Shown: positions 1-64,000 of the stretch, piece by piece
How positions within the stretch are numbered: position 1 is the first letter of the stretch
How the letters are laid out: every line of letters begins with the position of its first letter
Source of the DNA: a virus
Lineage: Duplodnaviria > Heunggongvirae > Uroviricota > Caudoviricetes
Direction: 5' to 3' (one strand)
Length of the DNA stretch: 64,000 bases
Virus record (IMG/VR): IMGVR_UViG_2609460060_000003
Location: 31,136-95,135 of that record
The notes under the pieces: generated by a model
The model's input: the letters and a program-made list of their open reading frames with translations, nothing else
Databases searched by the model: none
What the model was told of the DNA's origin: nothing
Translations under genes and position numbers: made by a program

Positions 1-649
1 CGGTGCCCATAAAGCGCCAGCTCAATGGCTAAGAACGCTGTCAGCCAAACAGCTCATCGAAGAGCTTGAAAAAGAAACTATGCAGAATTGCATAGTTTCG
101 TTCGAAGGCCGTGGCGGCGGCACTTTTGCCCATGAATTGCTCGCAGTGGAGTACGCAGGTTGGATTTCTCCCGCGTTTCGGCTGAAGGTAAACCAGACAT
201 TTATCGACTATCGAGCTGGAAGATTACAACCTGCTATTCCGCAGAGCCTCCCAGAAGCTCTCCGTTTGGCTGCTGACCTGGCAGAGCAAAAGCAACGGCT
301 GGAGCAAAAAATGCTGATGGATGCACCTAAAGTCGAATTCGCCGAACGCGTTGCTACCGCCAGCGGGGTTCTAATCGGCAACTATGCCAAAGTGCTCGGC
401 CTGGGCCAAAACTATCTCTTCACCTGGTTGCGTGATAACGGAATTCTGATCGCAACCGGTGAACGCAGGAACGTCCCCAAACAAGAATACATATCCCGTG
501 GGTATTTCACCCTTAAAGAAACCGTGATCGATACAAGCAATGGAAGCAGGATTTCTTTCACGACTCGTATAACCGGCAAAGGTCAGCAGTGGCTGATGAA
601 GCGATTGCTTGATGCTGGTGTGCTGGTACCTGTCGCGGCAACGCGCTAA
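1..649 (+). CDS. kilA: KilA-type antirepressor-like protein, 3' portion (gene begins upstream of window)
   Basis: Frame open from nt 2 to stop at 647-649; GTFAHELLAVEYAGWISPAFRLKV resembles the end of a KilA-N/Bro-N domain; C-terminal ~150 aa paralogous to the Ant-like ORF at 47936-49054; directly upstream of repL. Confidence 0.55.
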   Translation, partial: GAHKAPAQWLRTLSAKQLIEELEKETMQNCIVSFEGRGGGTFAHELLAVEYAGWISPAFRLKVNQTFIDYRAGRLQPAIPQSLPEALRLAADLAEQKQRLEQKMLMDAPKVEFAERVATASGVLIGNYAKVLGLGQNYLFTWLRDNGILIATGERRNVPKQEYISRGYFTLKETVIDTSNGSRISFTTRITGKGQQWLMKRLLDAGVLVPVAATR

Positions 650-678
650 CAGACGTAGTAAGAACCACCAGCATTGTA

Positions 679-1524
679 ATGCTGGCTAAAGTCACTTTCC
701 TGAGCTGTATAACGATGAGCGATTTTACTTTTTCTGGCTATGAATTGGCCTGCTTTGTAACACACTCCGGTCTATCCCGTAGCGCCGGGCATATCCTGTC
801 GCAATGTGCAAATCTAGCGGCAACAACCAGTGAATACTTCATTCACAAGCCTCACCGCCTGATCGCGGCAGAAACTGGTTATAGCCAATCAACCGTCGTT
901 CGTGCATTCCGTGAAGCTGTAAACAAAGGAATTCTGTCTGTAGAGATTGTTATCGGCGATCACCGTGAACGTCGCGCTAACCTGTACCGGTTTACACCAT
1001 CCTTTTTGGCCTTCGCACAACAAGCCAAAAATGCGCTGATTGAAAGCAAATTAAAGATCTCTTCAGCGGCAACCAAGGTTAAAGCTGTTCTCGCTAAGAC
1101 ATTGGCTTTATTTAATTTTTTATCCACACCCCCATGTCAAAATGATACCCCCTCCCCCTGTCAGGATGACGTGGCAATAAAGAATAAGAAGTCACAAGTT
1201 AAAAAAACAAAAAGATCAGTTTCCGGCGGTGCCGGAACGAGCAGACTCAAAAAATTGACTTCATGGATCGCTGAGGCAAAAGCAAAGGCTGACAATCTGC
1301 GGTTATCCAAAAAGCGCGCTCAAAAACATGAGTTCAAGCAGAAAGTAGAGGCGGCAGCGCGGAAATATGCTTACCTGAAGAACAAGCGTTCTCCTGATAT
1401 TGGCGGGGTATCAAACTTCGATAATTTGCCGCATTGCATGACGGTAAACGAAGCTCTTAATGCGGTTTTAGCCAAAAATAAAGATAACGAACAATGGGGT
1501 ATACCGGCAGGATTCAGAGGGTGA
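679..1524 (+). CDS. repL: RepL-like lytic replication initiator
   Basis: 281-aa ORF directly downstream of kilA on same strand; length and position match recalled P1 RepL; alternative start at 715. Confidence 0.55.
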   Translation: MLAKVTFLSCITMSDFTFSGYELACFVTHSGLSRSAGHILSQCANLAATTSEYFIHKPHRLIAAETGYSQSTVVRAFREAVNKGILSVEIVIGDHRERRANLYRFTPSFLAFAQQAKNALIESKLKISSAATKVKAVLAKTLALFNFLSTPPCQNDTPSPCQDDVAIKNKKSQVKKTKRSVSGGAGTSRLKKLTSWIAEAKAKADNLRLSKKRAQKHEFKQKVEAAARKYAYLKNKRSPDIGGVSNFDNLPHCMTVNEALNAVLAKNKDNEQWGIPAGFRG

Positions 1525-1820
1525 TAGATTGCTCTAATCTGGAGTCACCTGGCGTTTTCAGTTTGAGGTCGGAGATGCAATCTGATTTTTTACAGTTAGC
1601 GATCGCTTTTGCAGGATATGTTTGTATTGGCTTCTGTGTATACATGTTCAGCCGAAAAATGCTTGTCGATATCGACCGCAAAGAACAAGCAGAGGAGATC
1701 TTAGTATGGATTTTCTTTGGCGCGGTCTGGCCATTAGGGATCATGTTTGCTGCAACATTTCTTCTGATGTGGATATTCACCCTTCCAGGTGATTTCTATA
1801 GAAAAAAAGCCAGACATTGA
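1494..1820 (+). CDS. small hydrophobic protein, two predicted transmembrane helices
   Basis: ORF overlapping repL 3' end; hydrophobic runs AIAFAGYVCIGFCVYMF and ILVWIFFGAVWPLGIMFAATFLLMWIF; real start probably internal. Confidence 0.3.
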   Translation: MGYTGRIQRVIDCSNLESPGVFSLRSEMQSDFLQLAIAFAGYVCIGFCVYMFSRKMLVDIDRKEQAEEILVWIFFGAVWPLGIMFAATFLLMWIFTLPGDFYRKKARH

Positions 1821-1943
1821 TACAATCGTTGCGGGTGCTTGAGGCTATCTGCTTCAGGCATTACCCGAAAAGCAGATAGAAGAAAGCCCCAGATAACATT
1901 ACGCGTCCTGCAAGACGCTTAACATTAATCTGAGGCAATATCT

Positions 1944-2150
1944 ATGCTTAGCATACGTAGATTAGCCTCTTACCGACCAAAAGGTCAAGGAGAAGCAGGC
2001 TATGAAGCAGCAAAAAGCGATATTAATCGCTCTGATCGTCATCTGTTTAACCGTCATTGTGACGGCACTGGTAACGAGGAAAGACCTCTGCGAGGTACGA
2101 ATCCGAACCGGCCAGACGGAGGTCACTGTCTTCACAGCCTACGAATCTGA
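1944..2150 (+). CDS. mok-like overlapping reading frame
   Basis: 68-codon ORF starting upstream of and overlapping the hok-like ORF in another frame, the classical mok/hok layout. Confidence 0.3.
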   Translation: MLSIRRLASYRPKGQGEAGYEAAKSDINRSDRHLFNRHCDGTGNEERPLRGTNPNRPDGGHCLHSLRI

Positions 2151-2157
2151 AAGGTAA
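2002..2157 (+). CDS. hok: Hok/Gef family type I toxin (51 aa)
   Basis: ATG at 2002 with AAGGAG 9 nt upstream; product MKQQKAILIALIVICLTVIVTALVTRKDLCEVRIRTGQTEVTVFTAYESER has the Hok signature (TM helix then LTRKxLCExRxRxGxxEVxxFxAYES); absent from ORF track because under 60 aa. Confidence 0.8.
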   Translation: MKQQKAILIALIVICLTVIVTALVTRKDLCEVRIRTGQTEVTVFTAYESER

Positions 2158-2234
2158 GAGACCTGGCGGGGAGAGATCCTCGCCACTCTTCGTGTGTCAG
2201 GTATCCTCAATGCACCCTTTCCTCTCCAAATAAA

Positions 2235-2254
2235 AAAGCTCCCGAAGGAGCTTT
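2235..2254. terminator. bidirectional stem-loop terminator between hok locus and structural operon
   Basis: AAAGCTCC-CGAA-GGAGCTTT hairpin flanked by A-run on plus strand (T-run on minus strand). Confidence 0.6.
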
Positions 2255-2273
2255 AAAATACAAGGGATGACTC

Positions 2274-2783
2274 TTAATCCCACTCAATCCAGTTGTAGAC
2301 GATACGAAGTGACGGGCGCACAGCGGCAGTCACATCTTCGGTACTAAAGTCGATTGCATCACTGTAGATTTTGCAGTCCAACATTTCAATTGTTGTAGCA
2401 GCTTTTGTCACAGCGTTAACCCCGGAAGATTTGGATTCAGGGGTAGCAGCCATCGTGATATCAACATAGTCCTTCGCCGCAATGCGATCTTTAATGAACT
2501 GAAGAATATCGCCTTCGATAGTCTCCACGCACTGGACCTGGATTTCCCCAGAGTTTCGAATTGGACCGTGCTGGTTGAACTTCACACCATTCGGACCATA
2601 GTCCTCCACATCCTCGCGGGTCATTTCAGGAATTTGCGACGTGCGAACCAGTACGCTGATATCTTCATGGCCTGCAAAAGTGAGCTGGAATTCAGAAGAT
2701 ACCAGTCGTTCGCCTTTGGCCGCGTTGGCAGTATAGCGGCCCTTAATAAATTTACGGTTTCCCTTAGTGTTATTGTGCCCCAT
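2274..2783 (-). CDS. contractile-tail tube protein (T4 gp19-like)
   Basis: 169 aa; SEFQLTFAG near N-terminus and C-terminal IVYNWIEWD resemble gp19-family tube proteins; last gene of the late operon. Confidence 0.5.
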   Translation of the reverse strand: MGHNNTKGNRKFIKGRYTANAAKGERLVSSEFQLTFAGHEDISVLVRTSQIPEMTREDVEDYGPNGVKFNQHGPIRNSGEIQVQCVETIEGDILQFIKDRIAAKDYVDITMAATPESKSSGVNAVTKAATTIEMLDCKIYSDAIDFSTEDVTAAVRPSLRIVYNWIEWD

Positions 2784-2794
2784 ATAAAATCCTT

Positions 2795-3376
2795 TTACTG
2801 GAACGCCCGAACAATATCGGAGCTGTTATATATCGAAGAACCGGTCAACTGGAGGTTGACGGTGTTTTTCAGGAAATGTCCATTGCTGTCCCTGGGCGCA
2901 TCGAGATCGAAACTTATGTCCTGGATAGCGACATCAATGATGTTGATCCGGCGACCAATGTTTAGCGTCACACGCTCCGGGATTCGACCACCAATACTGG
3001 CATCTTTAAGTTCCGGGCTAATCATCGCTGACAATGCGGCGATAGCTCCTGAAACCTCCGTGAATGGGTCAAACAAAGCGATGAAAGTTACTGGCAGCGT
3101 GAAAGTCGGCGGTGTTCCCCCCTCCCAAACCATTAAGCTGTTCCAACGGGCCACCGACGTTGTTTCAGTACCAACCTGCGCAAAACCACTGAAAGCACCA
3201 GCAACAGACCCCATGGACATACCGGTAAACGGCGCTTCCCAATTCTGGGCCATGTTCATTGCTGCCCCCTGGCTGATATATCCGGTAACCTGGTACTGAG
3301 AGTTCGTTAAAGTAACTTTCAGAAATGGCGATACACCGTCAGCCTGGCTGTAAACCCCATAAGGTATAGGTGCCAT
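2795..3376 (-). CDS. tail structural protein, function unresolved
   Basis: 193-aa ORF tightly packed between the sheath-side genes and the tube gene. Confidence 0.4.
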   Translation of the reverse strand: MAPIPYGVYSQADGVSPFLKVTLTNSQYQVTGYISQGAAMNMAQNWEAPFTGMSMGSVAGAFSGFAQVGTETTSVARWNSLMVWEGGTPPTFTLPVTFIALFDPFTEVSGAIAALSAMISPELKDASIGGRIPERVTLNIGRRINIIDVAIQDISFDLDAPRDSNGHFLKNTVNLQLTGSSIYNSSDIVRAFQ

Positions 3377-3411
3377 TCAAGTTAAAGGCCGGAGTTCTCC
3401 GGCCTCCTCCT

Positions 3412-4227
3412 TTAGCCAAGGCGCTTACGGCGCAGTTTCATTGACTTTTTGCGGGCAAGTTTTGCCGCGCCGGTCTGGGCTTTTCGACGCGCTTTTTTCA
3501 GCGCCGATTTTTGAGCCGCAGTCAGACGTTTTTTACGCAGGCGTTTACGGATGAGTTTGATCTCACCGTTACGAACAACCTTCTTAAATGCTTCAGTCAG
3601 CATTTCATCAGAAGTGCCAGCAACAACAAACGCCGCTTCCAGTTCGTCGCGGTCGTCGCTATCTAAACCAGCGATAGAGGCACCAACATCAGCAGCAGCG
3701 TCGTCGTCTTCATCGTCAGCCAGTGCTTCGATCAGGTCATCATCTACACCGCATGCTGCGAGGAAGTCAGCAACATTTGCCCATGCTTCGTTATAGGCAT
3801 CGTCCTGTTCTTCTGTAACTTCGGCGTCGTCGTCATCAGAGATACCAGCGATAGCCTGAACGAAACCATCAAGGGAGTCGAAAGTCAGATCACCGCTATC
3901 AGCCCAGGCGAAAACGGCGTCGGCCGCATCACTCAACGCATTCTGCATAGCACTTCGATTTGCAGCTTCCAGAATCATCTGGTGCGCCTGTTCGACGGTC
4001 CATTCTTTACCGTCTTTCCCTTCCAGGATTTGCTCAGGAGCCGGGGCAGATGGAACGTTATCGTTAGTCTGTGCCGCCGGTTCCGGATTATTATTAATAA
4101 CCGGATCTGTTGGCGGTTCGGCGCTTGCTCGGGCAGACTCCATCAGCTGCACAGGATCAGAGTTCAAAGCGAAACGGGACAGTCCATTCCCCAAAAATGC
4201 CCCGGATTGAAAAAAGTTTTTGCTCAT
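3412..4227 (-). CDS. acidic assembly/scaffold-like protein with basic C-terminal tail
   Basis: 271 aa with Asp/Glu runs (DDDDAEVTEEQDD, DDEDDDAAAD) and C-terminal Lys/Arg-rich segment. Confidence 0.4.
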   Translation of the reverse strand: MSKNFFQSGAFLGNGLSRFALNSDPVQLMESARASAEPPTDPVINNNPEPAAQTNDNVPSAPAPEQILEGKDGKEWTVEQAHQMILEAANRSAMQNALSDAADAVFAWADSGDLTFDSLDGFVQAIAGISDDDDAEVTEEQDDAYNEAWANVADFLAACGVDDDLIEALADDEDDDAAADVGASIAGLDSDDRDELEAAFVVAGTSDEMLTEAFKKVVRNGEIKLIRKRLRKKRLTAAQKSALKKARRKAQTGAAKLARKKSMKLRRKRLG

Positions 4228-4236
4228 TGTATTCCC

Positions 4237-5826
4237 TTACTTAATAAGCAGCGGTACGCCCTGGATACGACGGGCTACGCCAGTCGGGCAGCAGGCCCAG
4301 ACTACTTCCCATTTATCGAATTCCGCCTGCGTAACTTTCAGCACATACGGTTCTGTACCGTCAGCATCAGGATCACGAGGAGCCACCAGAGCGCCGGAGG
4401 CGACAAAGCGATCTAAAAGTTTGGTCATCCCTTTAGTCAGGCCAGCCGCAGTAATACCGTCCGGGCTATGCTTCATCTGTCGGGCTAACTGGACAAAGAA
4501 ACGGCTGATTGCATTCATCAGGGATGGGACGTGCTGGAAGTGCAGATAGTTATCCTGCGTGCAGCAAGTTAAAGCATCGTCGATGATCATCTGGCCAGAG
4601 GTGCCAACAGATACTTTATTGAGACGGCCCTTGACCATTGCTTCTTCGTCCGGGGTATCTTCCGGATACAGCGGTTGAATTGACGCACGAGCAATGACGG
4701 CACGTTCTTCACCAGCCGGTGAGTAATGCCAACCGCCGACATCAGAGTTTTTCTTGACGCCATGAGCTTTCGCCGCATACGCCACGCCAGACAGACCAAA
4801 GACCACACGGGATTGGGTCCATTTGTCTTTGCAGGAGAACGGGTAGTGATAGACAGAACAGCTTACATAATCGGTACCAAGTAAACCGGTACCCTCAACA
4901 GCTGTTAGTGCTTCTGCGTACCTTAATGTCGGTTTGACATCAAAGAAGCCATCAATCAGGCGATCTGCACAGATTTTACCTAATGCGGTGATAGCCGCAT
5001 TGTCATAGCAGCCCAGGCCAAGAACAGCGGTGTACATGTACGGCGCATTGTTCAGCACTTTCACCGCACGCAGGTACGCAGCGGTTGAGATTTTCGACTG
5101 ATCACCGTTGGTACCACCAGTGAACGCCAACGATTTTTTGTTTGTTACTTTCGCTGTAGAAATCAGATCTTCATTAACAACCGCGCGCAGATATTTAGAA
5201 CGAGCTTCCAGAGCCGTAGGCAGATAACACAAGCGGCCCATGTCATCTTTCGCTTCTTCCGCCAAAGACACAGTGTGTGTCTCCAGGGTCGTTACCACAC
5301 CAAGCGAAGTCGTCTGGGTCAGTTTTAAGATGAAGCGTTCATTACTCGCGCTGTCCGCTGTTGCCGTTTCGATGGTTAACTCACGGGTAGGTGAAATACA
5401 CGGATCACCATCATCAACGTAGATAGCAAAGGCTTCGCCGCTATCAAGTTCAATTTCAGAACCGTATGGCAACGCACTGTAAGCCGGTTCGCCTGATTCA
5501 TCGAACATAATAATCGGGAACTTCGCATCATCCGGAACAGCACGGACAACATAACCAGACGTTTGCTGAATAGCTTCGTACACATGGCGAATTGGTTCGA
5601 ACTGTGAGCCGGAAGACGGCTTCAGCGGTTCGCCGAGAACATCTTCGTAATTGGACTCAGTAACCGCCAGAACAGTAAACGGCTTGCCACGCGCAAATAC
5701 GCCAATACCAGCCCACAAGCTGCTATTTAATGCAACACCGGTAGATAACGTCGCATCGGCATTGATCGGGCTAACCGCGACGCCGGATGCATTACCTAAT
5801 GACTGTTGAATTGAATATTGAGACAT
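4237..5826 (-). CDS. tail sheath protein (P1 gene 22 position)
   Basis: 529-aa ORF between major head gene and tube genes; size and position as expected for a myovirus sheath. Confidence 0.5.
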   Translation of the reverse strand: MSQYSIQQSLGNASGVAVSPINADATLSTGVALNSSLWAGIGVFARGKPFTVLAVTESNYEDVLGEPLKPSSGSQFEPIRHVYEAIQQTSGYVVRAVPDDAKFPIIMFDESGEPAYSALPYGSEIELDSGEAFAIYVDDGDPCISPTRELTIETATADSASNERFILKLTQTTSLGVVTTLETHTVSLAEEAKDDMGRLCYLPTALEARSKYLRAVVNEDLISTAKVTNKKSLAFTGGTNGDQSKISTAAYLRAVKVLNNAPYMYTAVLGLGCYDNAAITALGKICADRLIDGFFDVKPTLRYAEALTAVEGTGLLGTDYVSCSVYHYPFSCKDKWTQSRVVFGLSGVAYAAKAHGVKKNSDVGGWHYSPAGEERAVIARASIQPLYPEDTPDEEAMVKGRLNKVSVGTSGQMIIDDALTCCTQDNYLHFQHVPSLMNAISRFFVQLARQMKHSPDGITAAGLTKGMTKLLDRFVASGALVAPRDPDADGTEPYVLKVTQAEFDKWEVVWACCPTGVARRIQGVPLLIK

Positions 5827-5886
5827 AACTTTCCCTGTTATGCGCCCCGCACGGGGGCGCTATGTTAAACGGAGAACTTCCCCTGA

Positions 5887-7614
5887 TTACTCAGAGTCAC
5901 CGGCATCAATCGTGTCGCCGCTTATGAAGTTAAGCCCGCCTTTTTTGGCCATTGTCAGCGTTACACGAGTGAAGTAATCAGCGCCGTTGCGTGGGTGCAT
6001 ATCGTTGATAGCCGAACCCCACAGCGTGGTACGGTTGACCAGCGCCGGAGTGGTCGGATGCTGGAACGGGATGGCCGGGACAGCATCACCAGTCACGAAG
6101 CCTGCTTTACCCGGATTTTCATCACGGACGTAGCACAGCACATCCATCGAGCTGAACTGAATGTTCTCTGTCGTTAAGTTCTTACAAATACCAGCAGGTA
6201 CTTCGTACACTTTCACGTTACCGAACAGGGTACCGATGTAGTGAACATACGGAGTCTGGATATAGTCTTCGGCTGGCTGGAAGAAATCCTTCGGCAACTG
6301 TTTGAAGAAAGATGCTGCATCAGCACCAGCAAACATCCCCATCGCACCAGAAGATTTAACGCGCTCAATAATGTCGCGATATACAGTCTGGAATTTGCCA
6401 CGAATGATGGTTGCCCATACATCAAAGGACTGGTTAACCGGCAGAGCGATGTCAAAGGTGTCGGTCGCAAGAGTACGCCAGATCATGATGCGAAGACGCA
6501 GCATATCCTGTTCATGAGACAGGTATTCCTTCAGGGTGCGGAACTGTAGGGAACCCAGGTCCAGACCAAATTCACGCTGTGCTTCATACGCCGCCTGTAC
6601 CGTGTGCTCAGCCGCGATAACGAACTGGCTTGGGAACAGGGTGTATTTCTTCATTTCGTGGTTGATCAGCGGGATCAGCTCAGGAGCGGCTTCAATATTG
6701 ATTTCCGTCTCAATTGCGATCTCAGTGCCTTTATCCGGCGCTTTGGAGAACGACAGGGCAATCTGACCAATGTTGTAGTTCAGAGAGCAGGTAACAGTGA
6801 TTTGCTCACCAGCAGCATTAGTAAACGAGTGAAGTAGGCTGCCGGAACCGTTATCAACAACAGACTTAATACGGTTAACGTAGATATTAGTGCGACCTTT
6901 TCGGATTGGTACATTCTGGCCTTCGAAGTCTTCCATCTTGAAGGTTGCGGTTTTGCTGGTGCCATCGGAGCTTGCCACCAGCACATAGCGGCGGCGTAAC
7001 TGGCTGTACACACCGACGGATTGCATGTCCAGAACATCACCAGCAGCATAAGAACCAAAAGAGGAACCTGCCACGTTAAAGACTTCATAGATGTCGGACT
7101 GGTCACGCGTAACCGGAATGAAGGTACACGCATCAGCGGTAGCTGCCCCCAACTGAACAGGCAGGATCATCGCGAGGAATAAAGGCAGACGCATAACACC
7201 GTCAGAAACGCTCATCATCTCTGCTGCGACGGATTCCAGCATCGCTTTATTAGTGGCATCCATGCTATTGCGGGTGGACTCAATCAGGCAGTTTTCCAGC
7301 GTCTGGTGGCAGGAGGCCAGAATTTCCGGACGCGGCATAGATTTATGTGCTGCGGCGTAGTCAGCCAGTGCACTTGCCCACGCTGTAGCGATTTGAGCGG
7401 TGGCATTATCAGAGATACCCGCAAAAACCGGGTCTTTACGTGCAGCTTCAAGGATAGATGCGGCACGCGCGGCATCATCTTTAATGAATTGGTTATCAGT
7501 ACCGAACTGCGCAGTGCTTGCCCAGCCAAGCACAGCTTTAGAGCGTTTTGCGATATCTGCAATACGATTCTGGTATTCGCGTAAGTTACTCAATTTACTC
7601 TTCCTTAAACACAA
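5887..7614 (-). CDS. major head protein (P1 gene 23 position)
   Basis: 575-aa ORF next to parB, first gene of the operon, preceded by late-promoter-like element. Confidence 0.5.
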   Translation of the reverse strand: MCLRKSKLSNLREYQNRIADIAKRSKAVLGWASTAQFGTDNQFIKDDAARAASILEAARKDPVFAGISDNATAQIATAWASALADYAAAHKSMPRPEILASCHQTLENCLIESTRNSMDATNKAMLESVAAEMMSVSDGVMRLPLFLAMILPVQLGAATADACTFIPVTRDQSDIYEVFNVAGSSFGSYAAGDVLDMQSVGVYSQLRRRYVLVASSDGTSKTATFKMEDFEGQNVPIRKGRTNIYVNRIKSVVDNGSGSLLHSFTNAAGEQITVTCSLNYNIGQIALSFSKAPDKGTEIAIETEINIEAAPELIPLINHEMKKYTLFPSQFVIAAEHTVQAAYEAQREFGLDLGSLQFRTLKEYLSHEQDMLRLRIMIWRTLATDTFDIALPVNQSFDVWATIIRGKFQTVYRDIIERVKSSGAMGMFAGADAASFFKQLPKDFFQPAEDYIQTPYVHYIGTLFGNVKVYEVPAGICKNLTTENIQFSSMDVLCYVRDENPGKAGFVTGDAVPAIPFQHPTTPALVNRTTLWGSAINDMHPRNGADYFTRVTLTMAKKGGLNFISGDTIDAGDSE

Positions 7615-7644
7615 GGCACTTGTGTGAATCCCTTTTCGGAAGAG

Positions 7645-7673
7645 ATTTTATTGAAAGTCACTTGTTGACTTTC
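7645..7673 (-). promoter_or_regulatory. late-promoter-like element upstream of major head gene
   Basis: Inverted repeat GAAAGTCA-N5-TGACTTTC; on the coding strand AACAAGTGACT + 5 nt + TAAAAT; same motif and spacing at 28487-28511 and 63021-63043. Confidence 0.4.
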
Positions 7674-7729
7674 TCGTGACAAGCAATTTTTTTATTTTTT
7701 TCGGGAGTAGGGGAGGAAGGTAAAATCCA

Positions 7730-7815
7730 AGGTGAAATCGTGGCGATTTCACCTTGAAATTTTAGATGGATTTACTTTAAAAACAGTTGGTTAATAGTGA
7801 AATTTGAATGGCGAA
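7730..7815. other. parS: parS partition site (centromere)
   Basis: Heptamer ATTTCAC/GTGAAAT and hexamer TCGCCA/TGGCGA boxes flanking an AT-rich central segment, directly downstream of parB stop. Confidence 0.75.
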
Positions 7816-7818
7816 AGT

Positions 7819-8820
7819 TTAAGGCTTCGGCTTTTTATCGAGGCTCTTTCTAAGGATATGCCCAATCATCCTGTCGAGTTCTTCCTGTAGCTCTTTTGAA
7901 AGTCGATTAAACTCATAAGAAAATGCACGGCCTTTCACGCGCTTCCTTGCAAAGCGATCCTTGTCCTCAAATTTCCATAATTCAGTAACTACGGACTTAT
8001 CTTTAGAACCTTTATCCGTGAGTAGTGAGGCTTCCTTTGTTATCAAGCGCAGGATTTTATTTTTAACTTCATCTTCGGCCATTTCTTCAATGGATAAGAT
8101 GTCGTTTATTTCCGGGGATATGTTTTGAATAAGCTGATCAAACTCTAAATTCTTGTTCCCCATTTCGTCGCCAACAGCACAAAGCGTTTTGTAGTCCGAA
8201 AAGGTTAATTCCGACTGAACAGGGAAAAGGGCGACTAATTCTTCCGGAGCACTCGCTGCCTGGAGAGCACGCGTGACCTTCGCCTGAGACAGCCCTTCTT
8301 TGGCTGCAATATCCTTCTGACTCATCCCATCATTTTTCATTCGCATCAAACGCAGACCTATTTCTCGAATGCTGTGCTGCAATGCTGTCTGAACGTCTTT
8401 CGCTAAATTTTGCGCTTCCTGAACGCTGATCTCCTGGTCCGTGACTAAAACCCGCAACCCTACGTTCTCTAAGATGGCAGAAGCTCGACGCCGGGAACCA
8501 TCCAAAATTTCAATTTTCCCTGTAGCCCGTCTAACACCTATTGCAGGGTAAAATTGCTGATGCTTAATAGTGCTTCGGATACTTTTTAATGATTTTGGCG
8601 TAAGAGATGCCTGGTCACGCCCGTTGTTATGCTGATCAACAAAGGTATCGCTTTCTACCTGGTTCGGAGGTATTACCTCTTCAATAAATGTGGCCTGGCG
8701 ACCAGTTGATAACTTGAATACCTGCTCGACTCGATCGCCAGAGGCTGAAGAACTATCAAATCCGCTTAATATTGAAGGATTAAGGGTTCGCCCAATTGTT
8801 GGTCTGTTTTTCTTTGACAT
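7819..8820 (-). CDS. parB: ParB partition protein
   Basis: 333 aa, N-terminus MSKKNRPTIGRTLNPSILSGF matches recalled P1 ParB; followed by parS. Confidence 0.9.
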   Translation of the reverse strand: MSKKNRPTIGRTLNPSILSGFDSSSASGDRVEQVFKLSTGRQATFIEEVIPPNQVESDTFVDQHNNGRDQASLTPKSLKSIRSTIKHQQFYPAIGVRRATGKIEILDGSRRRASAILENVGLRVLVTDQEISVQEAQNLAKDVQTALQHSIREIGLRLMRMKNDGMSQKDIAAKEGLSQAKVTRALQAASAPEELVALFPVQSELTFSDYKTLCAVGDEMGNKNLEFDQLIQNISPEINDILSIEEMAEDEVKNKILRLITKEASLLTDKGSKDKSVVTELWKFEDKDRFARKRVKGRAFSYEFNRLSKELQEELDRMIGHILRKSLDKKPKP

Positions 8821-8836
8821 GGGGGGTTCTTACTCC

Positions 8837-10033
8837 TCAGTTAGATCTGATAAATTCAATACGGTCAAAAACTGCTTTAGCAAAATCTTCCGCGGCAATT
8901 CGCGCGTTCTTCAATGCATCAGCACTACCAACATACGTTGCCGGGTTAGCTGAAATAACAGTGTCAAAAGACTCGCCGCAACGTTCAAAACCGTCAAGGC
9001 GAGGGAGGACGACATCGAGCATATCCCCACCGAACACTTCTTTAGCCAGGCTATGGCAATACTTATGATCTGCCTTGTTACTCAACTTGGACATAAAACC
9101 AATGTTAGTCGCAAGCTGGCACTCGCAGCCTTCATCCGAAATGAGTTTTACCAACTCAGGAAGGCGGGCAACGTATTTAAGCGATGAGTGGAAATCGACA
9201 GTTGCTGGCGGCAGAGGTGTAAACAGTATATTGGCCGAGGCCAAAGCATTTTTCAGGAAGGCGTCAAGGTGAGGACCACTATCAACGAGGATAAAGTCAT
9301 AATCGCTCTTCAGCTTATCAATCACATTTTCTTTCAGGACAGCATGGATGTTCTGACCCGGTAGATGCTCATTGCACAGCTCTCTCCAATCGGATGCAAT
9401 AAAGGCATCGTCAATCGACGCAGGCATAACGTCAACCCCAGGTACAACAGAAGGAACAATAAACTCCTCTAACAGCTCTTCACGGCTTACATTCTGCAAC
9501 ATAGCCTGTGCAGATGTTGCGTTTACGATACCAATAGAGTGTTTATGGCTTAAAAACATCGTTGCTGAAGATTGCGGATCAAGGTCAATAACCAGAATCC
9601 TTAAATCTTCCATCAGAAGATGAGGGTGAGCACGCATTGCATGCGCCAGAGAAACCGTCGATACAGTTTTAGACACACCGCCTTTAAGATTGGAGATGAA
9701 AATCACATACGCTTCGCTGTAGCGATCCCGGTATTTTGGCACTCCGCGATGTTCATATATGTCAATGATGTTCTGAATTGACATCGCATATTTCATTGAA
9801 GAGCCAGCAGGGCGTTTATCGAAAACATAACCCTTTTCTTCCATTTCACTTACGGCATAGTCAACGTTCGCTCGAGTCAGTAGAGGCAGTTTTGCCAGTG
9901 CCGCTTTCGCATAGACCTGGTAAAACTCGTTCGCGTGTAGCTCATCCTTTTGCAACTGTACTTGTTCAGTCAGAACATTGAGCATTCTGTTTGCTCTTTG
10001 AGCAACCTTGTGAAGCTGGCTGGAATCACTCAT
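8837..10033 (-). CDS. parA: ParA partition ATPase
   Basis: 398 aa; deviant Walker A KGGVSKT; N-terminal extension typical of type Ia ParA. Confidence 0.9.
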   Translation of the reverse strand: MSDSSQLHKVAQRANRMLNVLTEQVQLQKDELHANEFYQVYAKAALAKLPLLTRANVDYAVSEMEEKGYVFDKRPAGSSMKYAMSIQNIIDIYEHRGVPKYRDRYSEAYVIFISNLKGGVSKTVSTVSLAHAMRAHPHLLMEDLRILVIDLDPQSSATMFLSHKHSIGIVNATSAQAMLQNVSREELLEEFIVPSVVPGVDVMPASIDDAFIASDWRELCNEHLPGQNIHAVLKENVIDKLKSDYDFILVDSGPHLDAFLKNALASANILFTPLPPATVDFHSSLKYVARLPELVKLISDEGCECQLATNIGFMSKLSNKADHKYCHSLAKEVFGGDMLDVVLPRLDGFERCGESFDTVISANPATYVGSADALKNARIAAEDFAKAVFDRIEFIRSN

Positions 10034-10173
10034 CGAAAGTCATCCTTTATGCTGTATTTTTGAATTTAATTAAAAATGCTGCATAAAATAATAATGTATG
10101 CGTAGATGCTTGTACATAGCATTCTCTGCATGTTTGGTTCATTTTGCACGATAGAGAGTTGCAAGGAGGGCAC

Positions 10174-10194
10174 AAAAAAGCCCCGTTCAGGGGC
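10174..10194 (-). terminator. rho-independent terminator after the T5orf172-like gene
   Basis: Minus-strand GCCCC-TGAAC-GGGGC followed by TTTTTT, immediately 3' of the ORF ending at 10202. Confidence 0.6.
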
Positions 10195-10201
10195 ATCAGT
10201 G

Positions 10202-11011
10202 TTATTTGTTAAGAGCTGCGAATAATCGTTCGAAATCGATAGTATCTATAGCACGCGTAAGCGCCGGAAGTTCAGCCTCAAAGCACCCGTTTCGATCGTA
10301 AAAGAAGGGACCGAAGAGCGAGGCATGTTGGATTCTACTTCGCCCCAGTCCGGACACACAGTTAAGCCCATTACCGGCTAAAAGGCTAAAAAACTTCTCT
10401 GGATTATCGTGGTAAAGCTGGGAATCAATGGTGGCGGTTAACTCTTCCATAGGGAAGCACACCCGCCCTGTCTCCCAGGGATATTTAGTCCGAAGCGTAA
10501 ACATCGCTTTCAGCAATTCACATTGAGCGCGGATCGCGTCAGGTTCATAGCCAGATATGGAGACATAAGCCACATCCCTCATTCCTGCGTCATCTTTGAA
10601 AGTCACGATAGAAGTAACATCCAGTTCTTTTTCGAAAGAGCGAGCAGCATCTACTGGACGCTGAAGTAAATCATTCGACTTAATCCGCTCGAGAATCCCT
10701 CCCCACATATCATTTAGATATTCGATATGAGCCAAAACCTTATCAAGACACTCTCGTGTAAACCATTCAGTATGCCCGCCACCGGCGCTTTTCTCCCACG
10801 GCGCATTCCAGGGGAAAAAGGTTGCGTGTAAAGCCCGCTCAAGATTAACTATTGCCAAACGCGTACCACGATAGACCCGTGAAAGCGCAAAATCGGGATT
10901 CACTTGTAGCCCTTTAAACCGTGCCAATGGACCACATGAAATGCCGATTTTAAAAGTATCTCCGTTCTCCGGCACCAGAACGTAGAGGTAGTGTTGTTTC
11001 TCTTCTTGCAT
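10202..11011 (-). CDS. T5orf172/GIY-YIG-like domain protein with unassigned C-terminal domain
   Basis: 269 aa; YLYVLVPENGDTFKIGIS...LERALHATF...GGHTEWF fits the T5orf172 pattern (YxY-KIG-LH-EWF); own terminator; lies between incA and the parA promoter. Confidence 0.6.
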   Translation of the reverse strand: MQEEKQHYLYVLVPENGDTFKIGISCGPLARFKGLQVNPDFALSRVYRGTRLAIVNLERALHATFFPWNAPWEKSAGGGHTEWFTRECLDKVLAHIEYLNDMWGGILERIKSNDLLQRPVDAARSFEKELDVTSIVTFKDDAGMRDVAYVSISGYEPDAIRAQCELLKAMFTLRTKYPWETGRVCFPMEELTATIDSQLYHDNPEKFFSLLAGNGLNCVSGLGRSRIQHASLFGPFFYDRNGCFEAELPALTRAIDTIDFERLFAALNK

Positions 11012-11045
11012 ATCAATACCACTGCTTGATGAGAACCGCGCAAAT

Positions 11046-11302
11046 GTTGACTATGCGCGAAAGTTAATGTGAATAGTTGACTATGCGCGATGTGACTACA
11101 GTCAAAAGTTGACTGTAGTCGATTTAACTCCACCAAAAATCGACTATGTAAGATATTGTCGGGAGAAACGTTGACTATACGCGATGAAATGACCCTAAAA
11201 GCCATCTCAATAGCAGCTTGCAGAATATTGACGCCAGCAAAAATCCACCAGCGTCAACGAATGTCGCCTATAGTCAACTTCTCGCTATCGCATATAGTCA
11301 AT
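11046..11302. repeat. incA-type iteron array
   Basis: About 8 copies of a ~14-bp repeat (TTGACTATGCGCGA and variants) in both orientations, including a perfect palindrome GACTACAGTCAA-aag-TTGACTGTAGTC at 11093-11119. Confidence 0.7.
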
Positions 11303-11303
11303 A

Positions 11304-12224
11304 TTATGGATTGCGCTTATGGATCTGGAAGCCGATTTTCCTGCCGTTTTTTATCTCTGAAAATTTAAGATATTCAATAGCTTCCAAATCTTTCATGGCT
11401 TTTCTGATAACGCTATTTTGCACGCTAACGGATGATTTGAGATTAAGCCTCGCTCTAAGGCGCTCAATGCTGACAGGTGCCGGGTTGGCGGGTAGAGCCT
11501 CAAAGAATGTATACAGTACCTTGGCCGTCTCTTTGCGCCCTAGTTTATCCAGCATCTTCAGCTTCAGGATTCGCTTATAGTCAACATAGTAAAGTTCAGA
11601 TAGCTGTTTCTGCGGCTGGATCTCGATAACATCAAGCTCGGTATTCAGGCTGCTATATGCCAACAAGTTGACGTTAATGTTATTGAGATGACCTTTTGCC
11701 GCCGGGAAGCGGAATTTGACAACTGTCTGCTGAATGCGTGTCAGAGAGTCATCAATACTTTTACGGAACGCCTTTGAAAGGCGCTTACGTGGATAGCCGC
11801 ATCGATCGGCAAACTCGGAGAATGGCAGGGTGATTATGCCGTCATCATCAGGTGCGTAGTCAAACAACGCGGAGGTTATGCCCACCCACACCTTAAAATC
11901 AGTATCCATATCCAGGCGTGGACCATGAATTTCAATTCCCTCATAGCCTTCCTGCTCAACAATTTTGAGGCTTGATAGTTCTTCAGTTGCGTTCGTTGTG
12001 TTTGTTGTAACTGACGATCCGCGACGTAGCGCCACATTGGTAGATTTTAAGGTTGGCACAAACACACCTAAGCGCAACAAAGCGATGGGTTGTATAGTGC
12101 TGTTGTTATTGGGCTTCAGGCTGTGGATTTCTCCTGTATTTCCTGCAACTTCTTCAACGCTAAGGAAGCCTTTACTTTCTTCCGGCATCACGGTTTCTCC
12201 ATGTGTGGCGCGGCCTGACGTCAA
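11304..12224 (-). CDS. repA: RepA plasmid replication initiator
   Basis: Contains GPRLDMDTDFK and other segments recalled from P1 RepA; flanked by iteron arrays; true start may be the Met 12 codons in (12188). Confidence 0.8.
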   Translation of the reverse strand: MTSGRATHGETVMPEESKGFLSVEEVAGNTGEIHSLKPNNNSTIQPIALLRLGVFVPTLKSTNVALRRGSSVTTNTTNATEELSSLKIVEQEGYEGIEIHGPRLDMDTDFKVWVGITSALFDYAPDDDGIITLPFSEFADRCGYPRKRLSKAFRKSIDDSLTRIQQTVVKFRFPAAKGHLNNINVNLLAYSSLNTELDVIEIQPQKQLSELYYVDYKRILKLKMLDKLGRKETAKVLYTFFEALPANPAPVSIERLRARLNLKSSVSVQNSVIRKAMKDLEAIEYLKFSEIKNGRKIGFQIHKRNP

Positions 12225-12271
12225 TTTGGATGGCTGTTATCAACAGCTGTGAATATTCAGACTCTAAAATC

Positions 12272-12370
12272 GCTTACAGTCAATGTTTCTGTCGCGTATA
12301 GTCAACAATAAATCGCGTGCAGTCAACAATAAATCGTGCACAGTCAACATAAAATCGCGTATAGTCAATG
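12272..12370. repeat. incC-type iterons within oriR
   Basis: Direct repeats CGCGTATAGTCAAC / CGCGTGCAGTCAAC / CGTGCACAGTCAAC / CGCGTATAGTCAAT spaced at 22 bp. Confidence 0.75.
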
Positions 12371-12371
12371 T

Positions 12372-12480
12372 TGATCCCATTTCAGGCCAGTAATGACGCG
12401 GCTTACAGCGATCCGGGATCTTCTTTGGATCTTCCTAGGTTCTCTTTAGGATCTGTTTATTGGATCTATGCTGTGGATAA
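12372..12480. other. oriR GATC-rich segment with DnaA box
   Basis: Six GATC sites within ~95 bp, DnaA box TGTGGATAA at 12472-12480; a second near-consensus box TTATCAACA at 12237-12245 beside the repA start. Confidence 0.7.
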
Positions 12481-12523
12481 GTTGAATAAACCGGCCAACA
12501 AAGCCGGTTGGAAGGAAGTCATA

Positions 12524-12916
12524 TTATTCTACGCTTTCGATAAGAAGACCATGTTCATAACATTTAAGCTCATCGCCTTCATACAGGAATTGGTATCCAA
12601 CACCACCATCTTCATGGACATTAGGGAATAACTCATAACTCACTGAAGAGCAAATCACACCAATGCAGCGATCAACTCCTTCTCGTTCTTCAGTGCTGAA
12701 AAAATCCTCTTCGGTAAGAACATGAGTACATTGCTCATCAGCATAGGTCGGAAATACATGCTCAATGCAATCCGGGTGTTTTAAACCAAGCTGATCGGCA
12801 AGCTCGAAAGCACGACGGTATTGTTCAGATCCTGGCTTGCCAACAGTGATTTGCTCAATTTTGTAGATTGAAGTCGCTTTGTTGATAGTTTGCTTTACTG
12901 TTACTTTATCAGACAT
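12524..12916 (-). CDS. hypothetical protein (130 aa)
   Basis: ORF upstream of oriR; no recognisable motif. Confidence 0.4.
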   Translation of the reverse strand: MSDKVTVKQTINKATSIYKIEQITVGKPGSEQYRRAFELADQLGLKHPDCIEHVFPTYADEQCTHVLTEEDFFSTEEREGVDRCIGVICSSVSYELFPNVHEDGGVGYQFLYEGDELKCYEHGLLIESVE

Positions 12917-12927
12917 AAAAATCCCTT

Positions 12928-13260
12928 TTAGTTACCGCTAATAGCTCGGTTGTAATCATTAACGTTGCGATTCTTCCTGTTAATCCCCATCAGCATCGTT
13001 TCTGTATCGAGGATATACGCTGGCAGATCATCAAAATATTCACTGCTAAACTCTGGCATCCTGCACATAAATGCACTTTTGGGGGCAGGGTGGTTAACCT
13101 TTGTCGGCGTCGGCGTTAAATTCGCTGATCGACTCCCGGAGCAACCGCTGAGTGTCAGCAGGAATACGCTGGCGAACATTACCCGCCGCAACCAGTTGTT
13201 TCTGAACTTCAGCTTTTCGTTCCATTTGCCTGTCAGCATACTTGGCTTGTTCTGATTCAT
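12928..13260 (-). CDS. lipoprotein, o-spanin-like
   Basis: Signal peptide with lipobox LTLSGC; 3' end of the adjacent gene overlaps it in another frame. Confidence 0.5.
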   Translation of the reverse strand: MNQNKPSMLTGKWNEKLKFRNNWLRRVMFASVFLLTLSGCSGSRSANLTPTPTKVNHPAPKSAFMCRMPEFSSEYFDDLPAYILDTETMLMGINRKNRNVNDYNRAISGN

Positions 13261-13543
13261 TTTTCACTTCCTGGCTGTGAAAATGTTGCTCTGCTTTGTT
13301 CATCGTCTCAATGGTCTGGTTAAGATCCATTATTGACTTATCACGTTCCTTAACAGCCTGATCAAGACTGCCAATTTTCTCCATGGCTTGCTTTAGCTGA
13401 TGACGTTCCCATGCAAACCCAGCACCAACAAGTGCGCAAATCAGAACAAGAACACCAGTAGCAGCAAGTTTCTCCTTCAAAGACAAAGCTGTTTTTAACG
13501 TAGAAAAGAATGACATGTCTTCCTCCTGAAGAAAAATTATCAA
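13094..13543 (-). CDS. i-spanin-like membrane protein
   Basis: N-terminal TM segment ATGVLVLICALVGAGFAW then coiled-coil-like periplasmic region; overlaps the lipoprotein gene (Rz/Rz1-type arrangement); likely start at 13516. Confidence 0.45.
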   Translation of the reverse strand: MIIFLQEEDMSFFSTLKTALSLKEKLAATGVLVLICALVGAGFAWERHQLKQAMEKIGSLDQAVKERDKSIMDLNQTIETMNKAEQHFHSQEVKNESEQAKYADRQMERKAEVQKQLVAAGNVRQRIPADTQRLLRESISEFNADADKG

Positions 13544-13555
13544 TGAAGTCCTTTG

Positions 13556-14401
13556 TTACTGTGCCGCTTTGTTTAATTCATCAAGAACAGAATCAGGAAC
13601 CAAAGCGGCGACTGCGCTGGATGTGCTGGTCTTATTTGCTGATGCTTCCGCAAGCGCGGTACCGATAGCATGGTTATAAGCAGTTATGGCTACGTTGGCG
13701 CTTTCCTTCGCTCGTTCATACTGCTGTTGTAACGCAGTTGTGGGCGCTGTTGTCTGGTTGAAAACAACCCCAAACTGTTCAGTTGCTACTTTCAGAGATT
13801 CAATTTGCTCTTCTGTTAGTGCTGGTGGGGGAGTGGCAGTGCCGCCGCCTGAACCAGAGCCTGACGAGCTTCCTGAGCCAGTGTTAAGGGTCTGGTTAAT
13901 CTCCCCCATAGCAGCGACTAAACTTGATGTATTAAGCGCGTTAACAGCGTCCTCAAGCGATTTAGTAATATTCACATCACCAATGGCAATAGAGATCGGC
14001 AGTTCTGAAACTTCTCGCTCATTAGCACGGCAGTAAACATCCCAACCAATATCGAGTTGAAGCAGCATTGACAGATCTGCATAACCAGCCAACAGGTCCG
14101 CGTGCTTAGTTGCCAGTTCTCCAATGTTCGTTAAGCCGGTTGTGGTTGTTCTGATCGTTGAAACATAGCTGGTAATAGTGTCGGGATAGACAATTGTATC
14201 CAGAATTAATCCGGTCAATTCTTCTGCAAGCAGTTTTGCTGTGTTAGCACTGTTTCGTGCCGATGTTATGGCACCAGGTGTTTTCATCCCACCGGCGGCG
14301 GCCAATTTTTTATATGCGGATAACTGGTAGTCTTTTTCCAGCATGATATCTCCTAACTTACCTGAACCAGGCCGTCTCCGGCTGCAACGGTAGAGCCGCA
14401 T
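13556..14401 (-). CDS. hypothetical protein with Gly/Ser-rich linker
   Basis: 281-aa ORF; GSGSSSGSGSGGG linker; start may be internal. Confidence 0.4.
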   Translation of the reverse strand: MRLYRCSRRRPGSGKLGDIMLEKDYQLSAYKKLAAAGGMKTPGAITSARNSANTAKLLAEELTGLILDTIVYPDTITSYVSTIRTTTTGLTNIGELATKHADLLAGYADLSMLLQLDIGWDVYCRANEREVSELPISIAIGDVNITKSLEDAVNALNTSSLVAAMGEINQTLNTGSGSSSGSGSGGGTATPPPALTEEQIESLKVATEQFGVVFNQTTAPTTALQQQYERAKESANVAITAYNHAIGTALAEASANKTSTSSAVAALVPDSVLDELNKAAQ

Positions 14402-14637
14402 GAAACAGGATCACCAACGCATACGATCCCTTTCCCGTTGACGGTAAACCATGCCCTGGTTGATATAGCTTGCCCGCCGTGCGTGCTGTTCCCATCGGTA
14501 TGCTGTGCATATTGCTTACCATCAACTAACACTTCGACTCCGTTGACTTTAAGTAGTGGTTCACTCTCTACAGGAGGCCTGGATGGGAATCCTCCGTGCC
14601 CCGAACAAATGCTGTCTTTTGTTGCAATATTTGCCAC
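14353..14637 (-). CDS. PAAR-like small protein
   Basis: 94 aa, Cys/His/Gly-rich (ICSGHGG, VNGKGIVCVGDPVSCGSTV) in PAAR-repeat style. Confidence 0.45.
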   Translation of the reverse strand: MANIATKDSICSGHGGFPSRPPVESEPLLKVNGVEVLVDGKQYAQHTDGNSTHGGQAISTRAWFTVNGKGIVCVGDPVSCGSTVAAGDGLVQVS

Positions 14638-14718
14638 GTTATCACCAATGATTTGCTCTGATTTTTATTATTTTAACTTAGGTTGTTTGTGGTCTACATG
14701 GCGTTTACTTATTACAAA

Positions 14719-14735
14719 ATTGCTCTAATAAATAT
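14719..14735 (+). promoter_or_regulatory. C1 operator-like site
   Basis: ATTGCTCTAATAAATAT, 16/17 to recalled C1 operator consensus ATTGCTCTAATAAATTT; upstream of uhr-hrdC-dmt. Confidence 0.55.
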
Positions 14736-14806
14736 TGTTTTTTATGTCGTGTTTTCGGTACCATTCAGCCATCGCCCTTCAATGGGCATTTGTTTGGAGT
14801 CGTCAG

Positions 14807-15091
14807 ATGCAGATGGAGCTAATAAGCCGCAAGGAGTTCGATAGCCGTGTAACCAGCGGTGAACTCGACAACTTGCAGGCTATCAAGGTGAAAGAAGGCT
14901 TTTGCCTCATTGGGAATCAGAGCGGAACAAATCGCGTTTTTATGCTTCGCCGTACGGATTTGAAGCCATTTGTCTGGAAGAACGAAATTGGTCCCAGCTC
15001 ATACGCTCAAACGAGGGGGTGCCACAACCTGGCCTTTTTCTACAAAGACGAGCTTTCTGTGGTTGATATTCAAGGGTTACAACATGTTTAA
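14807..15091 (+). CDS. uhr: small protein upstream of hrdC
   Basis: ORF whose stop overlaps the hrdC start (ATGTTTAA); longest frame begins at 14735. Confidence 0.4.
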
Positions 15092-15989
15092 GCACTGGAA
15101 AAACATTACTATTTATAAACTTTCTCGTGAGGCGGATCTGACCGACTTAGAAGATAAAAAGAAAATGATCCTTTTCACGCCATGCGGTAGTCAGGATATG
15201 GCCAAGTTCGGTTTTGTATCGCCATTTGGTGATAATTCCGAAGTTATCGCTATGCATGGAAATGGTTTTATCCTTGTTGAAGCAAAGCGCGAAACAAAAA
15301 TTCTTCCCCCGCCGGTTATCCAGCGAGCTATTCAAGAAAAAATTGAAAAACTTGAGCAAGAACAAGCGCGTAAACTGAAGAAAACAGAGAAGGACTCCCT
15401 GAAAGACGAAGTTCTACATTCTCTTCTGCCACGGGCTTTTTCAAAGTTTTCTGTTATCCAGGCGATCTACGACGGTTCAACTAAACGTATCTATATCAAT
15501 GCCAGCGCGCGGCAGGCAGAGGATATGCTCGCGCTTATGCGTAAGTCTCTGGGGTCTCTTCCTGTTGTTCCCCTGAGTGTTGAAAATCCCATTGAATTAA
15601 CGCTGACCGACTGGGTACGTGATGGTAGTGCTCCACAGGGATTTCAAATGGGGGATGCGGCAGAACTTAAGGCAGTGCTTGAGGATGGCGGTATTGCCCG
15701 AGTGAAAAAGCAGGATTTGGGAAGCGATGAAATTTCCACACACTTGGAAGCAGGCAAGCTCGTCACTAAGTTGGCACTCGACTGGCAGAACCGCATTAAA
15801 TTTACACTGGACCATAACTTCAGCCTTACCAGCGTCAAATTTGCGGATGAATTGCTTGAGCAGAACTCTGATATTGATAGTGAAGATGTTGCGCAGCGAC
15901 TGGACGCAGATTTCTTCCTGTTGACCAGTGAAATTTCGTGCCTGGTTGATGCTCTGGTAAATGCCCTTGGTGGAGAGGCTAAGCAGTGA
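15084..15989 (+). CDS. hrdC: RdgC homolog (recombination-associated protein)
   Basis: 301 aa; long identical stretches to recalled E. coli RdgC ([59 protein letters not shown]). Confidence 0.85.
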
Positions 15990-18574
15990 AAGAGCTGTGC
16001 TATGGATCTGTTTGCAGTGGAATTGAAGCCGCGAGTATTGCCTGGGAACCGTTGGGTATGCGTCCGGCGTGGTTTGCTGAAATCGAGCCTTTTCCATCTG
16101 CCGTTCTTGCGCACCGCTGGCCCCATGTCGCCAACCTTGGCGACATGACAAAACTTGCCAAAAAAGTCCTGGCTGGGGAAATCGAATCCCCTGATGTGCT
16201 CGTCGGGGGAACACCTTGTCAGGCATTCAGTATCGCTGGATTACGTGGTGGGCTTGATGATGAGCGTGGCGCGCTAACTTTAAAGTATGTGGAGCTTGCA
16301 AATGCAATTGACGACAAACGGGCTGAGTCATTTCTCAAACCAGCCGTTATCGTCTGGGAAAATGTCCCAGGAGTCTTGTCATCGGCAGATAACGCCTTCG
16401 GATGTTTCCTTGCCGGATTGGCTGGAGAAGATGCGCCATTTGAACCAGGTGATCGACCTGAATCAGGAAAAAGTAACGCGTTCTGGCGGTGGGATGGCAA
16501 AACCGGTTGCCATGCTCCAAAGTGGCCGCAGTGTGGTTGTATTTATGGACCGCAGCGAAAGGTGGCCTGGAGAATCCTTGATGCCCAATACTTCGGAGTG
16601 GCACAACGACGCCGACGCGTGTTTGTTGTCGCAAGTGCTCGAACAGACCTCGATCCCGCAACGGTACTTTTTGAGTTCGAAGGCGTGCGCCGGGATATTG
16701 CGCCGAGCAGAGGCGAGGGGAAGGAAGTTGCCGGAAATGTTGGAAATGGCATTAAAAGCGGGAGCCATTGGGATAACCCTGTAAATCCGCACCCGACACT
16801 TAACCAGTCACACAATACTGGCGGGATCGGCGCAAGTAACCAGGAGATTTTTGCGCAGCGCGGAAGTGGGCTTGTTGGTGCTTATCGAATGGTTGCATTT
16901 GGCGAATATGCTGATGATGAGACTGCTTCTACTGTCAAGGCCAGAGATTTTAAAGATGCAACCGATTTAGCAGTTTTCAGTAGTACTGGTGCTGGTATTT
17001 GGCGTGAAGGTGCAGGCACTCTTCGTGCCAGATCACAAGAAAGTCACGAACATCTGGCAGTGATGGCTATTCATGGAACACAAGATCCTGATGTTAATTG
17101 TGAATTGGCACATACTATTGGTCGTAACCATGGTCAAGAAAATGCAGTCGTAGCTTTTTCCTGCAAAGATTATGGACAAGATGTTTCTATTGAATGTTCT
17201 CCGACTTTACGATCTGGTAATGCTGTTAATAGCAATCCAAATGCAGGATGCCCACCAGCTGTTGCGTATTCGCTACAACATGCACAAATTGGGCGAAAAG
17301 ATGATGCTGGACCGCAGGGTAAAGGGTGGCAAAAAGAGATAAGTTTTACTCTTGATTCCCGCGCTACAGCTGACGCCGTTGCGTTATCTTTTGGGGGGCA
17401 GAAAAGTATTGAAAAAGGCAATTTAGGTGAGAATGGTTACTTACCTCATATGATGAGTGTTCGCCGTCTTACCCCTGTTGAATGTGAAAGGCTGCAAGGT
17501 TTTCCTGATGGGCATACGTTGATCCCTACGGAAAAGCGTAAAAAAGTTTCTTCAGATGAACTGGCATACCTTCGCAATAACTATCCTGATTTAAGTGAAG
17601 AAGAGGCCGCGATGCTTGCAGCTGACGGACCGCGTTACAAAGCGATCGGCAATAGTATGGCGATACCAGTAATGCGCTGGATTGGCGATCGGATTGCCAA
17701 GGCTGCATGTCGGCAGAAGGAAGGGAGTGAAACAAAAGAGCGAAAAGTTAAACCAGCGGCAGAATTCGAACGGTCCATATTCAAATGGGCTGGTGGAAAA
17801 TTTGGTGTTCTGGAACAAATCTTTCGCTATTTGCCAGAAGGGAAGCGCCTGATTGAACCTTTCGTTGGTGGCGGAGCTGTCTTCATGAATGCCGGATACC
17901 AGGAAAATCTGCTAAATGATGTGAATGCTGACCTGATTAACTTTTACAAGACTTTGCAACGTGAGGAACGTTCACTTATCACTCTGGCGCATCGGTTTTT
18001 CCAGGACTACAACACACAGGAAGGATACCTGGCAGTACGGAGTGCGTTTAACAAACAAGTCTATGATGATTTACATCGCGCAGCGGCGTTTTTGTTCCTG
18101 AACCGACATTGTTTTAACGGATTGACGCGTTACAACCAGGCCGGTGAGTTCAATGTCGGTTATGGGAAGTATAAAACTCCGTATTTCCCATTACAGGAGA
18201 TGGAAGCCTTCCTCGGTGCGGAAGGGCGGTCTGAGTTTGTATGCGGTGATTTTGCAGCGGTGATTGAAGCTGCCGGAGAAGGTGATGTCATCTTTTGCGA
18301 TCCGCCGTATGAACCGCTTCCAAATACAGAGGGATTCACGAACTATTCCGGTCATGACTTTAAGTTTGAAGAGCAAAAACGCCTGGTGTCTCTGTTGACG
18401 GATGCTCATCGTCGAGGTGCAAAGGTTCTCATTACTAACAGTGGCGCGCCAAACATCAGAGAGCTTTATCATGACAGTGGCTTCAGAGTGGAACATCTTT
18501 TTGCCAGACGTTCTGTGTCTTGTAAGGGGGACACTCGAGGTGTAGCTCATGACGTTTTGGGTATATTGCTCTAA
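15986..18574 (+). CDS. dmt: bifunctional DNA methyltransferase (N-terminal C5-cytosine, C-terminal Dam-like N6-adenine)
   Basis: 862 aa; [12 protein letters not shown] (PCQ) and ENVPG motifs at N-terminus; FVGGGAVF and FCDPPYEP (DPPY) motifs at C-terminus. Confidence 0.8.
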
Positions 18575-18593
18575 TAAATTTATTAGTGTAATA
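18564..18593. promoter_or_regulatory. C1 operator (perfect consensus) plus overlapping inverted partial copy
   Basis: ATTGCTCTAATAAATTT 17/17 at 18564-18580, overlapping the dmt stop codon; AAATTTATTAGTGTAAT on the other strand. Confidence 0.6.
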
Positions 18594-18756
18594 TCGCCTC
18601 AATGAATCGTGATTTATAGAGCGATTTAGCTGTTAGCCGCGACAGGCGCGGCGGTAAGCATGGCTGGGCCTAGTCCTCCCAGACAAACCACCGAGTTGCC
18701 AGGTTGACCATGCGCCTAAGTGGCAACGCCGAAGTGCGTTACGAGCTTCCAGTTTG

Positions 18757-18781
18757 CCCATCTTCGGGTGGGCGTTTTTTT
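18757..18781 (+). terminator. rho-independent terminator
   Basis: GCCCATC-TTCG-GGTGGGC followed by TTTTTTT. Confidence 0.55.
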
Positions 18782-31455: not shown

Positions 31456-32153
31456 AGATTGCTTTAGTTTTTCGCTCTGGTGGTGACTATAACGCTTCCG
31501 ATGTGCAGTGGCTGGTTAATCAACTGCCAAAAGACTATGAAATTATTTGCCTGACAGACCTGAAGTGTTTACATGTACCTGGCGTCAAAGTTATCCCATT
31601 GATCAACCAGTGGCAAAAGTGCCGTGGCTGGTGGGCGAAAATCGAGTTGTTCCGACCGGATATAACCGATGATCTGTTCTATCTGGATTTGGACACGGTT
31701 ATTGCCGGTGATATACGCCCAATCCTAGAGCATCCACCAACCAGCTTCACCATGCTTAGGGATTTTTACCATCCACAATATCGTGGCAGCGGTGCCCTGT
31801 GGATACCAAATAGTGTTAAAGCGCATATCTGGAGTTCATTCTGGCAAGATCCGGAAGGTTGGATTTCTCGTTGTGTCACTACTGAGTGCTGGGGTGACCA
31901 GGGGTTCTTACGAAAGGTTATGGGCGATGATACACCAGCATTTCAGGATCTGTATCCAGGATGGTTTGTAAGTTACAAGGCCGATGTTGTGGAACCTGGT
32001 TCAAAATATGCGAGCGCGCGTTACTCCAGGGGGAATGGGGCATTACCAAAAGACTGCCGAATAATCTTTTTCCACGGCAAACCGCGACCTCGCGAAGTGT
32101 CAGAGGATTGGCTTCCCCTTATCAGCTCATTTTTTGAGCGAGAATCAGAATAA
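31452..32153 (+). CDS. putative glycosyltransferase-like protein (DxD-type)
   Basis: 233 aa; YLDLDTVI resembles a DxD motif; translationally coupled to the phosphatase gene. Confidence 0.35.
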
Positions 32154-32154
32154 T

Positions 32155-32220
32155 ATTGCTCTAATAATTCCATATTTTTAAAACGTGATGTACACTCATC
32201 ACGTTTTTTATTAGAGCAAT
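32155..32220. promoter_or_regulatory. pair of C1 operator-like sites flanking a hairpin
   Basis: ATTGCTCTAATAATTCC (32155-32171) and inverted ATTGCTCTAATAAAAAA (32204-32220) around AAAACGTGATG-tacact-CATCACGTTTT. Confidence 0.5.
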
Positions 32221-32454
32221 CTACAAGGTGCACTATGTGGCCATTCCGACGGAAATATCACTACTGGCTGATCGCCTTTGTTACGCCGACCGGCGGTATC
32301 AGGCATGTCATCACCAGGTATCGCAACAAGAGACTCACCTTAGCCAGAATTTTACAGGCTGCCATAGGTGAGGGACTGGATACAAATTGCGTAGTCCTTC
32401 CTCCTTCATACTTAGGAAAAATGACCGAAGCACAAGCTAATACGGAACTTTGAA

Positions 32455-33717
32455 ATGAGCACTTCAGCACAAAACCAATCAATCGAAAATGTATGTATCC
32501 CTGATGTCCTGAATGCCGGTATCCCGGCCATTATCCAGAACATCCGGGCCGCGCAACGCCGCGTTAGTTGTGATGACCTCACAGCACGTTTTTTTGATAA
32601 TGCGGTTCAGTCAGCGGAGATGCTTCACGCACAGCTTATTGATGTTTATAACGCAGAAGCTGATAGCCATAACTCCCTGGTAGATGCAGCTGAAAATATG
32701 CAGTTGGATCTCGGTCTGAAGGGTAAAGAAATTGAAGAGCTTCAGCTGGAAATTGAACATTTGAAACGCCAGCAACAGGACGCGATCGACGATGCGACGC
32801 ATGACGCCAACCAGCGTGCTGATAATGCCGAACGTATAAGCATTGAGCTGGAAACAAAACTCAATGAAATGACCGCGATGGTTGAACTGCGGAACTCACA
32901 GATTTCAACGCTAAAATCTCAATATAAAGAGATCATGAAACTTGATCCTTTTAACCTTGAGAAACGCTATAACAAAGCTAAAAGCGAGCGACAGGAACTG
33001 CGTAAGCAGGTCGCCGACCTTAACCAACAGCTCAAAAAAACTATTAAAGATGCAAGCGAGGCGCGCGTGGCATTTGCTAATAAAAAAGCAGAGGTTACCG
33101 CGCTGGTTAATGAGAATGCCAAATTTGCGACGCTCAAGAAGGAAATGTATGGCATTACTGAGCGCCGTTTCCCTGCAAGCAAACTTCATCCGACGTTAGG
33201 GCAAATCTCCTTCTTCCCGCGCCTCCTGGCTTATGGGATCTCATCGCCTAAAGAGTTCAATAACGAGCGTCCTTATATCGTTTCTAAGCTGGACTTTGCT
33301 TATCAGTTCTGCTGCGACATGGGCTATGCCATTGATATCCGAATCAACGAATGGTTGATGCCAAACTTCCAGCCGTTGGCAATTTTCCGCGAGTTCCAGC
33401 CGGAAGGTTGGGTAGAGTTCTTCCATGAATTGATCTGTAAAGAGATGGAAAGCCGTCGCCCGGAATTGGTCCGTCGAGTTGAGTGGGCGCAAGAGGTTAT
33501 GTTGGCAGATGCAGAGCTGCCGTTCGAACCGGAATTCATTGATGATCTGGCAACTAAAGGGCTGCATACCCTGTTTGATGTGGTTACCCGCCGTCATGAG
33601 CAGTTGGTTGTCGAATTGGGTTTAGAGGAAACTGCGGCAAGAAGACTTCTCGATGTTTGCTATGCACGTAGCGATGCATGGGAAAAAGAGAACGGCGGCA
33701 CTATTTACGTTCGCTGA
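32455..33717 (+). CDS. coiled-coil protein with C-terminal globular domain
   Basis: 420-aa ORF; heptad-rich central region. Confidence 0.45.
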   Translation: MSTSAQNQSIENVCIPDVLNAGIPAIIQNIRAAQRRVSCDDLTARFFDNAVQSAEMLHAQLIDVYNAEADSHNSLVDAAENMQLDLGLKGKEIEELQLEIEHLKRQQQDAIDDATHDANQRADNAERISIELETKLNEMTAMVELRNSQISTLKSQYKEIMKLDPFNLEKRYNKAKSERQELRKQVADLNQQLKKTIKDASEARVAFANKKAEVTALVNENAKFATLKKEMYGITERRFPASKLHPTLGQISFFPRLLAYGISSPKEFNNERPYIVSKLDFAYQFCCDMGYAIDIRINEWLMPNFQPLAIFREFQPEGWVEFFHELICKEMESRRPELVRRVEWAQEVMLADAELPFEPEFIDDLATKGLHTLFDVVTRRHEQLVVELGLEETAARRLLDVCYARSDAWEKENGGTIYVR

Positions 33718-33789
33718 TAGTTACAGTGTCACTTTTAATGCTGGTGGAGTGCTCCCACCAGCATTTTTTTCGTCCAATGAGGAGGGCAT

Positions 33790-34296
33790 TTGAGTATTTT
33801 CAATAAACACGCACACCAGGAACGTCCGTACATCGTCATAGTAGATATTGATGGGACGATATCAGAGGCAACGGAAGACAGGCTGCATTTACTTCCACCA
33901 CCTGGCAAAGGTGCATTAACAGAGCACTGGAACGAGTTTAACCTTGCCTGTGACACTGATGCTCCCATCACTCCAGTTATTGATATGGTGCGCCAGTTGT
34001 CCGGCATTTACACCCTCTGGTTTGTAACCGGGCGCTGTGAGATAGCCAGGGATAAAACACGAGCCTGGTTGCGTAAGCACGTAACAAATGGGGCGGAGCC
34101 TTTGCTATCTATGCGTCCTGCCACCGATGACAGAAATGACGGTCCAGCAAAGATTGATCTCCTGAAGAAAATTGGTCTAAGTAAAATTGCGTTCGCGCTG
34201 GAAGATAAGATTGAAGTGGCGCGTGTTTTCAGGAGTCACGGCGTACTTACGTTAATGGTCAGGGAGTATGAAAACGCGCTTCTCCATCAACAATAA
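33790..34296 (+). CDS. HAD-superfamily phosphatase-like protein
   Basis: IVIVDIDGTISE matches HAD motif I (DxDGT); TTG start after GGAGGG. Confidence 0.45.
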   Translation: MSIFNKHAHQERPYIVIVDIDGTISEATEDRLHLLPPPGKGALTEHWNEFNLACDTDAPITPVIDMVRQLSGIYTLWFVTGRCEIARDKTRAWLRKHVTNGAEPLLSMRPATDDRNDGPAKIDLLKKIGLSKIAFALEDKIEVARVFRSHGVLTLMVREYENALLHQQ

Positions 34297-34312
34297 TTGC
34301 TCTAATAAATCT
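34296..34312 (+). promoter_or_regulatory. C1 operator-like site
   Basis: ATTGCTCTAATAAATCT, 16/17 to consensus. Confidence 0.55.
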
Positions 34313-34394
34313 TGATTTTTAAAACAGAGAAAGTGAAAATAAAAACATGCCGTAAGGCGCGGCATGTATCCAATCAATCACAGGAGCTGAAAAT

Positions 34395-34481
34395 ATGAAC
34401 ACGGCATTCAAAATCATTATGGCCGCGATCTATTTCTGGCTGTTCTCTATCACTTTTGGCGGCATCGTCGCGCATGGGTAA
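34395..34481 (+). CDS. 28-codon hydrophobic mini-ORF
   Basis: AGGAG 8 nt upstream of ATG; product MNTAFKIIMAAIYFWLFSITFGGIVAHG; just downstream of a C1 operator. Confidence 0.35.
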   Translation: MNTAFKIIMAAIYFWLFSITFGGIVAHG

Positions 34482-34490
34482 GGGGGATGC

Positions 34491-35216
34491 ATGAAAGGCG
34501 AAGTGAAAGAGCGCGGCATGATTTTCAACGATGAGATGGTCCGAGCCATCCTCGAAGGAAGGAAAACGCAGACGCGGCGGATAATGAAAAATCAGCCTGC
34601 GGAAGTTGGTCCAGAAGCACCAGTGATGGTTAGGGAAATTGGTGCAGGTTTTCAGTGGTACGGGGCTGATGGTGTAAGCAGTGTTTTCAATTGCCCCTTT
34701 GGTATCGTCGGCGATCGAATTTGGGTTCGTGAAACATGGGCGATATTAGGCAATGAAGATGGTTGCAGTGTGGACTGGAACGACAACCTTTGTCGTGGCG
34801 ATGAGAAGAACGCAGCAAGGATTTATCGGGCCAGTTGTGAGCAAAAGCCTGGTGATTACGGTTTATGGTCGATACCCGATGATGCCGACTGGAAACCTCA
34901 CACTGTGAATGAAAAGTTTGATGGTGGGTGGCGTCCATCAATTCACATGCCGCGATGGGCATCACGCATCCTGTTGGAAATTACCAACGTGCGCGTTGAG
35001 CGGTTGAACGATATCAGCGAATGCGATGCAAGGGATGAGGGCGTTCCGCCTGCTGGAAGTTTGCTTCCTGATCACCCGGGAACATTCCTTACTCCCAAGG
35101 GGGATTTCGCAATGGCCAAGGTTGCGTTCCAGCGCCTGTGGGAATCCATCTACGGCGAAGAAAGCTGGAGTGCTAATCCCTGGGTTTGGGTAATCGAGTT
35201 TGAGCGTATTCAGTAG
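34491..35216 (+). CDS. prophage-type conserved protein
   Basis: 241 aa; N-terminal FNDEMVRAILEGRKTQTRR recurs in enterobacterial prophage proteins. Confidence 0.45.
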   Translation: MKGEVKERGMIFNDEMVRAILEGRKTQTRRIMKNQPAEVGPEAPVMVREIGAGFQWYGADGVSSVFNCPFGIVGDRIWVRETWAILGNEDGCSVDWNDNLCRGDEKNAARIYRASCEQKPGDYGLWSIPDDADWKPHTVNEKFDGGWRPSIHMPRWASRILLEITNVRVERLNDISECDARDEGVPPAGSLLPDHPGTFLTPKGDFAMAKVAFQRLWESIYGEESWSANPWVWVIEFERIQ

Positions 35217-35225
35217 GGCGAGCGT

Positions 35226-35447
35226 ATGCAATCAGTTATTTGTGAGGAAGTCGGCCTGAATAAAGCATCCCCAGCAGAGTTAAGAGCAAGTCTCGAAATG
35301 GCGCATAGCCTTGCTCAAATTGGTGTCAGGTTTGTACCAATTCCAGTTGAAACAGATGAAGAATTTCACAGGTTAGCGGCATCGGCAGCACAAAAGCTGG
35401 AAATCATGGCAGCGAAAGTAGAGAAAGCTGAAGGAGCGACAAAATGA
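35226..35447 (+). CDS. hypothetical small protein
   Basis: 73-aa ORF, tight operon spacing. Confidence 0.35.
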   Translation: MQSVICEEVGLNKASPAELRASLEMAHSLAQIGVRFVPIPVETDEEFHRLAASAAQKLEIMAAKVEKAEGATK

Positions 35448-35659
35448 GCAAGCCAACCGACGAAGAAATAGTTCGGGTGTTGGAAGAACACGGGCGCTGT
35501 ATGACTTACGTCGTGACCAACTGGCTTAGGGATAAATATCGCACACTCAAAACGGCATACGTTTTGCGTCGTCTAAAGAAACTGGAGTTCGACGGGAAAG
35601 TAAAGCGCGTTAACAGTTCTTATATAAGACAAATTTGCTGGGAGGCATCCAGTGAGTAA
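35444..35659 (+). CDS. small winged-helix-like protein
   Basis: 71 aa, overlapping start/stop with neighbours. Confidence 0.35.
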   Translation: MSKPTDEEIVRVLEEHGRCMTYVVTNWLRDKYRTLKTAYVLRRLKKLEFDGKVKRVNSSYIRQICWEASSE

Positions 35660-36296
35660 CCGTTTTTACATGATGTGCTTGCGTGAAACTGTGGGTAATA
35701 ACGCCTCATTCCATTGCCATAACGGCAATGGTTACAGTTCTGATATCGATCGCGCTCATGTTTACACGCTGGAAGAAGCCCAAAAAGCCTGGAATTGTGG
35801 GCGAGATATCGATCAGCCTGTTTGTGCCGATAGTGTGGATGCAATGGCTGTGTGGCACGTTGATTGCCAGTACATCCCTACAGAAAGCCTGATTGAGTCA
35901 GATTGCACTGCGTATGTGGCCTACAAAAAAGGTAGCTGGAACGGCAACGATGTTTACTGGCTTCAACACGGTGGATTGCCAACAGATGACTTCAGTAAAG
36001 CGACCATCTTTAGCGTCGCCAACAAAAACGAACCAGGAATAGTTTGGTTGCCATTTTCCATTGCTGATGCAGCAAAGCGCCGGACGTTCAATATCAATAA
36101 ATTTAACCGCAGAACAATGGTTCAGGGCGCAGGTTTGGTCATGCCTGACTGGTTGGAAGAGCAGAACAGAAGAAAGAAGTCGCGAAGCGGGAAGGTGCGT
36201 TGGAATTGTCCGCATTGCGGAAAAATAACCTGGCAGTACAACCCATATGATTTTGAAGGCTGTAGTGATTACAACTGTGAAGGATGGCGAGAATGA
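35652..36296 (+). CDS. hypothetical protein with C-terminal zinc ribbon
   Basis: 214 aa; CPHCGK...CEGW cysteine pairs. Confidence 0.4.
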   Translation: MSNRFYMMCLRETVGNNASFHCHNGNGYSSDIDRAHVYTLEEAQKAWNCGRDIDQPVCADSVDAMAVWHVDCQYIPTESLIESDCTAYVAYKKGSWNGNDVYWLQHGGLPTDDFSKATIFSVANKNEPGIVWLPFSIADAAKRRTFNINKFNRRTMVQGAGLVMPDWLEEQNRRKKSRSGKVRWNCPHCGKITWQYNPYDFEGCSDYNCEGWRE

Positions 36297-37060
36297 CAAT
36301 TAACTATCAGGTACTGCGTGAGGCGGCAGAAAAGGCAACACCAGACGAATGGGTCGCATTTATTTCGACGGATACTGGTACTTATGCGGTGCACACGCCC
36401 GGTGATGAACGATGTGAAGACGTTATCAAATGGACCGGCTTTGATGGACAGAAAAATGCAGAGAACAACGCTCGTCATGTTGCCGCGTTCAACCCAAAGG
36501 TTGCACTGGAGCTGCTTGGTGAAATTAAGTGCCTGGAGGACACAAATATTGATGCTATGTGTCGAATTGCAGAGCTTGAGACTAATCTCGCGGCGCTGGT
36601 GGCGGAGAATGCGGGGCTTAAGGCCTTCAAAACCGCCGTTTATCAGCAGATGGGCGTCGGATGTGATGCTCCTGAATTCTCCATTACGGTAGGTTTGAGT
36701 AACTTACGTCGTTTTGCTGACACACTCCACGCCATTGAGCGTGAGTTCTTTACCAAAGAGCTACCTGATGAAGAGCACGAAGGCGAAACATTCAATGAAT
36801 GTCCACTTAGCTGGGGAATGAGCGTCGAACAGTACGTTTCCGAGTTTCGCAAATGCCTGGCTGAAGTGCGGGCGCAGGGATTGGATGCTGCTATAGAAGC
36901 TGCAAAAAATCTGGTGGCCCAAGAATATGAGTATAAGGATTTCAAAGCGGCGCAGAGTGATTGCTGTATGCACCCTGGTTCAGATCTGGTAGGGAAGGTT
37001 GAAATGACTGAGTGGTTAGTTGACTTTGCTGCCCAGCTTCGCAAAGGAGGCAACCAGTGA
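36284..37060 (+). CDS. Ead/Ea22-like protein
   Basis: N-terminal INYQVLREAAEKATPDEW as in lambdoid Ea22-like proteins. Confidence 0.45.
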   Translation: MARMTINYQVLREAAEKATPDEWVAFISTDTGTYAVHTPGDERCEDVIKWTGFDGQKNAENNARHVAAFNPKVALELLGEIKCLEDTNIDAMCRIAELETNLAALVAENAGLKAFKTAVYQQMGVGCDAPEFSITVGLSNLRRFADTLHAIEREFFTKELPDEEHEGETFNECPLSWGMSVEQYVSEFRKCLAEVRAQGLDAAIEAAKNLVAQEYEYKDFKAAQSDCCMHPGSDLVGKVEMTEWLVDFAAQLRKGGNQ

Positions 37061-37545
37061 GCGAAATTAATTACCAGGCACTGCGTGAGGCGGCGGAACG
37101 TGCAATTCCAGCAATGGAACGCCTGTTAATGTTGCCAGCTGATGATGATTTGTTAAGTGAACAGGAACTTAAAGATTACGGTGTGGATATTGATGCGCTC
37201 AACGCCTTCAAATTTCTGGCCGGACCAGAAACCGTGCTGGCACTACTGGATGAACGGGAAAGGAACCAGCAATACATCAAATCCCGCGACCAGGAGAACG
37301 AGGAAATTGCGCTAACGGTAGGGAAGCTGCGCGTTGAGCTTGAGGCAGAAAAACAGCGGGCAAAGGATCTGTTTATGGAAAATGCTCGGCTTAAGTCAGG
37401 TATAGCCGGTCTGATACACCTCGGTATTCGATATGCAGATGTTGATGTCATGAAAATTGCTGGAGATGCCCAGCTTTCTACCCCATGCACTGACAGCATC
37501 ATAAACAGCATTGCAACAGGCATTCGCATCAACGGAGGTGAGTAG
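37057..37545 (+). CDS. Ead/Ea22-like protein, paralog
   Basis: N-terminal INYQALREAAERAIP parallels the preceding gene. Confidence 0.45.
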   Translation: MSEINYQALREAAERAIPAMERLLMLPADDDLLSEQELKDYGVDIDALNAFKFLAGPETVLALLDERERNQQYIKSRDQENEEIALTVGKLRVELEAEKQRAKDLFMENARLKSGIAGLIHLGIRYADVDVMKIAGDAQLSTPCTDSIINSIATGIRINGGE

Positions 37546-38113
37546 TGCGTGTGGCATGTATTGGCTTGTTACCGTACCCGACTCGTTTTTGGGCTTCTGC
37601 GCTAATTGCAAAGCCGTATGTCCTGATGGCTGACAACATCATCCCGGCACCAAAGCGCCGCCATACCGGTATTGCAGCGGCACGACGAGCAGCAAAGAGA
37701 CGCAGGAGAGCAAAGCGATGAAAAACCGTAAGGCAAAGATTCTGTTAGTTCGTAGAAACGCTCCTGGCGTCTGGCAGTGGGTGAGACTCAGCAACCGACG
37801 GATGGGGTTGATGAAATATTACGGGATGATGGATTGTGGTTTTTGCAAAAAGCCCAGCGCGGCGCAAAACCGCTGGAAAAAACACTTGCGCACTAAAGGA
37901 GAGTGATATGGCTATTGCCGCAAGTTACACAATGCATCTCTATTGTGACTGCCGCCAGTGTACGGAAGGTGTATATCCAGTGCCAGACTTCGGTGAGTAT
38001 ATAGGTACGTCATGGGCTGGCTGTGCAAAAGAGGCGCGCAAGGATGGCTGGCGAATAAGCAAAGACAAAACGCGTGCTTTTGCGCCCGGGCATAAAGTTT
38101 TGAGGATTAACAA

Positions 38114-38656
38114 ATGATCACTATTACCAAAGAGCGACTGCTGACAATCAAGCAGTGGCGCGAAACATACGGACCTGGTAGCAACGTTGTACTGCCAGCA
38201 GAAGAAGCGGAAGAACTGGCACGAATTGCACTGGCATCGCTGGAAGCAGAGCCTGTAAGCCAAACTTACAACTTGCCAGAATTAATCGAAGGCATGGAAG
38301 TTTCCATTGATGTAAGCACTTGTGATGCTGATTTAGGTAATCGCTATTTCGGCACCGTCACCGAGGCGTTAGAACTTGATACTGCCAAGAATGGTTACAT
38401 CCTCCTGGTTCAGGACGCAGAGCCAAACTTCGATGTAAATGGCAACTCTCCGGTAACTCCGGATAGTTGGATAAGCTGTAGTGAGCGAATGCCCGCTCAA
38501 GATGATTGGATTTTAATTTATTCAAAGCACGGCGAGTATATGGCAGGCCAGGTGCAAGGGGAATACGTGGAGTTGAGCGACGGCACTTTATCGTGGTTAG
38601 GGAACGCCTTGTTCTGGATGCCGCTACCAGAACCGCCGCAGGAGGTGAATCAATGA
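38114..38656 (+). CDS. prophage-type protein (DUF551-like C-terminus)
   Basis: 180-aa ORF; C-terminal W/P-rich segment. Confidence 0.35.
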   Translation: MITITKERLLTIKQWRETYGPGSNVVLPAEEAEELARIALASLEAEPVSQTYNLPELIEGMEVSIDVSTCDADLGNRYFGTVTEALELDTAKNGYILLVQDAEPNFDVNGNSPVTPDSWISCSERMPAQDDWILIYSKHGEYMAGQVQGEYVELSDGTLSWLGNALFWMPLPEPPQEVNQ

Positions 38657-39450
38657 GCTGGCCTGAAGCATTCACCACGGTAGGAATTGTGATGGCGGCA
38701 GCACTGGGTTTGTATTCAATTTGTCGCTGGTGGTAACGATGGGAAAAATAACTTTTGTAGTCGAATTTGAGGATGGCAAAGAGCCACCTGTTAGCGCCAA
38801 TCTTGATGTTGCTGGTGGCAGGCTTGTTTCGGTTCTATTTGGTGACTACCGAGATGACTTCTTCCAACCAGAAGAAGTTGATGTAGTGCGAGAGGCATTA
38901 AACGAGTTAAGTGTTGATAACGATGATGCTCATGCGGAAATCATCCAAAAAATGGAACTGCTAACTCACTAAATTATCAATTATGGTGCTATCACCTACG
39001 ACACCGAGAGAAAATTTATAATGTCAAAAGTAAATGTTTTGATTTTTTCAGCAATTGTTGGCTTTGGTTTTACTGCCGGAGTGCAGATTTATATTACGTG
39101 GGAAAAAATCATCAACTACGCATGGAGTTGTTTTATTAAGTGAGGTAAGTATGTGGAGAGGTAATAGTCATGGCAAAAGCCAGATGATACTTACCGAATA
39201 TCAGTTTGACCATAAAACCAATAAATCACGTTCAGTATATTTGCTTCGGCACAATAGCCGCGTAAGGAATACCGTGCTGGAGCAAAATCTGACTGTTGAA
39301 ATAGATAATTACGGGAGCTTCAAGCCAACAATTTCGCTTGATGATTTTCCTCGTGGTTTAAGCGAAAGAGAAGCAATGCTGAAATTAGCAGAATGGCTAC
39401 AAAGATTAAGCATTGCTATTGAAGATAACTGGTCTGAACCTTAAATTTAT

Positions 39451-39825
39451 ATGATGACACTAAAACATTTTCTTGACCGCCCATTATGGGCGGCAGCCGC
39501 AGGCTATGACTTTAATTATATGGATTGCATGTCTTATACCGCCAATGCATACGACTATTCCTTCAGTCTGCTGCTTAATTCTTTAAGAATATTGCCGCAA
39601 ACAGAAGTTGGAGAGCTTCATTTATGGCTATTGGGCTTTATCGCGGCTGGAGTTGGTATTGCTGTATGGCCTTTTATTTTCTGGCTGGTGGCTGTTGTAG
39701 TGTGGTTTAAGTGCAAGACGTACCGGAGAAAGTATTTCTTAGGTGATGGAATGACTGATATTGCCAAAATGAACATTGAAAAATGGACTAAGGAATGTGA
39801 AAAGAAATGGCGCAAAAAGAAATGA
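39451..39825 (+). CDS. membrane protein
   Basis: 124 aa with long hydrophobic segment LWLLGFIAAGVGIAVWPFIFWLVAVVVWF. Confidence 0.35.
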   Translation: MMTLKHFLDRPLWAAAAGYDFNYMDCMSYTANAYDYSFSLLLNSLRILPQTEVGELHLWLLGFIAAGVGIAVWPFIFWLVAVVVWFKCKTYRRKYFLGDGMTDIAKMNIEKWTKECEKKWRKKK

Positions 39826-40745
39826 CCAGAATCACTGAAGAGCGTATATCAGAGATTATTTCCCGTATCGAAATGTATGGTCACGGTGCTGGATATACGG
39901 CAGATGAAGTATTGGCACTTGCCCAAATGGCTTTGGCGGCTTGCAAAGATGATAAAAAAATGAAGTTTATCGACTTGTTAGTGAAGGAACTGCCTAAGTG
40001 CGGCGGGTGGCCTGATGGAATGAGTTATTGTTACCTACCCAGTGTCAATTTAATGGCACCATGCGCGACTTTTGCTTTTGGCTCAGACCACAAAAAAGAC
40101 ACTTTCTTTGGGCGCAATTTTTGTTGTGAGATTGAGCTTCCAATTGGTGACCTTGATAGCGATGAATACCAGTCAGTTGTCACTCGCGAACAATACGAAT
40201 CAGCTCTCATAGCGTCGCAGAAAGTCGAGTTCAATGGTGATGAACTTGAAAGTAAGACTTACAGGTTGGATTTTGGGCAATGGCTGGAACAGCAACGCGG
40301 GAAAATCGATGTGGACTGTGGTTGTGTGTCCACTGAAACATTCATGCACTGGCTGCGGGTAGCTTACGAGGCTGGCAACTATCCGGATATTCCGGATAGT
40401 TCGGTGCCAGCACCAGGAAAGGGCGTCACCGGTGAGCGTATCCGAATTAAGCCGCATGTTTATCGCGAACTGGTTAACCGTCTCCACGATACAGCGATCA
40501 AGTGTGCTGGCACCCAGCAATTACGAGAAAGAATTAGCCGTGTTTTGGGCGACGTTATTACACCAGATCATCATAAACAAGCCGAGAAAAGTGGCCTGGA
40601 AAGGTGTCACCTTGAGGCGGCATTAAACATTAAGCCGGGGCATACGCTTGGCATTATTGATGCACTATTGGTTCATAAGATGGCCAGGGCTTTATTGCCG
40701 CTGGTGGCTGAAAAGCATGAGGTGGACCATGCCAACGAAAGCTGA
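39807..40745 (+). CDS. hypothetical protein (312 aa)
   Basis: Long ORF, coding-like composition, no motif recognised. Confidence 0.4.
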   Translation: MAQKEMTRITEERISEIISRIEMYGHGAGYTADEVLALAQMALAACKDDKKMKFIDLLVKELPKCGGWPDGMSYCYLPSVNLMAPCATFAFGSDHKKDTFFGRNFCCEIELPIGDLDSDEYQSVVTREQYESALIASQKVEFNGDELESKTYRLDFGQWLEQQRGKIDVDCGCVSTETFMHWLRVAYEAGNYPDIPDSSVPAPGKGVTGERIRIKPHVYRELVNRLHDTAIKCAGTQQLRERISRVLGDVITPDHHKQAEKSGLERCHLEAALNIKPGHTLGIIDALLVHKMARALLPLVAEKHEVDHANES

Positions 40746-41013
40746 ATTACAGGTGCGCGTAGATGAGCTTGAAAAAGAGAACGCGAGCCTCAAAAAAATG
40801 CTGTCGCGGGCGGAAAGGGAATTATCAGGCAAATTATTGCCAGAAGAACTGCCACCAGCAGATATACCTGATCGAGTGTCCTGGTGGATGAAGTATTTCC
40901 GTGCACCGTGGGAGGCGTTTTGGTGCTACGACCATCGCAGATGGTGTGATGAACTTGATAGCAATTTTCCCTACTTTGCGGAAGGGAACACCTGCCCTCA
41001 ATGCAGGGGATAG
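40729..41013 (+). CDS. hypothetical protein with coiled-coil N-terminus
   Basis: ATG at 40729 after GAGGTGGA; C-terminal CPQC. Confidence 0.35.
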   Translation: MPTKAELQVRVDELEKENASLKKMLSRAERELSGKLLPEELPPADIPDRVSWWMKYFRAPWEAFWCYDHRRWCDELDSNFPYFAEGNTCPQCRG

Positions 41014-41380
41014 CATTTGACGAAATCGATCACCCTATCCTGAACTTCAGAAAGAAGGTCTTTTTCACGCGCCAGGACGTCAGGATATTGACGTTCTGGC
41101 CTTACCAGATGCCGGAGCTTCCCATTAAGCAGAATGGCCTCAGAAAACACTTTTACGCTGTGCTTTATCCCCTCTGTTTCACTTTTCAGCGTCAAAATAA
41201 AGCGCAATTGCTTATTAGCCTGATTCGGATTCAATACACGAATTTGCAGTTCGTCTATGCTGTTCCGCAATGGGATTGATGCCACCACACTGGTGCAGTC
41301 TCTGATTGTCTGAATTGAACGGCTAACATTGAGAACGTTATTGTGCATGTGCCTGATCCACTAACTCCTGGAGGTTTCTT

Positions 41381-41632
41381 GTGTCAGATCGAAATATAGC
41401 AGCTAAAAGCCAGGAAGAGCGAGACAAGGTGAACGTAGACCTTGCCGCCAGCGGCGTTGCTTACAAAGAACGGCTGAATATACCTGTGATTGCAGAGCAG
41501 GTGGCCCGTGAGCAACCGGAAAACCTGCGCGCCTATTTCATGGAACGGCTACGGCACTACCGGCAGTTAAGCCTCCAGTTGCCAAAAGGGAGCGATCCGG
41601 TGTATCAGAACGAGGATGCACCAAAAAAATAA
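41381..41632 (+). CDS. hot: DNA polymerase III theta-subunit homolog
   Basis: 83 aa; [43 protein letters not shown] closely parallels recalled E. coli HolE. Confidence 0.8.
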
Positions 41633-41717
41633 CGGCAAGATGGGGGAGAAATGTGATTAGCCCCCAGCGTGGCGCGCCTACAAACCCCGCTTTCACAAAC
41701 TATGCCTTTTCAATGTA

Positions 41718-41737
41718 TACTGTATGAATAAACAGTA
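41718..41737. promoter_or_regulatory. LexA (SOS) box upstream of humD
   Basis: TACTGTATGAATAAACAGTA, palindromic CTGT-N8-ACAG, 19 bp before the humD ATG. Confidence 0.7.
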
Positions 41738-41755
41738 TCATTGAGGTAAAACGCT

Positions 41756-42145
41756 ATGGGCTTCCCTTCTCCTGCGGCGGATTATGTTGAAAGCCGAATT
41801 TCTCTTGATCAGCAGATAATTAGACATCCTTCAGCGACCTACTTCATGCGGGCAGCTGATAGCCATCACCGTGAGGGAATATTGCAGGGTGCTTTGCTGG
41901 TGGTTGATTCCTCGCTTACTCCGGTTGATGGTTCTCTGCTTGTGTGCGCTATGGAGGGTGAATATCGCATAAAGAGATACAGGAAGTATCCGCGCCAGCA
42001 CCTGGAGGACTTAAGCACCGGGAAGAAAGAGGCGTTACCAGTAGATGACGATGGATACACGGGCAGTAATGCTGTTTTTGGTGTGATCACTCATGTCATC
42101 AATGATGCCCGAAGTGGGGAATTTGATGATTGTCCGGTTATTTAA
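41756..42145 (+). CDS. humD: UmuD'-like protein
   Basis: 129 aa, N-terminus MGFPSPAADYVE typical of UmuD' / LexA-type S24 fold. Confidence 0.8.
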   Translation: MGFPSPAADYVESRISLDQQIIRHPSATYFMRAADSHHREGILQGALLVVDSSLTPVDGSLLVCAMEGEYRIKRYRKYPRQHLEDLSTGKKEALPVDDDGYTGSNAVFGVITHVINDARSGEFDDCPVI

Positions 42146-42217
42146 GCTGCAAAGTGCTGGTGCTTTATGCCTGTGAAGTTTATAATTGTGTACACATAAC
42201 GAGTACACGAGGTGTTT

Positions 42218-42439
42218 ATGCAATCCATTAACTTCCGTACCGCGCGTGGCAACCTTTCTGAAGTGCTCAACAATGTTGAAGCCGGGGAAGAGGTTGAAAT
42301 CACCCGCAGAGGCCGTGAGCCAGCAGTAATTGTCAGCAAGGCTACTTTCGAAGCCTACAAAAAAGCGGCGCTGGATGCTGAATTTGCATCCCTGTTTGAC
42401 ACCCTGGACTCCACCAACAAGGAACTGGTTAACCGATAA
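42218..42439 (+). CDS. phd: Phd antitoxin
   Basis: 73 aa [39 protein letters not shown]... matches recalled P1 Phd. Confidence 0.95.
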
Positions 42440-42819
42440 TGAGACATATATCACCGGAAGAACTTGTTGCGCTTCATGATGCGAATATAAGCCGCTACGG
42501 CGGCCTGCCTGGCATGTCAGATCCGGGTAGGGCAGAGGCCATTATCGGGAGAGTTCAGGCCAGAGTTGCCTACGAAGAGATCACCGACCTTTTCGAAGTC
42601 TCCGCCACCTACCTGGTGGCTACAGCGAGAGGGCATATATTCAATGATGCCAATAAGCGTACCGCGCTAAACAGTGCGCTGCTATTTCTACGCCGTAACG
42701 GGGTGCAGGTATTTGATTCACCTGAACTGGCAGACCTTACTGTAGGCGCTGCGACTGGCGAGATATCTGTATCTTCTGTCGCCGACACGTTACGTAGATT
42801 GTATGGTTCTGCGGAGTAG
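42439..42819 (+). CDS. doc: Doc toxin (Fic-fold kinase)
   Basis: 126 aa, [22 protein letters not shown]...[11 protein letters not shown] matches recalled P1 Doc; ATG overlaps phd stop. Confidence 0.95.
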
Positions 42820-43030
42820 ATTAATGGCACGCAAATACAACAAATTGTCCCGTGAATCGTTAAAGATGCTTCTTGATGGCGTGAGTCGCCGCAAGGTAAA
42901 GCAATACCTGGTTGGTAAGCAAATTGGAGTCAGGACCGCTATTGCTGTGTTATGCCGTCAGGAAATGGTTGTGCTTAAACAGAGAATGCCGGGCAGCAGA
43001 TAAAGCCCAATCAGTGATTAAAGGTGTGAT

Positions 43031-44074
43031 GTGAAAGCCGTAATTACTCCCTTTGTACAGAAAGAGCTTGGCCTCGCCACGTTCAAAGTGGATCAGGAGG
43101 TCAGAAAGCTGGTGGAGGCTGGCCGTAAATTTATTATGGAGCCGGTGCCGCGTGAGTTAATTGAGCACATGGAAGACGGCCTCGTTGTTACCGAGCAAAC
43201 CATGGCAACAAATGAGGCGTTGCAGCCGTTTTTTAACAGCGATGAACTGTTTCGCCGTATTGGTGGAATTGACGCGCTGGTGGCGTGGTTGCGTAGGAAA
43301 GAGGGTCAATGCCAGGCCGCAGATCGTAGTTGGTGTGACAACCATATTGTCCACGCTGAACGAGACAATAGCGCGGTGTTGTTGTGCTGGCATCACGATA
43401 ACCATTACCGGATGCGTGGTTTTAATGAGCTGAAAGAAACGCTGCACAATAATCGCGTTAACTGGATACTGGATGTCGCCCGTCAGGAAATGGGCCTTTC
43501 AAATAGCCATGATTTAAGTATTCAGGAGCTGTGCTGGTGGGCTTTCATGCGCAACATGATGCACCTGATGCCGGAAGAAGTCTGCCGCATATCAATAAAT
43601 AAGATGAAGGCTACTCCGCAGGATAGCGGACCTCTGAAAGAGGCGGATATTCGCCCGTATGACGATCGCGCTACAGCATATGTTCAGATGATGGAAGAAC
43701 GCGCCGCGCCGATGCGTGCAAAAGTATGCCCTGTGGATGTTGACTCCGACCCAGGTATGGCGCATTTCAAAATACCAAAACTTCAATCGCTAAAATTGCC
43801 CGAGTACGTGGACTTTGTGGCTTCCCGTCCATGCTGTGGCTGTGGAGCTGCGGGAGCTGGCGCTCACATTACGCCTTATATCGTTCGTCATAGTCGATTA
43901 TGCGCGCATGACATTTATGCTATTCCTCTGTGCCAGTCATGCCAGCGTGATATTGAGCGTGACCGCGATAATTGGGAGAAGACGCACGGTAGGCTGGCGA
44001 TGCATCAACGATTGTTCTTTGATTACGCGCTTGGAGTCGGCGCTATCACAAGTCACTCGTCGAGCGTTAGATAA
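43031..44074 (+). CDS. post-doc hypothetical protein with Cys/His clusters
   Basis: 347 aa; CWHHDNH and [12 protein letters not shown]...CQSC segments. Confidence 0.45.
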
Positions 44075-44075
44075 A

Positions 44076-44092
44076 ATTGCTCTAATGTATTG
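44076..44092 (+). promoter_or_regulatory. C1 operator-like site upstream of lpa
   Basis: ATTGCTCTAATGTATTG, 14/17 to consensus. Confidence 0.5.
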
Positions 44093-44162
44093 CTATTTAT
44101 TTAATCGAGGGTATTATATTCCACGTTGATTAGTTGACATGGGCTAATCAGTAGGTGACAGG

Positions 44163-44615
44163 ATGTTACTTAACTGGCAGGGACGCCACTTCATGGAAAT
44201 AAATCACTCACGAATAACATCGTACGAGATTGCGGATTACATGATCCGCACTAAATCTCTTCTATCAGCGAAAGAACTCGCAGCAATTCTTGAAAAGGAA
44301 TACCCGCATCTGGATGTCGATAAGCGCGATGTTTATCTGCGCTTAAAGGCTATCGCTGTGTCTAAGTATTCGTCTGTTTTGATTGATGACAGTACACGCC
44401 CACGTAGATTTCAGATCCACTCTCTGAATCCTGAATTCTTTCGCCGCAGCCGCGCTCCGCGCCGGTTTGATGAAAAACTCCAGAACGAACTCTATATGAC
44501 GCAGGACGAAAAGGAACGCCGGGAGCACCAGCCTTGGGTGATGGCGCGTCAACTTTTCAATAAGGTGGTCCGTCAGCACCGTCATTACGGTAATGCCACA
44601 TCCGCACGTATCTGA
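44163..44615 (+). CDS. lpa: late promoter activator-like protein
   Basis: 150-aa ORF between C1 operator and pacA, the position of P1 lpa. Confidence 0.5.
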   Translation: MLLNWQGRHFMEINHSRITSYEIADYMIRTKSLLSAKELAAILEKEYPHLDVDKRDVYLRLKAIAVSKYSSVLIDDSTRPRRFQIHSLNPEFFRRSRAPRRFDEKLQNELYMTQDEKERREHQPWVMARQLFNKVVRQHRHYGNATSARI

Positions 44616-44701
44616 TTGATTGCTTGCCCGTTCCGGGCCTTTTGACATGTGACTTTCGTTACCCTCGCGTCAAAAAGAGTTTTATACGAAAGGAAGCATA
44701 A

Positions 44702-45895
44702 GTGACCTGGGACGATCACAAGAAGAATTTTGCTCGCCTGGCGCGAGATGGTGGTTACACCATCGCACAATATGCCGCCGAGTTTAATCTCAACCCAAAC
44801 ACCGCACGTCGTTATCTCCGTGCATTCAAAGAAGACACCGGAACAGCGGACAGCCGTAAGCCAAATAAGCCTGTCAGAAAACCACTAAAAAGCATGATCA
44901 TTGATCACGCTAATGATCAACGTGCAGGTGATCACATTGTGGCTGAAATGGCTGAAAAACAAAGAGTTAATGCTGTTGTCAGTGCCGCAGTCGAGAACGC
45001 GAAGCGCCAGAATAAGCGCATAAATGATCGTTCTGATGATCATGACGTGATCACCCGCGCCCACCGGACCTTACGTGATCGCCTGGAACGCGACACCCTG
45101 GATGATGATGGTGAACGCTTTGAATTCGAAGCTGGCGATTACCTGATAGATAACGTTGAAGCGCGGAAGGCCGCGCGCGCTATGTTGCGTCGGTCCGGGG
45201 CTGATGTTCTGGAAACCACTCTTCTGGAAAAGTCTCTCTCTCATCTCCTTATGCTGGAGAACGCCAGGGATACGTGTATTCGCTTGGTTCAGGAAATGCG
45301 CGATCAGCAAAAAGACGATGATGAAGGAACTCCGCCTGAATACCGTATCGCGAGCATGCTAAACAGCTGTTCCGCGCAGATAAGCAGCCTGATCAACACC
45401 ATTTACAGCATCCGGAATAACTATCGAAAAGAAAGCCGGGAGGCGGAAAAGCACGCTTTGTCTATGGGGCAAGCTGGCATTGTTAAGCTGGCATACGAAC
45501 GAAAGCGTGAAAACAACTGGTCAGTGCTGGAGGCAGCTGAATTCATCGAGGCGCATGGAGGGAAAGTACCGCCCCTGATGCTGGAGCAAATCAAAGCCGA
45601 TCTGCGTGCTCCTAAGACCAATACCGATGATGAGGAAAGGCAAACAGCCGTCGGTGGCCCTTCTCTTGAAGATCTGGACAAAGTTGCGCGAGAACGGGCC
45701 GCCAACCGCCGCGCCGATGCCGCATTGTGGATTGAGCAGCGTAGGGAAGAAATCGCCGATATCGTTGATACAGGCGGTTATGGAGATGTTGATACTGAAG
45801 GTGTATCAAACGACCCATGGCTGGAACAAGACCTGGACGAAGACGAGGAGGAAGACGAAGAAGTTACCCGCAAGCTATACGGGGATGATGATTAA
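44702..45895 (+). CDS. pacA: PacA terminase subunit
   Basis: 397 aa (GTG start after AAGGAAG); contains the pac hexamer clusters; acidic C-terminus. Confidence 0.8.
44895..45053. other. pac: pac packaging site
   Basis: Four TGATCA at 44895-44934 and three TGATC(A/G) at 45025-45053 flanking a ~90-bp segment, inside pacA. Confidence 0.8.
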
Positions 45896-47379
45896 TGGCC
45901 AGAAGTTGCGTAACGGACCCACGTTGGCGCGAGCTGGTGGCGCTATATCGTTATGACTGGATTGCGGCCGCTGATGTGTTGTTTGGGAAGACACCAACCT
46001 GGCAGCAGGATGAGATCATTGAGTCCACGCAGCAGGACGGCAGTTGGACAAGTGTGACCTCCGGCCATGGTACTGGTAAATCGGATATGACGAGTATCAT
46101 TGCAATACTCTTCATCATGTTTTTCCCCGGCGCTCGCGTCATTCTGGTCGCTAACAAAAGACAGCAAGTCCTTGATGGTATTTTCAAATACATAAAGAGC
46201 AATTGGGCTACTGCTGTTAGCAGATTCCCGTGGTTGTCGAAGTATTTCATTCTTACAGAAACGTCTTTTTTTGAGGTGACTGGCAAGGGTGTTTGGACAA
46301 TATTGATAAAGTCCTGTCGCCCCGGAAATGAGGAGGCGTTGGCTGGTGAACACGCCGATCATCTCTTGTATATCATCGACGAAGCGTCGGGTGTGAGTGA
46401 TAAAGCATTCAGTGTGATAACAGGTGCGCTGACCGGTAAGGATAACCGTATTCTGCTTCTTTCCCAGCCTACGCGACCTTCAGGCTATTTCTACGATTCA
46501 CACCACAGACTAGCTATTCGCCCGGGAAATCCTGATGGATTGTTTACTGCGATAATACTGAATAGTGAAGAATCTCCGCTTGTAGATGCAAAATTTATAC
46601 GAGCAAAACTTGCGGAGTATGGCGGTCGTGATAACCCCATGTACATGATCAAAGTACGTGGTGAATTTCCCAAATCTCAAGATGGCTTTCTTCTTGGTCG
46701 TGATGAGGTTGAGCGGGCGACGCGGCGAAAGGTCAAGATTGCCAAAGGATGGGGCTGGGTTGCATGTGTTGACGTTGCTGGTGGCACAGGACGAGATAAG
46801 TCCGTTATTAATATCATGATGGTGTCCGGCCAGCGAAATAAACGCCGTGTAATCAACTATCGTATGCTGGAATACACAGACGTTACAGAAACGCAGCTTG
46901 CCGCCAAAATTTTCGCAGAATGTAATCCTGAGCGATTCCCAAATATCACCATAGCGATAGACGGCGATGGGCTGGGTAAAGCAACAGCGGATCTGATGTA
47001 CGAGTATTATGGTATTACCGTACAGCGTATACGCTGGGGTAAAAAGATGCATAGCCGTGAAGATAAGAGCCTGTACTTTGATAAACGTGCTTATGCCAAT
47101 GTTCAAGCCGCAGAGGCCGTAAAATCTGGTCGTATGAGACTGGATAAGGGTAATGAAACTATTGAGGAAGCGTCGAAAATCCCTGTAGGGATTAACTCCG
47201 CAGGTCAATGGAAGGTGATGAGTAAGGAGGATATGAAGAAAAAACTCAACCTGCACTCACCAGACCATTGGGATACATATTGTTTCGCTATGCTGGCGGA
47301 TTATGTTCCCCAGGATGAAGTGCTTAGCGTCGAAGACGAAGCGCAGGTTGATGAAGCTCTGGCATGGCTTAATGAATGA
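45895..47379 (+). CDS. pacB: PacB terminase subunit
   Basis: 494 aa, start overlapping pacA stop. Confidence 0.8.
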
Positions 47380-47382
47380 ACA

Positions 47383-47399
47383 TTTGCTCTAATGAATTG
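47383..47399 (+). promoter_or_regulatory. C1 operator-like site
   Basis: TTTGCTCTAATGAATTG, 14/17; precedes the icd/ant leader. Confidence 0.5.
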
Positions 47400-47530
47400 T
47401 GTTTTTTAACTACCGATGTTACATTGAACCTGACCTCTTGCGCCTTGAGGCATTTTCGGTTTATGCTTATCAGGCACCTCATTAAAACGGGTGCCGGGAT
47501 TGGCCTCCCGCTTAAGTCTAAGGCGATACA

Positions 47531-47552
47531 GACGCCGCTCGCGTCTTTTTTT
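47531..47552 (+). terminator. hairpin with T-tract in icd/ant leader
   Basis: GACGC-CGCTC-GCGTC followed by TTTTTTT. Confidence 0.4.
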
Positions 47553-47717
47553 GTATCGGCGTACACGCACACCTCTACAATGGTGGGCTGTATGGGGCTA
47601 CCTTCGGGTAGGCTGGTTACCTTGGACGCCAGTAAGGCCAACTCCGTACAGTCCACCGCCAGCAAGATTGGTCTCTTCTGCGGTGGTTACATACCAACGT
47701 CTAAGGAGGCTGCCAAT

Positions 47718-47939
47718 ATGGCTACTATCCCTACCCCAACTCATCCTGAATTTATCTGGCGCTTTTACTCCTGCCAAAAACGTCACTATCACTTCGTTAT
47801 TGCACCAACAGAAGATGAGGCCCGCTCTCAGCTTCCTGACGCCCCATGTATTTTCTCTGCCCGTTTTTCCACTGATTCACGCAATTCTCTCAGTTACTGG
47901 TGCCTCCCTGTTAACGCTTCTGCTCAGGAGGGACTATGA
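47718..47939 (+). CDS. icd: Icd-like small protein
   Basis: ATG at 47718 after TAAGGAGG; 73 aa; stop overlaps ant start (ATGA). Confidence 0.5.
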   Translation: MATIPTPTHPEFIWRFYSCQKRHYHFVIAPTEDEARSQLPDAPCIFSARFSTDSRNSLSYWCLPVNASAQEGL

Positions 47940-49054
47940 GAACGTCATTAGTCACCCGTGAAGAAATGATTGAGGCAATTGAACAGCACACATCCTGTAT
48001 CAGTACCAGGGATATACCGGGCGTTATTGCCAACTACTTCATGATCACCAAACAACTTTACCGGAGAAAGGACAAGAACGCTGTTCACCGCATTCTGTTG
48101 TCTGATATCCGCGAATACCTGCTCGAACAGGGGCATCTGAATTACGCAACCGTCGCAGCCGAAACACGCAAGGAGGCACACAGAATGAAAGCAACTAACG
48201 TTAAATCAGAAAAAACTCATGCACCTTCAGTTCAGGAATCGGAGCTGGTGGTTGTTCAGAATCAGTCTGATGAAATTCCCGTTCTGGAATGGCAGGGAGC
48301 GCGTGTAGTGACAACCGAGACTCTTGCTAGAGGGTATGGGACAGAAACAATCCGTATTCGCCAAAATCATCATGAGAACAAAGTACGCTTTGTTGAAGGG
48401 AAGCACTTTTTCAAAGTTGAAGGAGAATCATTGCGCGAGTTGAAGCACAGAGTAGCTTTAAACTACTCTGTAAAAATTGCTCGCAATGTTCGCTCACTCA
48501 CCCTCTGGACAGAACGCGGCGCAGCCCGCCACGCTAAAATGCTCGAAACCGATCAGGCATGGGCATTCTTTGAAAAACTGGAAGACAGCTACTTCCGACA
48601 AAAAGAACAGCAACCGATCGCAATCCCCCAGACGCTTCCTGAAGCCCTACGCCTGGCTGCCGAACTGGCTGAACAAAAGCAGCTTCTGGAACAGAAAGCC
48701 CACCAGCTAAATCAGCAGCTGGTGGCCGCCGCTCCTAAAGTCGATTTTGCCGACCGGGTATCAGTAGCTAAAGGGATCCTGATTGGGAATTTTGCAAAGG
48801 TTGTTGGACTTAAGCAAAACGCGCTGTTTGCCTGGTTACGGGAGAACGGCATCCTGATAGCGTCCGGTGGACGTAAAAATGTGCCGTTCCAGCAGTACAT
48901 CAACGCGGGGTATTTCACGGTGAAAGAAGTGGTGCTGGATGATGAAGATGGCTACCAGATACGGTTGACGCCTCAATTAACGGGTAAAGGCCAGCAGTGG
49001 TTGACGCGTAAACTGCTCGATGCTGGCTTGTTAAAACCGGTGGCGGCTGAATAA
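47936..49054 (+). CDS. antirepressor (Ant-like, KilAC C-terminal domain)
   Basis: 372 aa; C-terminal ~150 aa paralogous to the kilA product at window start (shared PEALRLAAxLAEQKQ, NGILIA, LTGKGQQWL). Confidence 0.6.
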   Translation: MRTSLVTREEMIEAIEQHTSCISTRDIPGVIANYFMITKQLYRRKDKNAVHRILLSDIREYLLEQGHLNYATVAAETRKEAHRMKATNVKSEKTHAPSVQESELVVVQNQSDEIPVLEWQGARVVTTETLARGYGTETIRIRQNHHENKVRFVEGKHFFKVEGESLRELKHRVALNYSVKIARNVRSLTLWTERGAARHAKMLETDQAWAFFEKLEDSYFRQKEQQPIAIPQTLPEALRLAAELAEQKQLLEQKAHQLNQQLVAAAPKVDFADRVSVAKGILIGNFAKVVGLKQNALFAWLRENGILIASGGRKNVPFQQYINAGYFTVKEVVLDDEDGYQIRLTPQLTGKGQQWLTRKLLDAGLLKPVAAE

Positions 49055-49062
49055 TGGAAGAA

Positions 49063-49084
49063 TGCCCGGTTGATGCCGGGCATA
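49063..49084. terminator. bidirectional hairpin between convergent ant and c1
   Basis: ATGCCCGG-ttgatg-CCGGGCAT. Confidence 0.55.
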
Positions 49085-49086
49085 AT

Positions 49087-49938
49087 TTATTGCGCGCTTT
49101 CGGGGTTGTCGTTTACTGGCTGCCCCTTCTTGGTTTTACGGCTGCGCGTAACTGATGCGGCTGACTTAACCTTTTTCTCTTCGCGAGTGATGGCAATTTG
49201 TTTTTTTACATTTTCAATATCTGCCAGGCGATATATTTTTGCTTGCGGCCAGCGGTCGCAGATGATCGGTTCTATGGAGTCATAAAGGCTAAATTTTGCT
49301 TTTTCGAATTCACCGTTGATGATAATTCCATCACGGAGAGTTTCATCGCAGATAAACACGCCACACAGTGGCACATGGTAACTAACTGATTTACCATCAT
49401 TGTAGTTAGGGCTACTGGAAATGTAGTGGACGCGCAGCATTGTTTCGCTAAAGCCGTGTACGCGCATACGGAATTTTTCATCCTCCGGGTACTGCTTCAT
49501 TAGCTCTTTTGTTGCTTCCAGGTTCTCTATGTATTTCGCACTGTGCTCATTGATCCCCGCGCTTTTTTGGATGCGAATGTCCTTATCAATCAGATGAATA
49601 ATGCGGCCAGCGGTCATGTTGACGCTGTTCACAGCCTCTGTCTGATAAGTTGTAACCTTACGCACACCGCGAAGGATGTTAGGCACTGGATATAAAATAG
49701 TCTTTGGGATATTGAGGTCTGGGTACTGTTCCAGTTCCCGCGCCATTAAAGTCCATTTATCAATTTCAGCCTGAATACTGTCCGTTTCTTTGAACGGCAG
49801 AACGACAACCGGGCGAACAGGACGACCGTCGCTGGCGGCATCAACGTGTTGGGCGCGTGCAACAGCTTTTTTTAGAAAGAGATCCCTGAAGCTGACGAAC
49901 TCCTGGTACAGTTGTTCGCCGTAGACATAATTTATCAT
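49087..49938 (-). CDS. c1: C1 prophage repressor
   Basis: 283 aa, N-terminus MINYVYGEQLYQEFVSFRDLF matches recalled P1 C1; operator sites across the window. Confidence 0.9.
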   Translation of the reverse strand: MINYVYGEQLYQEFVSFRDLFLKKAVARAQHVDAASDGRPVRPVVVLPFKETDSIQAEIDKWTLMARELEQYPDLNIPKTILYPVPNILRGVRKVTTYQTEAVNSVNMTAGRIIHLIDKDIRIQKSAGINEHSAKYIENLEATKELMKQYPEDEKFRMRVHGFSETMLRVHYISSSPNYNDGKSVSYHVPLCGVFICDETLRDGIIINGEFEKAKFSLYDSIEPIICDRWPQAKIYRLADIENVKKQIAITREEKKVKSAASVTRSRKTKKGQPVNDNPESAQ

Positions 49939-50030
49939 TGATCCTCCTCCAGAATTGACATGGTCAATAACGCCCGGCTGAGAAAACCGGTCATTACTGA
50001 CCTATATTATAGAGGGATCAAACAAAAATA

Positions 50031-50047
50031 ATAGATTTATTAGTGCA
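50031..50047 (-). promoter_or_regulatory. C1 operator-like site upstream of c1
   Basis: Reverse-strand AATGCACTAATAAATCT, 14/17. Confidence 0.45.
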
Positions 50048-50048
50048 T

Positions 50049-50258
50049 TTATTGTGAGTCTAACTGGTTGGTTGCCATGAGATATTCGATTGTGTCAGTG
50101 AGGTCATCCAGGTCGTCTTGGGTGATGCGGTACTCCTGATTGGATATCTTTGAGTAGTGTTCAGCAATGGCGCGGGCAGCGTCGGTTTCGGCAGGGTCTA
50201 CAGATAAAGCGTTAGAGCAATGTCTAACGTCGTCGATGGTTGGTTGAATGAAAGCCAT
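50049..50258 (-). CDS. coi: C1 inactivator
   Basis: 69-aa ORF directly upstream of c1, same strand. Confidence 0.75.
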   Translation of the reverse strand: MAFIQPTIDDVRHCSNALSVDPAETDAARAIAEHYSKISNQEYRITQDDLDDLTDTIEYLMATNQLDSQ

Positions 50259-50496
50259 AATTATGCCTCACTGTATTGACAACACAGAGCCTGAAGCTCT
50301 GACCTACTGTTTCACCCATGATCCATGCTGGGGTAATCTAACAACATTGCGCTGTGTGTAAGATGAGCAATGCATAGCTGTAATGCCGTTGTATAAGGTT
50401 TCCCTGTTTGCTCATTTCCTTCTGAGCCGCTCTACAACGCTGAAGACACATTAAATAGTGAATCCAAAGTCGTATTACGTAACGACGGCAAAACTA

Positions 50497-50596
50497 TAAT
50501 TTATTAGAGCAATTGTCAAACAACTATGAAAAACAATCCAGTTTTTAGCTGGTGGAGTGGGATTTTTCTCTCTCAATTTATTGCTCTAATAATTAT
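50497..50596. promoter_or_regulatory. C1 operator cluster upstream of coi-c1
   Basis: Reverse-strand ATTGCTCTAATAAATTA at 50497-50513 (16/17) and ATTGCTCTAATAATTAT at 50580-50596 (15/17). Confidence 0.6.
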
Positions 50597-50639
50597 TGAT
50601 TTTTGTGCACAGCTGGACGTAAACTCCTCTTCGGACCTG

Positions 50640-50673
50640 ATAACTTCGTATAGCATACATTATACGAAGTTAT
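50640..50673. other. loxP: loxP recombination site
   Basis: Exact 34-bp ATAACTTCGTATA-GCATACAT-TATACGAAGTTAT. Confidence 0.97.
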
Positions 50674-50862
50674 CTTAAGGGTTATTGAACATGATCAATT
50701 TACCTGTAAATCCATACAGTTCAATACCTTATCAGGTCAAATAGTGATCACTTGATCATTTGATCAAGGTTGCGCTACGTAAAATCTGCGAAATGTTGGC
50801 AGTGTTAGTGCTCCAGATTTCGCGTAGCGCACTTAGCACCACCAATCAATCAGAGGTGAAAA

Positions 50863-51084
50863 ATGGGATATTCAGCTGCTAAAGTGTCCACTCATATTGA
50901 GCTTGAGAAAAACCGTGGTTACTGGCGGGCAAAAGGGTTTGATCGTGATAGTTGTCAACTGTCATTATCGCGCGGTGAAGAGAAAATAGAACGCACGCGT
51001 GGTCGCTGGCGTTTCTATGACGAGAACCATAAACAGGTAAAGGCAGAGCCGATCCTGTACACTTTACTTAAAACCATTATCTGA
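50863..51084 (+). CDS. small ORF between loxP and cre
   Basis: 73-codon ORF; region also carries cre promoters, so coding status uncertain. Confidence 0.3.
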   Translation: MGYSAAKVSTHIELEKNRGYWRAKGFDRDSCQLSLSRGEEKIERTRGRWRFYDENHKQVKAEPILYTLLKTII

Positions 51085-51091
51085 GTGTTAA

Positions 51092-52123
51092 ATGTCCAAT
51101 TTACTGACCGTACACCAAAATTTGCCTGCATTACCGGTCGATGCAACGAGTGATGAGGTTCGCAAGAACCTGATGGACATGTTCAGGGATCGCCAGGCGT
51201 TTTCTGAGCATACCTGGAAAATGCTTCTGTCCGTTTGCCGGTCGTGGGCGGCATGGTGTAAGTTGAATAACCGGAAATGGTTTCCCGCAGAACCTGAAGA
51301 TGTTCGCGATTATCTTCTATATCTTCAGGCGCGCGGTCTGGCAGTAAAAACTATCCAGCAACATTTGGGCCAGCTAAACATGCTTCATCGTCGGTCCGGG
51401 CTGCCACGACCAAGTGACAGCAATGCTGTTTCACTGGTCATGCGACGGATCCGAAAAGAAAACGTTGATGCCGGTGAGCGTGCAAAACAGGCGCTGGCGT
51501 TCGAACGCACTGATTTCGACCTGGTTCGTTCACTCATGGAAAATAGTGAGCGCTGCCAGGATATACGTAATCTGGCATTTCTGGGGATTGCTTATAACAC
51601 CCTGTTACGTATAGCCGAAATTGCCAGGATCAGGGTTAAAGATATCTCACGTACTGACGGTGGGAGAATGTTAATCCATATTGGCAGAACGAAAACGCTG
51701 GTTAGCACCGCAGGTGTAGAGAAGGCACTTAGCCTGGGGGTAACTAAACTGGTCGAGCGATGGATTTCCGTCTCTGGTGTAGCTGATGATCCGAATAACT
51801 ACCTGTTTTGCCGGGTCAGAAAAAATGGTGTTGCCGCGCCATCTGCCACCAGCCAGCTATCAACTCGCGCCCTGGAAGGGATTTTTGAAGCAACTCATCG
51901 ATTGATTTACGGCGCTAAGGATGACTCTGGTCAGAGATACCTGGCCTGGTCTGGACACAGTGCCCGTGTCGGAGCCGCGCGAGATATGGCCCGCGCTGGA
52001 GTTTCAATACCGGAGATCATGCAAGCTGGTGGCTGGACCAATGTAAATATTGTCATGAACTATATCCGTAACCTGGATAGTGAAACAGGGGCAATGGTGC
52101 GCCTGCTGGAAGATGGCGATTAG
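51092..52123 (+). CDS. cre: Cre tyrosine recombinase
   Basis: 343 aa, MSNLLTVHQNLPALPVDATSDEVRKNLMDMF... matches recalled P1 Cre; loxP 419 bp upstream. Confidence 0.97.
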   Translation: MSNLLTVHQNLPALPVDATSDEVRKNLMDMFRDRQAFSEHTWKMLLSVCRSWAAWCKLNNRKWFPAEPEDVRDYLLYLQARGLAVKTIQQHLGQLNMLHRRSGLPRPSDSNAVSLVMRRIRKENVDAGERAKQALAFERTDFDLVRSLMENSERCQDIRNLAFLGIAYNTLLRIAEIARIRVKDISRTDGGRMLIHIGRTKTLVSTAGVEKALSLGVTKLVERWISVSGVADDPNNYLFCRVRKNGVAAPSATSQLSTRALEGIFEATHRLIYGAKDDSGQRYLAWSGHSARVGAARDMARAGVSIPEIMQAGGWTNVNIVMNYIRNLDSETGAMVRLLEDGD

Positions 52124-52140
52124 CCATTAACGCGTAAATG

Positions 52141-52157
52141 ATTGCTCTAATTCTTTG
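52141..52157 (+). promoter_or_regulatory. C1 operator-like site
   Basis: ATTGCTCTAATTCTTTG, 13/17. Confidence 0.4.
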
Positions 52158-52173
52158 ATATTTATGGTGACAT

Positions 52174-52485
52174 ATGAGGAAGGATTTCAACATCGACGGA
52201 AAATATGTAGTGCTGTCTGTAAGCACCAATATTCAGTCGCCAGCCGTCATTGTCACTGTAAAGCTGAACGATAGAATGCCTGATATTGACTCAATATCCG
52301 TTGCGTTTCCTGTCAAAAGTATGCGTAGTGCTGAACATTTCGTGATGAATGCCACCGAGGAAGAAGCACGGCGCGGTTTTGCTAAAGTGATGTCTGAGTT
52401 TGGCGAACTCTTGGGTAAGGTTAACAATGTCCTTTCAATCAGTTCAGCAAGGTCCAAAGCGTTAACAGCTTCCATGATGAAATAA
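52174..52485 (+). CDS. hypothetical protein downstream of cre
   Basis: 103-aa ORF; ATG after AGGAAGG. Confidence 0.4.
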   Translation: MRKDFNIDGKYVVLSVSTNIQSPAVIVTVKLNDRMPDIDSISVAFPVKSMRSAEHFVMNATEEEARRGFAKVMSEFGELLGKVNNVLSISSARSKALTASMMK

Positions 52486-52617
52486 AAAAAAGCCTGGCAA
52501 GGAGCCAGGCTGCACAAAAGAGCGGGGTTGTATTCCGCATCCAATCAATCAAGAAGGAGTATAGCACACAGGTACTGAAGTGAAAAAATGTGATTCGCGA
52601 TAAACAAAATATCTACC

Positions 52618-52634
52618 ATTGCTCTAATTGATTG
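52618..52634 (+). promoter_or_regulatory. C1 operator-like site upstream of ref
   Basis: ATTGCTCTAATTGATTG, 14/17. Confidence 0.5.
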
Positions 52635-52701
52635 TTATAATTGAGCCGCAGTTTTTGTCAACTACGAAGACGTTGCCATTACTTCACTCCTTGACATCAT
52701 T

Positions 52702-52727
52702 GGCGGCCATTAGGCCGCCTTTTTTTT
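52702..52727 (+). terminator. hairpin with T-tract just upstream of ref
   Basis: GGCGGCC-ATTA-GGCCGCC followed by TTTTTTTT, ending 6 nt before the ref ATG. Confidence 0.5.
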
Positions 52728-52732
52728 GCCAT

Positions 52733-53293
52733 ATGAAAACAATCGAACAAAAAATTGAACAGCGCCGCGAGTGGCAGAAGGCAGCCAGAGAACGAGCGAT
52801 CGCTCGGCAACGGGAAAAGTTGGCTGACCCCGCCTGGCGAGAATCGCAATATCAGAAAATGCGGGATACTATCGACCGCCGTATCGCTAAACAGAAAGAG
52901 CGCCCACCAGCCAGCAAAACGCGGAAAAGCGCGGTAAAAATAAAATCTCGTGGCTTGAAGGGGAGAACACCAACGGCGGAGGAACGGCGCATCGCCAATG
53001 CTCTTGGCGCTCTCCCCTGCATTGCCTGCTACATGCATGGAGTAATATCTGAAGAGGTGTCTCTGCACCATATCTCCGGTCGTACCGCGCCGGATTGTCA
53101 CAAAAAGCAATTGCCCCTTTGCAGATGGCACCACCAGCATGCAGCACCGGCTGAAGTAAGAGAAAAATACCCTTGGCTGGTCCCTGTTCATGCCGATGGT
53201 GTGGTTGGAGGCAAGAAAGAATTCACCTTGCTGAACAAGTCAGAGATGGAGTTGCTGGCTGACGCCTATGAGATGGCAAACATCATGCACTAA
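52733..53293 (+). CDS. ref: Ref (HNH-type recombination enhancement endonuclease)
   Basis: 186 aa from ATG 52733; Cys/His HNH-like core CIACYMHG...HHISGRTAPDCHKKQLPLCRWHH. Confidence 0.8.
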   Translation: MKTIEQKIEQRREWQKAARERAIARQREKLADPAWRESQYQKMRDTIDRRIAKQKERPPASKTRKSAVKIKSRGLKGRTPTAEERRIANALGALPCIACYMHGVISEEVSLHHISGRTAPDCHKKQLPLCRWHHQHAAPAEVREKYPWLVPVHADGVVGGKKEFTLLNKSEMELLADAYEMANIMH

Positions 53294-53443
53294 TAAATAT
53301 ATTATTTTTAATCTGAAATAATTGACAACTGACAAGTGACTTCAGTCAGAATCATCACACGCCCGGTACGGATGGATCCCTTTTCAAATATTCCATGGAC
53401 GGCACAGTCTGAGTACCGGGCGCTACCTTCAGTTGTATTGCTA

Positions 53444-53470
53444 AGCCGCCGCTGGTGGCTTTTCTTTTTT
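53444..53470 (+). terminator. hairpin with T-tract upstream of mat
   Basis: AGCCGCC-gct-GGTGGCT then TTTCTTTTTT. Confidence 0.4.
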
Positions 53471-53480
53471 GTGGGGCGCT

Positions 53481-54122
53481 ATGGATAAGAAAATATGCGT
53501 TGTTTCAATGAGCGTCGGCAAACCGGCGTCAATGACTGCTGCATGGATCAACAATGAGCTGATAATGGCTGAGCGGACCAGCTACCCTGAACGCCGCCGC
53601 GACATGGAACTCCAGCTGCTGCGCGAATTGCGAGAAAAAGAGGAAAAGGGTTTTATCGTGCTGGTGGAAGAGGAAAACAGCTTTATTACTGGTCGAGTTG
53701 GCCAGCGTGTAAGGTTGCGAGATCCCTTTATGAACGGCAGGCCGGTACTGATTGAAGCAATGCAGATTTACAAGGAATTGGAACGCCAGAAAGCGATCAA
53801 GTTACCGCGCAAAGAATCCGGCAAATACATCCTCCACCAAAGCATCTTCGATTCCGAACACGACAAAAAAGGCGATGAATTTTTCAACATCAACTGGAGC
53901 GAAATAACGACAGAGCATGTTCTGACGTTACTATGTTGCTTTGCGACGGAATACAACAACGTTGCCAGCGCAGACTACATCAGGGCAATGGCTGGAGAAG
54001 TTGAGGCACGCCAGGAACCATCGTTACTAAGCCCTCTGATTAACATAATTCGCGGAACCCAAACGCTGGCACAAAAACAGGTGCCTAAGGGAGTATTAAC
54101 AGGAAAAGGAAATTATCTATAA
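53481..54122 (+). CDS. Mat-like protein (P1 mat position)
   Basis: 213 aa from ATG 53481; backbone-like GC; between ref and the variable slot. Confidence 0.45.
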   Translation: MDKKICVVSMSVGKPASMTAAWINNELIMAERTSYPERRRDMELQLLRELREKEEKGFIVLVEEENSFITGRVGQRVRLRDPFMNGRPVLIEAMQIYKELERQKAIKLPRKESGKYILHQSIFDSEHDKKGDEFFNINWSEITTEHVLTLLCCFATEYNNVASADYIRAMAGEVEARQEPSLLSPLINIIRGTQTLAQKQVPKGVLTGKGNYL

Positions 54123-54178
54123 ACGTCAATGCATTAGGGTATACTTCTCCGTAGAACTATAAGTAAATGGAGTAAGTA

Positions 54179-55483
54179 ATGAGCGAGTATATAGAAATTG
54201 CCTATGCAGCAGCTACACATAGGCTGTGCTTTCTTACAGGCACTGGATTTTCAAAGGCTGTTTCTGATGATAAAGCCCCAAGTTGGCAATCTTTATTGGA
54301 GCAACTGTGCGGTTTATTGAAGGATGGTGACTCACTCAAAGAGGAATTATTTCCTGATGGAAAAGCAAAAGACCTTAGCCTTGAAGAGGCTGCTCAGGTT
54401 ATTGCACTAAAATTTATACTTTCGGGGAAAAATATTTACCAGGAGATTGAGAAAATCATAGCCTCAATCGAACTTGATCCATCAATTGAATATATTCAAG
54501 ACTTTTTCAAAGAAAACACATTTAAAGTAATTACGACAAATTATGACAAGTTAGCAGAAAAACTGGCTGGAGAGAATCGAACGTGTACAATCACCCCCGG
54601 CCTGCCAATTCCAAAATATAATTGTGAGGTTAAAGTCTACCATGTTCACGGCTCTATAGACTCCCCATCAGATATGGTTGTTACTAGCGAGGATTATTTC
54701 AGATTTATAAATGGTAATTCTTACTTTTCAAATAAACTAAGCACAGTTCTACATGAAAACACTATTGTTATTCTTGGCTATTCTCTAAGTGACGCGAACC
54801 TCAAGGCGATTATAAATGAATATAAGGTATTTTCACGGGACAACGTAATGTCCTCCAATATTTTCCTTATTTCCCGAGGAAAACTATTGCAACCTATTAA
54901 AGATTACTATTTTTCCTGCTTTGGGATTAGGGTTATAGATAAAACAGAGGTGTCTGATTTCTTTAGAAAACTTAACAAGAAAATTCCAGAAGCAAAAAAA
55001 ATAAAAGACAAATTGAGGCACTCAATCAAATCGGTAATAAAAAACGGAAGAGAGTATAAAATAGAGTTCTTGAAGTTAGAGGATTCTTTTTATCATATCA
55101 TTTCCTCCATTTCATCATCTGGATATAGCTGGAATGATGAAAAGGTATTAAATGTTTTTTGTGATATAATAGATAAAAAAATAGATCTTACTAAAGAGTC
55201 TGGCGCATGGGAGCAGTATGAACACTTGGCAAAATGGCTTATTTATTTCGGTAGTTTATTTGAAGTAAAAGGAACCAACTTTGAGAAAAAATACATACAT
55301 GCGGTTGAACACTCAATGACTTATATGAATAAACCTTACGAAACAGGCTACTCATGGCGAGCATATCTAGCCTGGAAAACAAAATGGCCTTCACTGACAG
55401 CATCTAACCGCTCTCTTATTAAGAGTAAGATGGAAGAAATCCCGCTACAACAGATTCACGATATTATATCTAAGTTTATATAG
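54179..55483 (+). CDS. SIR2-family (SIR2_2-like) protein with uncharacterised C-terminal domain
   Basis: 434 aa; GGAG 8 nt upstream of ATG; ordered motifs CFLTGTGFS (17-25), VITTNYD (N121), VYHVHGS (H157), IVILGYSLSD (196-205); AT-rich relative to flanks. Confidence 0.7.
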   Translation: MSEYIEIAYAAATHRLCFLTGTGFSKAVSDDKAPSWQSLLEQLCGLLKDGDSLKEELFPDGKAKDLSLEEAAQVIALKFILSGKNIYQEIEKIIASIELDPSIEYIQDFFKENTFKVITTNYDKLAEKLAGENRTCTITPGLPIPKYNCEVKVYHVHGSIDSPSDMVVTSEDYFRFINGNSYFSNKLSTVLHENTIVILGYSLSDANLKAIINEYKVFSRDNVMSSNIFLISRGKLLQPIKDYYFSCFGIRVIDKTEVSDFFRKLNKKIPEAKKIKDKLRHSIKSVIKNGREYKIEFLKLEDSFYHIISSISSSGYSWNDEKVLNVFCDIIDKKIDLTKESGAWEQYEHLAKWLIYFGSLFEVKGTNFEKKYIHAVEHSMTYMNKPYETGYSWRAYLAWKTKWPSLTASNRSLIKSKMEEIPLQQIHDIISKFI

Positions 55484-55491
55484 TATATTTA

Positions 55492-55520
55492 TCTCCGGCC
55501 TAATCTCCCTAGGCCGGAGA
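55492..55520. other. inverted repeat between convergent SIR2-like gene and lxc
   Basis: TCTCCGGCC-N11-GGCCGGAGA, 9-bp stem, no clear U-tract. Confidence 0.4.
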
Positions 55521-55524
55521 GTTC

Positions 55525-55773
55525 TTAATCAGCATTCAGGAGCAATGCGTTATCTATGATGATCTGCTCCCATTCCTCGAATGCCCGGTCGCGGACGCCC
55601 TGGGGAACGCTGTTAGTTTTGAAATCGACGACCGTCCGCCATTTTCCGTCCGGACGGTACATGCGCAGAGCTTTACTTCCCCCTTCCCTGCGCACCTCAA
55701 CGTTATGCTTGTCAGCAAACTCTTGTAATGCTCGTAGCGTCCCATGCTTTACTGTGTAGTATCGCTTTTTCAA
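55525..55773 (-). CDS. lxc: Lxc/Bof-like C1 co-repressor
   Basis: 82-aa ORF at the end of the darB operon. Confidence 0.5.
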   Translation of the reverse strand: MKKRYYTVKHGTLRALQEFADKHNVEVRREGGSKALRMYRPDGKWRTVVDFKTNSVPQGVRDRAFEEWEQIIIDNALLLNAD

Positions 55774-56210
55774 GTTTTCTCTCCAGCCTGTGCCAAGGCT
55801 TCAACTTCCAAATCGTAAGACTCAAACTCATAGTCCTGGTCGTCAACTTCTTCAGGCACTGGCAGTAAATGCCAGGCTGAGTATATCTGACCATTATCAA
55901 AACGCTCCTGGCTGTAGAGCGTCGCGGCTATGAGTGTTAGCGCCGGGCGGTCATAACGGTAAATTTTGCGAACGTCACGGTCAACGAGACGACCGAAATT
56001 ACCATAACCGCGCTCCAGTAATAATTTTTTAATTTCCGGCCAGTATGGACCATAGCTGCGGTACAGGCGGGGATTTTTCAGTAATCGCCCGCGTAGCCCT
56101 GACAGGAAGAAATCAACGTATTCGTCTTCTGTCTTTCCTAACAACGCTGTACGGAGTACCGCCTCAAGATATGTTTTATTCGGTTTTATTGTATCAGATA
56201 GTGTGGCCAT
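55770..56210 (-). CDS. ulx: hypothetical protein between darB and lxc
   Basis: 146-aa ORF, stop overlapping lxc start. Confidence 0.45.
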   Translation of the reverse strand: MATLSDTIKPNKTYLEAVLRTALLGKTEDEYVDFFLSGLRGRLLKNPRLYRSYGPYWPEIKKLLLERGYGNFGRLVDRDVRKIYRYDRPALTLIAATLYSQERFDNGQIYSAWHLLPVPEEVDDQDYEFESYDLEVEALAQAGEKT

Positions 56211-56243
56211 ATTATGCGACGCCCGGCGAACCGGGCGCTCCTG

Positions 56244-59200
56244 TTATGCGTATTGTTGGATGACGGCCAGAACGTCCGCCACGTTGTGTTTTGTCTCGAT
56301 AATCCACCAGTTACCCGGGAAATCGCTGTTCTTCGCCTTCGCTGGCAGCCAGCGAGCGCCGAATTTCGCCTTGATTGCGTCTTTCGCACGGAAAAGAACG
56401 CCTTTCATGCCTGAGGCTTCCTGAAGCCCAAATACCTCGCCAGCGGCGAATTTTGGTGCGTACATCATCTTCAGGTCGGCGGTGGATACGCGATAATTCA
56501 GACCAAGAGACTGAGCTATGCTGGTGGCATCACCCTGTATTGATGATAACTCTTCTTGTTTCTCGTTTCTGGCGGCAATCTCTTCCTCCGTGATGTTGCC
56601 AAGGGCTAGGTTTATCCGATCAGCGTCGGCCTGTTTCTCTTCATCGGTGCGCCCGGCAAGAACCGTGTTAATTCTCTGCAATATCTCCACATGATTCTTG
56701 CGCATGCTGAGCAATTCCGGCGTAACCTCGTTAAGATCCACCAGCCCAAGGATGGCAAGGTCGGAAAACATTGATACCAGGTTGTAGGTCATGCGATAGC
56801 TGAGTTGACCATAGGCTGATGGCAACTTCACCGCATCCATTTGATAGGCATCCATAAATTTAGAGCCGTCGTTTACGACATCCGCTATTGCAGGTGTGAT
56901 TTTCCCTGTGGTGGCGGCCTCCCTGATTGCTGTTACCCACGATTGAGTCAGCGCGGCGACTGCATGATTCAGATTGGCTTCCCGTTCTGCTGCGATGCGC
57001 GCGCTTGCTGCGTCCATTGCCTGCTTGATCTCGGCTTTATTGCTGTAAATGCCAATGGTGCCAAACTGTGCTGTGGTGATCTCATAATCTGACGCCCGGA
57101 ACTCATTGGTACCGAAAATGGCATTGGTGACTTCAAGTTCAGAATCCCCGTTACGAGTAGCCCCCTGGCTTGTTTTTTCCGGCATTCTGGCGATCGCATC
57201 CGCTATTTTCTCCTGAATTGCTTCAGGGGATAGCGTATCTCCGTATGACGCGATTACATCGCCATAATTGGAGCCAAACAGTTCAACCAGGAATGTTTCT
57301 GCCGAACGGATCTGGCGGTTATTCCCTTCCGACATCATACCAAGCACCCATTTTGCAATTGACGACTTCAGCGCGCCGTCACGGCGATCCGGGTAAACCG
57401 CATGCTTCAGTGGGTCCGTATAGGTACCAACAAAATCGATGCTATAGCCTGACTCTGTAGTCTGAACGCCGTATGAGTCAGTGATTTTGATCATGCCGCG
57501 CTGCTGGAAACGGTAGAAATCGTCACAGGAAATGATGTCGTTAATCCCGGCGATGGAGACGCCACCACTGATTTTCTGCATAACAGCATCTTCATCGGGA
57601 GTTACATCAACCTGTTTATCCAGCGTCTTCACATCCCAGTTACCCGATTTGGTGCCTTTGAAGGTAAAGATGATCTCCACGTCTGCGCGCTGGCTGTCGA
57701 AGTCCAGCGACTTAATGCGAACGATATCACCGGCACAATCATAGTATTGGCCTACACGCCATGAGCGATCGCCGATAACAAGGAACTCATTCGCATGGTT
57801 AACCAGATCAGGATCAACATCCAGAATGCCTTTATTTATTGCATCCTCCACCAGCGGGCGCAGGCGTTTGATATCCGTCGCGGCCTTCTGAGTACGGTTC
57901 AATAATTTCTCATAGCGGGAGATGGCCTGAGAGATATTAGCCTTGCGCTGAATGGCGCTTTTCAACGACGCGCGATACTGTGCTAACAACATACGGTCTG
58001 TGTGATGGACGCTACCCCAGCGGGCTTTCCAGTCTGCGTTATCAGCTGCTTTGGCCATTACCGCCTGTTTGAATTTAGCTACCTCGGCGGTGGTCTTTTC
58101 AAGTTCCGCTTTGCTTCGCTCCAATTCAGCGGTAAGTACCTCCACATCCTCACCAGCTGCGTGCTGCGCCTTGATGTAGTTCTTAAGGTCGATAGTAGCC
58201 TGTTCTTTCTGGCGAGCGCGTTTCGCAGCTTTCGCCTTATCCATTTGAACCTGCATCATTGCCAGACGTTCGCCGTCATCCTTCGCGGTATACATCTGCA
58301 TTTCGATCATGTCATTGGCGTCGGCGTTCTCCATTTCTGACTTATCTGAACGGAGGATATCGGAGATCCAGCCTGCTTTACGCTTCAGCGTCTTCAGTCG
58401 GTATTCATCGAAAGACCCCTTGCCGCAGTAGTAGTGAACGCGAACGCTTGCACGGTTGGAGCCAACTCGTGCACCGCGACCGTTACGTTGTGCGATGCTG
58501 GCTGGTGTCCATGGCAACGTCAGATGATGGATGTCAGTCGTTCCTCGATGCAGGTTGATACCCACCTCTGCCTTTTTGTTGCAGATGATGATCGGAGTCC
58601 GGCCCTCCTGGAAGTCGGCTGCAATCTTTTCCAGACCGCCCAACGACATTTCATTTTGCTGCGCGATATAGGCGTCATACAGAGCCATTTGCTCGTTGTA
58701 TTTCGCTATCTGTGCATCTGTTGGTTCATCCGGTAGCTCTTTCGGCGGTTTAACCGCTTTCAGTTTCTTACCGGTTTTACCTGCCTCGGCAACCGTCTGA
58801 GCATTCAGGATCCCCACCTTTGAAGGTTCAAGGTTTAGAGCATTGCAGATAATGCGCTTGAGCTTCTGGTGCTGCGTTTTTTCATCGGTGAAGATGATTT
58901 GCTTACCTTCCGGGAAAAACTCCTTCAGCGTGGCGATCAGCTTCGCGTATTTCGGCGTAACGGGGTGAGTTACGGTCTGTTCGTCAATGCCAAACCTGGC
59001 CAGGCGCTTATTCACTTCCTGCTCGAACGCTTCCGGAACCTGCAACTGAATAAACTCGCCCTTATCTATCAGGGAGTATTGCGATTGCTGCGTGATTGAA
59101 TCATCACTGTCGTCGTCTTCGCTGGTGGCTTGTTTAGGCAAACTGTCCGCCAGCTGCTGCACCGCATCGGCGTACTCCGGCAGGAAACGATAGGTGATCC

Positions 59201-62200
59201 GGCGATAGTACAGGTCCATGTCAGTACATACGCGGTCCATATCCCTGATTATTGAGAAGATCGGACGGGCTTTCTCGTGCTCAATCACGCCGTCTTCATT
59301 GACCGAGGTCGTTACGCCATTGTTGGCTTTGGCCGCCGCTTCCGCCTGCTGACGCAATTCTTCATACGCCGCCAGTTGTTCTTCAGTAAGTGGTGCATCC
59401 TGCTGGTGTTCGTCCAGCTCCGGGATCTCCACGGTATCCTTAACGTCTTCCGCCGTTTTAAGCGTTACCCAGCGATGGAATATACCGCGCAGCGCATCAA
59501 GGTTTTCAAAGCCCACCAGCGCCATTTTTTCTTCAACTTCACCGCTAATTTTCTGTACCGTTTCCAGCCTGGTCTTGCCGAAGAATTTAACGAAGTCATC
59601 AGGACCGTAGATCCCCATGTTCTGCCAGTATTCCTTCGGCAGAACATGAGAAAGCATGTTGTATGCATCGATCGGGGTGTTAACGACTGGCGTTGCAGTC
59701 AGGAGAACCGGCCCGCGCCCGCCATTCTTTTTCATCAGGTACGCGTTTTTAATTGCCATATCTCGCGCCGATTGCGCCACCGCGCTGGTGGGCAGATAGG
59801 CCAGTTGTGACGCTTCGCGACCATTTTTATAGCTATTGCGGTAGTTGTGACCTTCGTCGGCGATCACACTATCGAAGCCCATATCCTCAAAGTACGGATA
59901 CTTCTCTGCTTTTTCGGTGCCGGTATCTGAATACTCCGACAATACCCGGCGACGCGCGGCCTCTTTGCGGTGGGAGTCGGAGTCCATTGCGCTGGCTACG
60001 CGCCCGGCTGCAACGAAGTCATAAAGCATATCCTGTGCATGCTCATCTACGGTGTCATCACGTAGCGGAATGCGGGCGTATTGTTCTTTGGTAAACACGA
60101 CTGCACGGTAATTTGAGTGCGGGATCGCGTTCATCCGCGCCGTGATAGTGGCTTCATCTGCCAGCTTAAGAGCATCGCGCATAACTGGAGTGCCATCAGT
60201 ACCAAGAACAGGTTTACCGTTCTCATTGAGCACCGGCACCTGGCGAATCTGATCGCCATCCATCAGCACATCAAGACCGACGAACAGGTAGTTACTGAAT
60301 GCCTCTTCACTCAGGAACTCTTTTGCTTCGTAATACCAGTTTTCCAGCACTGATTTAGGCACTACATACGCAGTACGGGTGGAGCGACCGTTCTCATAGT
60401 TGAACGCCTCAAGCGCCAGCGCGGTCGTCGTTTTACCCAGCCCGGTGCCGAAGCCCAGGATGCCGCGCCCATCTTCGGACAGTCGTCTCACCTCGCTATT
60501 CTGGTAATCAAATGGCTGGCGCTTACCGCTTAATCCCTTCAACCCAAGCGGATCGCCAGAGTGTTCATACGGAATATTGCTATTGAAAACATCGTTGTAT
60601 TTGGCAACCAGCTCATCGTAGCGATCGTGCGTCTTGATCCACTTATTGAACTGGTCCTCAAGCAGTGCCATCTGCTCGCGGTAGCCGTTCGCCGTCGCGC
60701 TATCTTTGCCACCGATACGCGCACCATTGAGATACTTTTCCAGCTGTGCCGGGAACCCGGTCGCGTTTTCACCTGATTTACGGTCCCACTCGTAGCGGAT
60801 CTCGCCTGTTTCTTTATCCTTGCGCTGGACGACACCGTATCGGTGCCCGACGAACAGACCATCACCACCGTGATAGGTGTCAGAAACCATTTCGTCGCCT
60901 TCCAGCTGCACTGACTGCACATAGCGAAGATCCGGATAGCCGTTTTCCTGCAAAAATTCCAGAATGACGGAACGGTCGAACCAACGGCTATTGAGCTTAA
61001 AGCGGATATTCTCTGCTGGCGTCTTGATGCGCTTCTCTTCGATCGCTGCCAGCTGATTAAGGACGTTGTTCTTTACTGGACCGTCGGGGAGTGTGGCAAG
61101 GAATTCCTGTTTTGGTGCCACTATCTCGTTAATGTCGCCGCTGGTGGCGCGGGCGAACGGAACAATCCCGCCATACGGTGAAACCGCAATGCCAGGGGTG
61201 CTGGCCAATAAATTAAGCAACTCGTCATCACTGGCTGGCAGTTCGCCGGTAAACGCAAGGCGGAAATCATCGAGCTGGATTGGATCGCGAGTGAGATCAC
61301 TGTAGAGATAACGCAGGGTGTCCTGATAGCTGGTGGAGTCATAACTGGCGCTGGAATCATGCGTAACCAGTTTTCCTGTCAGCTCGTCAGAAATAGTGCC
61401 ATCCAGCTTAATTGCACCACGGAAAGCAAACCAGGCGCGCGCACCGCTCCCCGATAATTTCGCTATCGGACCGCGACCGGGGTTACCAAAACGGTCAATC
61501 TCTGCCTGCAAACGGGATACCAGAGAAAGGCGCTGCTGTTCGATTTGTTCAGCACTATGCCCGGCGGCCTTCATGTCCTGATATTCAATTAACATCCGGC
61601 CAATCATCGCCCCGCGATACAAGCGTTCACGGTATTTTTCAGGCTGGCTGTTAATCCAGTCCACCAGCTGCACCATATCGTCGCTGATTGATGTGGTGTA
61701 CTTATCGCGGACATTTGCCATCTGGGTAAATGTCATGCCGAGACGGCCTTCTGTTGTAGTCAGGTTACGCTGAAGAGCCTCCCAGCTATCCGCGCCATAA
61801 CTGGCAGCATCGATCTTAAGTTCCTTCCCTGCATCAGCTTCAATCCAGCGACCACCAGCATATTTTTGCCATACGCCATTAATCAGGCGCATTTCCCCTT
61901 CACCAACAACGTCTGCGGTCGGTGACGGTTCAGCCATATCGAGCAAAGACCAGTCGATACGGCTTTCGAAACGATGAATCAGCTTCGCTTTAAGAGCCTG
62001 GTTATCAATCTGACCGTCGGCACGAACCTCAATACGCCCCTGGAAGCCCTTTTCCTGGGTGCCATGAACAAACCGGCGGCCATCCTTTTCAAACCACTTG
62101 CCAGAAATAAACGTTGACCAAAGCACATTTGCCGATTCGAGAGTGCTTTCATCCACCAGGGGGATTTTCTCAGCCATCTCTGCCGGATGTTTGCGCATCA

Positions 62201-63011
62201 GCACCACATCTACGACCGTACTGGTCCCGTTAGCGTCAAAAGTACCGGTAGGCAAGCGGTGGGCACCAAGAAATTCAGCTTTCCGTGATAGGCGCAGGCG
62301 TAACCGCTTCATGTTTGAACCTGAAACAATGGACGGCGGCACAATCACGCACATGAATCCGCCTGGCTTTATCTTGTCCAGCATGCGGAGCATGAAGTAA
62401 GAACCCATGTCCGTTTCTTCTGCGTAAGGCTTATCGATGTTGCGTGTGTTATCACGACCACCGAACGGAACGTTACCCACAACATGGTCGAATGAATCGT
62501 TAGGCGTGCTTACAGCCAGTTGTTCGAACGGAGAAATCTGTACGCTGTCTTCCGGGTGCAACAGCTGGTTTATACGACCGGAAACACTGCTGATCTCAGT
62601 CGCGGTCATCACCGTACCAACCGGTTTTGTCTCATTAAAAACGCCGGTTCCCGCCGATGGTTCCAGAGTGTTACCTACGTCCGCGCCGTAGAGCTTCATG
62701 ATCTCCCAGACACCTTCAGCGATAGGCTTTGGTGTGTAATATTCGGAGACGGACCCGCCAATGCCGCCTTCACCAGTGTACCCGGCCAGGATCTGGCGCT
62801 GTTCATCTGTCAGTGTCGCGCCGTCCACCAGCGAATTAAGCAAATCTATCGCCTTCTGATTCGCCTCCCGGCGCAGTCGGTCATAGCTTTTGCCTTCCAC
62901 CTTTTCCACGCCGTATCTAATCGGCGCTCGGTGAGATGTTATTGCCCTAATGTATTTCAATATTTCGCTGACACTTGAACAGCGAAACACCCCTATAGAT
63001 AGCTTGTTCAT
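56244..63011 (-). CDS. darB: DarB antirestriction protein (methyltransferase-like N-terminus, helicase-like core)
   Basis: 2255-aa ORF, same length as recalled P1 DarB; N-terminal VVGNVPFGG N6-MTase-like motif, central helicase-like motifs (GFGTGLGKT, DEGH). Confidence 0.9.
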   Translation of the reverse strand: MNKLSIGVFRCSSVSEILKYIRAITSHRAPIRYGVEKVEGKSYDRLRREANQKAIDLLNSLVDGATLTDEQRQILAGYTGEGGIGGSVSEYYTPKPIAEGVWEIMKLYGADVGNTLEPSAGTGVFNETKPVGTVMTATEISSVSGRINQLLHPEDSVQISPFEQLAVSTPNDSFDHVVGNVPFGGRDNTRNIDKPYAEETDMGSYFMLRMLDKIKPGGFMCVIVPPSIVSGSNMKRLRLRLSRKAEFLGAHRLPTGTFDANGTSTVVDVVLMRKHPAEMAEKIPLVDESTLESANVLWSTFISGKWFEKDGRRFVHGTQEKGFQGRIEVRADGQIDNQALKAKLIHRFESRIDWSLLDMAEPSPTADVVGEGEMRLINGVWQKYAGGRWIEADAGKELKIDAASYGADSWEALQRNLTTTEGRLGMTFTQMANVRDKYTTSISDDMVQLVDWINSQPEKYRERLYRGAMIGRMLIEYQDMKAAGHSAEQIEQQRLSLVSRLQAEIDRFGNPGRGPIAKLSGSGARAWFAFRGAIKLDGTISDELTGKLVTHDSSASYDSTSYQDTLRYLYSDLTRDPIQLDDFRLAFTGELPASDDELLNLLASTPGIAVSPYGGIVPFARATSGDINEIVAPKQEFLATLPDGPVKNNVLNQLAAIEEKRIKTPAENIRFKLNSRWFDRSVILEFLQENGYPDLRYVQSVQLEGDEMVSDTYHGGDGLFVGHRYGVVQRKDKETGEIRYEWDRKSGENATGFPAQLEKYLNGARIGGKDSATANGYREQMALLEDQFNKWIKTHDRYDELVAKYNDVFNSNIPYEHSGDPLGLKGLSGKRQPFDYQNSEVRRLSEDGRGILGFGTGLGKTTTALALEAFNYENGRSTRTAYVVPKSVLENWYYEAKEFLSEEAFSNYLFVGLDVLMDGDQIRQVPVLNENGKPVLGTDGTPVMRDALKLADEATITARMNAIPHSNYRAVVFTKEQYARIPLRDDTVDEHAQDMLYDFVAAGRVASAMDSDSHRKEAARRRVLSEYSDTGTEKAEKYPYFEDMGFDSVIADEGHNYRNSYKNGREASQLAYLPTSAVAQSARDMAIKNAYLMKKNGGRGPVLLTATPVVNTPIDAYNMLSHVLPKEYWQNMGIYGPDDFVKFFGKTRLETVQKISGEVEEKMALVGFENLDALRGIFHRWVTLKTAEDVKDTVEIPELDEHQQDAPLTEEQLAAYEELRQQAEAAAKANNGVTTSVNEDGVIEHEKARPIFSIIRDMDRVCTDMDLYYRRITYRFLPEYADAVQQLADSLPKQATSEDDDSDDSITQQSQYSLIDKGEFIQLQVPEAFEQEVNKRLARFGIDEQTVTHPVTPKYAKLIATLKEFFPEGKQIIFTDEKTQHQKLKRIICNALNLEPSKVGILNAQTVAEAGKTGKKLKAVKPPKELPDEPTDAQIAKYNEQMALYDAYIAQQNEMSLGGLEKIAADFQEGRTPIIICNKKAEVGINLHRGTTDIHHLTLPWTPASIAQRNGRGARVGSNRASVRVHYYCGKGSFDEYRLKTLKRKAGWISDILRSDKSEMENADANDMIEMQMYTAKDDGERLAMMQVQMDKAKAAKRARQKEQATIDLKNYIKAQHAAGEDVEVLTAELERSKAELEKTTAEVAKFKQAVMAKAADNADWKARWGSVHHTDRMLLAQYRASLKSAIQRKANISQAISRYEKLLNRTQKAATDIKRLRPLVEDAINKGILDVDPDLVNHANEFLVIGDRSWRVGQYYDCAGDIVRIKSLDFDSQRADVEIIFTFKGTKSGNWDVKTLDKQVDVTPDEDAVMQKISGGVSIAGINDIISCDDFYRFQQRGMIKITDSYGVQTTESGYSIDFVGTYTDPLKHAVYPDRRDGALKSSIAKWVLGMMSEGNNRQIRSAETFLVELFGSNYGDVIASYGDTLSPEAIQEKIADAIARMPEKTSQGATRNGDSELEVTNAIFGTNEFRASDYEITTAQFGTIGIYSNKAEIKQAMDAASARIAAEREANLNHAVAALTQSWVTAIREAATTGKITPAIADVVNDGSKFMDAYQMDAVKLPSAYGQLSYRMTYNLVSMFSDLAILGLVDLNEVTPELLSMRKNHVEILQRINTVLAGRTDEEKQADADRINLALGNITEEEIAARNEKQEELSSIQGDATSIAQSLGLNYRVSTADLKMMYAPKFAAGEVFGLQEASGMKGVLFRAKDAIKAKFGARWLPAKAKNSDFPGNWWIIETKHNVADVLAVIQQYA

Positions 63012-63020
63012 TGGTAATCC

Positions 63021-63043
63021 TTAACAAGTGACTAGTGTTAAAT
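63021..63043 (+). promoter_or_regulatory. late-promoter-like element upstream of the head gene at window end
   Basis: AACAAGTGACT + 5 nt + TAAATT, ~45 bp before the TTG start at 63087. Confidence 0.35.
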
Positions 63044-63077
63044 TCCGTTCAAACACGATGCGAATTATTCTAATTAA

Positions 63078-64000
<923 letters not shown>

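Follow-up and report, generated by a model that had tools for sequence, protein, structure and literature searches.

The hok/sok module of plasmid R1 (parB), the paradigm worked out in the Gerdes laboratory, is the system for which post-segregational killing has been demonstrated, and hok/sok modules are known to stabilize plasmids in a low-copy setting. They combine an RNA antitoxin with a membrane peptide toxin, whereas phd-doc employs a protein antitoxin that is degraded by ClpXP and a toxin that is a Fic-family kinase acting on EF-Tu; both are modules of the addiction type, but they have no sequence or mechanistic relationship. Relatives of hok/sok reside in integrated lambdoid prophages, among them hokW-sokW of Sp5 and phage 933W and the hokD (relF) loci of the Rac/Qin type. 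In Sp5, HokW is toxic and located in the inner membrane, the 71-nt sokW RNA acts as the antitoxin in a manner partly dependent on RNase III and Hfq, sokW disappears after mitomycin C treatment, and deletion of hokW-sokW delays growth arrest by ~40 min and halves the number of phage released on induction; what these experiments measured was phage release, not killing after loss (PMC8621323). A recent survey of the Hok family found hok genes to be enriched in prophages and large plasmids and 42 of 45 homologues to be toxic on expression; according to the same paper, the chromosomal hok loci of E. coli did not mediate post-segregational killing.

The stretch of viral DNA analyzed here (64,000 nucleotides, referred to as the window) is identified by its sequence as a P1-like phage-plasmid, and a C4 antisense RNA and tRNAs are present in it. 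In a first-pass annotation made from the letters alone, a Hok-type toxin gene overlapped by a mok-like frame had been proposed next to the lytic replicon, in addition to phd-doc. The reanalysis bears out this arrangement: the cassette follows the repL gene, the product of which has no match in Pfam or NCBIfam, and the phd-doc pair lies where it had been placed, with Pfam assigning phd to PhdYeFM_antitox (E=2.8e-13) and doc to Fic/DOC (E=6.8e-9). Judged by these assignments, a type I and a type II toxin-antitoxin module share one replicon. The coordinates of all features are collected in Table 1.

Table 1. Features of the hok/mok/sok cassette and its surroundings, in window coordinates (arrows give the direction of minus-strand elements)
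Feature	Position	Strand	Description
RepL	679-1524		lytic replicon gene upstream of the cassette
Substituted segment	1539-2231		693 bp in place of 1,826 bp with rlfA-rlfB-pmgF of canonical P1
Hydrophobic ORF, 81 aa	1575-1820	+	longest ORF from 1494 (108 aa); PHROG 3772
hok promoter	1799-1826	+	-35-like TAGAAA 1799-1804, 16-nt spacer, extended -10 TGATACAAT 1818-1826
Predicted full-length hok mRNA	1833-~2220	+	~388 nt; start at the first Rfam model position (G1833)
tac (5' translational activator element), GGGUGCUUGAGG	1833-1844	+	pairs with 2205-2217 in the MFE structure
Sok	1952->1882	-	71 nt; coordinates carried over from annotated sokW of phage 933W via alignment
mok translation-initiation hairpin / Sok target	1932-1969	+	SDmok GAGG 1932-1935, mok AUG 1944-1946, loop 1947-1955
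mok	1944-2150	+	68 codons; frame shifted by +1 from that of hok; spans the hok Shine-Dalgarno and start
Sok promoter	1988->1959	-	-35 TTGACC 1988->1983, 18-nt spacer, -10 TAATCT 1964->1959
hok Shine-Dalgarno AAGGAG	1987-1992	+	base-paired in both predicted mRNA forms
hok	2002-2157	+	51 codons; membrane toxin, HokD/HokW type (Pfam, PHROG, alignment)
GC-rich hairpin directly after hok	2164-2185	+	-16.3 kcal/mol; equivalent hairpin aligned in all homologues
fbi (fold-back inhibition element), CCUCAAUGCACCC	2205-2217	+	forms 12 bp and one bulge with tac in the MFE structure
P1 backbone hairpin, AAAGCTCCCGAAGGAGCTTT	2235-2254		terminator downstream of bplB; followed by T's
BplB	2274-2783	-	P1 backbone gene downstream of the cassette
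phd-doc type II addiction module	42218-42819	+	phd 42218-42439, doc 42439-42819

The 51-codon frame, with the strong Shine-Dalgarno sequence attributed to it, encodes the peptide MKQQKAILIALIVICLTVIVTALVTRKDLCEVRIRTGQTEVTVFTAYESER, which matches the Pfam HOK_GEF profile (PF01848) over positions 2-42 of its 42 (E=1.3e-21; 76.3 bits, cut-off 22) and the PHROG 251 family, “MokW-like host killing” (E=1.9e-31). At the level of sequence, the proposed Hok-family identity is thus confirmed, far from a chance match, and the ORF is a genuine member of this toxin family. The peptide scores below the curated cut-offs of the NCBIfam Hok models (50.2 bits against 73 for NF007279 and 37.5 against 89 for NF007290, HokA). 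These are narrow models built for other Hok subgroups, and RefSeq still names identical copies hokD. As read from the sequence, residues 6-24 (AILIALIVICLTVIVTALV) are hydrophobic and make up a putative N-terminal transmembrane helix, followed by the polar stretch RKDLCEVR with the conserved Cys30, the counterpart in the alignment of Cys31 in the R1-type Hok.

The 68-codon frame, likewise recognized in the first-pass annotation, starts 58 nt 5' of hok and overlaps it in the +1 frame. Its product belongs to PHROG 37205 (E=1.9e-20) and is almost identical to the 68-aa Mok annotated in phage Rac; neither Pfam nor NCBIfam gave a match for it. The +1 offset, with 58 nt between the two starts, is shared with Rac, whereas in 933W mok is in frame with hok (57 nt). 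The hairpin in which the mok start lies (-13.8 kcal/mol when 1926-1970 is folded locally) is the counterpart of helix three in the Rfam model; SDmok is paired with CCUC, and the loop opens with CUUA, a motif of the YUNR type that Franch et al. are said to have read as a U-turn in 1999. In the MFE structures of the full-length and the truncated RNA alike, the hok Shine-Dalgarno is paired with 2146-2148 and adjacent bases, a predicted sequestration that fits translational coupling of hok to mok.

In the search with covariance models that had been suggested as a check, the plus strand at 1833-2007 gave a strong match to the full length (positions 1-157) of RF01794 (“sok”, the hok/sok model), with E=6e-27 and 114.3 bits where the gathering score is 59. 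Since the match has the orientation of hok and stops at its AUG, what the model picks up is the hok leader, in which the complement of Sok is contained, and not the Sok RNA. A weak minus-strand match to the same model (1742-1890; 21 bits, E=0.035) falls short of the threshold, is misplaced and was discarded, and sub-threshold Rfam matches to ceN48, CRISPR-DR46 and sbrA were taken as chance.

Upstream of the leader, a scan of 1700-2350 for the sigma-70 consensus identified the hok promoter with 9 of 12 consensus matches plus the TG. Its -10 hexamer, TACAAT at 1821-1826 with the TG upstream, aligns with TAGAAT in the lambdoid loci and with TATGAT in the IncFII locus of the R1 type. Homology to the lambdoid loci begins no earlier than 1821, which makes the -35 region junction sequence, the native one having been substituted at the recombination junction. 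Both ends of the hok RNA were placed by comparison: the 5' end by the Rfam model, and the 3' end, probably at ~2217-2220, by the location of fbi and the point where similarity to other hok loci ceases (2217). The fold of the RNA 1833-2220 has an MFE of -154.1 kcal/mol (z=-8.05), and none of 100 shuffled sequences is equally stable. When this RNA is cut back to the hairpin that directly follows hok, likely the 3' end of the processed, active mRNA, tac is predicted to refold onto 1852-1866 and the hok Shine-Dalgarno stays paired. At position 4 of the tac-fbi helix a U-A pair replaces the C-G pair of the IncFII R1-type locus, a single compensatory change that was read by eye, as MAFFT put the R1-type fbi two columns off and the other five sequences are near-identical there.

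For the antisense RNA, expected on the minus strand near 1940-2010, the strand stands and the promoter falls inside this interval, but the RNA itself lies to the left of it, at 1882-1952. Its 5' tail of 16 unpaired nucleotides, GCUAAGCAUAGAUAUU, has complementarity to both the target loop and the mok AUG; it is followed by a long terminator hairpin and a U-rich tail (UUUC). The predicted fold (-28.2 kcal/mol, z=-4.83) is matched in stability by 0 of 200 shuffled sequences. A search for a minus-strand promoter overlapping the mok start had also been proposed, and here the outcome is divided: the sigma-70 consensus scan of 1700-2350 found none on this strand, missing the Sok promoter because its -10 hexamer TAATCT matches the consensus at only 3 of 6 positions, and its position was instead taken from the alignment with 933W and the R1-type locus, an assignment that rests on homology. 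The hexamers align with TTGCCT/TAACCT of 933W and TTGCGC/TATCCT of the R1-type locus.

The bounds given to the locus, 1944-2256, contain both ORFs, but the locus begins ~125-145 nt further upstream, given a promoter at 1799-1826 and a transcript from 1833. At the other end, the terminator attributed to hok is a real hairpin with T's, but it is part of the P1 backbone: it is identical in canonical P1 (NC_005856), which has no hok, it is called as a terminator on the minus strand only, and it was rejected as the hok terminator since it is situated outside the cassette. It is possible that it serves as a back-stop for hok read-through. In a blastn comparison with canonical P1, homology stops at 1538 and restarts at 2232, just before this hairpin. 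The left break is inside the C1 operator Orlf/Op55, of which the first 11 bases, ATTGCTCTAAT (1528-1538), are kept and the last six differ. Canonical P1 has rlfA, rlfB and pmgF between repL and bplB, and the blastn comparison revealed in it no homology to window 1539-2231. Rather than being an annotated gene of the P1 backbone, the locus is thus absent from NC_005856, though it is annotated as hokD or MokW in P1-like records.

To place the cassette among known systems, the locus was aligned with 933W hokW, the Rac, Tritos and PhiR12_3 loci and one IncFII locus, which we take to encode the R1 Hok and hence refer to as R1-type; every element is in register. The closest relatives are the lambdoid loci: the whole transcription unit (window 1821-2217) is 86-90% identical at the nucleotide level to the hok loci of lambdoid, Stx and Rac prophages, including 933W, VT2-Sakai/Sp5 and hokD of the Rac/Qin type, with 87% for VT2-Sakai (Sp5). 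The Hok proteins of 933W and Rac, also 51 aa long, share 46 of 51 residues with the present one, the five differences being M7I, A42T and changes at the C-terminus. The tac and fbi elements are identical to those of the hokW lineage but for one base, and in both the Sok RNA is 71 nt long with an extended hairpin, ~16-19 nt longer than the R1 type. What differs is the -35 region and all sequence 3' of fbi, which are junction or P1 backbone here, and the host, a P1-like plasmid prophage as opposed to integrated lambdoid prophages.

The R1/IncFII locus has each of these elements in the same arrangement, from the promoter through fbi and including the antisense promoter hexamers. Shared features comprise the mRNA 5' end GG(G/C)(U/C)GCUUGAGG, the hok start AAGGAGAAG(N)AGGC(C/U)AUG, the mok start hairpin, the GC hairpin after hok and a low-copy plasmid host. 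The R1-type Hok has only 23 of 51 residues identical and the R1-type Sok hairpin is shorter; post-segregational killing, demonstrated for R1, would by homology extend to the present locus.

The identity, intactness and position of each sequence element establish a complete hok/mok/sok cassette of the hokW/hokD lambdoid lineage, and this cassette probably constitutes a second, independent post-segregational killing system beside phd-doc in a low-copy plasmid prophage. Its operation can be modelled on R1 hok/sok together with Sp5 hokW-sokW. The constitutive promoter would give rise to a stable hok mRNA, translationally inert at full length as a result of the pairing of its 5' tac with its 3' fbi. 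Slow 3' trimming to the hairpin after hok would free tac, let the leader refold and make the mok start accessible; translation of mok would then open the sequestered hok Shine-Dalgarno, and the Hok peptide produced would damage the inner membrane. As long as the element is present, the unstable Sok would pair with the mok start region and block translation of mok, and hence of hok, the duplex being marked for RNase III. Once Sok synthesis stops, whether by loss of the plasmid prophage or by collapse of transcription on induction, Hok would be produced. We infer the toxicity of Hok and both biological roles, in maintenance and in lysis, from homology: post-segregational killing is the likely role in P1-like elements, and the cassette may additionally assist lysis at induction. 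Counted against this explanation are the shortfall in the NCBIfam models, the Sok promoter that is negative in the consensus scan, the replaced native -35 region, the lack of killing by chromosomal hok loci, the assay of phage release rather than killing in Sp5, the sole member of this lineage to have been tested, and the frequency of disrupted alleles in P1-like plasmids.

An alternative is that the main role of the cassette is in the lytic cycle, Sok being lost on induction and early Hok weakening the inner membrane so that more phage are released. This is conceivable, though we give it a clearly lesser chance than maintenance; such a role does not rule out post-segregational killing. The membership in the hokW lineage and the Sp5 deletion phenotype speak for it, as does the position directly 3' of the lytic operon kilA-repL, from which the cassette is separated by no convincing terminator on the plus strand. 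The effect in Sp5, however, is modest (two-fold) and depends on RecA-mediated induction of a lambdoid prophage, whereas P1 has lysis genes of its own, namely a holin, antiholin and endolysin system, and its induction is controlled differently. In addition, about half of the repL-bearing P1-like plasmids are devoid of an intact cassette: at a coverage of at least 80%, repL is present in 508 PLSDB plasmids and the whole 1494-2280 segment in 261 of these 508.

The same segment (at least 80% coverage) is found, annotated as hokD, in 235 of 5,426 complete E. coli genomes, and a query with the locus (1800-2280) retrieved 15 phage records at an identity of at least 95%, phi456 and “Punavirus P1” MH422554 among them. 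Other P1-like plasmids contain copies that match the locus at 100% identity, and in hundreds of them the identity is at least 98%, a conservation consistent with purifying selection or recent spread. Nearly all plasmid copies are labelled “hokD: type I toxin-antitoxin system toxin HokD”, and MH422554 labels the ORF MokW. Our literature searches found neither an explicit statement that P1-like elements carry hok/sok nor a functional test of hok/sok in such an element. The locus is nevertheless already known and annotated, not a discovery, and its importance as such is small: the sequence is annotated in hundreds of records, the variable site is published and the hokW-sokW lineage has been characterized experimentally.

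The intact hok cassette is the commonest allele at the repL-bplB site, and two other alleles recur. In CP100027.1 and in 11 of 40 evenly spaced matches of the segment search, an IS4-family element of the IS421/IS186 type is inserted at ~2179/2180, inside the hairpin that follows hok, parting hok from fbi; the IS186B insertion described in pSvP1, with the direct repeat GGATCTCTCC, agrees with this allele (PMC6906374). The allele of pF1140-3 and similar plasmids retains the hok promoter, leader, Sok gene and Sok -10 up to ~1965; in place of mok and hok it has a 198-aa ORF on the minus strand, without a match in Pfam. “Antibacterial toxin” ORFs in place of rlfA-rlfB-pmgF were described by Venturini in 2019 (PMC6906374), and rlfA/rlfB/pmgF has been listed as “variable region 5”, one of the eight variable regions of P1-like plasmids (PMC9603915). 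Alleles interrupted by an IS between hok and fbi or deleted for hok are common in P1-like plasmids, and the module is therefore dispensable.

These alleles also bear on the reading of the cassette as an intact but neutral passenger, selfish or hitch-hiking, which was acquired by recombination with a lambdoid prophage and is so tightly silenced that it has no measurable effect on maintenance or lysis. The frequency of the interrupted and deleted alleles at this very site, which is recognized as a hot spot for variation among P1-like plasmids (PMC9603915; PMC6906374), and the chromosomal hok loci reported not to mediate killing would be expected under such a scenario. We regard it as unlikely in view of the regulatory elements, all of them intact and fitted to one another (tac with fbi, the frame of mok, the promoter and hairpin of Sok), the almost invariable toxicity of Hok homologues and the prevalence of the intact allele. 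A dual role, combining killing in the plasmid state with faster lysis on induction, with the alleles reflecting competition between incompatible P1-like plasmids, appears quite improbable as well; under it, the IS421/IS186-type insertion might act by cutting fbi off the mRNA, and the allele that retains promoter, leader and Sok without hok could be an anti-addiction module that neutralizes the Hok of a displaced relative. An abortive-infection defense of the lysogen, in which an invading phage shuts down host transcription, Sok is depleted and Hok is released, is very improbable, as the exclusion of T4 by R1 hok/sok, reported as related in citing papers, and the defense genes often held by variable regions of phage-plasmids, according to PMC13221032, are set against a 2026 re-test in which hok/Sok gave no protection from T4 in two strains and two vectors (PMC13047441) and against the finding of the Hok survey that hok is not enriched near defense systems.

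Many natural P1-like phage-plasmids, unlike laboratory P1, pair a type I with a type II addiction module, and the combination may help to explain their stable carriage, resistance genes included, in E. coli. In the annotation of the window, hok, mok, the Sok RNA and the regulatory elements should be entered at the corrected coordinates. The substituted segment also brings in a hydrophobic ORF of 81 aa, co-inherited with hok and labelled “hypothetical” in related plasmids; its longest form, of 108 aa, has no match in Pfam or NCBIfam and matches PHROG 3772 over residues 28-108 (E=2.6e-53).

The distance between the mok and hok starts differs among the hok loci compared. In the window, mok begins 58 nt upstream of hok in the +1 frame, as it likewise does in the Rac prophage locus, whereas in 933W and the examined IncFII R1-type variant the spacing is 57 nt (starts at 716/773 in L001 and 294/351 in L005) and mok is in frame with hok, so that its translation yields Hok with an N-terminal extension. 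The Rfam "sok" model (RF01794) represents the hok-sense strand, with its 3' limit at the AUG of hok; matches to it therefore mark the hok leader, and the actual Sok gene lies within the span of the match on the opposite strand.

Two alternative alleles were found at the hok site. In many P1-like plasmids, including CP100027.1, an IS4-family element of the IS421/IS186 type is inserted in the GC hairpin directly 3' of hok, severing fbi, one of the two ends predicted to pair in the hok mRNA, from the transcript. This insertion was present in 11 of 40 evenly spaced matches, and insertions of the same kind have been reported at hok loci on the E. coli K-12 chromosome. The second allele, in NZ_OY754380.1, keeps the promoter and leader of hok together with the Sok gene and its -10 element, up to the equivalent of window position ~1965, and carries a 198-aa minus-strand ORF, with no match in a Pfam search, in place of mok and hok. 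This Sok-only allele could be an orphan antitoxin.

The Tyr47 codon of hok sits in a CUACGAA motif bordered by a short CAG/CUG stem; this motif is identical to the anticodon loop in TadA's natural substrate, tRNA-Arg(ACG). A-to-I editing by TadA has been described for the hokC, hokD and hokE mRNAs, where it recodes this Tyr to Cys (Hok survey paper), and by analogy the Hok encoded in the window may require editing for full toxicity.

On the left, the recombination junction with canonical P1 falls within the C1 operator Orlf/Op55, of which bases 1-11 of 17 are retained (ATTGCTCTAAT) and the final six read CTGGAG versus TATAAC in P1. The hydrophobic ORF accompanying hok matched PHROG 3772 over residues 28-108 (E=2.6e-53) in a profile search; Pfam and NCBIfam profile searches of it gave no match.

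Features discussed and their coordinates
Feature	Window	Other record	Remarks
Hydrophobic ORF	1494-1820		Probable start 1575; function unassigned; co-travels with hok in the substituted segment
Orlf/Op55	1528-1544
RF01794 match	1833-2007
mok/hok starts	1944/2002
CUACGAA motif	2138-2144
hok Tyr47 codon	2140-2142
IS421/IS186-type element	~2179/2180 (equivalent)	CP100027.1 (L010), 2860-4300
Sok-only allele	1821-2231 (equivalent)	NZ_OY754380.1 (L011), 2501-3450
Four tRNA genes	19248-21010		Asn-GTT, Tyr-GTA, Thr-TGT, CAT anticodon
tRNA-Tyr	19328-19414		87 nt
isrK-like RNA directly upstream of C4 antisense RNA	47474-47663		60.8 and 75.9 bits; immunity region

Elsewhere in the window, the isrK-like RNA and the C4 antisense RNA both exceed their own Rfam gathering scores. 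Since canonical P1 is equipped with three tRNA genes as against four here, tRNA-Tyr may be an extra gene.

Follow-up and report, generated by a model that had tools for sequence, protein, structure and literature searches.

Expression of the late genes of phage P1 requires the phage protein Lpa (PMC8198154, PMC8201110). According to PMC1891329, which cites Hansen et al. 2003, Lpa binds DNA sequence-specifically and is thought to activate transcription via the RNA-polymerase-associated host protein SspA, and SspA itself is stated not to bind late-promoter DNA; the dependence of transcription starts downstream of the -10 on both Lpa and host SspA goes back to literature cited in PMC10695390 and PMC1891329. 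The P1 record AF234172 lists eleven late promoters (LPmat, LPpro, LPlyz, LPdar, LPs, LPsit, LP23, LP26, LPpmgL, LPhot and LPpac), each with a '-10' and a 9-bp '-22 region' as sub-features, and places lpa behind a C1-controlled sigma-70 promoter, which would make the late operons the last step of a cascade running from C1 inactivation through Lpa. These promoters have been annotated in GenBank since 2004 and the element is thus already known; we take the published late-promoter consensus from the GenBank features together with secondary citations.

The DNA that we analysed, a stretch of 64 kb referred to in the following as the window, is colinear with P1 in a whole-window megablast (P1 50048 -> 94800 -> 1 -> 18225, i.e. 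circularly permuted across lox), with an identity of 96–99% in the shared segments and a few blocks replaced. Between positions 7000 and 9000 the identity is 99.3% to phage P1 (AF234172 / NC_005856) and 99.6–99.8% to other P1-like phages, and the capsid-promoter region matches 782 plasmid records, many of them at 100%. The colinearity and identity to P1 and the plasmid matches therefore mark the source element, judged by its sequence, as a P1-like plasmid prophage. Two blocks (10132-12394 and 54116-55525) are without a megablast match to P1; they correspond to the incA/repA region and to the place that res-mod (with IS5) occupies in P1, and thus point to replicon control by a different segment and to far shorter DNA in place of the EcoPI restriction-modification genes. 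The 5' part of mat (53372-53490, plus strand) carries a 2-bp deletion relative to P1 (TTTTTTGT--GGGGCG) that shifts the frame of the P1-annotated mat start, and the long mat ORF in the window starts at 53469 (TTG) or with an ATG at about 53483; the deletion suggests a shorter true Mat or else a frameshifted gene.

The initial annotation had described a shared element at the heads of three late operons, each copy oriented with its gene and none accompanied by a -35-like hexamer. Indeed, the pattern AACAARTGACT-N5-TARAWT occurs exactly three times in the window, compared with 0.00 matches in 100 dinucleotide-preserving shuffles, and the three copies point towards the genes for the capsid protein (gene 23), the baseplate (gene 26) and the portal protein (prt), respectively. 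The sites are where they had been placed, except that the end positions of the second and third were off by 1–3 nt. The corrected matches, with the promoter parts and first genes assigned to them, are as follows:

7645-7666, minus strand: motif match 1, AACAAGTGACTTTCAATAAAAT
7645-7650, minus strand: -10 hexamer TAAAAT of LP23 (P1 58825-58830, 'minus_10_signal LP23')
7655-7663, minus strand: -22 box AAGTGACTT of LP23, a 9-bp palindrome (AAGT-G-ACTT) and proposed Lpa site (P1 58835-58843)
5887-7593, minus strand: gene 23, major capsid protein, first gene of the LP23 operon (ORF; P1 gp23, 57067-58773)
28487-28508, minus strand: motif match 2, AACAAATGACTAGCGGTAGAAT
28487-28505, minus strand: LP26, with the -10 TAGAAT at 28487-28492 and the -22 box AAATGACTA at 28497-28505 (P1 LP26, 78485-78503)
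28080-28457, minus strand: gene 26, baseplate, first gene of the 26-25-7-24-6-5 operon (ORF; P1 annotation)
63023-63044, plus strand: motif match 3, AACAAGTGACTAGTGTTAAATT
63026-63044, plus strand: LPpro, with the -22 box AAGTGACTA at 63026-63034 and the -10 TAAATT at 63039-63044 (P1 LPpro, 17251-17269)
63087-64000, plus strand: prt, portal protein, TTG start, running off the window end (translation; P1 prt start 17312)

All three -10 hexamers fit TANNNT, and the three -22 boxes, each 4 nt upstream of its -10, coincide in coordinates with '-22 region' features of AF234172. A search for a -35 hexamer 16–18 bp upstream of the -10 of LP23, LP26 and LPpro gave at most 2 of 6 matches to TTGACA. When 43-nt stretches around all eleven P1 late promoters were aligned with the window sites, the first site proved to be P1 LP23 and the third P1 LPpro, base for base over the 43 nt, while the second is P1 LP26 in the core motif, with a few bases of the upstream flank differing. 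The proposal that these are P1 late promoters carrying an element upstream of the -10 is thus borne out by comparison with the annotated P1 sequences, and lpa itself is present in the window. The element that had been delineated is also the same one, although its canonical form is a 9-bp imperfect palindrome (AAGTnACTT) 4 nt from the -10 and the earlier motif begins 3 nt further upstream. Taken together, we consider the three sites, with a probability of roughly 93%, to be LP23, LP26 and LPpro, Lpa-dependent late promoters carried by a P1-like plasmid prophage. Since AF234172 flags LP23 as 'predicted' (LP26 and LPpro carry no such flag) and our literature search found no transcription-start-site map of P1, we infer function at the window copy from identity, context and conservation.

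A weight matrix built from ten normally spaced P1 late promoters describes the shape of the element more closely. The A and the C just upstream of the box hold 1.1 and 1.3 bits, equal to positions within the box, and LP26, LPsit and LPpro, though poor palindromes, retain ACAAnTGACT. What is conserved thus seems to be an asymmetric element of about 12 bp, with RAC preceding the 9-bp box (RAC-AAGTGACTT). The matrix places nine annotated P1 sites at 22–28.6 bits, compared with a shuffle maximum of 17.8, and leave-one-out scores of genuine late promoters range from 13.8 to 25.2. As a marker, the bare palindrome AAGTNACTT was discarded for being unspecific (4 matches versus 0.97 expected, one shuffle also giving 4), and its matches at 689 and 3310 have no -10 and matrix scores below 9. 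A match with two mismatches at 32325 (score 10.7) and matrix matches at 44040, 38108, 39219 and 1179 are inside the shuffle range, and we took them as chance occurrences.

With a looser pattern and the weight matrix, extra copies were found at 44644-44665 (plus strand), 53331-53352 (plus strand) and 26782-26803 (minus strand). The earlier motif scan, correct for its three sites, had missed the further annotated copies LPpac, LPmat and LPpmgL, which we list here with the activator gene and the neighbouring C1 operator:

44163-44615, plus strand: lpa, late promoter activator gene (Pfam PF25716 BPP1_LPA, 'Late promoter-activating protein', E 2.3e-57)
44647-44665, plus strand: LPpac, with the box ATGTGACTT and the -10 TACCCT, after lpa and before pacA (44702-45895) (P1 90475-90493)
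53334-53352, plus strand: LPmat, with the box AAGTGACTT and the -10 CAGAAT (P1 LPmat, 2678-2696)
28497-28515, plus strand: LPpmgL, divergent, sharing its -22 box with LP26, with ATAATT at the -10 position (P1 annotation, 78495-78513)
28531-28547, minus strand: C1 repressor operator O26 (Op82), AATTGCACTAATAATTT, adjoining LP26/LPpmgL (mapped from P1 78528-78544)

LPpac and LPmat of the window do not differ from their P1 counterparts, and the Lpa encoded in the window is 99.3% identical to that of P1 and 100% identical to that of SJ46. The divergent LPpmgL differs from its P1 counterpart in the -10 region (28506-28515, plus strand; GTTGATAATT in the window versus GTTGAATATT in P1) and fits the family matrix very poorly (leave-one-out score -5.4), so its standing as a late promoter looks weak. 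LPhot is absent from the window, although hot is present (41381-41632, plus strand): the stretch upstream of it (41260-41380) shows no relationship to P1 86.4-86.55 kb, and hardly any P1 match exists in the flanking region from about 35.2 to 41.7 kb of the window.

Searching for Lpa-related loci returned only near-identical relatives (99–100%), which are useless for footprinting, whereas a tblastn search of the phage collection with Lpa led to two divergent relatives, Cronobacter phage JK004 and phage D6, with Lpa identities of 67% and 31%, respectively. Across JK004, the pattern ACAAGTGACTT-N4-TANNNT with at most two mismatches has 9 matches versus about 0.3 expected, all of them in short gaps between genes and immediately in front of a gene; among the genes that follow are those orthologous to 23, 26, prt, pacA, R and lyz. 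The matrix trained on P1 gives six matches above 20 bits in the same phage, compared with a shuffle maximum of 16.5. LPpac is conserved in JK004, and aligning the LP23, LP26 and LPpro regions pairwise shows the motif to be a conserved island amid diverged intergenic DNA. An alignment of the gene 23 promoter from five lineages (the window, JK004 and the Salmonella plasmids CP053320, CP146848 and CP077703) shows GTCAACAAGTGACTTnCAATAAnAT to be invariant, the DNA upstream of it not being alignable.

The P1 motif has no match within the 46 kb of D6 that we examined. Instead, D6 has a box of its own, AAATMACAWACTGA, which lies 1 nt from a -10-like hexamer at the head of its prt, R and lydA operons; a further copy, the fourth, deviates at two positions and lies in front of a lysis gene. 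The pattern AAATMACAWACTGA-N-YANNNT is found in D6 (MF356679) at the following positions:

19215-19235, plus strand: upstream of orf16 (lysis)
25221-25241, minus strand: upstream of prt
31511-31531, minus strand: upstream of lydA
38115-38135, minus strand: upstream of R

An Lpa with 31% identity, the absence of the P1 motif from the 46 kb examined and the presence of a separate box fit a co-evolution of activator and box.

If the three sites are Lpa-dependent late promoters, they would be unusable by host sigma-70 RNA polymerase alone. Lpa (gp10) would be produced from its C1-repressed early promoter and would bind the -22 box; with SspA as RNA-polymerase-associated host co-activator, it would then turn on, late during lytic growth, the operons for heads, tails, lysis and packaging. 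One could argue that no dedicated activator is needed and that the sites are no more than common constitutive sigma-70 promoters or fortuitous matches, as their -10 hexamers are good ones for sigma-70 (4–5 of 6 matches to TATAAT) and overlapping sigma-70 promoters are also predicted at LP23, upstream of gene 23, in the P1 record. However, chance would produce no copy of the motif where three are seen, there is no -35 at 16–18 bp from the -10, and it is the part of the motif outside the -10 that forms the most conserved block in the diverged intergenic DNA of five lineages. The motif is moreover restricted to late-operon heads in P1 and JK004 and missing from the examined 46 kb of D6, whose Lpa has diverged, which together leaves this explanation very improbable. 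That the motif is a repressor operator, e.g. for C1, rather than an activator site might be suggested by the C1 operator O26 only 26 bp from the LP26 box; we give this the least credence of all, since the C1 operators of P1 are a different 17-bp sequence (of which O26 is the window copy) annotated apart from the -22 boxes, and neither LP23 nor LPpro has a C1 operator nearby.

A further explanation concerns LP23 only. The 29 nt from 7645 to 7673 read ATTTTATTGAAAGTCACTTGTTGACTTTC on the plus strand and GAAAGTCAACAAGTGACTTTCAATAAAAT on the minus strand, and the initial annotation had pointed out that the motif is part of a perfect inverted repeat there:

7653-7673: inverted repeat GAAAGTCA-N5-TGACTTTC, overlapping the -22 box of LP23; the upstream arm in the direction of transcription is 7666-7673

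The repeat is real and perfect (8+8 bp with a 5-nt loop), it is predicted to fold in RNA reading through from upstream, and parB-parS lies just upstream of it; it might thus be a separate functional element superposed on LP23, e.g. a hairpin at which par-operon transcripts end or the binding site of a dimeric protein, and be what matters at this position. However, of the five lineages only the window and CP077703 retain the upstream arm; JK004, CP053320 and CP146848 have lost it, with the promoter block invariant throughout. The upstream arm therefore does not belong to the conserved promoter, and we reject the 8-bp repeat as functional core; nor is it the canonical promoter element. No U-run follows it, making it unlike an intrinsic terminator, and LP26 and LPpro have no such repeat. 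We regard a separate role of the repeat as unlikely, if less so than the two preceding explanations, and retain the assignment of all three sites to Lpa-dependent late promoters.

Beyond the annotated set, two matches in the window resemble late promoters:

26782-26804, minus strand: candidate late-promoter-like match CAACAAGTGACTGGTGATAACCT inside gene 7 (26121-26849, minus strand), matrix score 21.5
13536-13558, minus strand: candidate weak late-promoter-like match TAACAAAGGACTTCATTGATAAT between upfB and ppfA, just upstream of ppfA, score 14.0

Among the unannotated sites of P1 and the window, the match inside gene 7 alone exceeds all shuffles (21.5–21.6 versus 17.5–17.8), and its score falls among those of genuine late promoters in the leave-one-out test. 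P1 76780-76802 is identical to it and carries no feature, and the JK004 counterpart has decayed to ACAAATGACCGGTGATACGCT, with a score below 12; the match may serve genes 24-6-5 as an internal late promoter, or may have arisen by chance within the coding sequence. The score of the match upstream of ppfA is within the chance range. P1 (14.5) and JK004 (15.8; TGACAAATGACCTGGCGGAAAAT) each have a match at the corresponding position; the alignment keeps the motif positions and not the spacer, both copies have a GAWAAT -10, and the site may represent an unannotated weak late promoter for ppfA/mlp.

In the leader of gene 23 (7598-7644, minus strand), the heptamer CTCTTCC (7638-7644), which separates the -10 of LP23 from the expected start, is complementary to GGAAGAG (7598-7604), the Shine-Dalgarno sequence of gene 23, and an inner hairpin lies at 7609-7625. 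In folding predictions, RNA containing CTCTTCC sequesters the Shine-Dalgarno sequence, and RNA from the expected late start leaves it largely open; leaders of the JK004 type keep 6 of 7 aligned pairs, with three double changes. According to these folding models, the pairing may silence translation of read-through par-operon transcripts. The folds of the leader RNA have weak z-scores (-1.4 and -0.4), and the anti-Shine-Dalgarno idea is therefore only a lead.

Indeed, the gene 7 match, the ppfA match and the leader pairing are all leads, not findings, and we consider it rather doubtful that with these three additions the P1 late regulon is slightly larger and more layered than annotated. If it were, the gene 7 promoter could boost genes 24-6-5, the lysis-related ppfA/mlp could fall under the control of Lpa, and par-operon read-through would be translationally silent, with capsid protein made only from Lpa-initiated transcripts.

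What we report is thus the correct annotation of textbook regulatory elements in a model phage, and little beyond. Recognizing them helps in the annotation of the numerous P1-like phage-plasmids found in Enterobacteriaceae, of which the 782 matching plasmid records are an indication; records of P1-like plasmids usually label these genes 'hypothetical' and hold no promoter features.

Compared with P1, where LP23, LP26 and LPpro serve the same genes from the same relative position with the same -22 box, 4-nt spacing and -10 and likewise lack a -35, the window differs in the upstream flank of LP26, which is at the same time the -10 region of the divergent LPpmgL (ATAATT in the window, AATATT in P1), and in having no LPhot, because the DNA upstream of hot has been replaced. 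JK004 and the Salmonella P1-like plasmids CP053320, CP146848 and CP077703 carry the same motif at the heads of orthologous operons, differing from the window in single-base variants of the box (e.g. GTGACC, GCGACT) and in diverged flanks and leaders, and the late promoters are unannotated in their records. D6 follows the same logic in that a short conserved box directly precedes a -10-like hexamer at late-operon heads, but the box is another one and is 1 nt rather than 4 nt from the hexamer. The yield of the comparison is thus that the element persists at 67% Lpa identity and is replaced by another box at 31%. Activator-dependent phage promoters without a -35 are also known from the MotA-box middle promoters of T4, the C/Mor system of Mu, Ogr/Delta of P2/P4 and staphylococcal RinA, in all of which a phage DNA-binding activator compensates for the missing -35 on sigma-70 RNA polymerase. 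The activators of these systems are unrelated proteins whose unrelated boxes are located elsewhere (at about -30 for MotA and about -55 for Ogr), and P1 is unusual among them in having its box at -22 and in its need for the host protein SspA.

Follow-up and report, generated by a model that had tools for sequence, protein, structure and literature searches.

A T5orf172/GIY-YIG nuclease gene at the par-side edge of the p0111 replicon cassette in P1-like phage-plasmids

P1-like phage-plasmids are typed by their IncY and p0111 replicons, and the exchange of replicons between near-identical backbones has remained unexplained. The window considered here, meaning the whole stretch of 64,000 nucleotides (positions 31,136 to 95,135 of IMG/VR record IMGVR_UViG_2609460060_000003, Caudoviricetes), encodes a 269-aa protein, ORF269, between an iteron array and the promoter of the par operon. 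The locus raises the question of what this protein is and how its gene came to lie within the maintenance region. The gene and its downstream neighbours are the following.

10202..11011, minus strand: ORF269, ATG start, 269 aa; T5orf172/GIY-YIG nuclease domain at aa ~6-105, linker at aa ~106-130, then a C-terminal domain of ~140-165 aa
10174..10194, minus strand: terminator-like hairpin GCCCCTGAACGGGGC with a T-run, placed by terminator scan, by sequence and by the limit of P1 homology at 10135
10088..10116, minus strand: Ppar, the P1-type par promoter, with its -35 near 10116, directly outside the cassette boundary
8837..10033, minus strand: parA, encoding a protein 99.7% identical to P1 ParA
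7819..8820, minus strand: parB, encoding a protein 100% identical to P1 ParB

The gene order on the minus strand is origin iterons, repA, a second iteron array, ORF269, terminator, Ppar, parA and parB, the last two (7819..10033, minus) being the conserved neighbours downstream of ORF269. The iteron nearest to the gene, TCGCGCATAGTCAACATTT (11060..11042), lies 30 nt before its ATG. At the other end, 8 nt separate the stop codon from the start of the hairpin, which consists of the stem-loop GCCCCTGAACGGGGC (10194..10180) followed by TTTTTTG to approximately 10174 on the minus strand; it resembles an intrinsic terminator and would close the ORF269 transcript. An earlier note on this DNA had described a 269-aa frame with its own terminator between the iterons and the parA promoter, and its coordinates, translation and hairpin were all confirmed. 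Conservation in four lineages, down to 25-44% identity, together with a pN/pS of 0.33, identifies ORF269 as a real gene.

The same note had placed the gene as an insertion within the repA-incA-par region of P1 and had taken the adjoining repeats for the incA iterons of P1. Neither reading held when window positions 5001-16000 were compared with P1 (NC_005856) by blastn. Identity is 99.2% over 5100-10135 and 96.4% over 12386-15886, with boundaries at 10135/10136 and 12385/12386. Between these boundaries, P1 homology is limited to a single 59-nt patch of 76% identity within repA. In a separate comparison with a query starting at 10100, P1 matches were confined to its first 33 nt (10100-10132, the Ppar region). 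A simple insertion into the P1 replicon was rejected, as the whole block 10136-12385 is non-homologous to P1; ORF269 is part of a different replicon cassette. The adjoining array belongs to another replicon, p0111 (PMC9603915). The view that the incA-par interval of canonical P1 is free of genes was borne out by NC_005856, in which incA iteron 1 is followed by a spacer of ~190 bp without a CDS and then by Ppar. Canonical P1 has no equivalent of ORF269 with a known role at this place. The upstream features are listed below.

10136..12385, minus strand: the whole exchangeable replicon cassette, non-homologous to P1 (blastn against NC_005856)
11042..11302, no strand assigned: incA-like iteron array of the p0111 replicon (repeat families D2, D4 and D5; inverted pairs I1-I25), placed by sequence
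11304..12188, minus strand: repA of p0111 type, Rep_3 family, 294 aa in RefSeq (PMC9603915)
12265..12370, no strand assigned: five origin iterons at 21-bp spacing (repeat families D1 and D3), placed by sequence
12386..12500, no strand assigned: P1-backbone half of oriR, with the DnaA box TTATCCACA and a GATC cluster, outside the cassette

The cassette is 2.25 kb in size and contains the origin iterons, repA, the incA-like iterons, ORF269 and the terminator. The origin iterons have the sequence TCGCGTATAGTCAAC at 21-bp spacing and form the cassette-specific half of oriR. The window RepA is 42% identical to that of P1, and the mechanically called repA frame reaches 12224, further than the RefSeq annotation. 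In the second array, four to five copies of the TCGCGNATAGTCAAC iteron lie in the ORF-proximal orientation (11042-11184), and two further iterons in the origin orientation adjoin the repA stop (11262-11302). The canonical IncY layout, with a P1-type repA, GATGTGTGCTGGAGGGA iterons and incA abutting Ppar, does not apply to the window. p0111 is a named replicon and one of the two types found in P1-like phage-plasmids (PMC9603915). Judged by these alignments, the cassette at 10136-12385 is the p0111 replicon, which occupies the place of the IncY cassette, bounded by Ppar on one side and by the DnaA-box half of oriR on the other. ORF269 is the last gene of this p0111 cassette, at the par-side edge of the exchanged block.

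The p0111 cassette occurs in 404 PLSDB plasmids, in 391 of which coverage reaches at least 80% at 97.6-100% identity, and in 12 phage records, RCS47, SJ46, JL22 and phi456 among them. ORF269 accompanies it in essentially every copy, and in approximately 400 E. coli-type plasmids the gene is completely linked to p0111 repA. The p0111 replicon of RCS47, SJ46, JL22 and pSvP1 (PMC9603915, PMC6906374) is the same cassette, at 97-100% nucleotide identity. The gene is present in hundreds of public records, with the RefSeq product name ‘GIY-YIG nuclease family protein’. It corresponds to ‘gp57’ of JL22 (PMC9603915) and to one of the ‘2 orfs inserted between repA and parA’ listed for pSvP1 by Venturini et al. 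(PMC6906374). No functional study of ORF269 was found in the literature, where two papers mention an unknown ORF; the p0111 papers assign it no function and mention neither its cassette-edge position nor the homologues beside other iteron families (PMC9603915, PMC6906374). The annotation of ORF269 is already public; its cassette-edge context and the occurrence of homologues beside three iteron families are new.

The assignment of the N-terminal part to the T5orf172/GIY-YIG group, made earlier from sequence pattern, was upheld in profile searches. Pfam PF10544 (T5orf172) matches aa 8-85 at E=1.2e-5 and 26.2 bits, above the gathering cut-off of 20. PHROG 681 ‘endonuclease’ matches aa 4-100 (E=1.6e-9), and PHROG 2876, annotated as unknown function, matches over the full length; the MUG113 score is below the MUG113 cut-off. 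The NCBIfam models gave no match, and no family of PADLOC-DB 2.0 defence models matched at E <= 1. A known defence protein was rejected as the identity of ORF269, both searches being empty. Across 65 homologues Y10, K21, G23, R31, E58 and E82 are invariant and H62 is nearly so; H62, G79, T81, W83 and F84 are at least 90% conserved. This residue set fits an active GIY-YIG-type site and covers its catalytic signature, namely the Tyr of ‘GIY’, the x-I-G motif, the helix 1 Arg and the metal-binding Glu; individual roles were assigned from the corresponding residues of I-TevI and Odn (PMC8263062). A GIY-YIG alpha/beta fold is present in the N-terminal domain, and in the AF2 model built from the 65-sequence alignment its pLDDT is mostly above 90.

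The C-terminal domain (~165 aa) is a separate, fast-evolving module. The earlier statement that this part has no family assignment stands: Pfam searches on four members and a PDB profile search returned no sequence relative. Comparison with an alignment of the P1/p0111 RepA family by hhalign gave no match (probability 0.2, E 0.38), no recognisable DNA-binding motif was found in the domain at the sequence level, and no I-TevI-type Zn-finger, minor-groove helix or HTH was detected in ORF269. A first AF2 model, from a 3-sequence alignment, had a pLDDT of 63.7 and was too poor for use alone. The second, from 65 sequences, had a pLDDT of 76.3, with 50-84 in the C-terminal domain. When both separately built models were compared with the PDB by Foldseek, iteron-initiator folds ranked first for the C-terminal half. 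The matches were to domains 2-3 of RctB (E 0.02-0.04, probability 0.66-0.69), the WH1 of pPS10 RepA (1hkq, E 0.1-0.4), the WH1 of MSBI1.176 Rep (6h24, E 0.12-0.16) and several RepE54 entries, none of them significant (E >= 0.02, TM 0.2-0.4). The domain is a distinct folded unit with moderate model confidence and weak winged-helix/Rep-like matches. It is possibly winged-helix-like in its modelled structure; a ‘Rep-WH1-like’ domain is a lead from the models and not a result.

Relatives were sought in a word-indexed set of 5.8 billion proteins, by exhaustive HMMER search of 1.84 billion representatives, in GTDB genomes, IMG/VR and JGI metagenomes, and by tblastn of PLSDB and INPHARED. The full-length family recovered by HMMER from the 1.84 billion representatives comprises four lineages, that of the window and three others: P0004 (44% identity to ORF269), P0009 from Salmonella enterica, and P0011 from a faecal metagenome (25-30% identity). 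Similarity in the remaining ~160 HMMER matches is confined to the N-terminal domain. The idea that the nearest N-domain homologues are generally tied to plasmid replicons was dropped, since their contexts contradict it: a lytic-type phage, beside HNH genes; a chromosomal island; and a conjugative-plasmid region. All three full-length relatives belong to P1-like elements, with the Rep iterons on one side and parA on the other, and they accompany three different iteron families. Locus L004 is of p0111 type, with a RepA 84% identical to that of the window. L006 has a P1/IncY-type RepA (83% to P1) and P1-type iterons, and L007 has a third iteron type, GGCTACTGNATGCTAC.

L004 and L006 provide a second pair of closely similar backbones, with flanks 94-98.6% identical and ParA 99.7% identical. 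Their cassettes (6831-9019 in L004, 6656-8944 in L006) are non-homologous to each other, and each extends from the first origin iteron to a point 63-84 nt past the ORF stop. The geometry of the cassette edge is alike in the two backbone pairs, window against P1 and L004 against L006. Comparison of the incA-parA interval across P1-like elements, which the earlier note had proposed, shows the slot occupied in four lineages (the window, L004, L005/L006 and L007) and empty in P1, in P7-type IncY plasmids and in the Salmonella plasmid NZ_CP146848. The last of these is without the gene even though its RepA and that of the gene-carrying L006 share 90% identity, and a search of the spacers of P1 and NZ_CP146848 revealed no ORF remnant. 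The L006 sequence that follows the ORF can be aligned with the spacer and terminal iteron of the gene-less plasmid, and from this alignment the ORF appears to lie immediately before a degenerate last iteron. No clean gene-plus/gene-minus pair was found within the p0111 type. The sole near-clean pair is L006 and L055, and the insertion junction is blurred because the two are 77-86% diverged.

The gene and its replicon do not show matching degrees of identity, as seen in four lineages only. L006 and L007 are 62% identical in the ORF N-terminal domain and 43% in RepA; the window and L004 are 63% identical in the former and 84% in the latter. For the window and L004, identity is 44% over the whole ORF, 32% in the C-terminal domain and 89% in ParA. 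Gene order and constraint were examined in 62 non-redundant loci from IMG/VR and metagenomes. All loci with both flanks (57/57) have the order repA-ORF-parA. The ORF is intact in 51 of the 59 informative loci, and the disrupted alleles (~14%) comprise 5 nonsense, 1 frameshift and 2 internal truncations. The nonsense alleles fall at three independent positions (68, 112 and 228), with Q228* carried by locus L046, a 103,445-bp IMG/VR contig; repA, parA and parB have 0 nonsense alleles in the same loci. The pN/pS of the ORF is 0.33, against 0.03 for repA, 0.02 for parA and 0.08 for parB, and by this measure the constraint on ORF269 is roughly ten-fold weaker than on repA and parA. A sweep signature, in the form of cassette diversity below flank diversity, was not seen. 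ORF269 is maintained, but as a fast-evolving accessory gene that neither the plasmid nor the phage state requires.

With regard to expression, no consensus sigma-70 promoter was found on the coding strand between repA and the ORF ATG in any of the four lineages, and the window, L004 and L007 have no terminator in that interval; the single scan match in the L006 interval is an inverted iteron pair. In all four lineages the ATG follows the last iteron by 22-30 nt. Since neither a terminator nor a consensus promoter separates repA from the ORF, the simplest expectation is read-through, and ORF269 is plausibly transcribed from the RepA-autoregulated repA promoter across the iteron array. Such read-through may couple its expression to copy-number control, a possibility raised in the earlier note.

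The reading favoured here, although somewhat short of an even chance, is that ORF269 is a selfish, free-standing homing-endonuclease-like gene of the T5orf172 branch of GIY-YIG that promotes cassette exchange. It is favoured because a catalytic domain is combined with a variable module, in an intergenic gene near essential genes, with a presence/absence distribution, signs of decay and a position at the border of an exchange block. Phage T5orf172 genes are putative homing endonuclease genes (HEGs) which lie beside essential genes, at the boundaries of exchanged regions (PMC10448857). ORF269 shows the same traits, being present or absent at one locus and intergenic beside conserved or essential genes at an exchange boundary. 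According to this reading, a low-level ORF269 transcript would arise from the RepA-autoregulated repA promoter and pass through the iteron array. The C-terminal domain would bind DNA, and the protein would cut a co-resident or superinfecting P1-like genome without the gene, near the incA/Ppar junction. Repair of the break by recombination from the gene-carrying element would copy the gene, and the linked replicon cassette would be co-copied with it. Since homology is regained only at Ppar on one side and at the DnaA-box half of oriR on the other, conversion would take in the whole cassette. Copying of gene plus cassette would account for P1-like replicon swaps that end beside ORF269.

Several observations weigh against homing. 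Cleavage, target site and gene conversion are all inferred for ORF269, and linkage of the ORF to p0111 repA is complete in ~400 E. coli-type plasmids. The C-terminal domain is without a sequence-level DNA-binding motif or the Zn-finger modules of the ICP1-type T5orf172 HEGs (PMC10448857). Cassette diversity is not below flank diversity, which gives no indication of a recent sweep; the divergence of L006 and L055 blurs the one near-clean junction; and a pN/pS of 0.33 would suit any weakly selected accessory gene. The main rival to homing is a replicon-directed nuclease comparable to Odn, in which a Rep-initiator-like WH1 C-terminal domain would recognise the iterons or RepA of a rival; this is unlikely, as is the accompanying step in which the T5orf172 domain would cut the rival origin or incA, with loss or conversion of the competing P1-like plasmid. 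Such a nuclease has a precedent in Odn of ICP1, a T5orf172 nuclease with a RepA_N-like domain which cuts the PLE origin at iterons (PMC8263062). The top Foldseek ranking of iteron-initiator folds in two AF2 models, the abutment of the gene on the iteron array in all four lineages and the apparent position of the L006 ORF just upstream of a degenerate terminal iteron are consistent with it. Against this, the structural matches are non-significant (E >= 0.02, TM 0.2-0.4) for a domain with a pLDDT of 50-84, and the profile-profile comparison with the RepA family was empty (probability 0.2). The C-terminal domains of the window and L004 are moreover 32% identical despite 84% identity in RepA and nearly identical iterons, which weakens the Odn-like reading because a domain that reads cognate iterons is not expected to diverge to 32%. 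A further reading, termed ‘replicon drive’, in which a nuclease with a Rep-WH1-like domain would cut the rival iteron or incA and repair would install its own replication cassette, is improbable.

Regulator, defence and passenger readings are each less likely than the Odn-like one. As a domesticated or accessory replication-partition factor, co-expressed with RepA, ORF269 would tune copy number, handcuffing or par expression. Its position between the copy-control iterons and Ppar is kept in four lineages, it is probably part of the repA transcript (no terminator and no consensus promoter lie between), it is completely linked to p0111 repA in ~400 plasmids, and the domesticated T5orf172 protein CapR is a repressor (bioRxiv 10.1101/2020.11.28.402263; PMC10448857). 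This role is quite unlikely, in that the fully conserved catalytic signature argues against a lost nuclease function, and IncY P1, P7 and the Salmonella relative replicate and partition without the gene. In addition, ~14% of the natural copies of ORF269 are broken with repA, parA and parB intact, one Q228* carrier being L046 (103,445-bp IMG/VR contig), and repA and parA are constrained ten-fold more strongly. A cargo nuclease acting in single-gene anti-phage defence, superinfection exclusion or abortive infection is very unlikely. The T5orf172/GIY-YIG domain does recur in mobile elements and defence-island-like settings, one remote homologue adjoins Mrr- and WYL-domain genes, and fast evolution with sporadic loss is typical of conflict genes. 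However, ORF269 matches no PADLOC model and is without a partner gene, its full-length relatives are confined to a single slot of P1-like elements with none in defence islands, and the variable cargo and defence regions of P1 are located elsewhere (PMC9603915). The gene could also be a functionless passenger, a decaying remnant hitch-hiking with the successful p0111 replicon, as the frequent nonsense, frameshift and truncated alleles and a pN/pS high relative to its neighbours might suggest. That too is highly improbable, as pN/pS remains far below 1, the ORF is intact in 86% of copies, and the frame and ~40 invariant residues, the catalytic set included, persist in lineages 25-44% identical.

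The homing reading can be set beside known systems. I-TevI is a protein of ~250 aa in which a linker joins an N-terminal GIY-YIG catalytic domain of ~100 aa to a C-terminal DNA-binding region. The Seg proteins of T4 are free-standing and intergenic, and cause localised marker exclusion with co-conversion of flanking DNA. ORF269 resembles I-TevI in its layout of an N-terminal catalytic domain and a C-terminal module, and differs from I-TevI and Seg in belonging to the T5orf172 branch and in having KIG where YIG would stand. The phage T5orf172 HEGs of ICP1, T5-like and other phages (Barth, Dunham & Seed 2023, PMC10448857) likewise combine the catalytic domain with a fast-diversifying module. They share with ORF269 the intergenic location by essential genes, the site at an exchange boundary, the sporadic distribution and the decayed copies. 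Unlike in those HEGs, the catalytic domain of ORF269 is N-terminal, and its second module is none of the CapR/DUF723/DUF4397 Zn-finger domains carried by 87% of them (PMC10448857). The host and the linked cargo also differ: the cargo of the HEGs is a gene block of lytic phages, whereas ORF269, for which homing is putative, resides in a temperate phage-plasmid with a replicon cassette as cargo.

Odn (ICP1 gp88; Barth et al. 2021, PMC8263062) is similar to ORF269 in the combination of a T5orf172 domain with a second domain and in its association with iteron replicons. In the Odn system, as here, replicon modules made up of the DNA-binding part of the initiator and its iterons are swapped as units (PMC8263062). 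The order of the domains in ORF269 is reversed relative to Odn. The DNA-binding domain of Odn is similar in sequence to PLE RepA_N (PMC8263062), whereas no similarity to RepA is detectable in the C-terminal domain of ORF269. Odn attacks the parasite of its phage (PMC8263062), whereas ORF269 is part of the cassette that replicates its own element.

In E. coli and Salmonella, ESBL and mcr genes are frequently carried by P1-like phage-plasmids. A nuclease gene at the edge of an exchanged cassette, beside three iteron families, offers a testable mechanism for replicon swapping and change of incompatibility. The link between nuclease genes and the borders of genetic exchange, drawn for lytic phages, would then apply to plasmid maintenance modules as well. 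An iteron-directed nuclease, if ORF269 proves to be one, would represent a second natural case of the Odn principle and a candidate tool for replicon-specific plasmid curing. ‘Replicon drive’, if true, would be a case of a homing endonuclease with a plasmid incompatibility determinant as its co-converted cargo, and would explain how phage-plasmids that are otherwise near-identical come to exchange IncY, p0111 and other cassettes at fixed boundaries.

The P1 relatives L004 (Logan ERR2144811 contig) and L006 (Salmonella GCA_007478465.1) have near-identical backbones, with identities of 99.7% for ParA, 98% for ParB and 94-98.6% for the nucleotide sequence of the flanks. Their replicon cassettes differ, being p0111-like in L004 and IncY-like in L006, and each carries a separate T5orf172 gene. 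The pair is a natural case of cassette swapping beyond E. coli P1 proper. The two loci display the same split of the replication origin (oriR) as the window, and the first iteron is the exact start of the cassette. The oriR of the window is a hybrid of a P1-backbone half and iterons of the p0111 cassette:

12386-12500, DnaA box (TTATCCACA) and GATC cluster; P1-backbone sequence, 96% identical to P1
12265-12370, five iterons directly adjoining the DnaA box and GATC cluster; part of the swapped p0111 cassette

Iteron-like sequence is also found within DNA that is coding, or is read as such. In L004, automated gene calling lengthened the P0004 ORF by 41 codons across the iteron array (8001-8123), yielding the repeated peptide ‘AYSQH’. 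The related features of the window are:

11569-11585, iteron-like TTCGCTTATAGTCAAC in the repA coding region; counterpart in L004 at about 7612-7626
10900-11205 and 11156-11580, iteron-derived pseudo-ORFs like that of L004

These pseudo-ORFs, including the L004 extension, are not genes. The TTCGCTTATAGTCAAC sequence is kept in the repA of L004, which is 84% identical, and may represent either an additional RepA-binding site or mere coding constraint.

Broken or partial copies of ORF269, the T5orf172/GIY-YIG nuclease gene of the window, were noted. In L051 (IMGVR_UViG_2645727563_000002, 5001-7513) the ORF ends abruptly after nt 294 and parA lies ~2.2 kb beyond; the nuclease domain of this copy is interrupted by an insertion. 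The 231-kb E. coli plasmid NZ_AP027538.1 contains a lone 324-bp fragment (31273-31596), 97.5% identical to the par-side cassette end only and comprising the 3′ end of ORF269 and the terminator, which may be a scar left by recombination at the edge of the cassette.

Three public annotations were counted as problems: ‘terminase small subunit’ for the ORF269 counterpart in phage phi456 (OR339795.1, 39877-40877), ‘replication helicase’ for RepA in the P1 and RCS47 records, and the IncHI1B typing by PLSDB/MOB-suite of NZ_CP059910.1, the turkey E. coli plasmid with 100% identity.

L007 (3965-8307), a P1 relative from a faecal metagenome, has a third Rep/iteron type. Its par proteins are of P7 length (ParA, 401 aa; ParB, 321 aa), with ParA 57% identical to that of P1, and the nearest relative of its T5orf172 gene is the Salmonella one. 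This combination reveals further mosaicism in the maintenance region.

Follow-up and report, generated by a model that had tools for sequence, protein, structure and literature searches.

The pacB–c1 Interval

The window, the whole 64,000-nucleotide stretch of viral DNA that was analysed, comes from a P1-like phage-plasmid. Between pacB, a packaging gene, and c1, which encodes the main repressor, it carries a complete immI-type operon at 47383-49083. A plus-strand module had been described at this place in the first-pass annotation, and all of the sequence features listed there are present. The following features were recognized.

47383..47399, plus strand: C1 operator-like site TTTGCTCTAATGAATTG, with 3 mismatches to the P1 consensus ATTGCTCTAATAAATTT
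47397..47425, plus strand: weak sigma-70 promoter, predicted (TTGTGT and TACATT, 17 nt apart), from alignment with the annotated P1 immI
47438..47467, plus strand: predicted promoter for the small RNA (TTGCGC and TATGCT, 18 nt apart), from alignment
47474..47552, plus strand: IsrK-family small RNA or leader segment (Rfam RF01394, terminator scan, and fold)
47576..47663, plus strand: C4 antisense RNA gene (Rfam RF01695)
47668..47709, plus strand: target region of the icd-ant mRNA, read from the sequence
47718..47939, plus strand: icd homologue of 73 aa (NCBIfam NF033153 phage_ICD_like, E = 2.6e-13)
47936..49054, plus strand: antirepressor gene of the Ant1/Ant2 type, 372 aa (BLASTP and Pfam)
49062..49083, no strand assigned: GC-rich hairpin of 9 pairs (terminator scan), between the convergent ant and c1

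In canonical P1, the stop codons of pacB and c1 are 24 bp apart and the module is absent; in the window, this spacer is replaced by the module. The possibility that canonical P1 might carry the identical module as part of its backbone is thus contradicted by the comparison with P1. The P7 and phiW39 immC records match the flanks of the module only. At the c1 side, the stop codon of c1 is at 49087 on the minus strand, and the hairpin at 49062..49083 probably serves as a terminator for both ant and c1.

Operator and Promoters

In the window, 15 sites differ from the C1 consensus at no more than 3 positions, against 0.33 expected. The site at 47383-47399, which the first-pass annotation had already pointed out, overlaps the -35 hexamer of the upstream promoter and aligns with P1 Oc4 (formerly Op51), of which it is a putative counterpart. 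An operator-like site is kept in all nine pacB–c1 modules compared. Most sister plasmids have, at the same place, a form with two mismatches, TTTGCTCTAATAAATTG, and p7_55_62A has the same form as the window. The leader alignments revealed no operator-like site in the leaders of D6 and Stx phages.

A consensus promoter scan gave no plus-strand promoter in the leader; both predicted promoters are weak and were missed by it, and the two calls are therefore based on how these sites align with the mapped promoters of P1. The upstream promoter is the positional homologue of P1 P2c4 (formerly P51a; TTGTAT, 17 nt, TATCTT), and by hexamer count, it and the mapped P1 promoter both have 7 of 12 matches to the consensus. 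The promoter at 47438..47467 aligns with P1 P1c4 (formerly P51b), as well as with hexamers resembling a promoter that precede the isrK-type RNA in D6 and the Stx phage. Its -10 hexamer ends 7 nt upstream of the start of the Rfam isrK model (47474).

IsrK-Family RNA, C4 RNA, and Their Pairing Elements

The leader includes two structured RNAs. The upstream one matches RF01394 over the full model (positions 1-77 of 77) and scores 60.8 bits, where the gathering score is 50. It contains the elements a1 (TTGGCCT, 47500-47506) and b1 (GTCTAAGG, 47516-47523), which are complementary to C4 with -11.3 and -12.4 kcal/mol, respectively. It ends in an intrinsic terminator; the hairpin with a T-tract, placed at 47531-47552 in the first-pass annotation, was recovered in the terminator scan as a stem at 47530-47546 followed by T7.

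The downstream RNA matches RF01695 along the complete model (positions 1-87 of 87; E = 4.7e-13), and its 75.9 bits exceed the gathering score of 45. The two matches have the expected order and strand. In P1, RNase P releases C4 (about 77 nt) from a longer precursor. Alignment with the annotated 77-nt C4 of P1 predicts the mature C4 at 47582-47657. RNA folding of the leader, which had been proposed as a check, gave a C4 fold with a long closing stem, two inner hairpins, and unpaired a' and b' elements, the minimum free energy being -41.6 kcal/mol (z = -3.5). The consensus fold of eight relatives has 28 pairs, 12 of which show compensatory changes. The b' element, CCUUGGAC (47620-47627; given as CCTTGGAC in the first-pass annotation), is located in the loop of the second hairpin, and a' (AGGCCAA, 47635-47641) in the unpaired stretch 3' of this hairpin.

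In the target region of the mRNA, a2 (TTGGTCT) is at 47668-47674, while b2, a second copy of GTCTAAGG at 47699-47706, overlaps the icd Shine-Dalgarno sequence AAGGAGG (47703-47709). The two copies of GTCTAAGG pointed out earlier in the leader are the only two in the 64 kb. This copy number is not significant alone, as at least two copies were seen in 29 of 100 shuffles. The 8-nt element at 47620-47627 had been described as a complement that could pair with these copies; its position and its pairing hold, but the complement is not exact, since CCTTGGAC pairs with GUCUAAGG through seven Watson-Crick pairs and one G-U wobble. One G-U wobble is also found between a' and a2. Pairing is thus slightly weaker than a perfect match would be, with one G-U each in b'–b1/b2 and a'–a2. 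The cognate duplexes at a2 and b2 have energies of -8.6 (a) and -13.9 (b) kcal/mol, compared with 0 to -6 kcal/mol for C4 of the P1 or P7 type.

The antisense logic of the c4 type proposed earlier for icd and ant is supported by the RF01695 and RF01394 matches and by the position of b2 over the icd Shine-Dalgarno sequence, and C4-type antisense control of icd/ant is accordingly a supported prediction. It is the two Rfam matches over their gathering scores, together with the concerted change of the six pairing elements described below, and not the count of the 8-mer, that raise the signal above chance.

Icd and Ant Proteins

The icd gene starts with ATG at 47718, 8 nt downstream from AAGGAGG. 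Its product shares 54 of 73 residues (74%) with P1 Icd. The 73-codon frame with its strong Shine-Dalgarno sequence and the overlap of its stop with the start of the 372-codon ant frame were confirmed; the overlap is ATGA at 47936-47939.

The Ant protein is composed of a P1 Ant1-like N-terminus, an ORF6N domain (aa 116-202), and a KilAC domain (aa 260-361) according to Pfam. BLASTP gave 56% identity to P1 Ant1 overall. By eye in the alignment, the identity is about 65% in the N-terminal ~84 aa and about 93% in the C-terminal ~140 aa, whereas the middle third is unrelated to P1 Ant1 in BLASTP. ORF6N was not found by Pfam in P1 Ant. Because this middle part is absent from P1 Ant, the target of the module's Ant could differ from that of P1 Ant. 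Only 5 of 372 residues differ between the Ant of the window and the full-length annotated protein of pCREC463-2. The identity of this Ant with the D6-type antirepressor was also considered and rejected; despite the D6-like leader, no similarity was found by BLASTP.

An internal start, with a Shine-Dalgarno sequence AAGGAGG and ATG at 48185 (codon 84), predicts an Ant2-like product. Its context is nearly base-identical to that of the P1 ant2 start, and the codon is the same. This internal Ant2-type start, the a1/a'/a2 pair set, and the second promoter are additions to the features of the first-pass annotation.

Distribution and RNA Specificity Codes

The module was found in ~268 PLSDB plasmids, corresponding to about one third of the P1-like plasmids matched, and in 250 of 5426 complete E. 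coli genomes. RCS47 and pTZ20_1P have an 'ant' insertion between pacB and c1, with the same locus and gene set as the window (PMC6906374), and the RCS47 alignment to the module covers 92% of the query with 93.5% identity. In that report (Venturini 2019, PMC6906374), the insertion is given as two short hypothetical ORFs and ant, without the RNAs, the operator, or specificity; this one-sentence mention was the only one found in the literature on the pacB–c1 insertion. The insertion is thus common and already in the literature, and the RNA code of the module differs from that of the regular immI copy.

RNA codes were compared among nine carriers at the pacB–c1 site. Four specificity types were recognized, in which a1/a'/a2 or b1/b'/b2 change in concert. 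The window has the type 1 code and RCS47 the type 2 code. The matrix of duplex energies is strongly diagonal: cognate duplexes range from -8.4 to -9.3 kcal/mol for the a elements and from -11 to -14 kcal/mol for the b elements, whereas non-cognate duplexes toward P1 or P7-type partners have about 0 to -6 kcal/mol. All four types are predicted to be orthogonal to C4 of the P1 and P7 types.

Origin and Relation to the Regular immI

Two sister plasmids, NZ_OX442409 and NZ_MW390536, carry a 100% identical module together with a regular c4-a1b1/C4/icd/ant/kilA/repL region. This regular immI is at the canonical position, from sim to kilA-repL, while the module is between pacB and c1. Because both copies co-exist in plasmids with the identical module, the module is additional and not relocated; the earlier idea of a relocated immunity module is rejected. 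We infer from these close relatives that the regular immI of the window's own genome lies just outside the window. A KilAC-domain gene at the left edge of the window, taken earlier as a paralogue in the neighbourhood of immI, is indeed in that neighbourhood, but it is not a separate paralogue; it is the kilA gene, which the left edge of the window truncates.

A simple duplication of the resident immI does not account for the module either. An alignment with P1 and P7, which had been proposed as a check, showed nucleotide similarity to immI only in the 3'-terminal ~335 bp of ant (86%). The leader is of another Rfam family, and the middle domain of Ant differs. Sequence comparison rather indicates that the module is a mosaic, consisting of a P1-like operator and promoter, a leader of the D6/Stx/P4 type, and an Ant with an ORF6N middle.

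Both junctions of the module are at or adjoining the stop codons of pacB and c1, and no repeats flanking them were seen by eye. A transposon-like insertion is unsupported by these junctions.

Comparison with Known Antirepressor Systems

The order of the parts is the same as in P1/P7 immI (Oc4/Op51, P51a/b, a1b1, c4, icd, ant1/ant2). Both have a C1 operator, putative in the module, that overlaps the upstream promoter, a C4 fold with exposed a' and b', a1/b1 upstream, and a2/b2 over the icd ribosome-binding site. They also have in common the ATGA overlap of icd and ant, the nested ant1/ant2, predicted in the module, with the internal start at codon 84, the 74% identical Icd, and the nearly identical C-terminal KilAC part of Ant. 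Summaries of how the P1 prototype works are given in PMC8546580 and PMC12197685. The module differs in its location, as the P1/P7 copy is between sim and kilA; in its upstream RNA, which is of the isrK family instead of c4-a1b1; in its a/b pairing code; in the ORF6N middle of its Ant; and in its presence beside a regular immI in the same plasmid, as seen in the sister plasmids.

In the isrK-orf45(STnc1160)-anrP region of Salmonella Gifsy-1, as in the module, an IsrK-family RNA comes first and ends in a terminator of its own; read-through transcripts continue into a C4/CI-like RNA and then an antirepressor-like gene whose translation is coupled (PMC4825925). Unlike the module, Gifsy-1 lacks icd, and coupling is performed by a small ORF that overlaps the C4-like RNA (PMC4825925). 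The P1 C1 operator is also absent from the Gifsy-1 locus. The Gifsy-1 IsrK locus was shown to act as an activator, not simply as a repressor, and its demonstrated output is the activation of AnrP and then AntQ (Hershko-Shalev 2016, PMC4825925). Binding of IsrK to Hfq and its activation in trans of translation from its own read-through mRNA are known only for Gifsy-1 (PMC4825925).

The leaders of the D6 icd-antirepressor region, Stx phages, and P4-like chromosomal elements show 69-88% nucleotide identity to the module from the isrK-type promoter to the icd or ORF start. The a/b code of D6 is that of the JL22-type copy of the module, and P4-like elements have the 'a' set and the C4 stem in common with the window. 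The b code of the window (GUCUAAGG/CCUUGGAC) was not seen in the D6, Stx-phage, or P4-like leaders compared. These leaders differ from the module in lacking the upstream segment with the C1 operator and promoter. The D6 antirepressor is unrelated to the Ant of the module, and Rha-type regulators are downstream in Stx phages.

Proposed Function and Alternative Interpretations

P1 immunity is taught as tripartite, composed of immC, immI, and immT. It is likely, with a probability of roughly 75%, that the pacB–c1 module is a second, self-contained immI-type operon with its own operator, promoters, IsrK/a1b1, C4, icd, and ant1/ant2. Transcription would start from the P51b-aligned promoter and the weak upstream promoter; with the putative C1 operator over the -35 of the latter, C1 would damp the operon in a lysogen. 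Some transcripts would end at the IsrK terminator, and those that read through would include C4, which might be cut out as a stable RNA of ~76 nt, as RNase P does in P1. The a' and b' elements of C4 have the potential to pair with a2 and b2 and may thereby repress. As b2 lies over the icd ribosome-binding site, translation of icd would be blocked, and with it that of the ATGA-coupled ant1/ant2. If the operon enters a cell that lacks a cognate C4, or if C4 cannot keep pace with transcription, production of Icd and of the Ant1/Ant2-like proteins would follow, and Ant would inactivate C1. Through a1 and b1, the short IsrK-like RNA can bind C4 as well, and these elements may buffer or titrate it.

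The code of the module is predicted to be orthogonal to C4 of the regular immI of the sister plasmids, and such an element would then possess two independent antisense locks. Two locks could widen both the range of incoming relatives that are silenced and the range of resident prophages that are overridden. A further step, for which the odds are somewhat less than even, is that the module works as a fourth immunity region in P1-like phage-plasmids, adding another C4 lock on another C1 antirepressor, with a/b elements that are exchanged in varying combinations between P1-like plasmids, D6, Stx phages, and P4-like satellites. In that case, coexistence, exclusion, or induction between co-circulating P1-like plasmids, many of which carry resistance genes, would depend on the RNA code, and perhaps also that between unrelated prophages. 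P1-like phage-plasmids spread ESBL and other resistance genes. Were the cassette active, heteroimmunity, superinfection exclusion, and cross-induction between P1-like phage-plasmids would have to be predicted differently. It would also provide naturally occurring antisense/target pairs that are orthogonal to each other.

By Rfam family, the upstream element is an isrK RNA rather than a c4-a1b1 RNA of the P1 type; it ends in a terminator of its own, and its a1/b1 are complementary to C4. These properties fit an inducer circuit of the Gifsy-1 type, where IsrK activates the antirepressor-like AnrP via an upstream ORF overlapping the C4-like STnc1160 (PMC4825925). The IsrK-like RNA, acting on the read-through transcript or on C4, would then switch on downstream translation in trans; C4 would be secondary, and the module chiefly an inducer and less an immunity lock. 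The dominance of such a circuit is considered rather unlikely. The module has a real icd with a strong Shine-Dalgarno sequence of its own under b2, which is the direct-repression layout of P1, and a2/b2 co-vary with a'/b' just as a1/b1 do. Such a circuit is also compatible with a second immI-type operon, in which IsrK could be a decoy of C4.

The ORF6N domain absent from P1 Ant, the annotation of the gene as Roi, a DNA-binding protein, in some records, and a leader whose nearest counterparts are in Stx phages, D6, and chromosomal P4-like elements may indicate that the Ant-like protein acts not on C1 but on another repressor, such as that of a co-resident lambdoid or P4-like element, or as a Roi-type DNA-binding regulator. 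The module would in that case be a cross-talk device and not belong to P1 immunity. This is distinctly improbable, as both ends of Ant are clearly homologous to P1 Ant1, the internal Ant2 start is kept, the putative C1 operator is placed upstream only in P1-like copies, and the module always adjoins c1.

The leader could alternatively encode an Ash family protein (PF10554), with the RNA matches being incidental. The translation of 47478-47754 matches Pfam Phage_ASH (E = 2e-11), PGAP assigns 'ash family protein' across the same stretch in sister plasmids, and the equivalent orf45 of Gifsy-1 was reported to be translated (PMC4825925). However, the frame is not conserved: it is fused in-frame to icd in the window, altered by a +1 insertion in pCREC463, altered in 673R5 by two deletions of one base each, and reduced to a 39-codon ORF in types 2-4. 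No Shine-Dalgarno sequence is present upstream of the ATG at 47579, and the variation of the leader obeys RNA pairing rules. For orf45 itself, the passage of PMC12197685 that cites the Gifsy-1 study describes conserved nucleotides and variable amino acids. A coding function as the explanation of the leader is very improbable.

An inert, hitch-hiking remnant without present function might be suspected from the absence of the module in canonical P1 and P7, the one additional operator mismatch of the window relative to most sister copies, and the splitting of ant into fragments by PGAP in identical plasmids, yet it is scarcely credible given the intact icd and ant ORFs of the window, the close match of its Ant to the pCREC463-2 protein, the co-variation of all RNA elements across types, and the presence of the module in hundreds of plasmids. 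As for annotation in general, pipelines call the RNA leader 'ash family protein' and sometimes split an intact ant.

An extra immI-type operon between pacB and c1

The window is derived from a P1-like phage-plasmid, and a plus-strand module resembling the P1 immunity region immI was recognized between pacB and c1.

Features of the module and its neighbours (window coordinates)
44702-45895, pacA
45895-47379, pacB
47383-47399, plus, C1-operator-like site, aligned with P1 Oc4 (Op51)
Predicted upstream promoter, TTGTGT, 17-nt spacer, TACATT, aligned with P1 P2c4 (P51a)
Predicted downstream promoter, TTGCGC, 18-nt spacer, TATGCT, aligned with P1 P1c4 (P51b)
47474-47551, plus, isrK (RF01394), Rfam, 60.8 bits
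47500-47506, plus, a1, TTGGCCT, within the IsrK-like RNA
47516-47523, plus, b1, GTCTAAGG
47530-47546, plus, terminator hairpin, followed by T7
47576-47663, plus, C4 antisense RNA (RF01695), Rfam, 75.9 bits
47620-47627, plus, b', CCTTGGAC
47668-47674, plus, a2, TTGGTCT, immediately after C4
47699-47706, plus, b2, GTCTAAGG
47718, plus, ATG of the 73-codon icd homologue, AAGGAGG 8 nt upstream
47936-49054, plus, ant, 372 codons, its start overlapping the icd stop as ATGA
49087-49938, minus, c1
50049-50258, minus, coi
51092-52123, cre

The operator-like site, both GTCTAAGG copies, CCTTGGAC, the hairpin with its T-tract, the two ORFs and their overlap had been proposed in the first-pass annotation, and all of them are present. 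In canonical P1, only 24 bp lie between the stop codons of pacB and c1, and thus the module is not part of the backbone. P1 homology stops at or beside these stop codons, and the immC records of P7 and phiW39 match only the flanks of the module. No flanking repeats were seen by eye at its junctions. Relocation, suggested earlier along with duplication, is contradicted by NZ_OX442409 and NZ_MW390536, which carry a module 100% identical to that of the window plus a regular immI (c4-a1b1, C4, icd, ant, kilA, and repL) in the usual place. The module is an extra copy. The KilAC gene noted before repL does exist, and is kilA itself (KilA-N and KilAC domains). Because the window begins inside kilA, the regular immI of this very genome presumably lies just off its left edge. 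At a query coverage of 80% or more, PLSDB has 268 plasmids with the module, and 250 of 5426 complete E. coli genomes contain it.

The sequence CCATGCCGGATGG in the 24-bp spacer of P1 (record L008, 2208-2231) resembles part of ATGCCCGGTTGATGCCGGGCAT, the probable ant/c1 terminator hairpin of the window (49062-49083). It may be a trace of module loss that generated the P1 arrangement, or a coincidence.

Venturini et al. (PMC6906374) noted an ant insertion at this site in RCS47, whose record annotates ant there, and isrK and C4 are annotated in the related leader of one Stx-phage record. Among open-access papers, none was found to identify the module as a second, complete immI-type operon having a C1 operator of its own, and none to describe its specificity types.

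The RNA leader

An Rfam scan of the whole window at gathering thresholds matched isrK and C4 on the plus strand of the leader. C4 takes up the family fold at -41.6 kcal/mol (z = -3.5); b' (CCUUGGAC) is in the loop, 10 nt long, of its second hairpin, and a' (AGGCCAA) is in the unpaired stretch 3' of this hairpin. Eight aligned relatives gave the same consensus structure, with compensatory changes in 12 of 28 pairs. b1 and b2 are the sole copies of their 8-mer in 64 kb, a copy number not significant by itself, and b2 sits on the icd Shine-Dalgarno sequence. The pairing of b' with them, first described as an 8-nt complement, falls short of an exact match by one G-U wobble. The partners of a', a1 and a2, had not been listed before. 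As a1/b1, C4 with a'/b', and a2/b2 over the icd Shine-Dalgarno sequence are all present, the full P1 design is present, and the c4-type antisense logic proposed from the sequence is supported by the Rfam matches, the fold and the element set.

Pfam PF10554 (Phage_ASH) and the PGAP name "ash family protein" fall on this isrK-C4 leader (47478-47754, plus, and records L014-L019). The ash frame, the equivalent of Gifsy-1 orf45, is not conserved: it is fused in frame to icd in the window, is shifted in close relatives, and in other types is reduced to 39 codons overlying C4. The Phage_ASH family looks like the translation of a conserved RNA locus.

RNA specificity types

Nine pacB-c1 modules, D6, an Stx phage, P1, and a P7-like immI were compared. 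The nine modules represent four RNA codes at one site.

RNA codes of the pacB-c1 modules (a1 / a' / a2; b1 and b2; b')
Type 1: window, 673R5, pCREC463-2; TTGGCCT / AGGCCAA / TTGGTCT (a2 of pCREC463-2, TTGGTTCT); GTCTAAGG; CCTTGGAC
Type 2: RCS47, pFXCREC123-5; TTGAGAC / GTCTCAA / TTGAGAC; GTCAAAGG; CCTTTGAC
Type 3: JL22, p7_55_62A-3, pCTX_B2_4; TTGAGAC / GTCTCAA / TTGAGAC; GCAAAAGG; CCTTTTGC
Type 4: p79-13-647b; TTGGAAC / GTTCCAA / TTGGAAC; GCAAAAGG; CCTTTTGC

D6 shares the code of type 3. Each type shows a joint change of all three a elements or of all three b elements. Cognate duplexes reach -8.4 to -9.3 (a) and -11 to -14 kcal/mol (b). For the window C4 on P1 or P7-type targets, and for P1 or P7-type C4 on the window targets, the values are 0 to -6 kcal/mol. 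On comparative grounds, the joint change of the elements argues strongly for selection on the RNA pairings.

P4-like integrated elements with AlpA, primase, and Icd-like genes were seen in the E. coli AR_0085 (L020, 2470-2830) and W284 (L021) chromosomes. Their leaders have the a set and C4 stem of the window, but their b set is that of Stx phage F039. Therefore, a and b elements assort independently, and they appear to have been exchanged between very different mobile elements.

The icd and ant genes

The icd homologue matches NF033153 (E = 2.6e-13) and shares 54 of 73 residues with P1 Icd. The large ORF, by sequence, is an Ant1 homologue with an exchanged middle: its N-terminal ~84 aa show ~65% and its C-terminal ~140 aa ~93% identity to P1 Ant1 (estimated by eye in the alignment), and between them is an ORF6N domain, which P1 Ant lacks. 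Codon 84 is ATG preceded by AAGGAGGCACACAGA, and this context matches that of the P1 ant2 start, likewise at codon 84, almost base for base; therefore, the nested Ant1/Ant2 arrangement is preserved.

RefSeq/PGAP splits ant in plasmids 100% identical here (NZ_CP059910.1 and NZ_OX442409.1) into an "incomplete" ORF6N pseudogene and a 110-aa KilAC protein, despite the open 372-codon frame. pCREC463-2 (98.7% DNA identity) is annotated with a full 372-aa Ant differing at five residues. In phage vB_EcoM-673R5 (ON470615.2), the annotation breaks c1 into three short CDS (5811-6634) and truncates ant to 774 nt (4635-5408), and the leader, compared with that of the window, lacks a single base at two places in homopolymer-like runs. 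Sequencing frameshifts, not biology, probably account for these disruptions.

Operator and proposed working

The operator-like site has three mismatches to the consensus; p7_55_62A has the same form, and most sister plasmids have two. Sites with at most three mismatches number 15 in the window versus 0.33 expected, and C1 is predicted to bind 47383-47399. The operator/promoter segment is seen only in P1-like copies; the homologous leaders of D6 and the Stx phage do not have it upstream. D6 and an Stx phage do have promoter-like hexamers ahead of their isrK-type RNA, and TTGCGC/TATGCT aligns with these too.

The module is real and probably functional. The working proposed here follows homology with P1 immI (features from NC_005856; reviewed in PMC8546580 and PMC12197685). 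C1 would damp the upstream promoter, and the downstream promoter would supply C4. C4 would occlude the icd ribosome-binding site, shutting the coupled ant1/ant2 with icd. Ant would be made only in the absence of the cognate C4 or when C4 is outpaced, and would go on to inactivate C1. The IsrK-like RNA with a1/b1 could be a decoy for C4. Alternatively, it may activate a read-through mRNA, as does IsrK of Gifsy-1 (PMC4825925). The code of the module is predicted to be orthogonal to that of the regular immI, which would give the plasmid two antirepressors and two locks that work independently.

Other C1-operator-like sites are at, for example, 14719, 18565/18576, 28530, 32155/32204, 34296, 50033, 50497, 50580, 52618, and 62941. 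Another, at 44076-44092, is just upstream of the lpa-like ORF. The site at 46591-46607 (minus) is within pacB and could have arisen by chance.

Other RNA genes in the window

Directly downstream of repL, sok antisense RNA (RF01794, 114 bits) with a hok toxin gene (together 1833-2007, plus, and ~2000-2160) is found where canonical P1 has rlfA/rlfB. The lytic-replicon region thus contains a plasmid addiction module. A tRNA cluster (19248-21007, plus) has four matches; three are strong, at 65-76 bits, and the fourth (19328-19411) is weaker, at 41.9 bits.

Follow-up and report, generated by a model that had tools for sequence, protein, structure and literature searches.

A single-gene SIR2 cargo in the mat-lxc slot of P1-like phage-plasmids, a candidate one-protein anti-phage module

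Results

Features of the mat-lxc slot

The window (the whole stretch of 64,000 nucleotides that was analysed) carried a foreign insert between two P1 backbone genes. The insert breakpoints were set by homology against P1, SJ46, RCS47, JL22, Ro157, and MH422554. Homology to P1, SJ46, RCS47, and JL22 stopped at the stop codon of mat (54122) and restarted at the stop codon of lxc (55525), leaving an AT-rich cargo of 1,402 bp (54123..55524, +) exactly between the two stop codons. The sequence-only reading had described a 434-aa ORF in an AT-rich stretch at 54123-55524, and these positions proved to be the exact boundaries of the insert. On the left, the slot was anchored by mat (maturation control; 53481..54122, +), whose nucleotide sequence is 95-97% identical to those of P1, SJ46, and RCS47 as far as 54118-54122, and the control region upstream of it (Omat, Pmat, and LPmat per the P1 annotation; 53255-53490) was 98% identical to P1. 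On the right, lxc (55525-55773, -), named from the P1 annotation, showed 98-99.5% identity to P1, SJ46, and RCS47 from 55525 on, and was followed by ulx (55770-56210, -) and then darB (56244-63011), both assigned from the P1 annotation and the ORF list.

The cargo contained one ORF only, flanked by 56 and 41 nt. The 56-nt leader (54123..54178, +) was found by sequence and scan to hold a ribosome binding site (GGAG at 54169-54172, 6 nt upstream of the start codon ATG), and it was near-identical in an allele with 59% identity (L103). The SIR2 gene taken from the ORF list (54179..55483, +) encodes 434 aa, comprising a SIR2_2 domain (aa 1-255; 54179..54943, +) with the NAD-binding loop T20-G23 and the putative catalytic residues N121 and H157, and a family-specific C-terminal domain (aa 256-434 plus the stop codon; 54944..55483, +). 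A terminator scan placed a GC-rich hairpin with an 11-bp stem (55492..55520, no strand assigned) in the interval where the SIR2 gene and lxc converge; it is likely a bidirectional terminator belonging to the cargo, and at this position the other cargoes of the slot each have a different hairpin of their own. No non-coding RNA turned up when 53000-56500 was scanned with Rfam.

The GC content of the insert was 0.357 vs 0.482 for the whole window, and sliding GC was 0.30-0.39 within the insert vs 0.47-0.53 in the flanks, which have backbone composition as had been proposed. The third codon positions agreed, with a GC3 of 0.33 for the SIR2 gene (overall GC 0.352) and 0.46-0.58 for the backbone. 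Alignment of the junction to the canonical P1 reference showed a different gene content, since P1 carries res/mod (EcoPI) and IS5 between mat and lxc. P1 Res and Mod queries gave no tblastn match in the window, in line with the earlier statement that res/mod occupy this slot in P1 and are missing here.

The SIR2 gene starts 56 nt after mat and reads in the same direction, and the mat control region is of the P1 C1-operator/late-promoter type. The 56-nt leader showed no sigma-70 consensus promoter, the scan detected no terminator between mat and the SIR2 gene, and the cargo contained no recognisable C1 operator. With no promoter of its own and no terminator after mat detected, and C1/late-type control of mat, the SIR2 gene might be repressed in lysogens and expressed with the late genes, which is a poor fit to a lysogen-protecting role.

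Cargoes of the slot

Across 73 P1-like contigs, the mat-lxc slot held 12 cargo classes or was empty. The SIR2 gene was the commonest cargo (12 of the 73 contigs); the slot was empty in 8 of the 73, and only 39 bp occupied it in RCS47. The alternative cargoes included EcoPI restriction-modification, CapRel (SJ46), JukA, the PADLOC candidates PDC-S31 and PDC-S33, and PIN_12, with DUF2971, GNAT, YaaC plus an NDT-like protein, and EAL plus AraC as further classes, and all had a GC content of 0.33-0.43. EcoPI is a proven defence system. CapRel^SJ46 is an experimentally validated one (PMC9712102). With a fixed backbone site, alternative unrelated defence genes in related elements, and foreign base composition, mat-lxc is a multi-cargo defence hotspot, a point absent from the sequence-only reading. 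The literature search returned no paper on a P1 mat-lxc hotspot, and as subscription journals were thinly covered this absence is not proof.

Identity of the SIR2 domain

The profile check proposed earlier gave a match to Pfam SIR2_2 (PF13289) over aa 117-245 (E=1.6e-23; 83.8 bits vs a gathering cutoff of 24.5). All the SIR2 motifs that had been quoted were present. In a 30-sequence family alignment (52-60% identity), T20-G21-T22-G23-F24-S25, T119-T120-N121-Y122-D123, Y154-H155-x-H157-G158-S159, and G200-Y201-S202-L203-x-D205 were invariant or near-invariant, and the Asn/His pair N121 and H157 was unchanged across the 30 homologues. The predicted structure showed a Rossmann-type SIR2 fold; the sequence aligned to DSR2 and ThsA through the TTNYD and VHG motifs, whose Asn and His stand at the positions that are catalytic in those two proteins. 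Judged by sequence, the N-terminal domain is a member of the SIR2_2 / defence-type SIR2 NADase superfamily, and the 434-aa protein is predicted to have NAD+ glycohydrolase activity. It has no CxxC and no Zn ribbon, and among its cysteines only C17 and C44 are conserved. The protein is therefore not a canonical deacylase, and the RefSeq naming as a sirtuin protein deacylase was rejected on the missing Zn-binding Cys4 module (two CxxC pairs).

The C-terminal domain

The remaining part of the protein had been described as Lys-rich, helical, and without a recognised motif. This description held, as the C-terminal half was Lys-rich (14% vs 8%) and all-helical, and the C-domain matched no Pfam family and showed no SLOG, TIR, or P-loop NTPase. 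Structure prediction gave a confident HEAT/ARM-like helical repeat for aa 256-434, in which a long helix (258-289) leads into a HEAT/ARM-like alpha-solenoid. The fold search returned generic solenoids only, with no match to the DSR2 sensor or any known trigger-binding domain. A Trp/Tyr-rich set read from the 30-sequence family alignment was invariant (W344, Q346, Y347, W353, Y356, S392, W393, Y396, W399, W403, N410, and R411). A search with the C-domain alone against 1.84 billion representative proteins found it in 75 clusters, only behind the SIR2 domain of this family, and showed no fusion to other effectors. Pairwise identity was 56% for the C-domain vs 70% for the SIR2 domain, and in 433 of 435 pairs the C-domain had the smaller value, which marks it as the faster-evolving of the two domains.

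Prevalence, alleles, and selection

Carriage of the SIR2 gene was about 10% among P1-like plasmids and 1.3% among complete E. coli genomes; P1-like elements were present in about 13% of the latter. The identical protein occurs on at least 1,000 public contigs. It is annotated as "SIR2 family protein", carries the RefSeq name "NAD-dependent protein deacylase", and forms PHROG 7567. Alleles of 100%, 96%, 92%, and 59% identity were found in the same slot with near-identical flanks, and full length is kept at 52-60% identity across classes of bacteria. The overall dN/dS was about 0.11-0.14, and the gene is under purifying selection. Of 17 P1 copies, about 2 seem to be truncated or frameshifted. 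Against the 96% allele, the dN/dS of the C-domain was 0.72 against 0.11 (p=0.015); against the 92% allele, it was 0.14 against 0.11 (p=0.66). Arms-race evolution of the C-domain was set aside on this inconsistent evidence and, as the signal of the first allele was not repeated with the second, positive selection is not claimed.

Genomic neighbourhoods

The 1.4-kb insert held no partner gene. At 53 diverse genomic loci, the nearest neighbours of the homologues were heterogeneous and no neighbour family occurred in more than 3 loci; a ThsB-like TIR was 1 of the 102 nearest neighbours. The earlier statement that no partner adjoins the gene was confirmed. Other family members adjoined scattered type I restriction-modification, dGTPase, PD-T7-1/5, and AbiD genes, and the defence-gene enrichment near non-P1 homologues appeared modest. 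Homologues were mostly chromosomal and in many non-P1 contexts, including an E. coli copy at a prophage end with an adjacent integrase, and 28 full-length copies were found on IMG/VR viral contigs. The family travels as a single gene between very different hosts and elements, and the 434-aa SIR2 gene is a single-gene module.

Comparison with known systems

DSR2 of Bacillus subtilis was the top Foldseek PDB match (E=2e-8), and the sequence aligned to it over residues 51-260 including TTNYD and VHG. Like the P1 cargo, it is a single-gene system whose one polypeptide has a SIR2 NADase at the N-terminus and helical repeats behind it. Membership in DSR1/DSR2 was rejected, as the NCBIfam equivalogs scored 30.6 bits (Dsr2) and 21.2 bits (Dsr1) vs cutoffs of 1,400, and just about 100 aa of SIR2 core aligned to these models of proteins of about 1,000-1,200 aa. 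In ThsA (Thoeris type I), a C-terminal SLOG binds a TIR-made signal and ThsB is required, whereas the 434-aa protein has a HEAT-like solenoid; ThsA was rejected on this all-alpha C-domain and on the lack of ThsB in the P1 cargo or conserved nearby. KomC (Kongming) is a bare SIR2 protein of 264 aa that works with KomA and KomB, neither of which is in the P1 cargo, and its identity with the present protein was rejected because only the SIR2 core is in common. KomC, Avs5, and FAM118B are filament-forming SIR2 effectors, and none has this C-domain. Avs5 / SIR2-STAND was rejected because the STAND NTPase that follows SIR2 is missing, the protein being 434 aa with a helical-repeat C-domain and no NTPase Pfam match. 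SIR2-HerA (Nezha) was rejected because no HerA-type ATPase adjoins the single-ORF cargo and no neighbour family recurs. Two further leads, a V. cholerae NAD-depletion paper and PsSIR2, were set aside since they concern Nezha and SIR2-HerA, respectively. Lamassu, in which LmuA has LmuB (SMC-like) and LmuC as partners, was rejected because the PADLOC match to LmuA was confined to its SIR2 part (positions 21-221 of a 433-position profile) and no SMC-like neighbour recurs.

The PADLOC check gave PDC-S25, another single-gene SIR2-containing candidate, as the best match (E=5e-24), in the SIR2 core only. PDC-S25 was rejected because profile positions 127-283 and 122-252 alone were matched (profiles of 517-528 positions), and with the flanking parts unmatched the architecture differs. 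The literature search returned nothing relevant on PDC-S25, the accession of the protein, or stand-alone SIR2, with subscription journals thinly covered.

The closest concept, compared by description, was sole-Sir2 from a 2024 preprint on CRISIS, a single protein of about 440 aa that converts NAD+ to ADPR in vitro; one homologue protects E. coli against T2/T4, while sole-Sir2 from CRISPR loci gave no protection alone in E. coli (bioRxiv 10.1101/2024.12.27.630466). It resembles the P1 cargo protein in size (434 aa) and in having SIR2 without a conserved partner. It differs in that its examples sit inside type I-C cas operons and its SIR2 is reported to be C-terminal, behind an N-terminal part of unknown kind, whereas SIR2 is N-terminal in the P1 cargo protein. 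This preprint, in which the domain order is reported as reversed, weakens the premise that SIR2 defence proteins acting alone are all much larger. The suggestion of an undescribed single-gene module was supported in part: the gene falls outside the named SIR2 systems and replaces res/mod, but it is neither rare nor unnoticed, given the number of contigs and its PHROG entry.

Discussion

SIR2 NADases rank among the major effectors in bacterial immunity, and the known architectures each sense infection differently. The reading that we favour, and consider fairly probable, is that the 434-aa gene acts alone as an anti-phage module of one protein, which P1-like phage-plasmids carry as exchangeable cargo, and that it encodes an autoinhibited NADase with a fused sensor. 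The N-terminal SIR2_2 domain would be the NAD+ glycohydrolase effector, with N121 and H157 as catalytic residues, and would be held inactive in uninfected lysogens. The C-terminal HEAT-like domain would regulate or sense, most likely by binding a protein of the infecting phage, the presumed trigger, or by controlling oligomerisation. Activation would release the NADase, the NAD+ pool would collapse, and the infecting phage would be stopped by abortive infection or growth arrest, so that the P1 lysogen population would be protected. The company that the gene keeps in the slot is consistent with such a defence phenotype. CapRel^SJ46 and EcoPI take the identical mat-lxc position as alternative cargo, and CapRel is likewise a single protein, in which a toxic enzyme is fused to a phage-sensing C-terminal domain (PMC9712102). 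The sequences are unrelated and the chemistry differs, with tRNA pyrophosphorylation by CapRel and DNA restriction by EcoPI vs the NAD+ hydrolysis expected of the SIR2 protein.

The effector might instead rely on a partner encoded by the host or at an unlinked phage locus, or on a small-molecule signal as in Thoeris and Kongming; the C-domain would then serve for docking or ligand binding instead of sensing a phage protein directly. KomC and ThsA, the nearest relatives in structure, both belong to multi-gene systems in which a signal activates the effector, the single ThsB-like neighbour fits the same idea, and so does the failure of CRISPR-locus sole-Sir2 to protect alone. We consider this rather unlikely, given that no partner is conserved at the 53 loci, that the P1 cargo is one gene with short flanks, that the family moves as a single gene among very different hosts and elements, and that the alpha-solenoid differs from SLOG, Macro, and the other known nucleotide-binding folds. 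Similarly unlikely, or slightly more so, is a service to P1 itself, in which an NADase or a sirtuin-like protein modifier (ADP-ribosyltransferase or deacylase), sharing C1-controlled/late promoters with mat, would manipulate host metabolism or exclude competitors in lytic growth. The position just downstream of mat on its strand, without a terminator between or a recognisable promoter of its own, the P1-like mat control region, and the RefSeq deacylase name would suit it. However, the Zn-ribbon of protein-deacylating sirtuins is missing, homologues are mostly chromosomal, and the slot is empty or filled by unrelated genes in other P1-like elements, so the SIR2 gene is not part of P1 development; moreover, 100-200 bp of native upstream DNA drive the expression of CapRel, which has the same position and orientation and gives defence.

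A toxin-like role in stabilisation or in competition between elements, in which the protein kills or arrests plasmid-losing cells or targets incoming plasmids or related P1-like elements, appears improbable. An NADase is intrinsically toxic, the gene resides on a low-copy plasmid prophage, and the same slot holds restriction-modification and a fused toxin-antitoxin, both able to act as addiction modules; against this stand the single ORF with no antitoxin gene or labile-antidote architecture, the many chromosomal homologues, and the phd/doc module that already serves P1 in this way (PMC10879196). A decaying or non-functional passenger gene is very improbable: AT-rich foreign DNA could be H-NS silenced and a few copies are damaged, but dN/dS is about 0.11, the catalytic motifs are invariant, full length is kept across bacterial classes, and the exact protein recurs on many contigs.

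Beyond the favoured reading of a one-protein anti-phage module, a bolder version is possible, though on balance doubtful. The protein may be the smallest SIR2 immune receptor that needs no other component, in which the HEAT-like domain of about 180 aa recognises a phage protein directly and switches on the NADase. The 100/96/92/59% alleles may differ in phage specificity, and mat-lxc may be a previously undescribed defence hotspot whose other cargo (DUF2971, GNAT, PIN_12, YaaC plus NDT-like, and EAL plus AraC) includes several new defence systems.

The slot appears to be a ready-made discovery resource, with two cargoes (EcoPI and CapRel) proven and at least five others uncharacterised. A 434-aa protein that joins the effector to a small domain known from no other family would be a convenient system for studying how SIR2 enzymes are switched off and on. 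P1-like phage-plasmids often carry resistance genes, e.g. mcr-1. Since about one in ten of them carries the SIR2 gene and roughly 13% of complete E. coli genomes contain such an element, the gene could shape phage infection of E. coli, including which therapeutic and environmental phages infect clinical and livestock strains.

Boundaries and content of the insert

Annotation showed that the window is a P1-like phage-plasmid encoding Cre (51092-52123), C8, Ref, Mat, Lxc, Ulx and DarB, and the C1 operator consensus was matched 15 times in the window against 0.33 expected by chance. As described in the sequence-only reading, a single ORF (54179..55483, + strand, 434 aa) lay between mat and lxc in an AT-rich stretch, with a sliding GC of 0.30-0.39 over the ORF and 0.47-0.53 in both flanks. 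This SIR2 gene had a GC of 0.352 and a GC3 of 0.33, and the GC3 of backbone genes was 0.46-0.58.

Pairwise comparison with P1, SJ46, RCS47, JL22, Ro157c2YLVW and MH422554 placed the homology breakpoints at the stop codons of mat (54122) and lxc (55525); therefore, the interval 54123-55524 proposed in that reading is the exact 1,402-bp insert. The ORF was alone in the cargo, flanked by 56 nt on its 5' side and 41 nt on its 3' side. The mat-lxc interval contained res, mod and IS5 in the P1 reference and only 39 bp in RCS47, while P1 Res and Mod queries gave no match anywhere in the window in tblastn. The earlier statement that res and mod occupy this slot in P1 and are missing here was thus borne out, with the SIR2 gene standing in place of res, mod and IS5. 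Among genomes with different cargo, the last ~60 nt of mat were far more divergent than the lxc side (54% vs about 95% column identity, alignment of window 54040-54122), so the left recombination junctions seem to fall within the 3' end of mat, with Mat C-termini varying with the cargo.

Domain, family and structure of the SIR2 protein

The SIR2 assignment, previously read from motifs, was confirmed by a Pfam SIR2_2 match at aa 117-245 (83.8 bits, cutoff 24.5). PADLOC, NCBIfam and PDB sequence searches matched PDC-S25, ThsA, LmuA, Dsr2, Dsr1 and KomC, in every case over the SIR2 core only. A total of 659 homologues were obtained, and the best 120 of these were all 431-465 aa long with 54-61% full-length identity, from Vibrio, Halomonas, Pseudoalteromonas, Marinobacter, Klebsiella, Pantoea, Pseudomonas, Delftia and Paracidovorax. 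In an alignment of 30 sequences, the Rossmann loop (T20-G23), TTNYD (N121), YHVHGS (H157) and GYSLxD were invariant, as was a second set in the C-terminal half (W344, Q346, Y347, W353, Y356, S392, W393, Y396, W399, W403, N410 and R411). The protein has no CxxC motif and hence lacks the Zn module that deacylating sirtuins carry.

In the AlphaFold2 model (pLDDT 81.7, pTM 0.80), residues 1-255 formed an alpha/beta SIR2 domain, which was followed by a helix of 32 residues (258-289) and an all-helical domain. The top Foldseek match was DSR2, with a TM of about 0.44, equal to one domain. The C-terminal domain (C-domain, aa 256-434), searched alone among 1.84 billion representatives, was found in 75 clusters only. 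Apart from fragments, it always occupied about residues 255-440 of proteins 420-480 aa long, and SIR2_2 preceded it in 10/10 divergent matches; on this basis, it is exclusive to this SIR2 family and no widely reused module.

Alleles and selection

SIR2 alleles at 100%, 96%, 92% and 59% identity, measured on protein or nucleotide sequence, occurred in the same P1-like slot, and the mat, lxc and ulx flanks were 98-100% identical among contigs with different alleles. The 59% allele (L103, L117 and L118) closely resembled window 54123-54190 in its 56-nt leader and its first codons, which were nearly identical, while its 3' end and terminator hairpin differed. This pattern suggests allelic replacement through recombination or gene conversion within the gene, not independent insertion.

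Over the whole family, mean pairwise identity was 56% in the C-domain and 70% in the SIR2 domain, and the C-domain was lower in 433/435 pairs. For the SIR2 domain, dN/dS was 0.11 in comparisons with both the 96% and the 92% allele; for the C-domain, it was 0.72 with the 96% allele (Fisher p=0.015) and 0.14 with the 92% allele (p=0.66). It is concluded that the gene is under purifying selection overall, with a faster-evolving C-domain; positive selection is not claimed. An apparent frameshift or truncation of the SIR2 gene was seen in L100 (3509-4297) and in L105/L136 (1,403-bp cargo, ORF cut to 338 aa). Either pseudogene formation or sequencing error could explain these copies, which would bear on a possible fitness cost.

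Genomic context and prevalence

For the neighbour survey, ORFs were called within 3.5 kb of 53 full-length loci on one-genome-per-species contigs and clustered by BLASTP. The loci spanned Gamma-, Beta- and Alphaproteobacteria, Desulfobacter, actinobacteria and one Treponema. There was no conserved partner gene, and no neighbour family occurred in more than 3 of the 53 loci; nearest neighbours were heterogeneous, among them a few type I R-M genes, dGTPase, PD-T7-1/5, AbiD, one ThsB-like TIR, integrases and resolvases. On an E. coli chromosome, a homologue with 56% identity lay where prophage and chromosome meet, directly behind the prophage integrase. IMG/VR contained 28 full-length copies, 17 on P1-like contigs and 11 on other viral contigs. 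In Paracidovorax avenae (L007, 8335-12278), the opposite strand encoded, about 1 kb downstream of the homologue, a 1,135-aa protein without a Pfam match and a 189-aa AAA_23/SMC_N-like protein; this pair, seen at that locus only, may represent a further defence system of that island.

The lxc-ulx backbone marker was present in 699 PLSDB plasmids, and 66 of the 699 carried the SIR2 gene at ≥90% nucleotide identity. In complete E. coli genomes (n=5,426), the marker was found in 699 and the gene in 70, with 71/72 gene sites plasmid-borne. At least 1,000 contigs encoded the exact protein and 555 encoded the 59% allele, named only "SIR2 family protein" and "NAD-dependent protein deacylase". PHROG 7567 matched the full-length protein, with function listed as unknown. 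The gene is already catalogued and functionally uncharacterised in all sources searched. The P1-like phage-plasmid NZ_CP080254.1 (pPC6-mcr1), named as an mcr-1 (colistin resistance) plasmid, carried the exact gene; therefore, defence and resistance cargo share one element.

The mat-lxc slot as a defence hotspot

With Lxc as bait, 80 P1-like viral contigs were collected, 73 of which had both anchors. The interval in these 73 contigs showed 12 cargo classes and an empty state (8), with cargo GC of 0.33-0.43 across classes. The SIR2 gene was found in 12 contigs (11 plus 1 of the 59% allele), DUF2971/PDC-S31 in 9, GNAT in 9, CapRel-type RelA_SpoT/PDC-S33 in 9 (6 + 3), EcoPI-like res/mod in 8, a PIN_12 protein in 6, a JukA-containing cassette in 4, EAL + AraC in 3, YaaC-like + nucleoside-deoxyribosyltransferase-like genes in 3 and a small lipoprotein in 2. 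The SJ46 slot gene was a RelA/SpoT protein. CapRel^SJ46, which originates from Salmonella phage SJ46, is a fused toxin-antitoxin defence triggered by a capsid protein (PMC9712102). The mat-lxc slot is a defence hotspot, and in the literature searched no paper was found calling this P1 site one.

Cargoes without a described function were DUF2971/PDC-S31 (346 aa), GNAT (202 aa), PIN_12 (316 aa, JL22 gp7), the EAL + AraC pair and the small lipoprotein. One 1,698-bp cargo (class 9, L156) contained two genes with overlapping stop and start codons (ORFs 91-1131 and 1131-1640), one YaaC-like (Pfam E=6e-46) and one weakly nucleoside 2-deoxyribosyltransferase-like (E=2e-4, under the Pfam cutoff). This cassette had no PADLOC match and may be an uncharacterised defence pair. 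A 3,567-bp cargo (class 7, L158) contained five ORFs. One of them matched JukA over the full length (PADLOC E=3e-66), and ahead of it came an HTH protein and an unknown protein of 372 aa. Juk is a system known from Pseudomonas; this JukA homologue is carried by E. coli P1-like phages.

Expression signals

A GGAG was located 6 nt ahead of the SIR2 gene ATG, and a strong hairpin (55492-55520) closed the cargo. No sigma-70-like promoter (≥9 of 12 matches) was found on the + strand from the mat start to the SIR2 gene, and no terminator was found between mat and the gene. Since the mat control region was also 98% identical to the annotated Omat, Pmat and LPmat of P1, transcription from a late or C1-controlled promoter could read through into the gene. 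CapRel, in the same position and orientation, was functional from 100-200 bp of native upstream DNA (PMC9712102). This case shows that the location can supply expression, the CapRel leader sequence being different from the SIR2 leader. A terminator-like hairpin with a T-run, identical in P1, was present at 53443-53461, after the annotated Pmat/LPmat position and before the start codon of mat, and could reduce the transcription that reaches mat and the cargo.

Comparison with known SIR2 systems and interpretation

DSR2 appeared closest in mode of working: there too, a single protein combines a helical-repeat region with a SIR2 domain at the N-terminus. Membership in DSR2 was rejected: the protein scored 30.6 vs 1,400 bits, is under half the DSR2 length, and its C-domain search did not return DSR2. 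ThsA was rejected for want of SLOG and ThsB, and SIR2-HerA, Lamassu, Avs5 and PDC-S25 were each rejected as well. The preprint sole-Sir2, compared by description only, was likewise a single gene of matching size, but its domain order is described as the reverse (bioRxiv 10.1101/2024.12.27.630466).

The enzyme class, single-gene status, hotspot context and sequence constraint of the gene are observed. It is probably a one-protein anti-phage module, in which a SIR2 NADase, autoinhibited at rest, would be switched on via its own HEAT-like domain and, once active, would deplete NAD+ and abort the infection. The NADase activity, defence phenotype and trigger are putative, by analogy with DSR2, ThsA, KomC, Avs5 and sole-Sir2. 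It is unlikely that the protein is an effector relying on an unlinked partner or signal, and about as unlikely that it serves P1 itself, co-expressed with mat. An addiction or inter-element competition module is improbable, and a decaying passenger very improbable.

To a specialist, the SIR2 gene as an anti-phage module would be a good, tractable candidate and not a surprise, and the worth of the hotspot extends beyond this gene alone.
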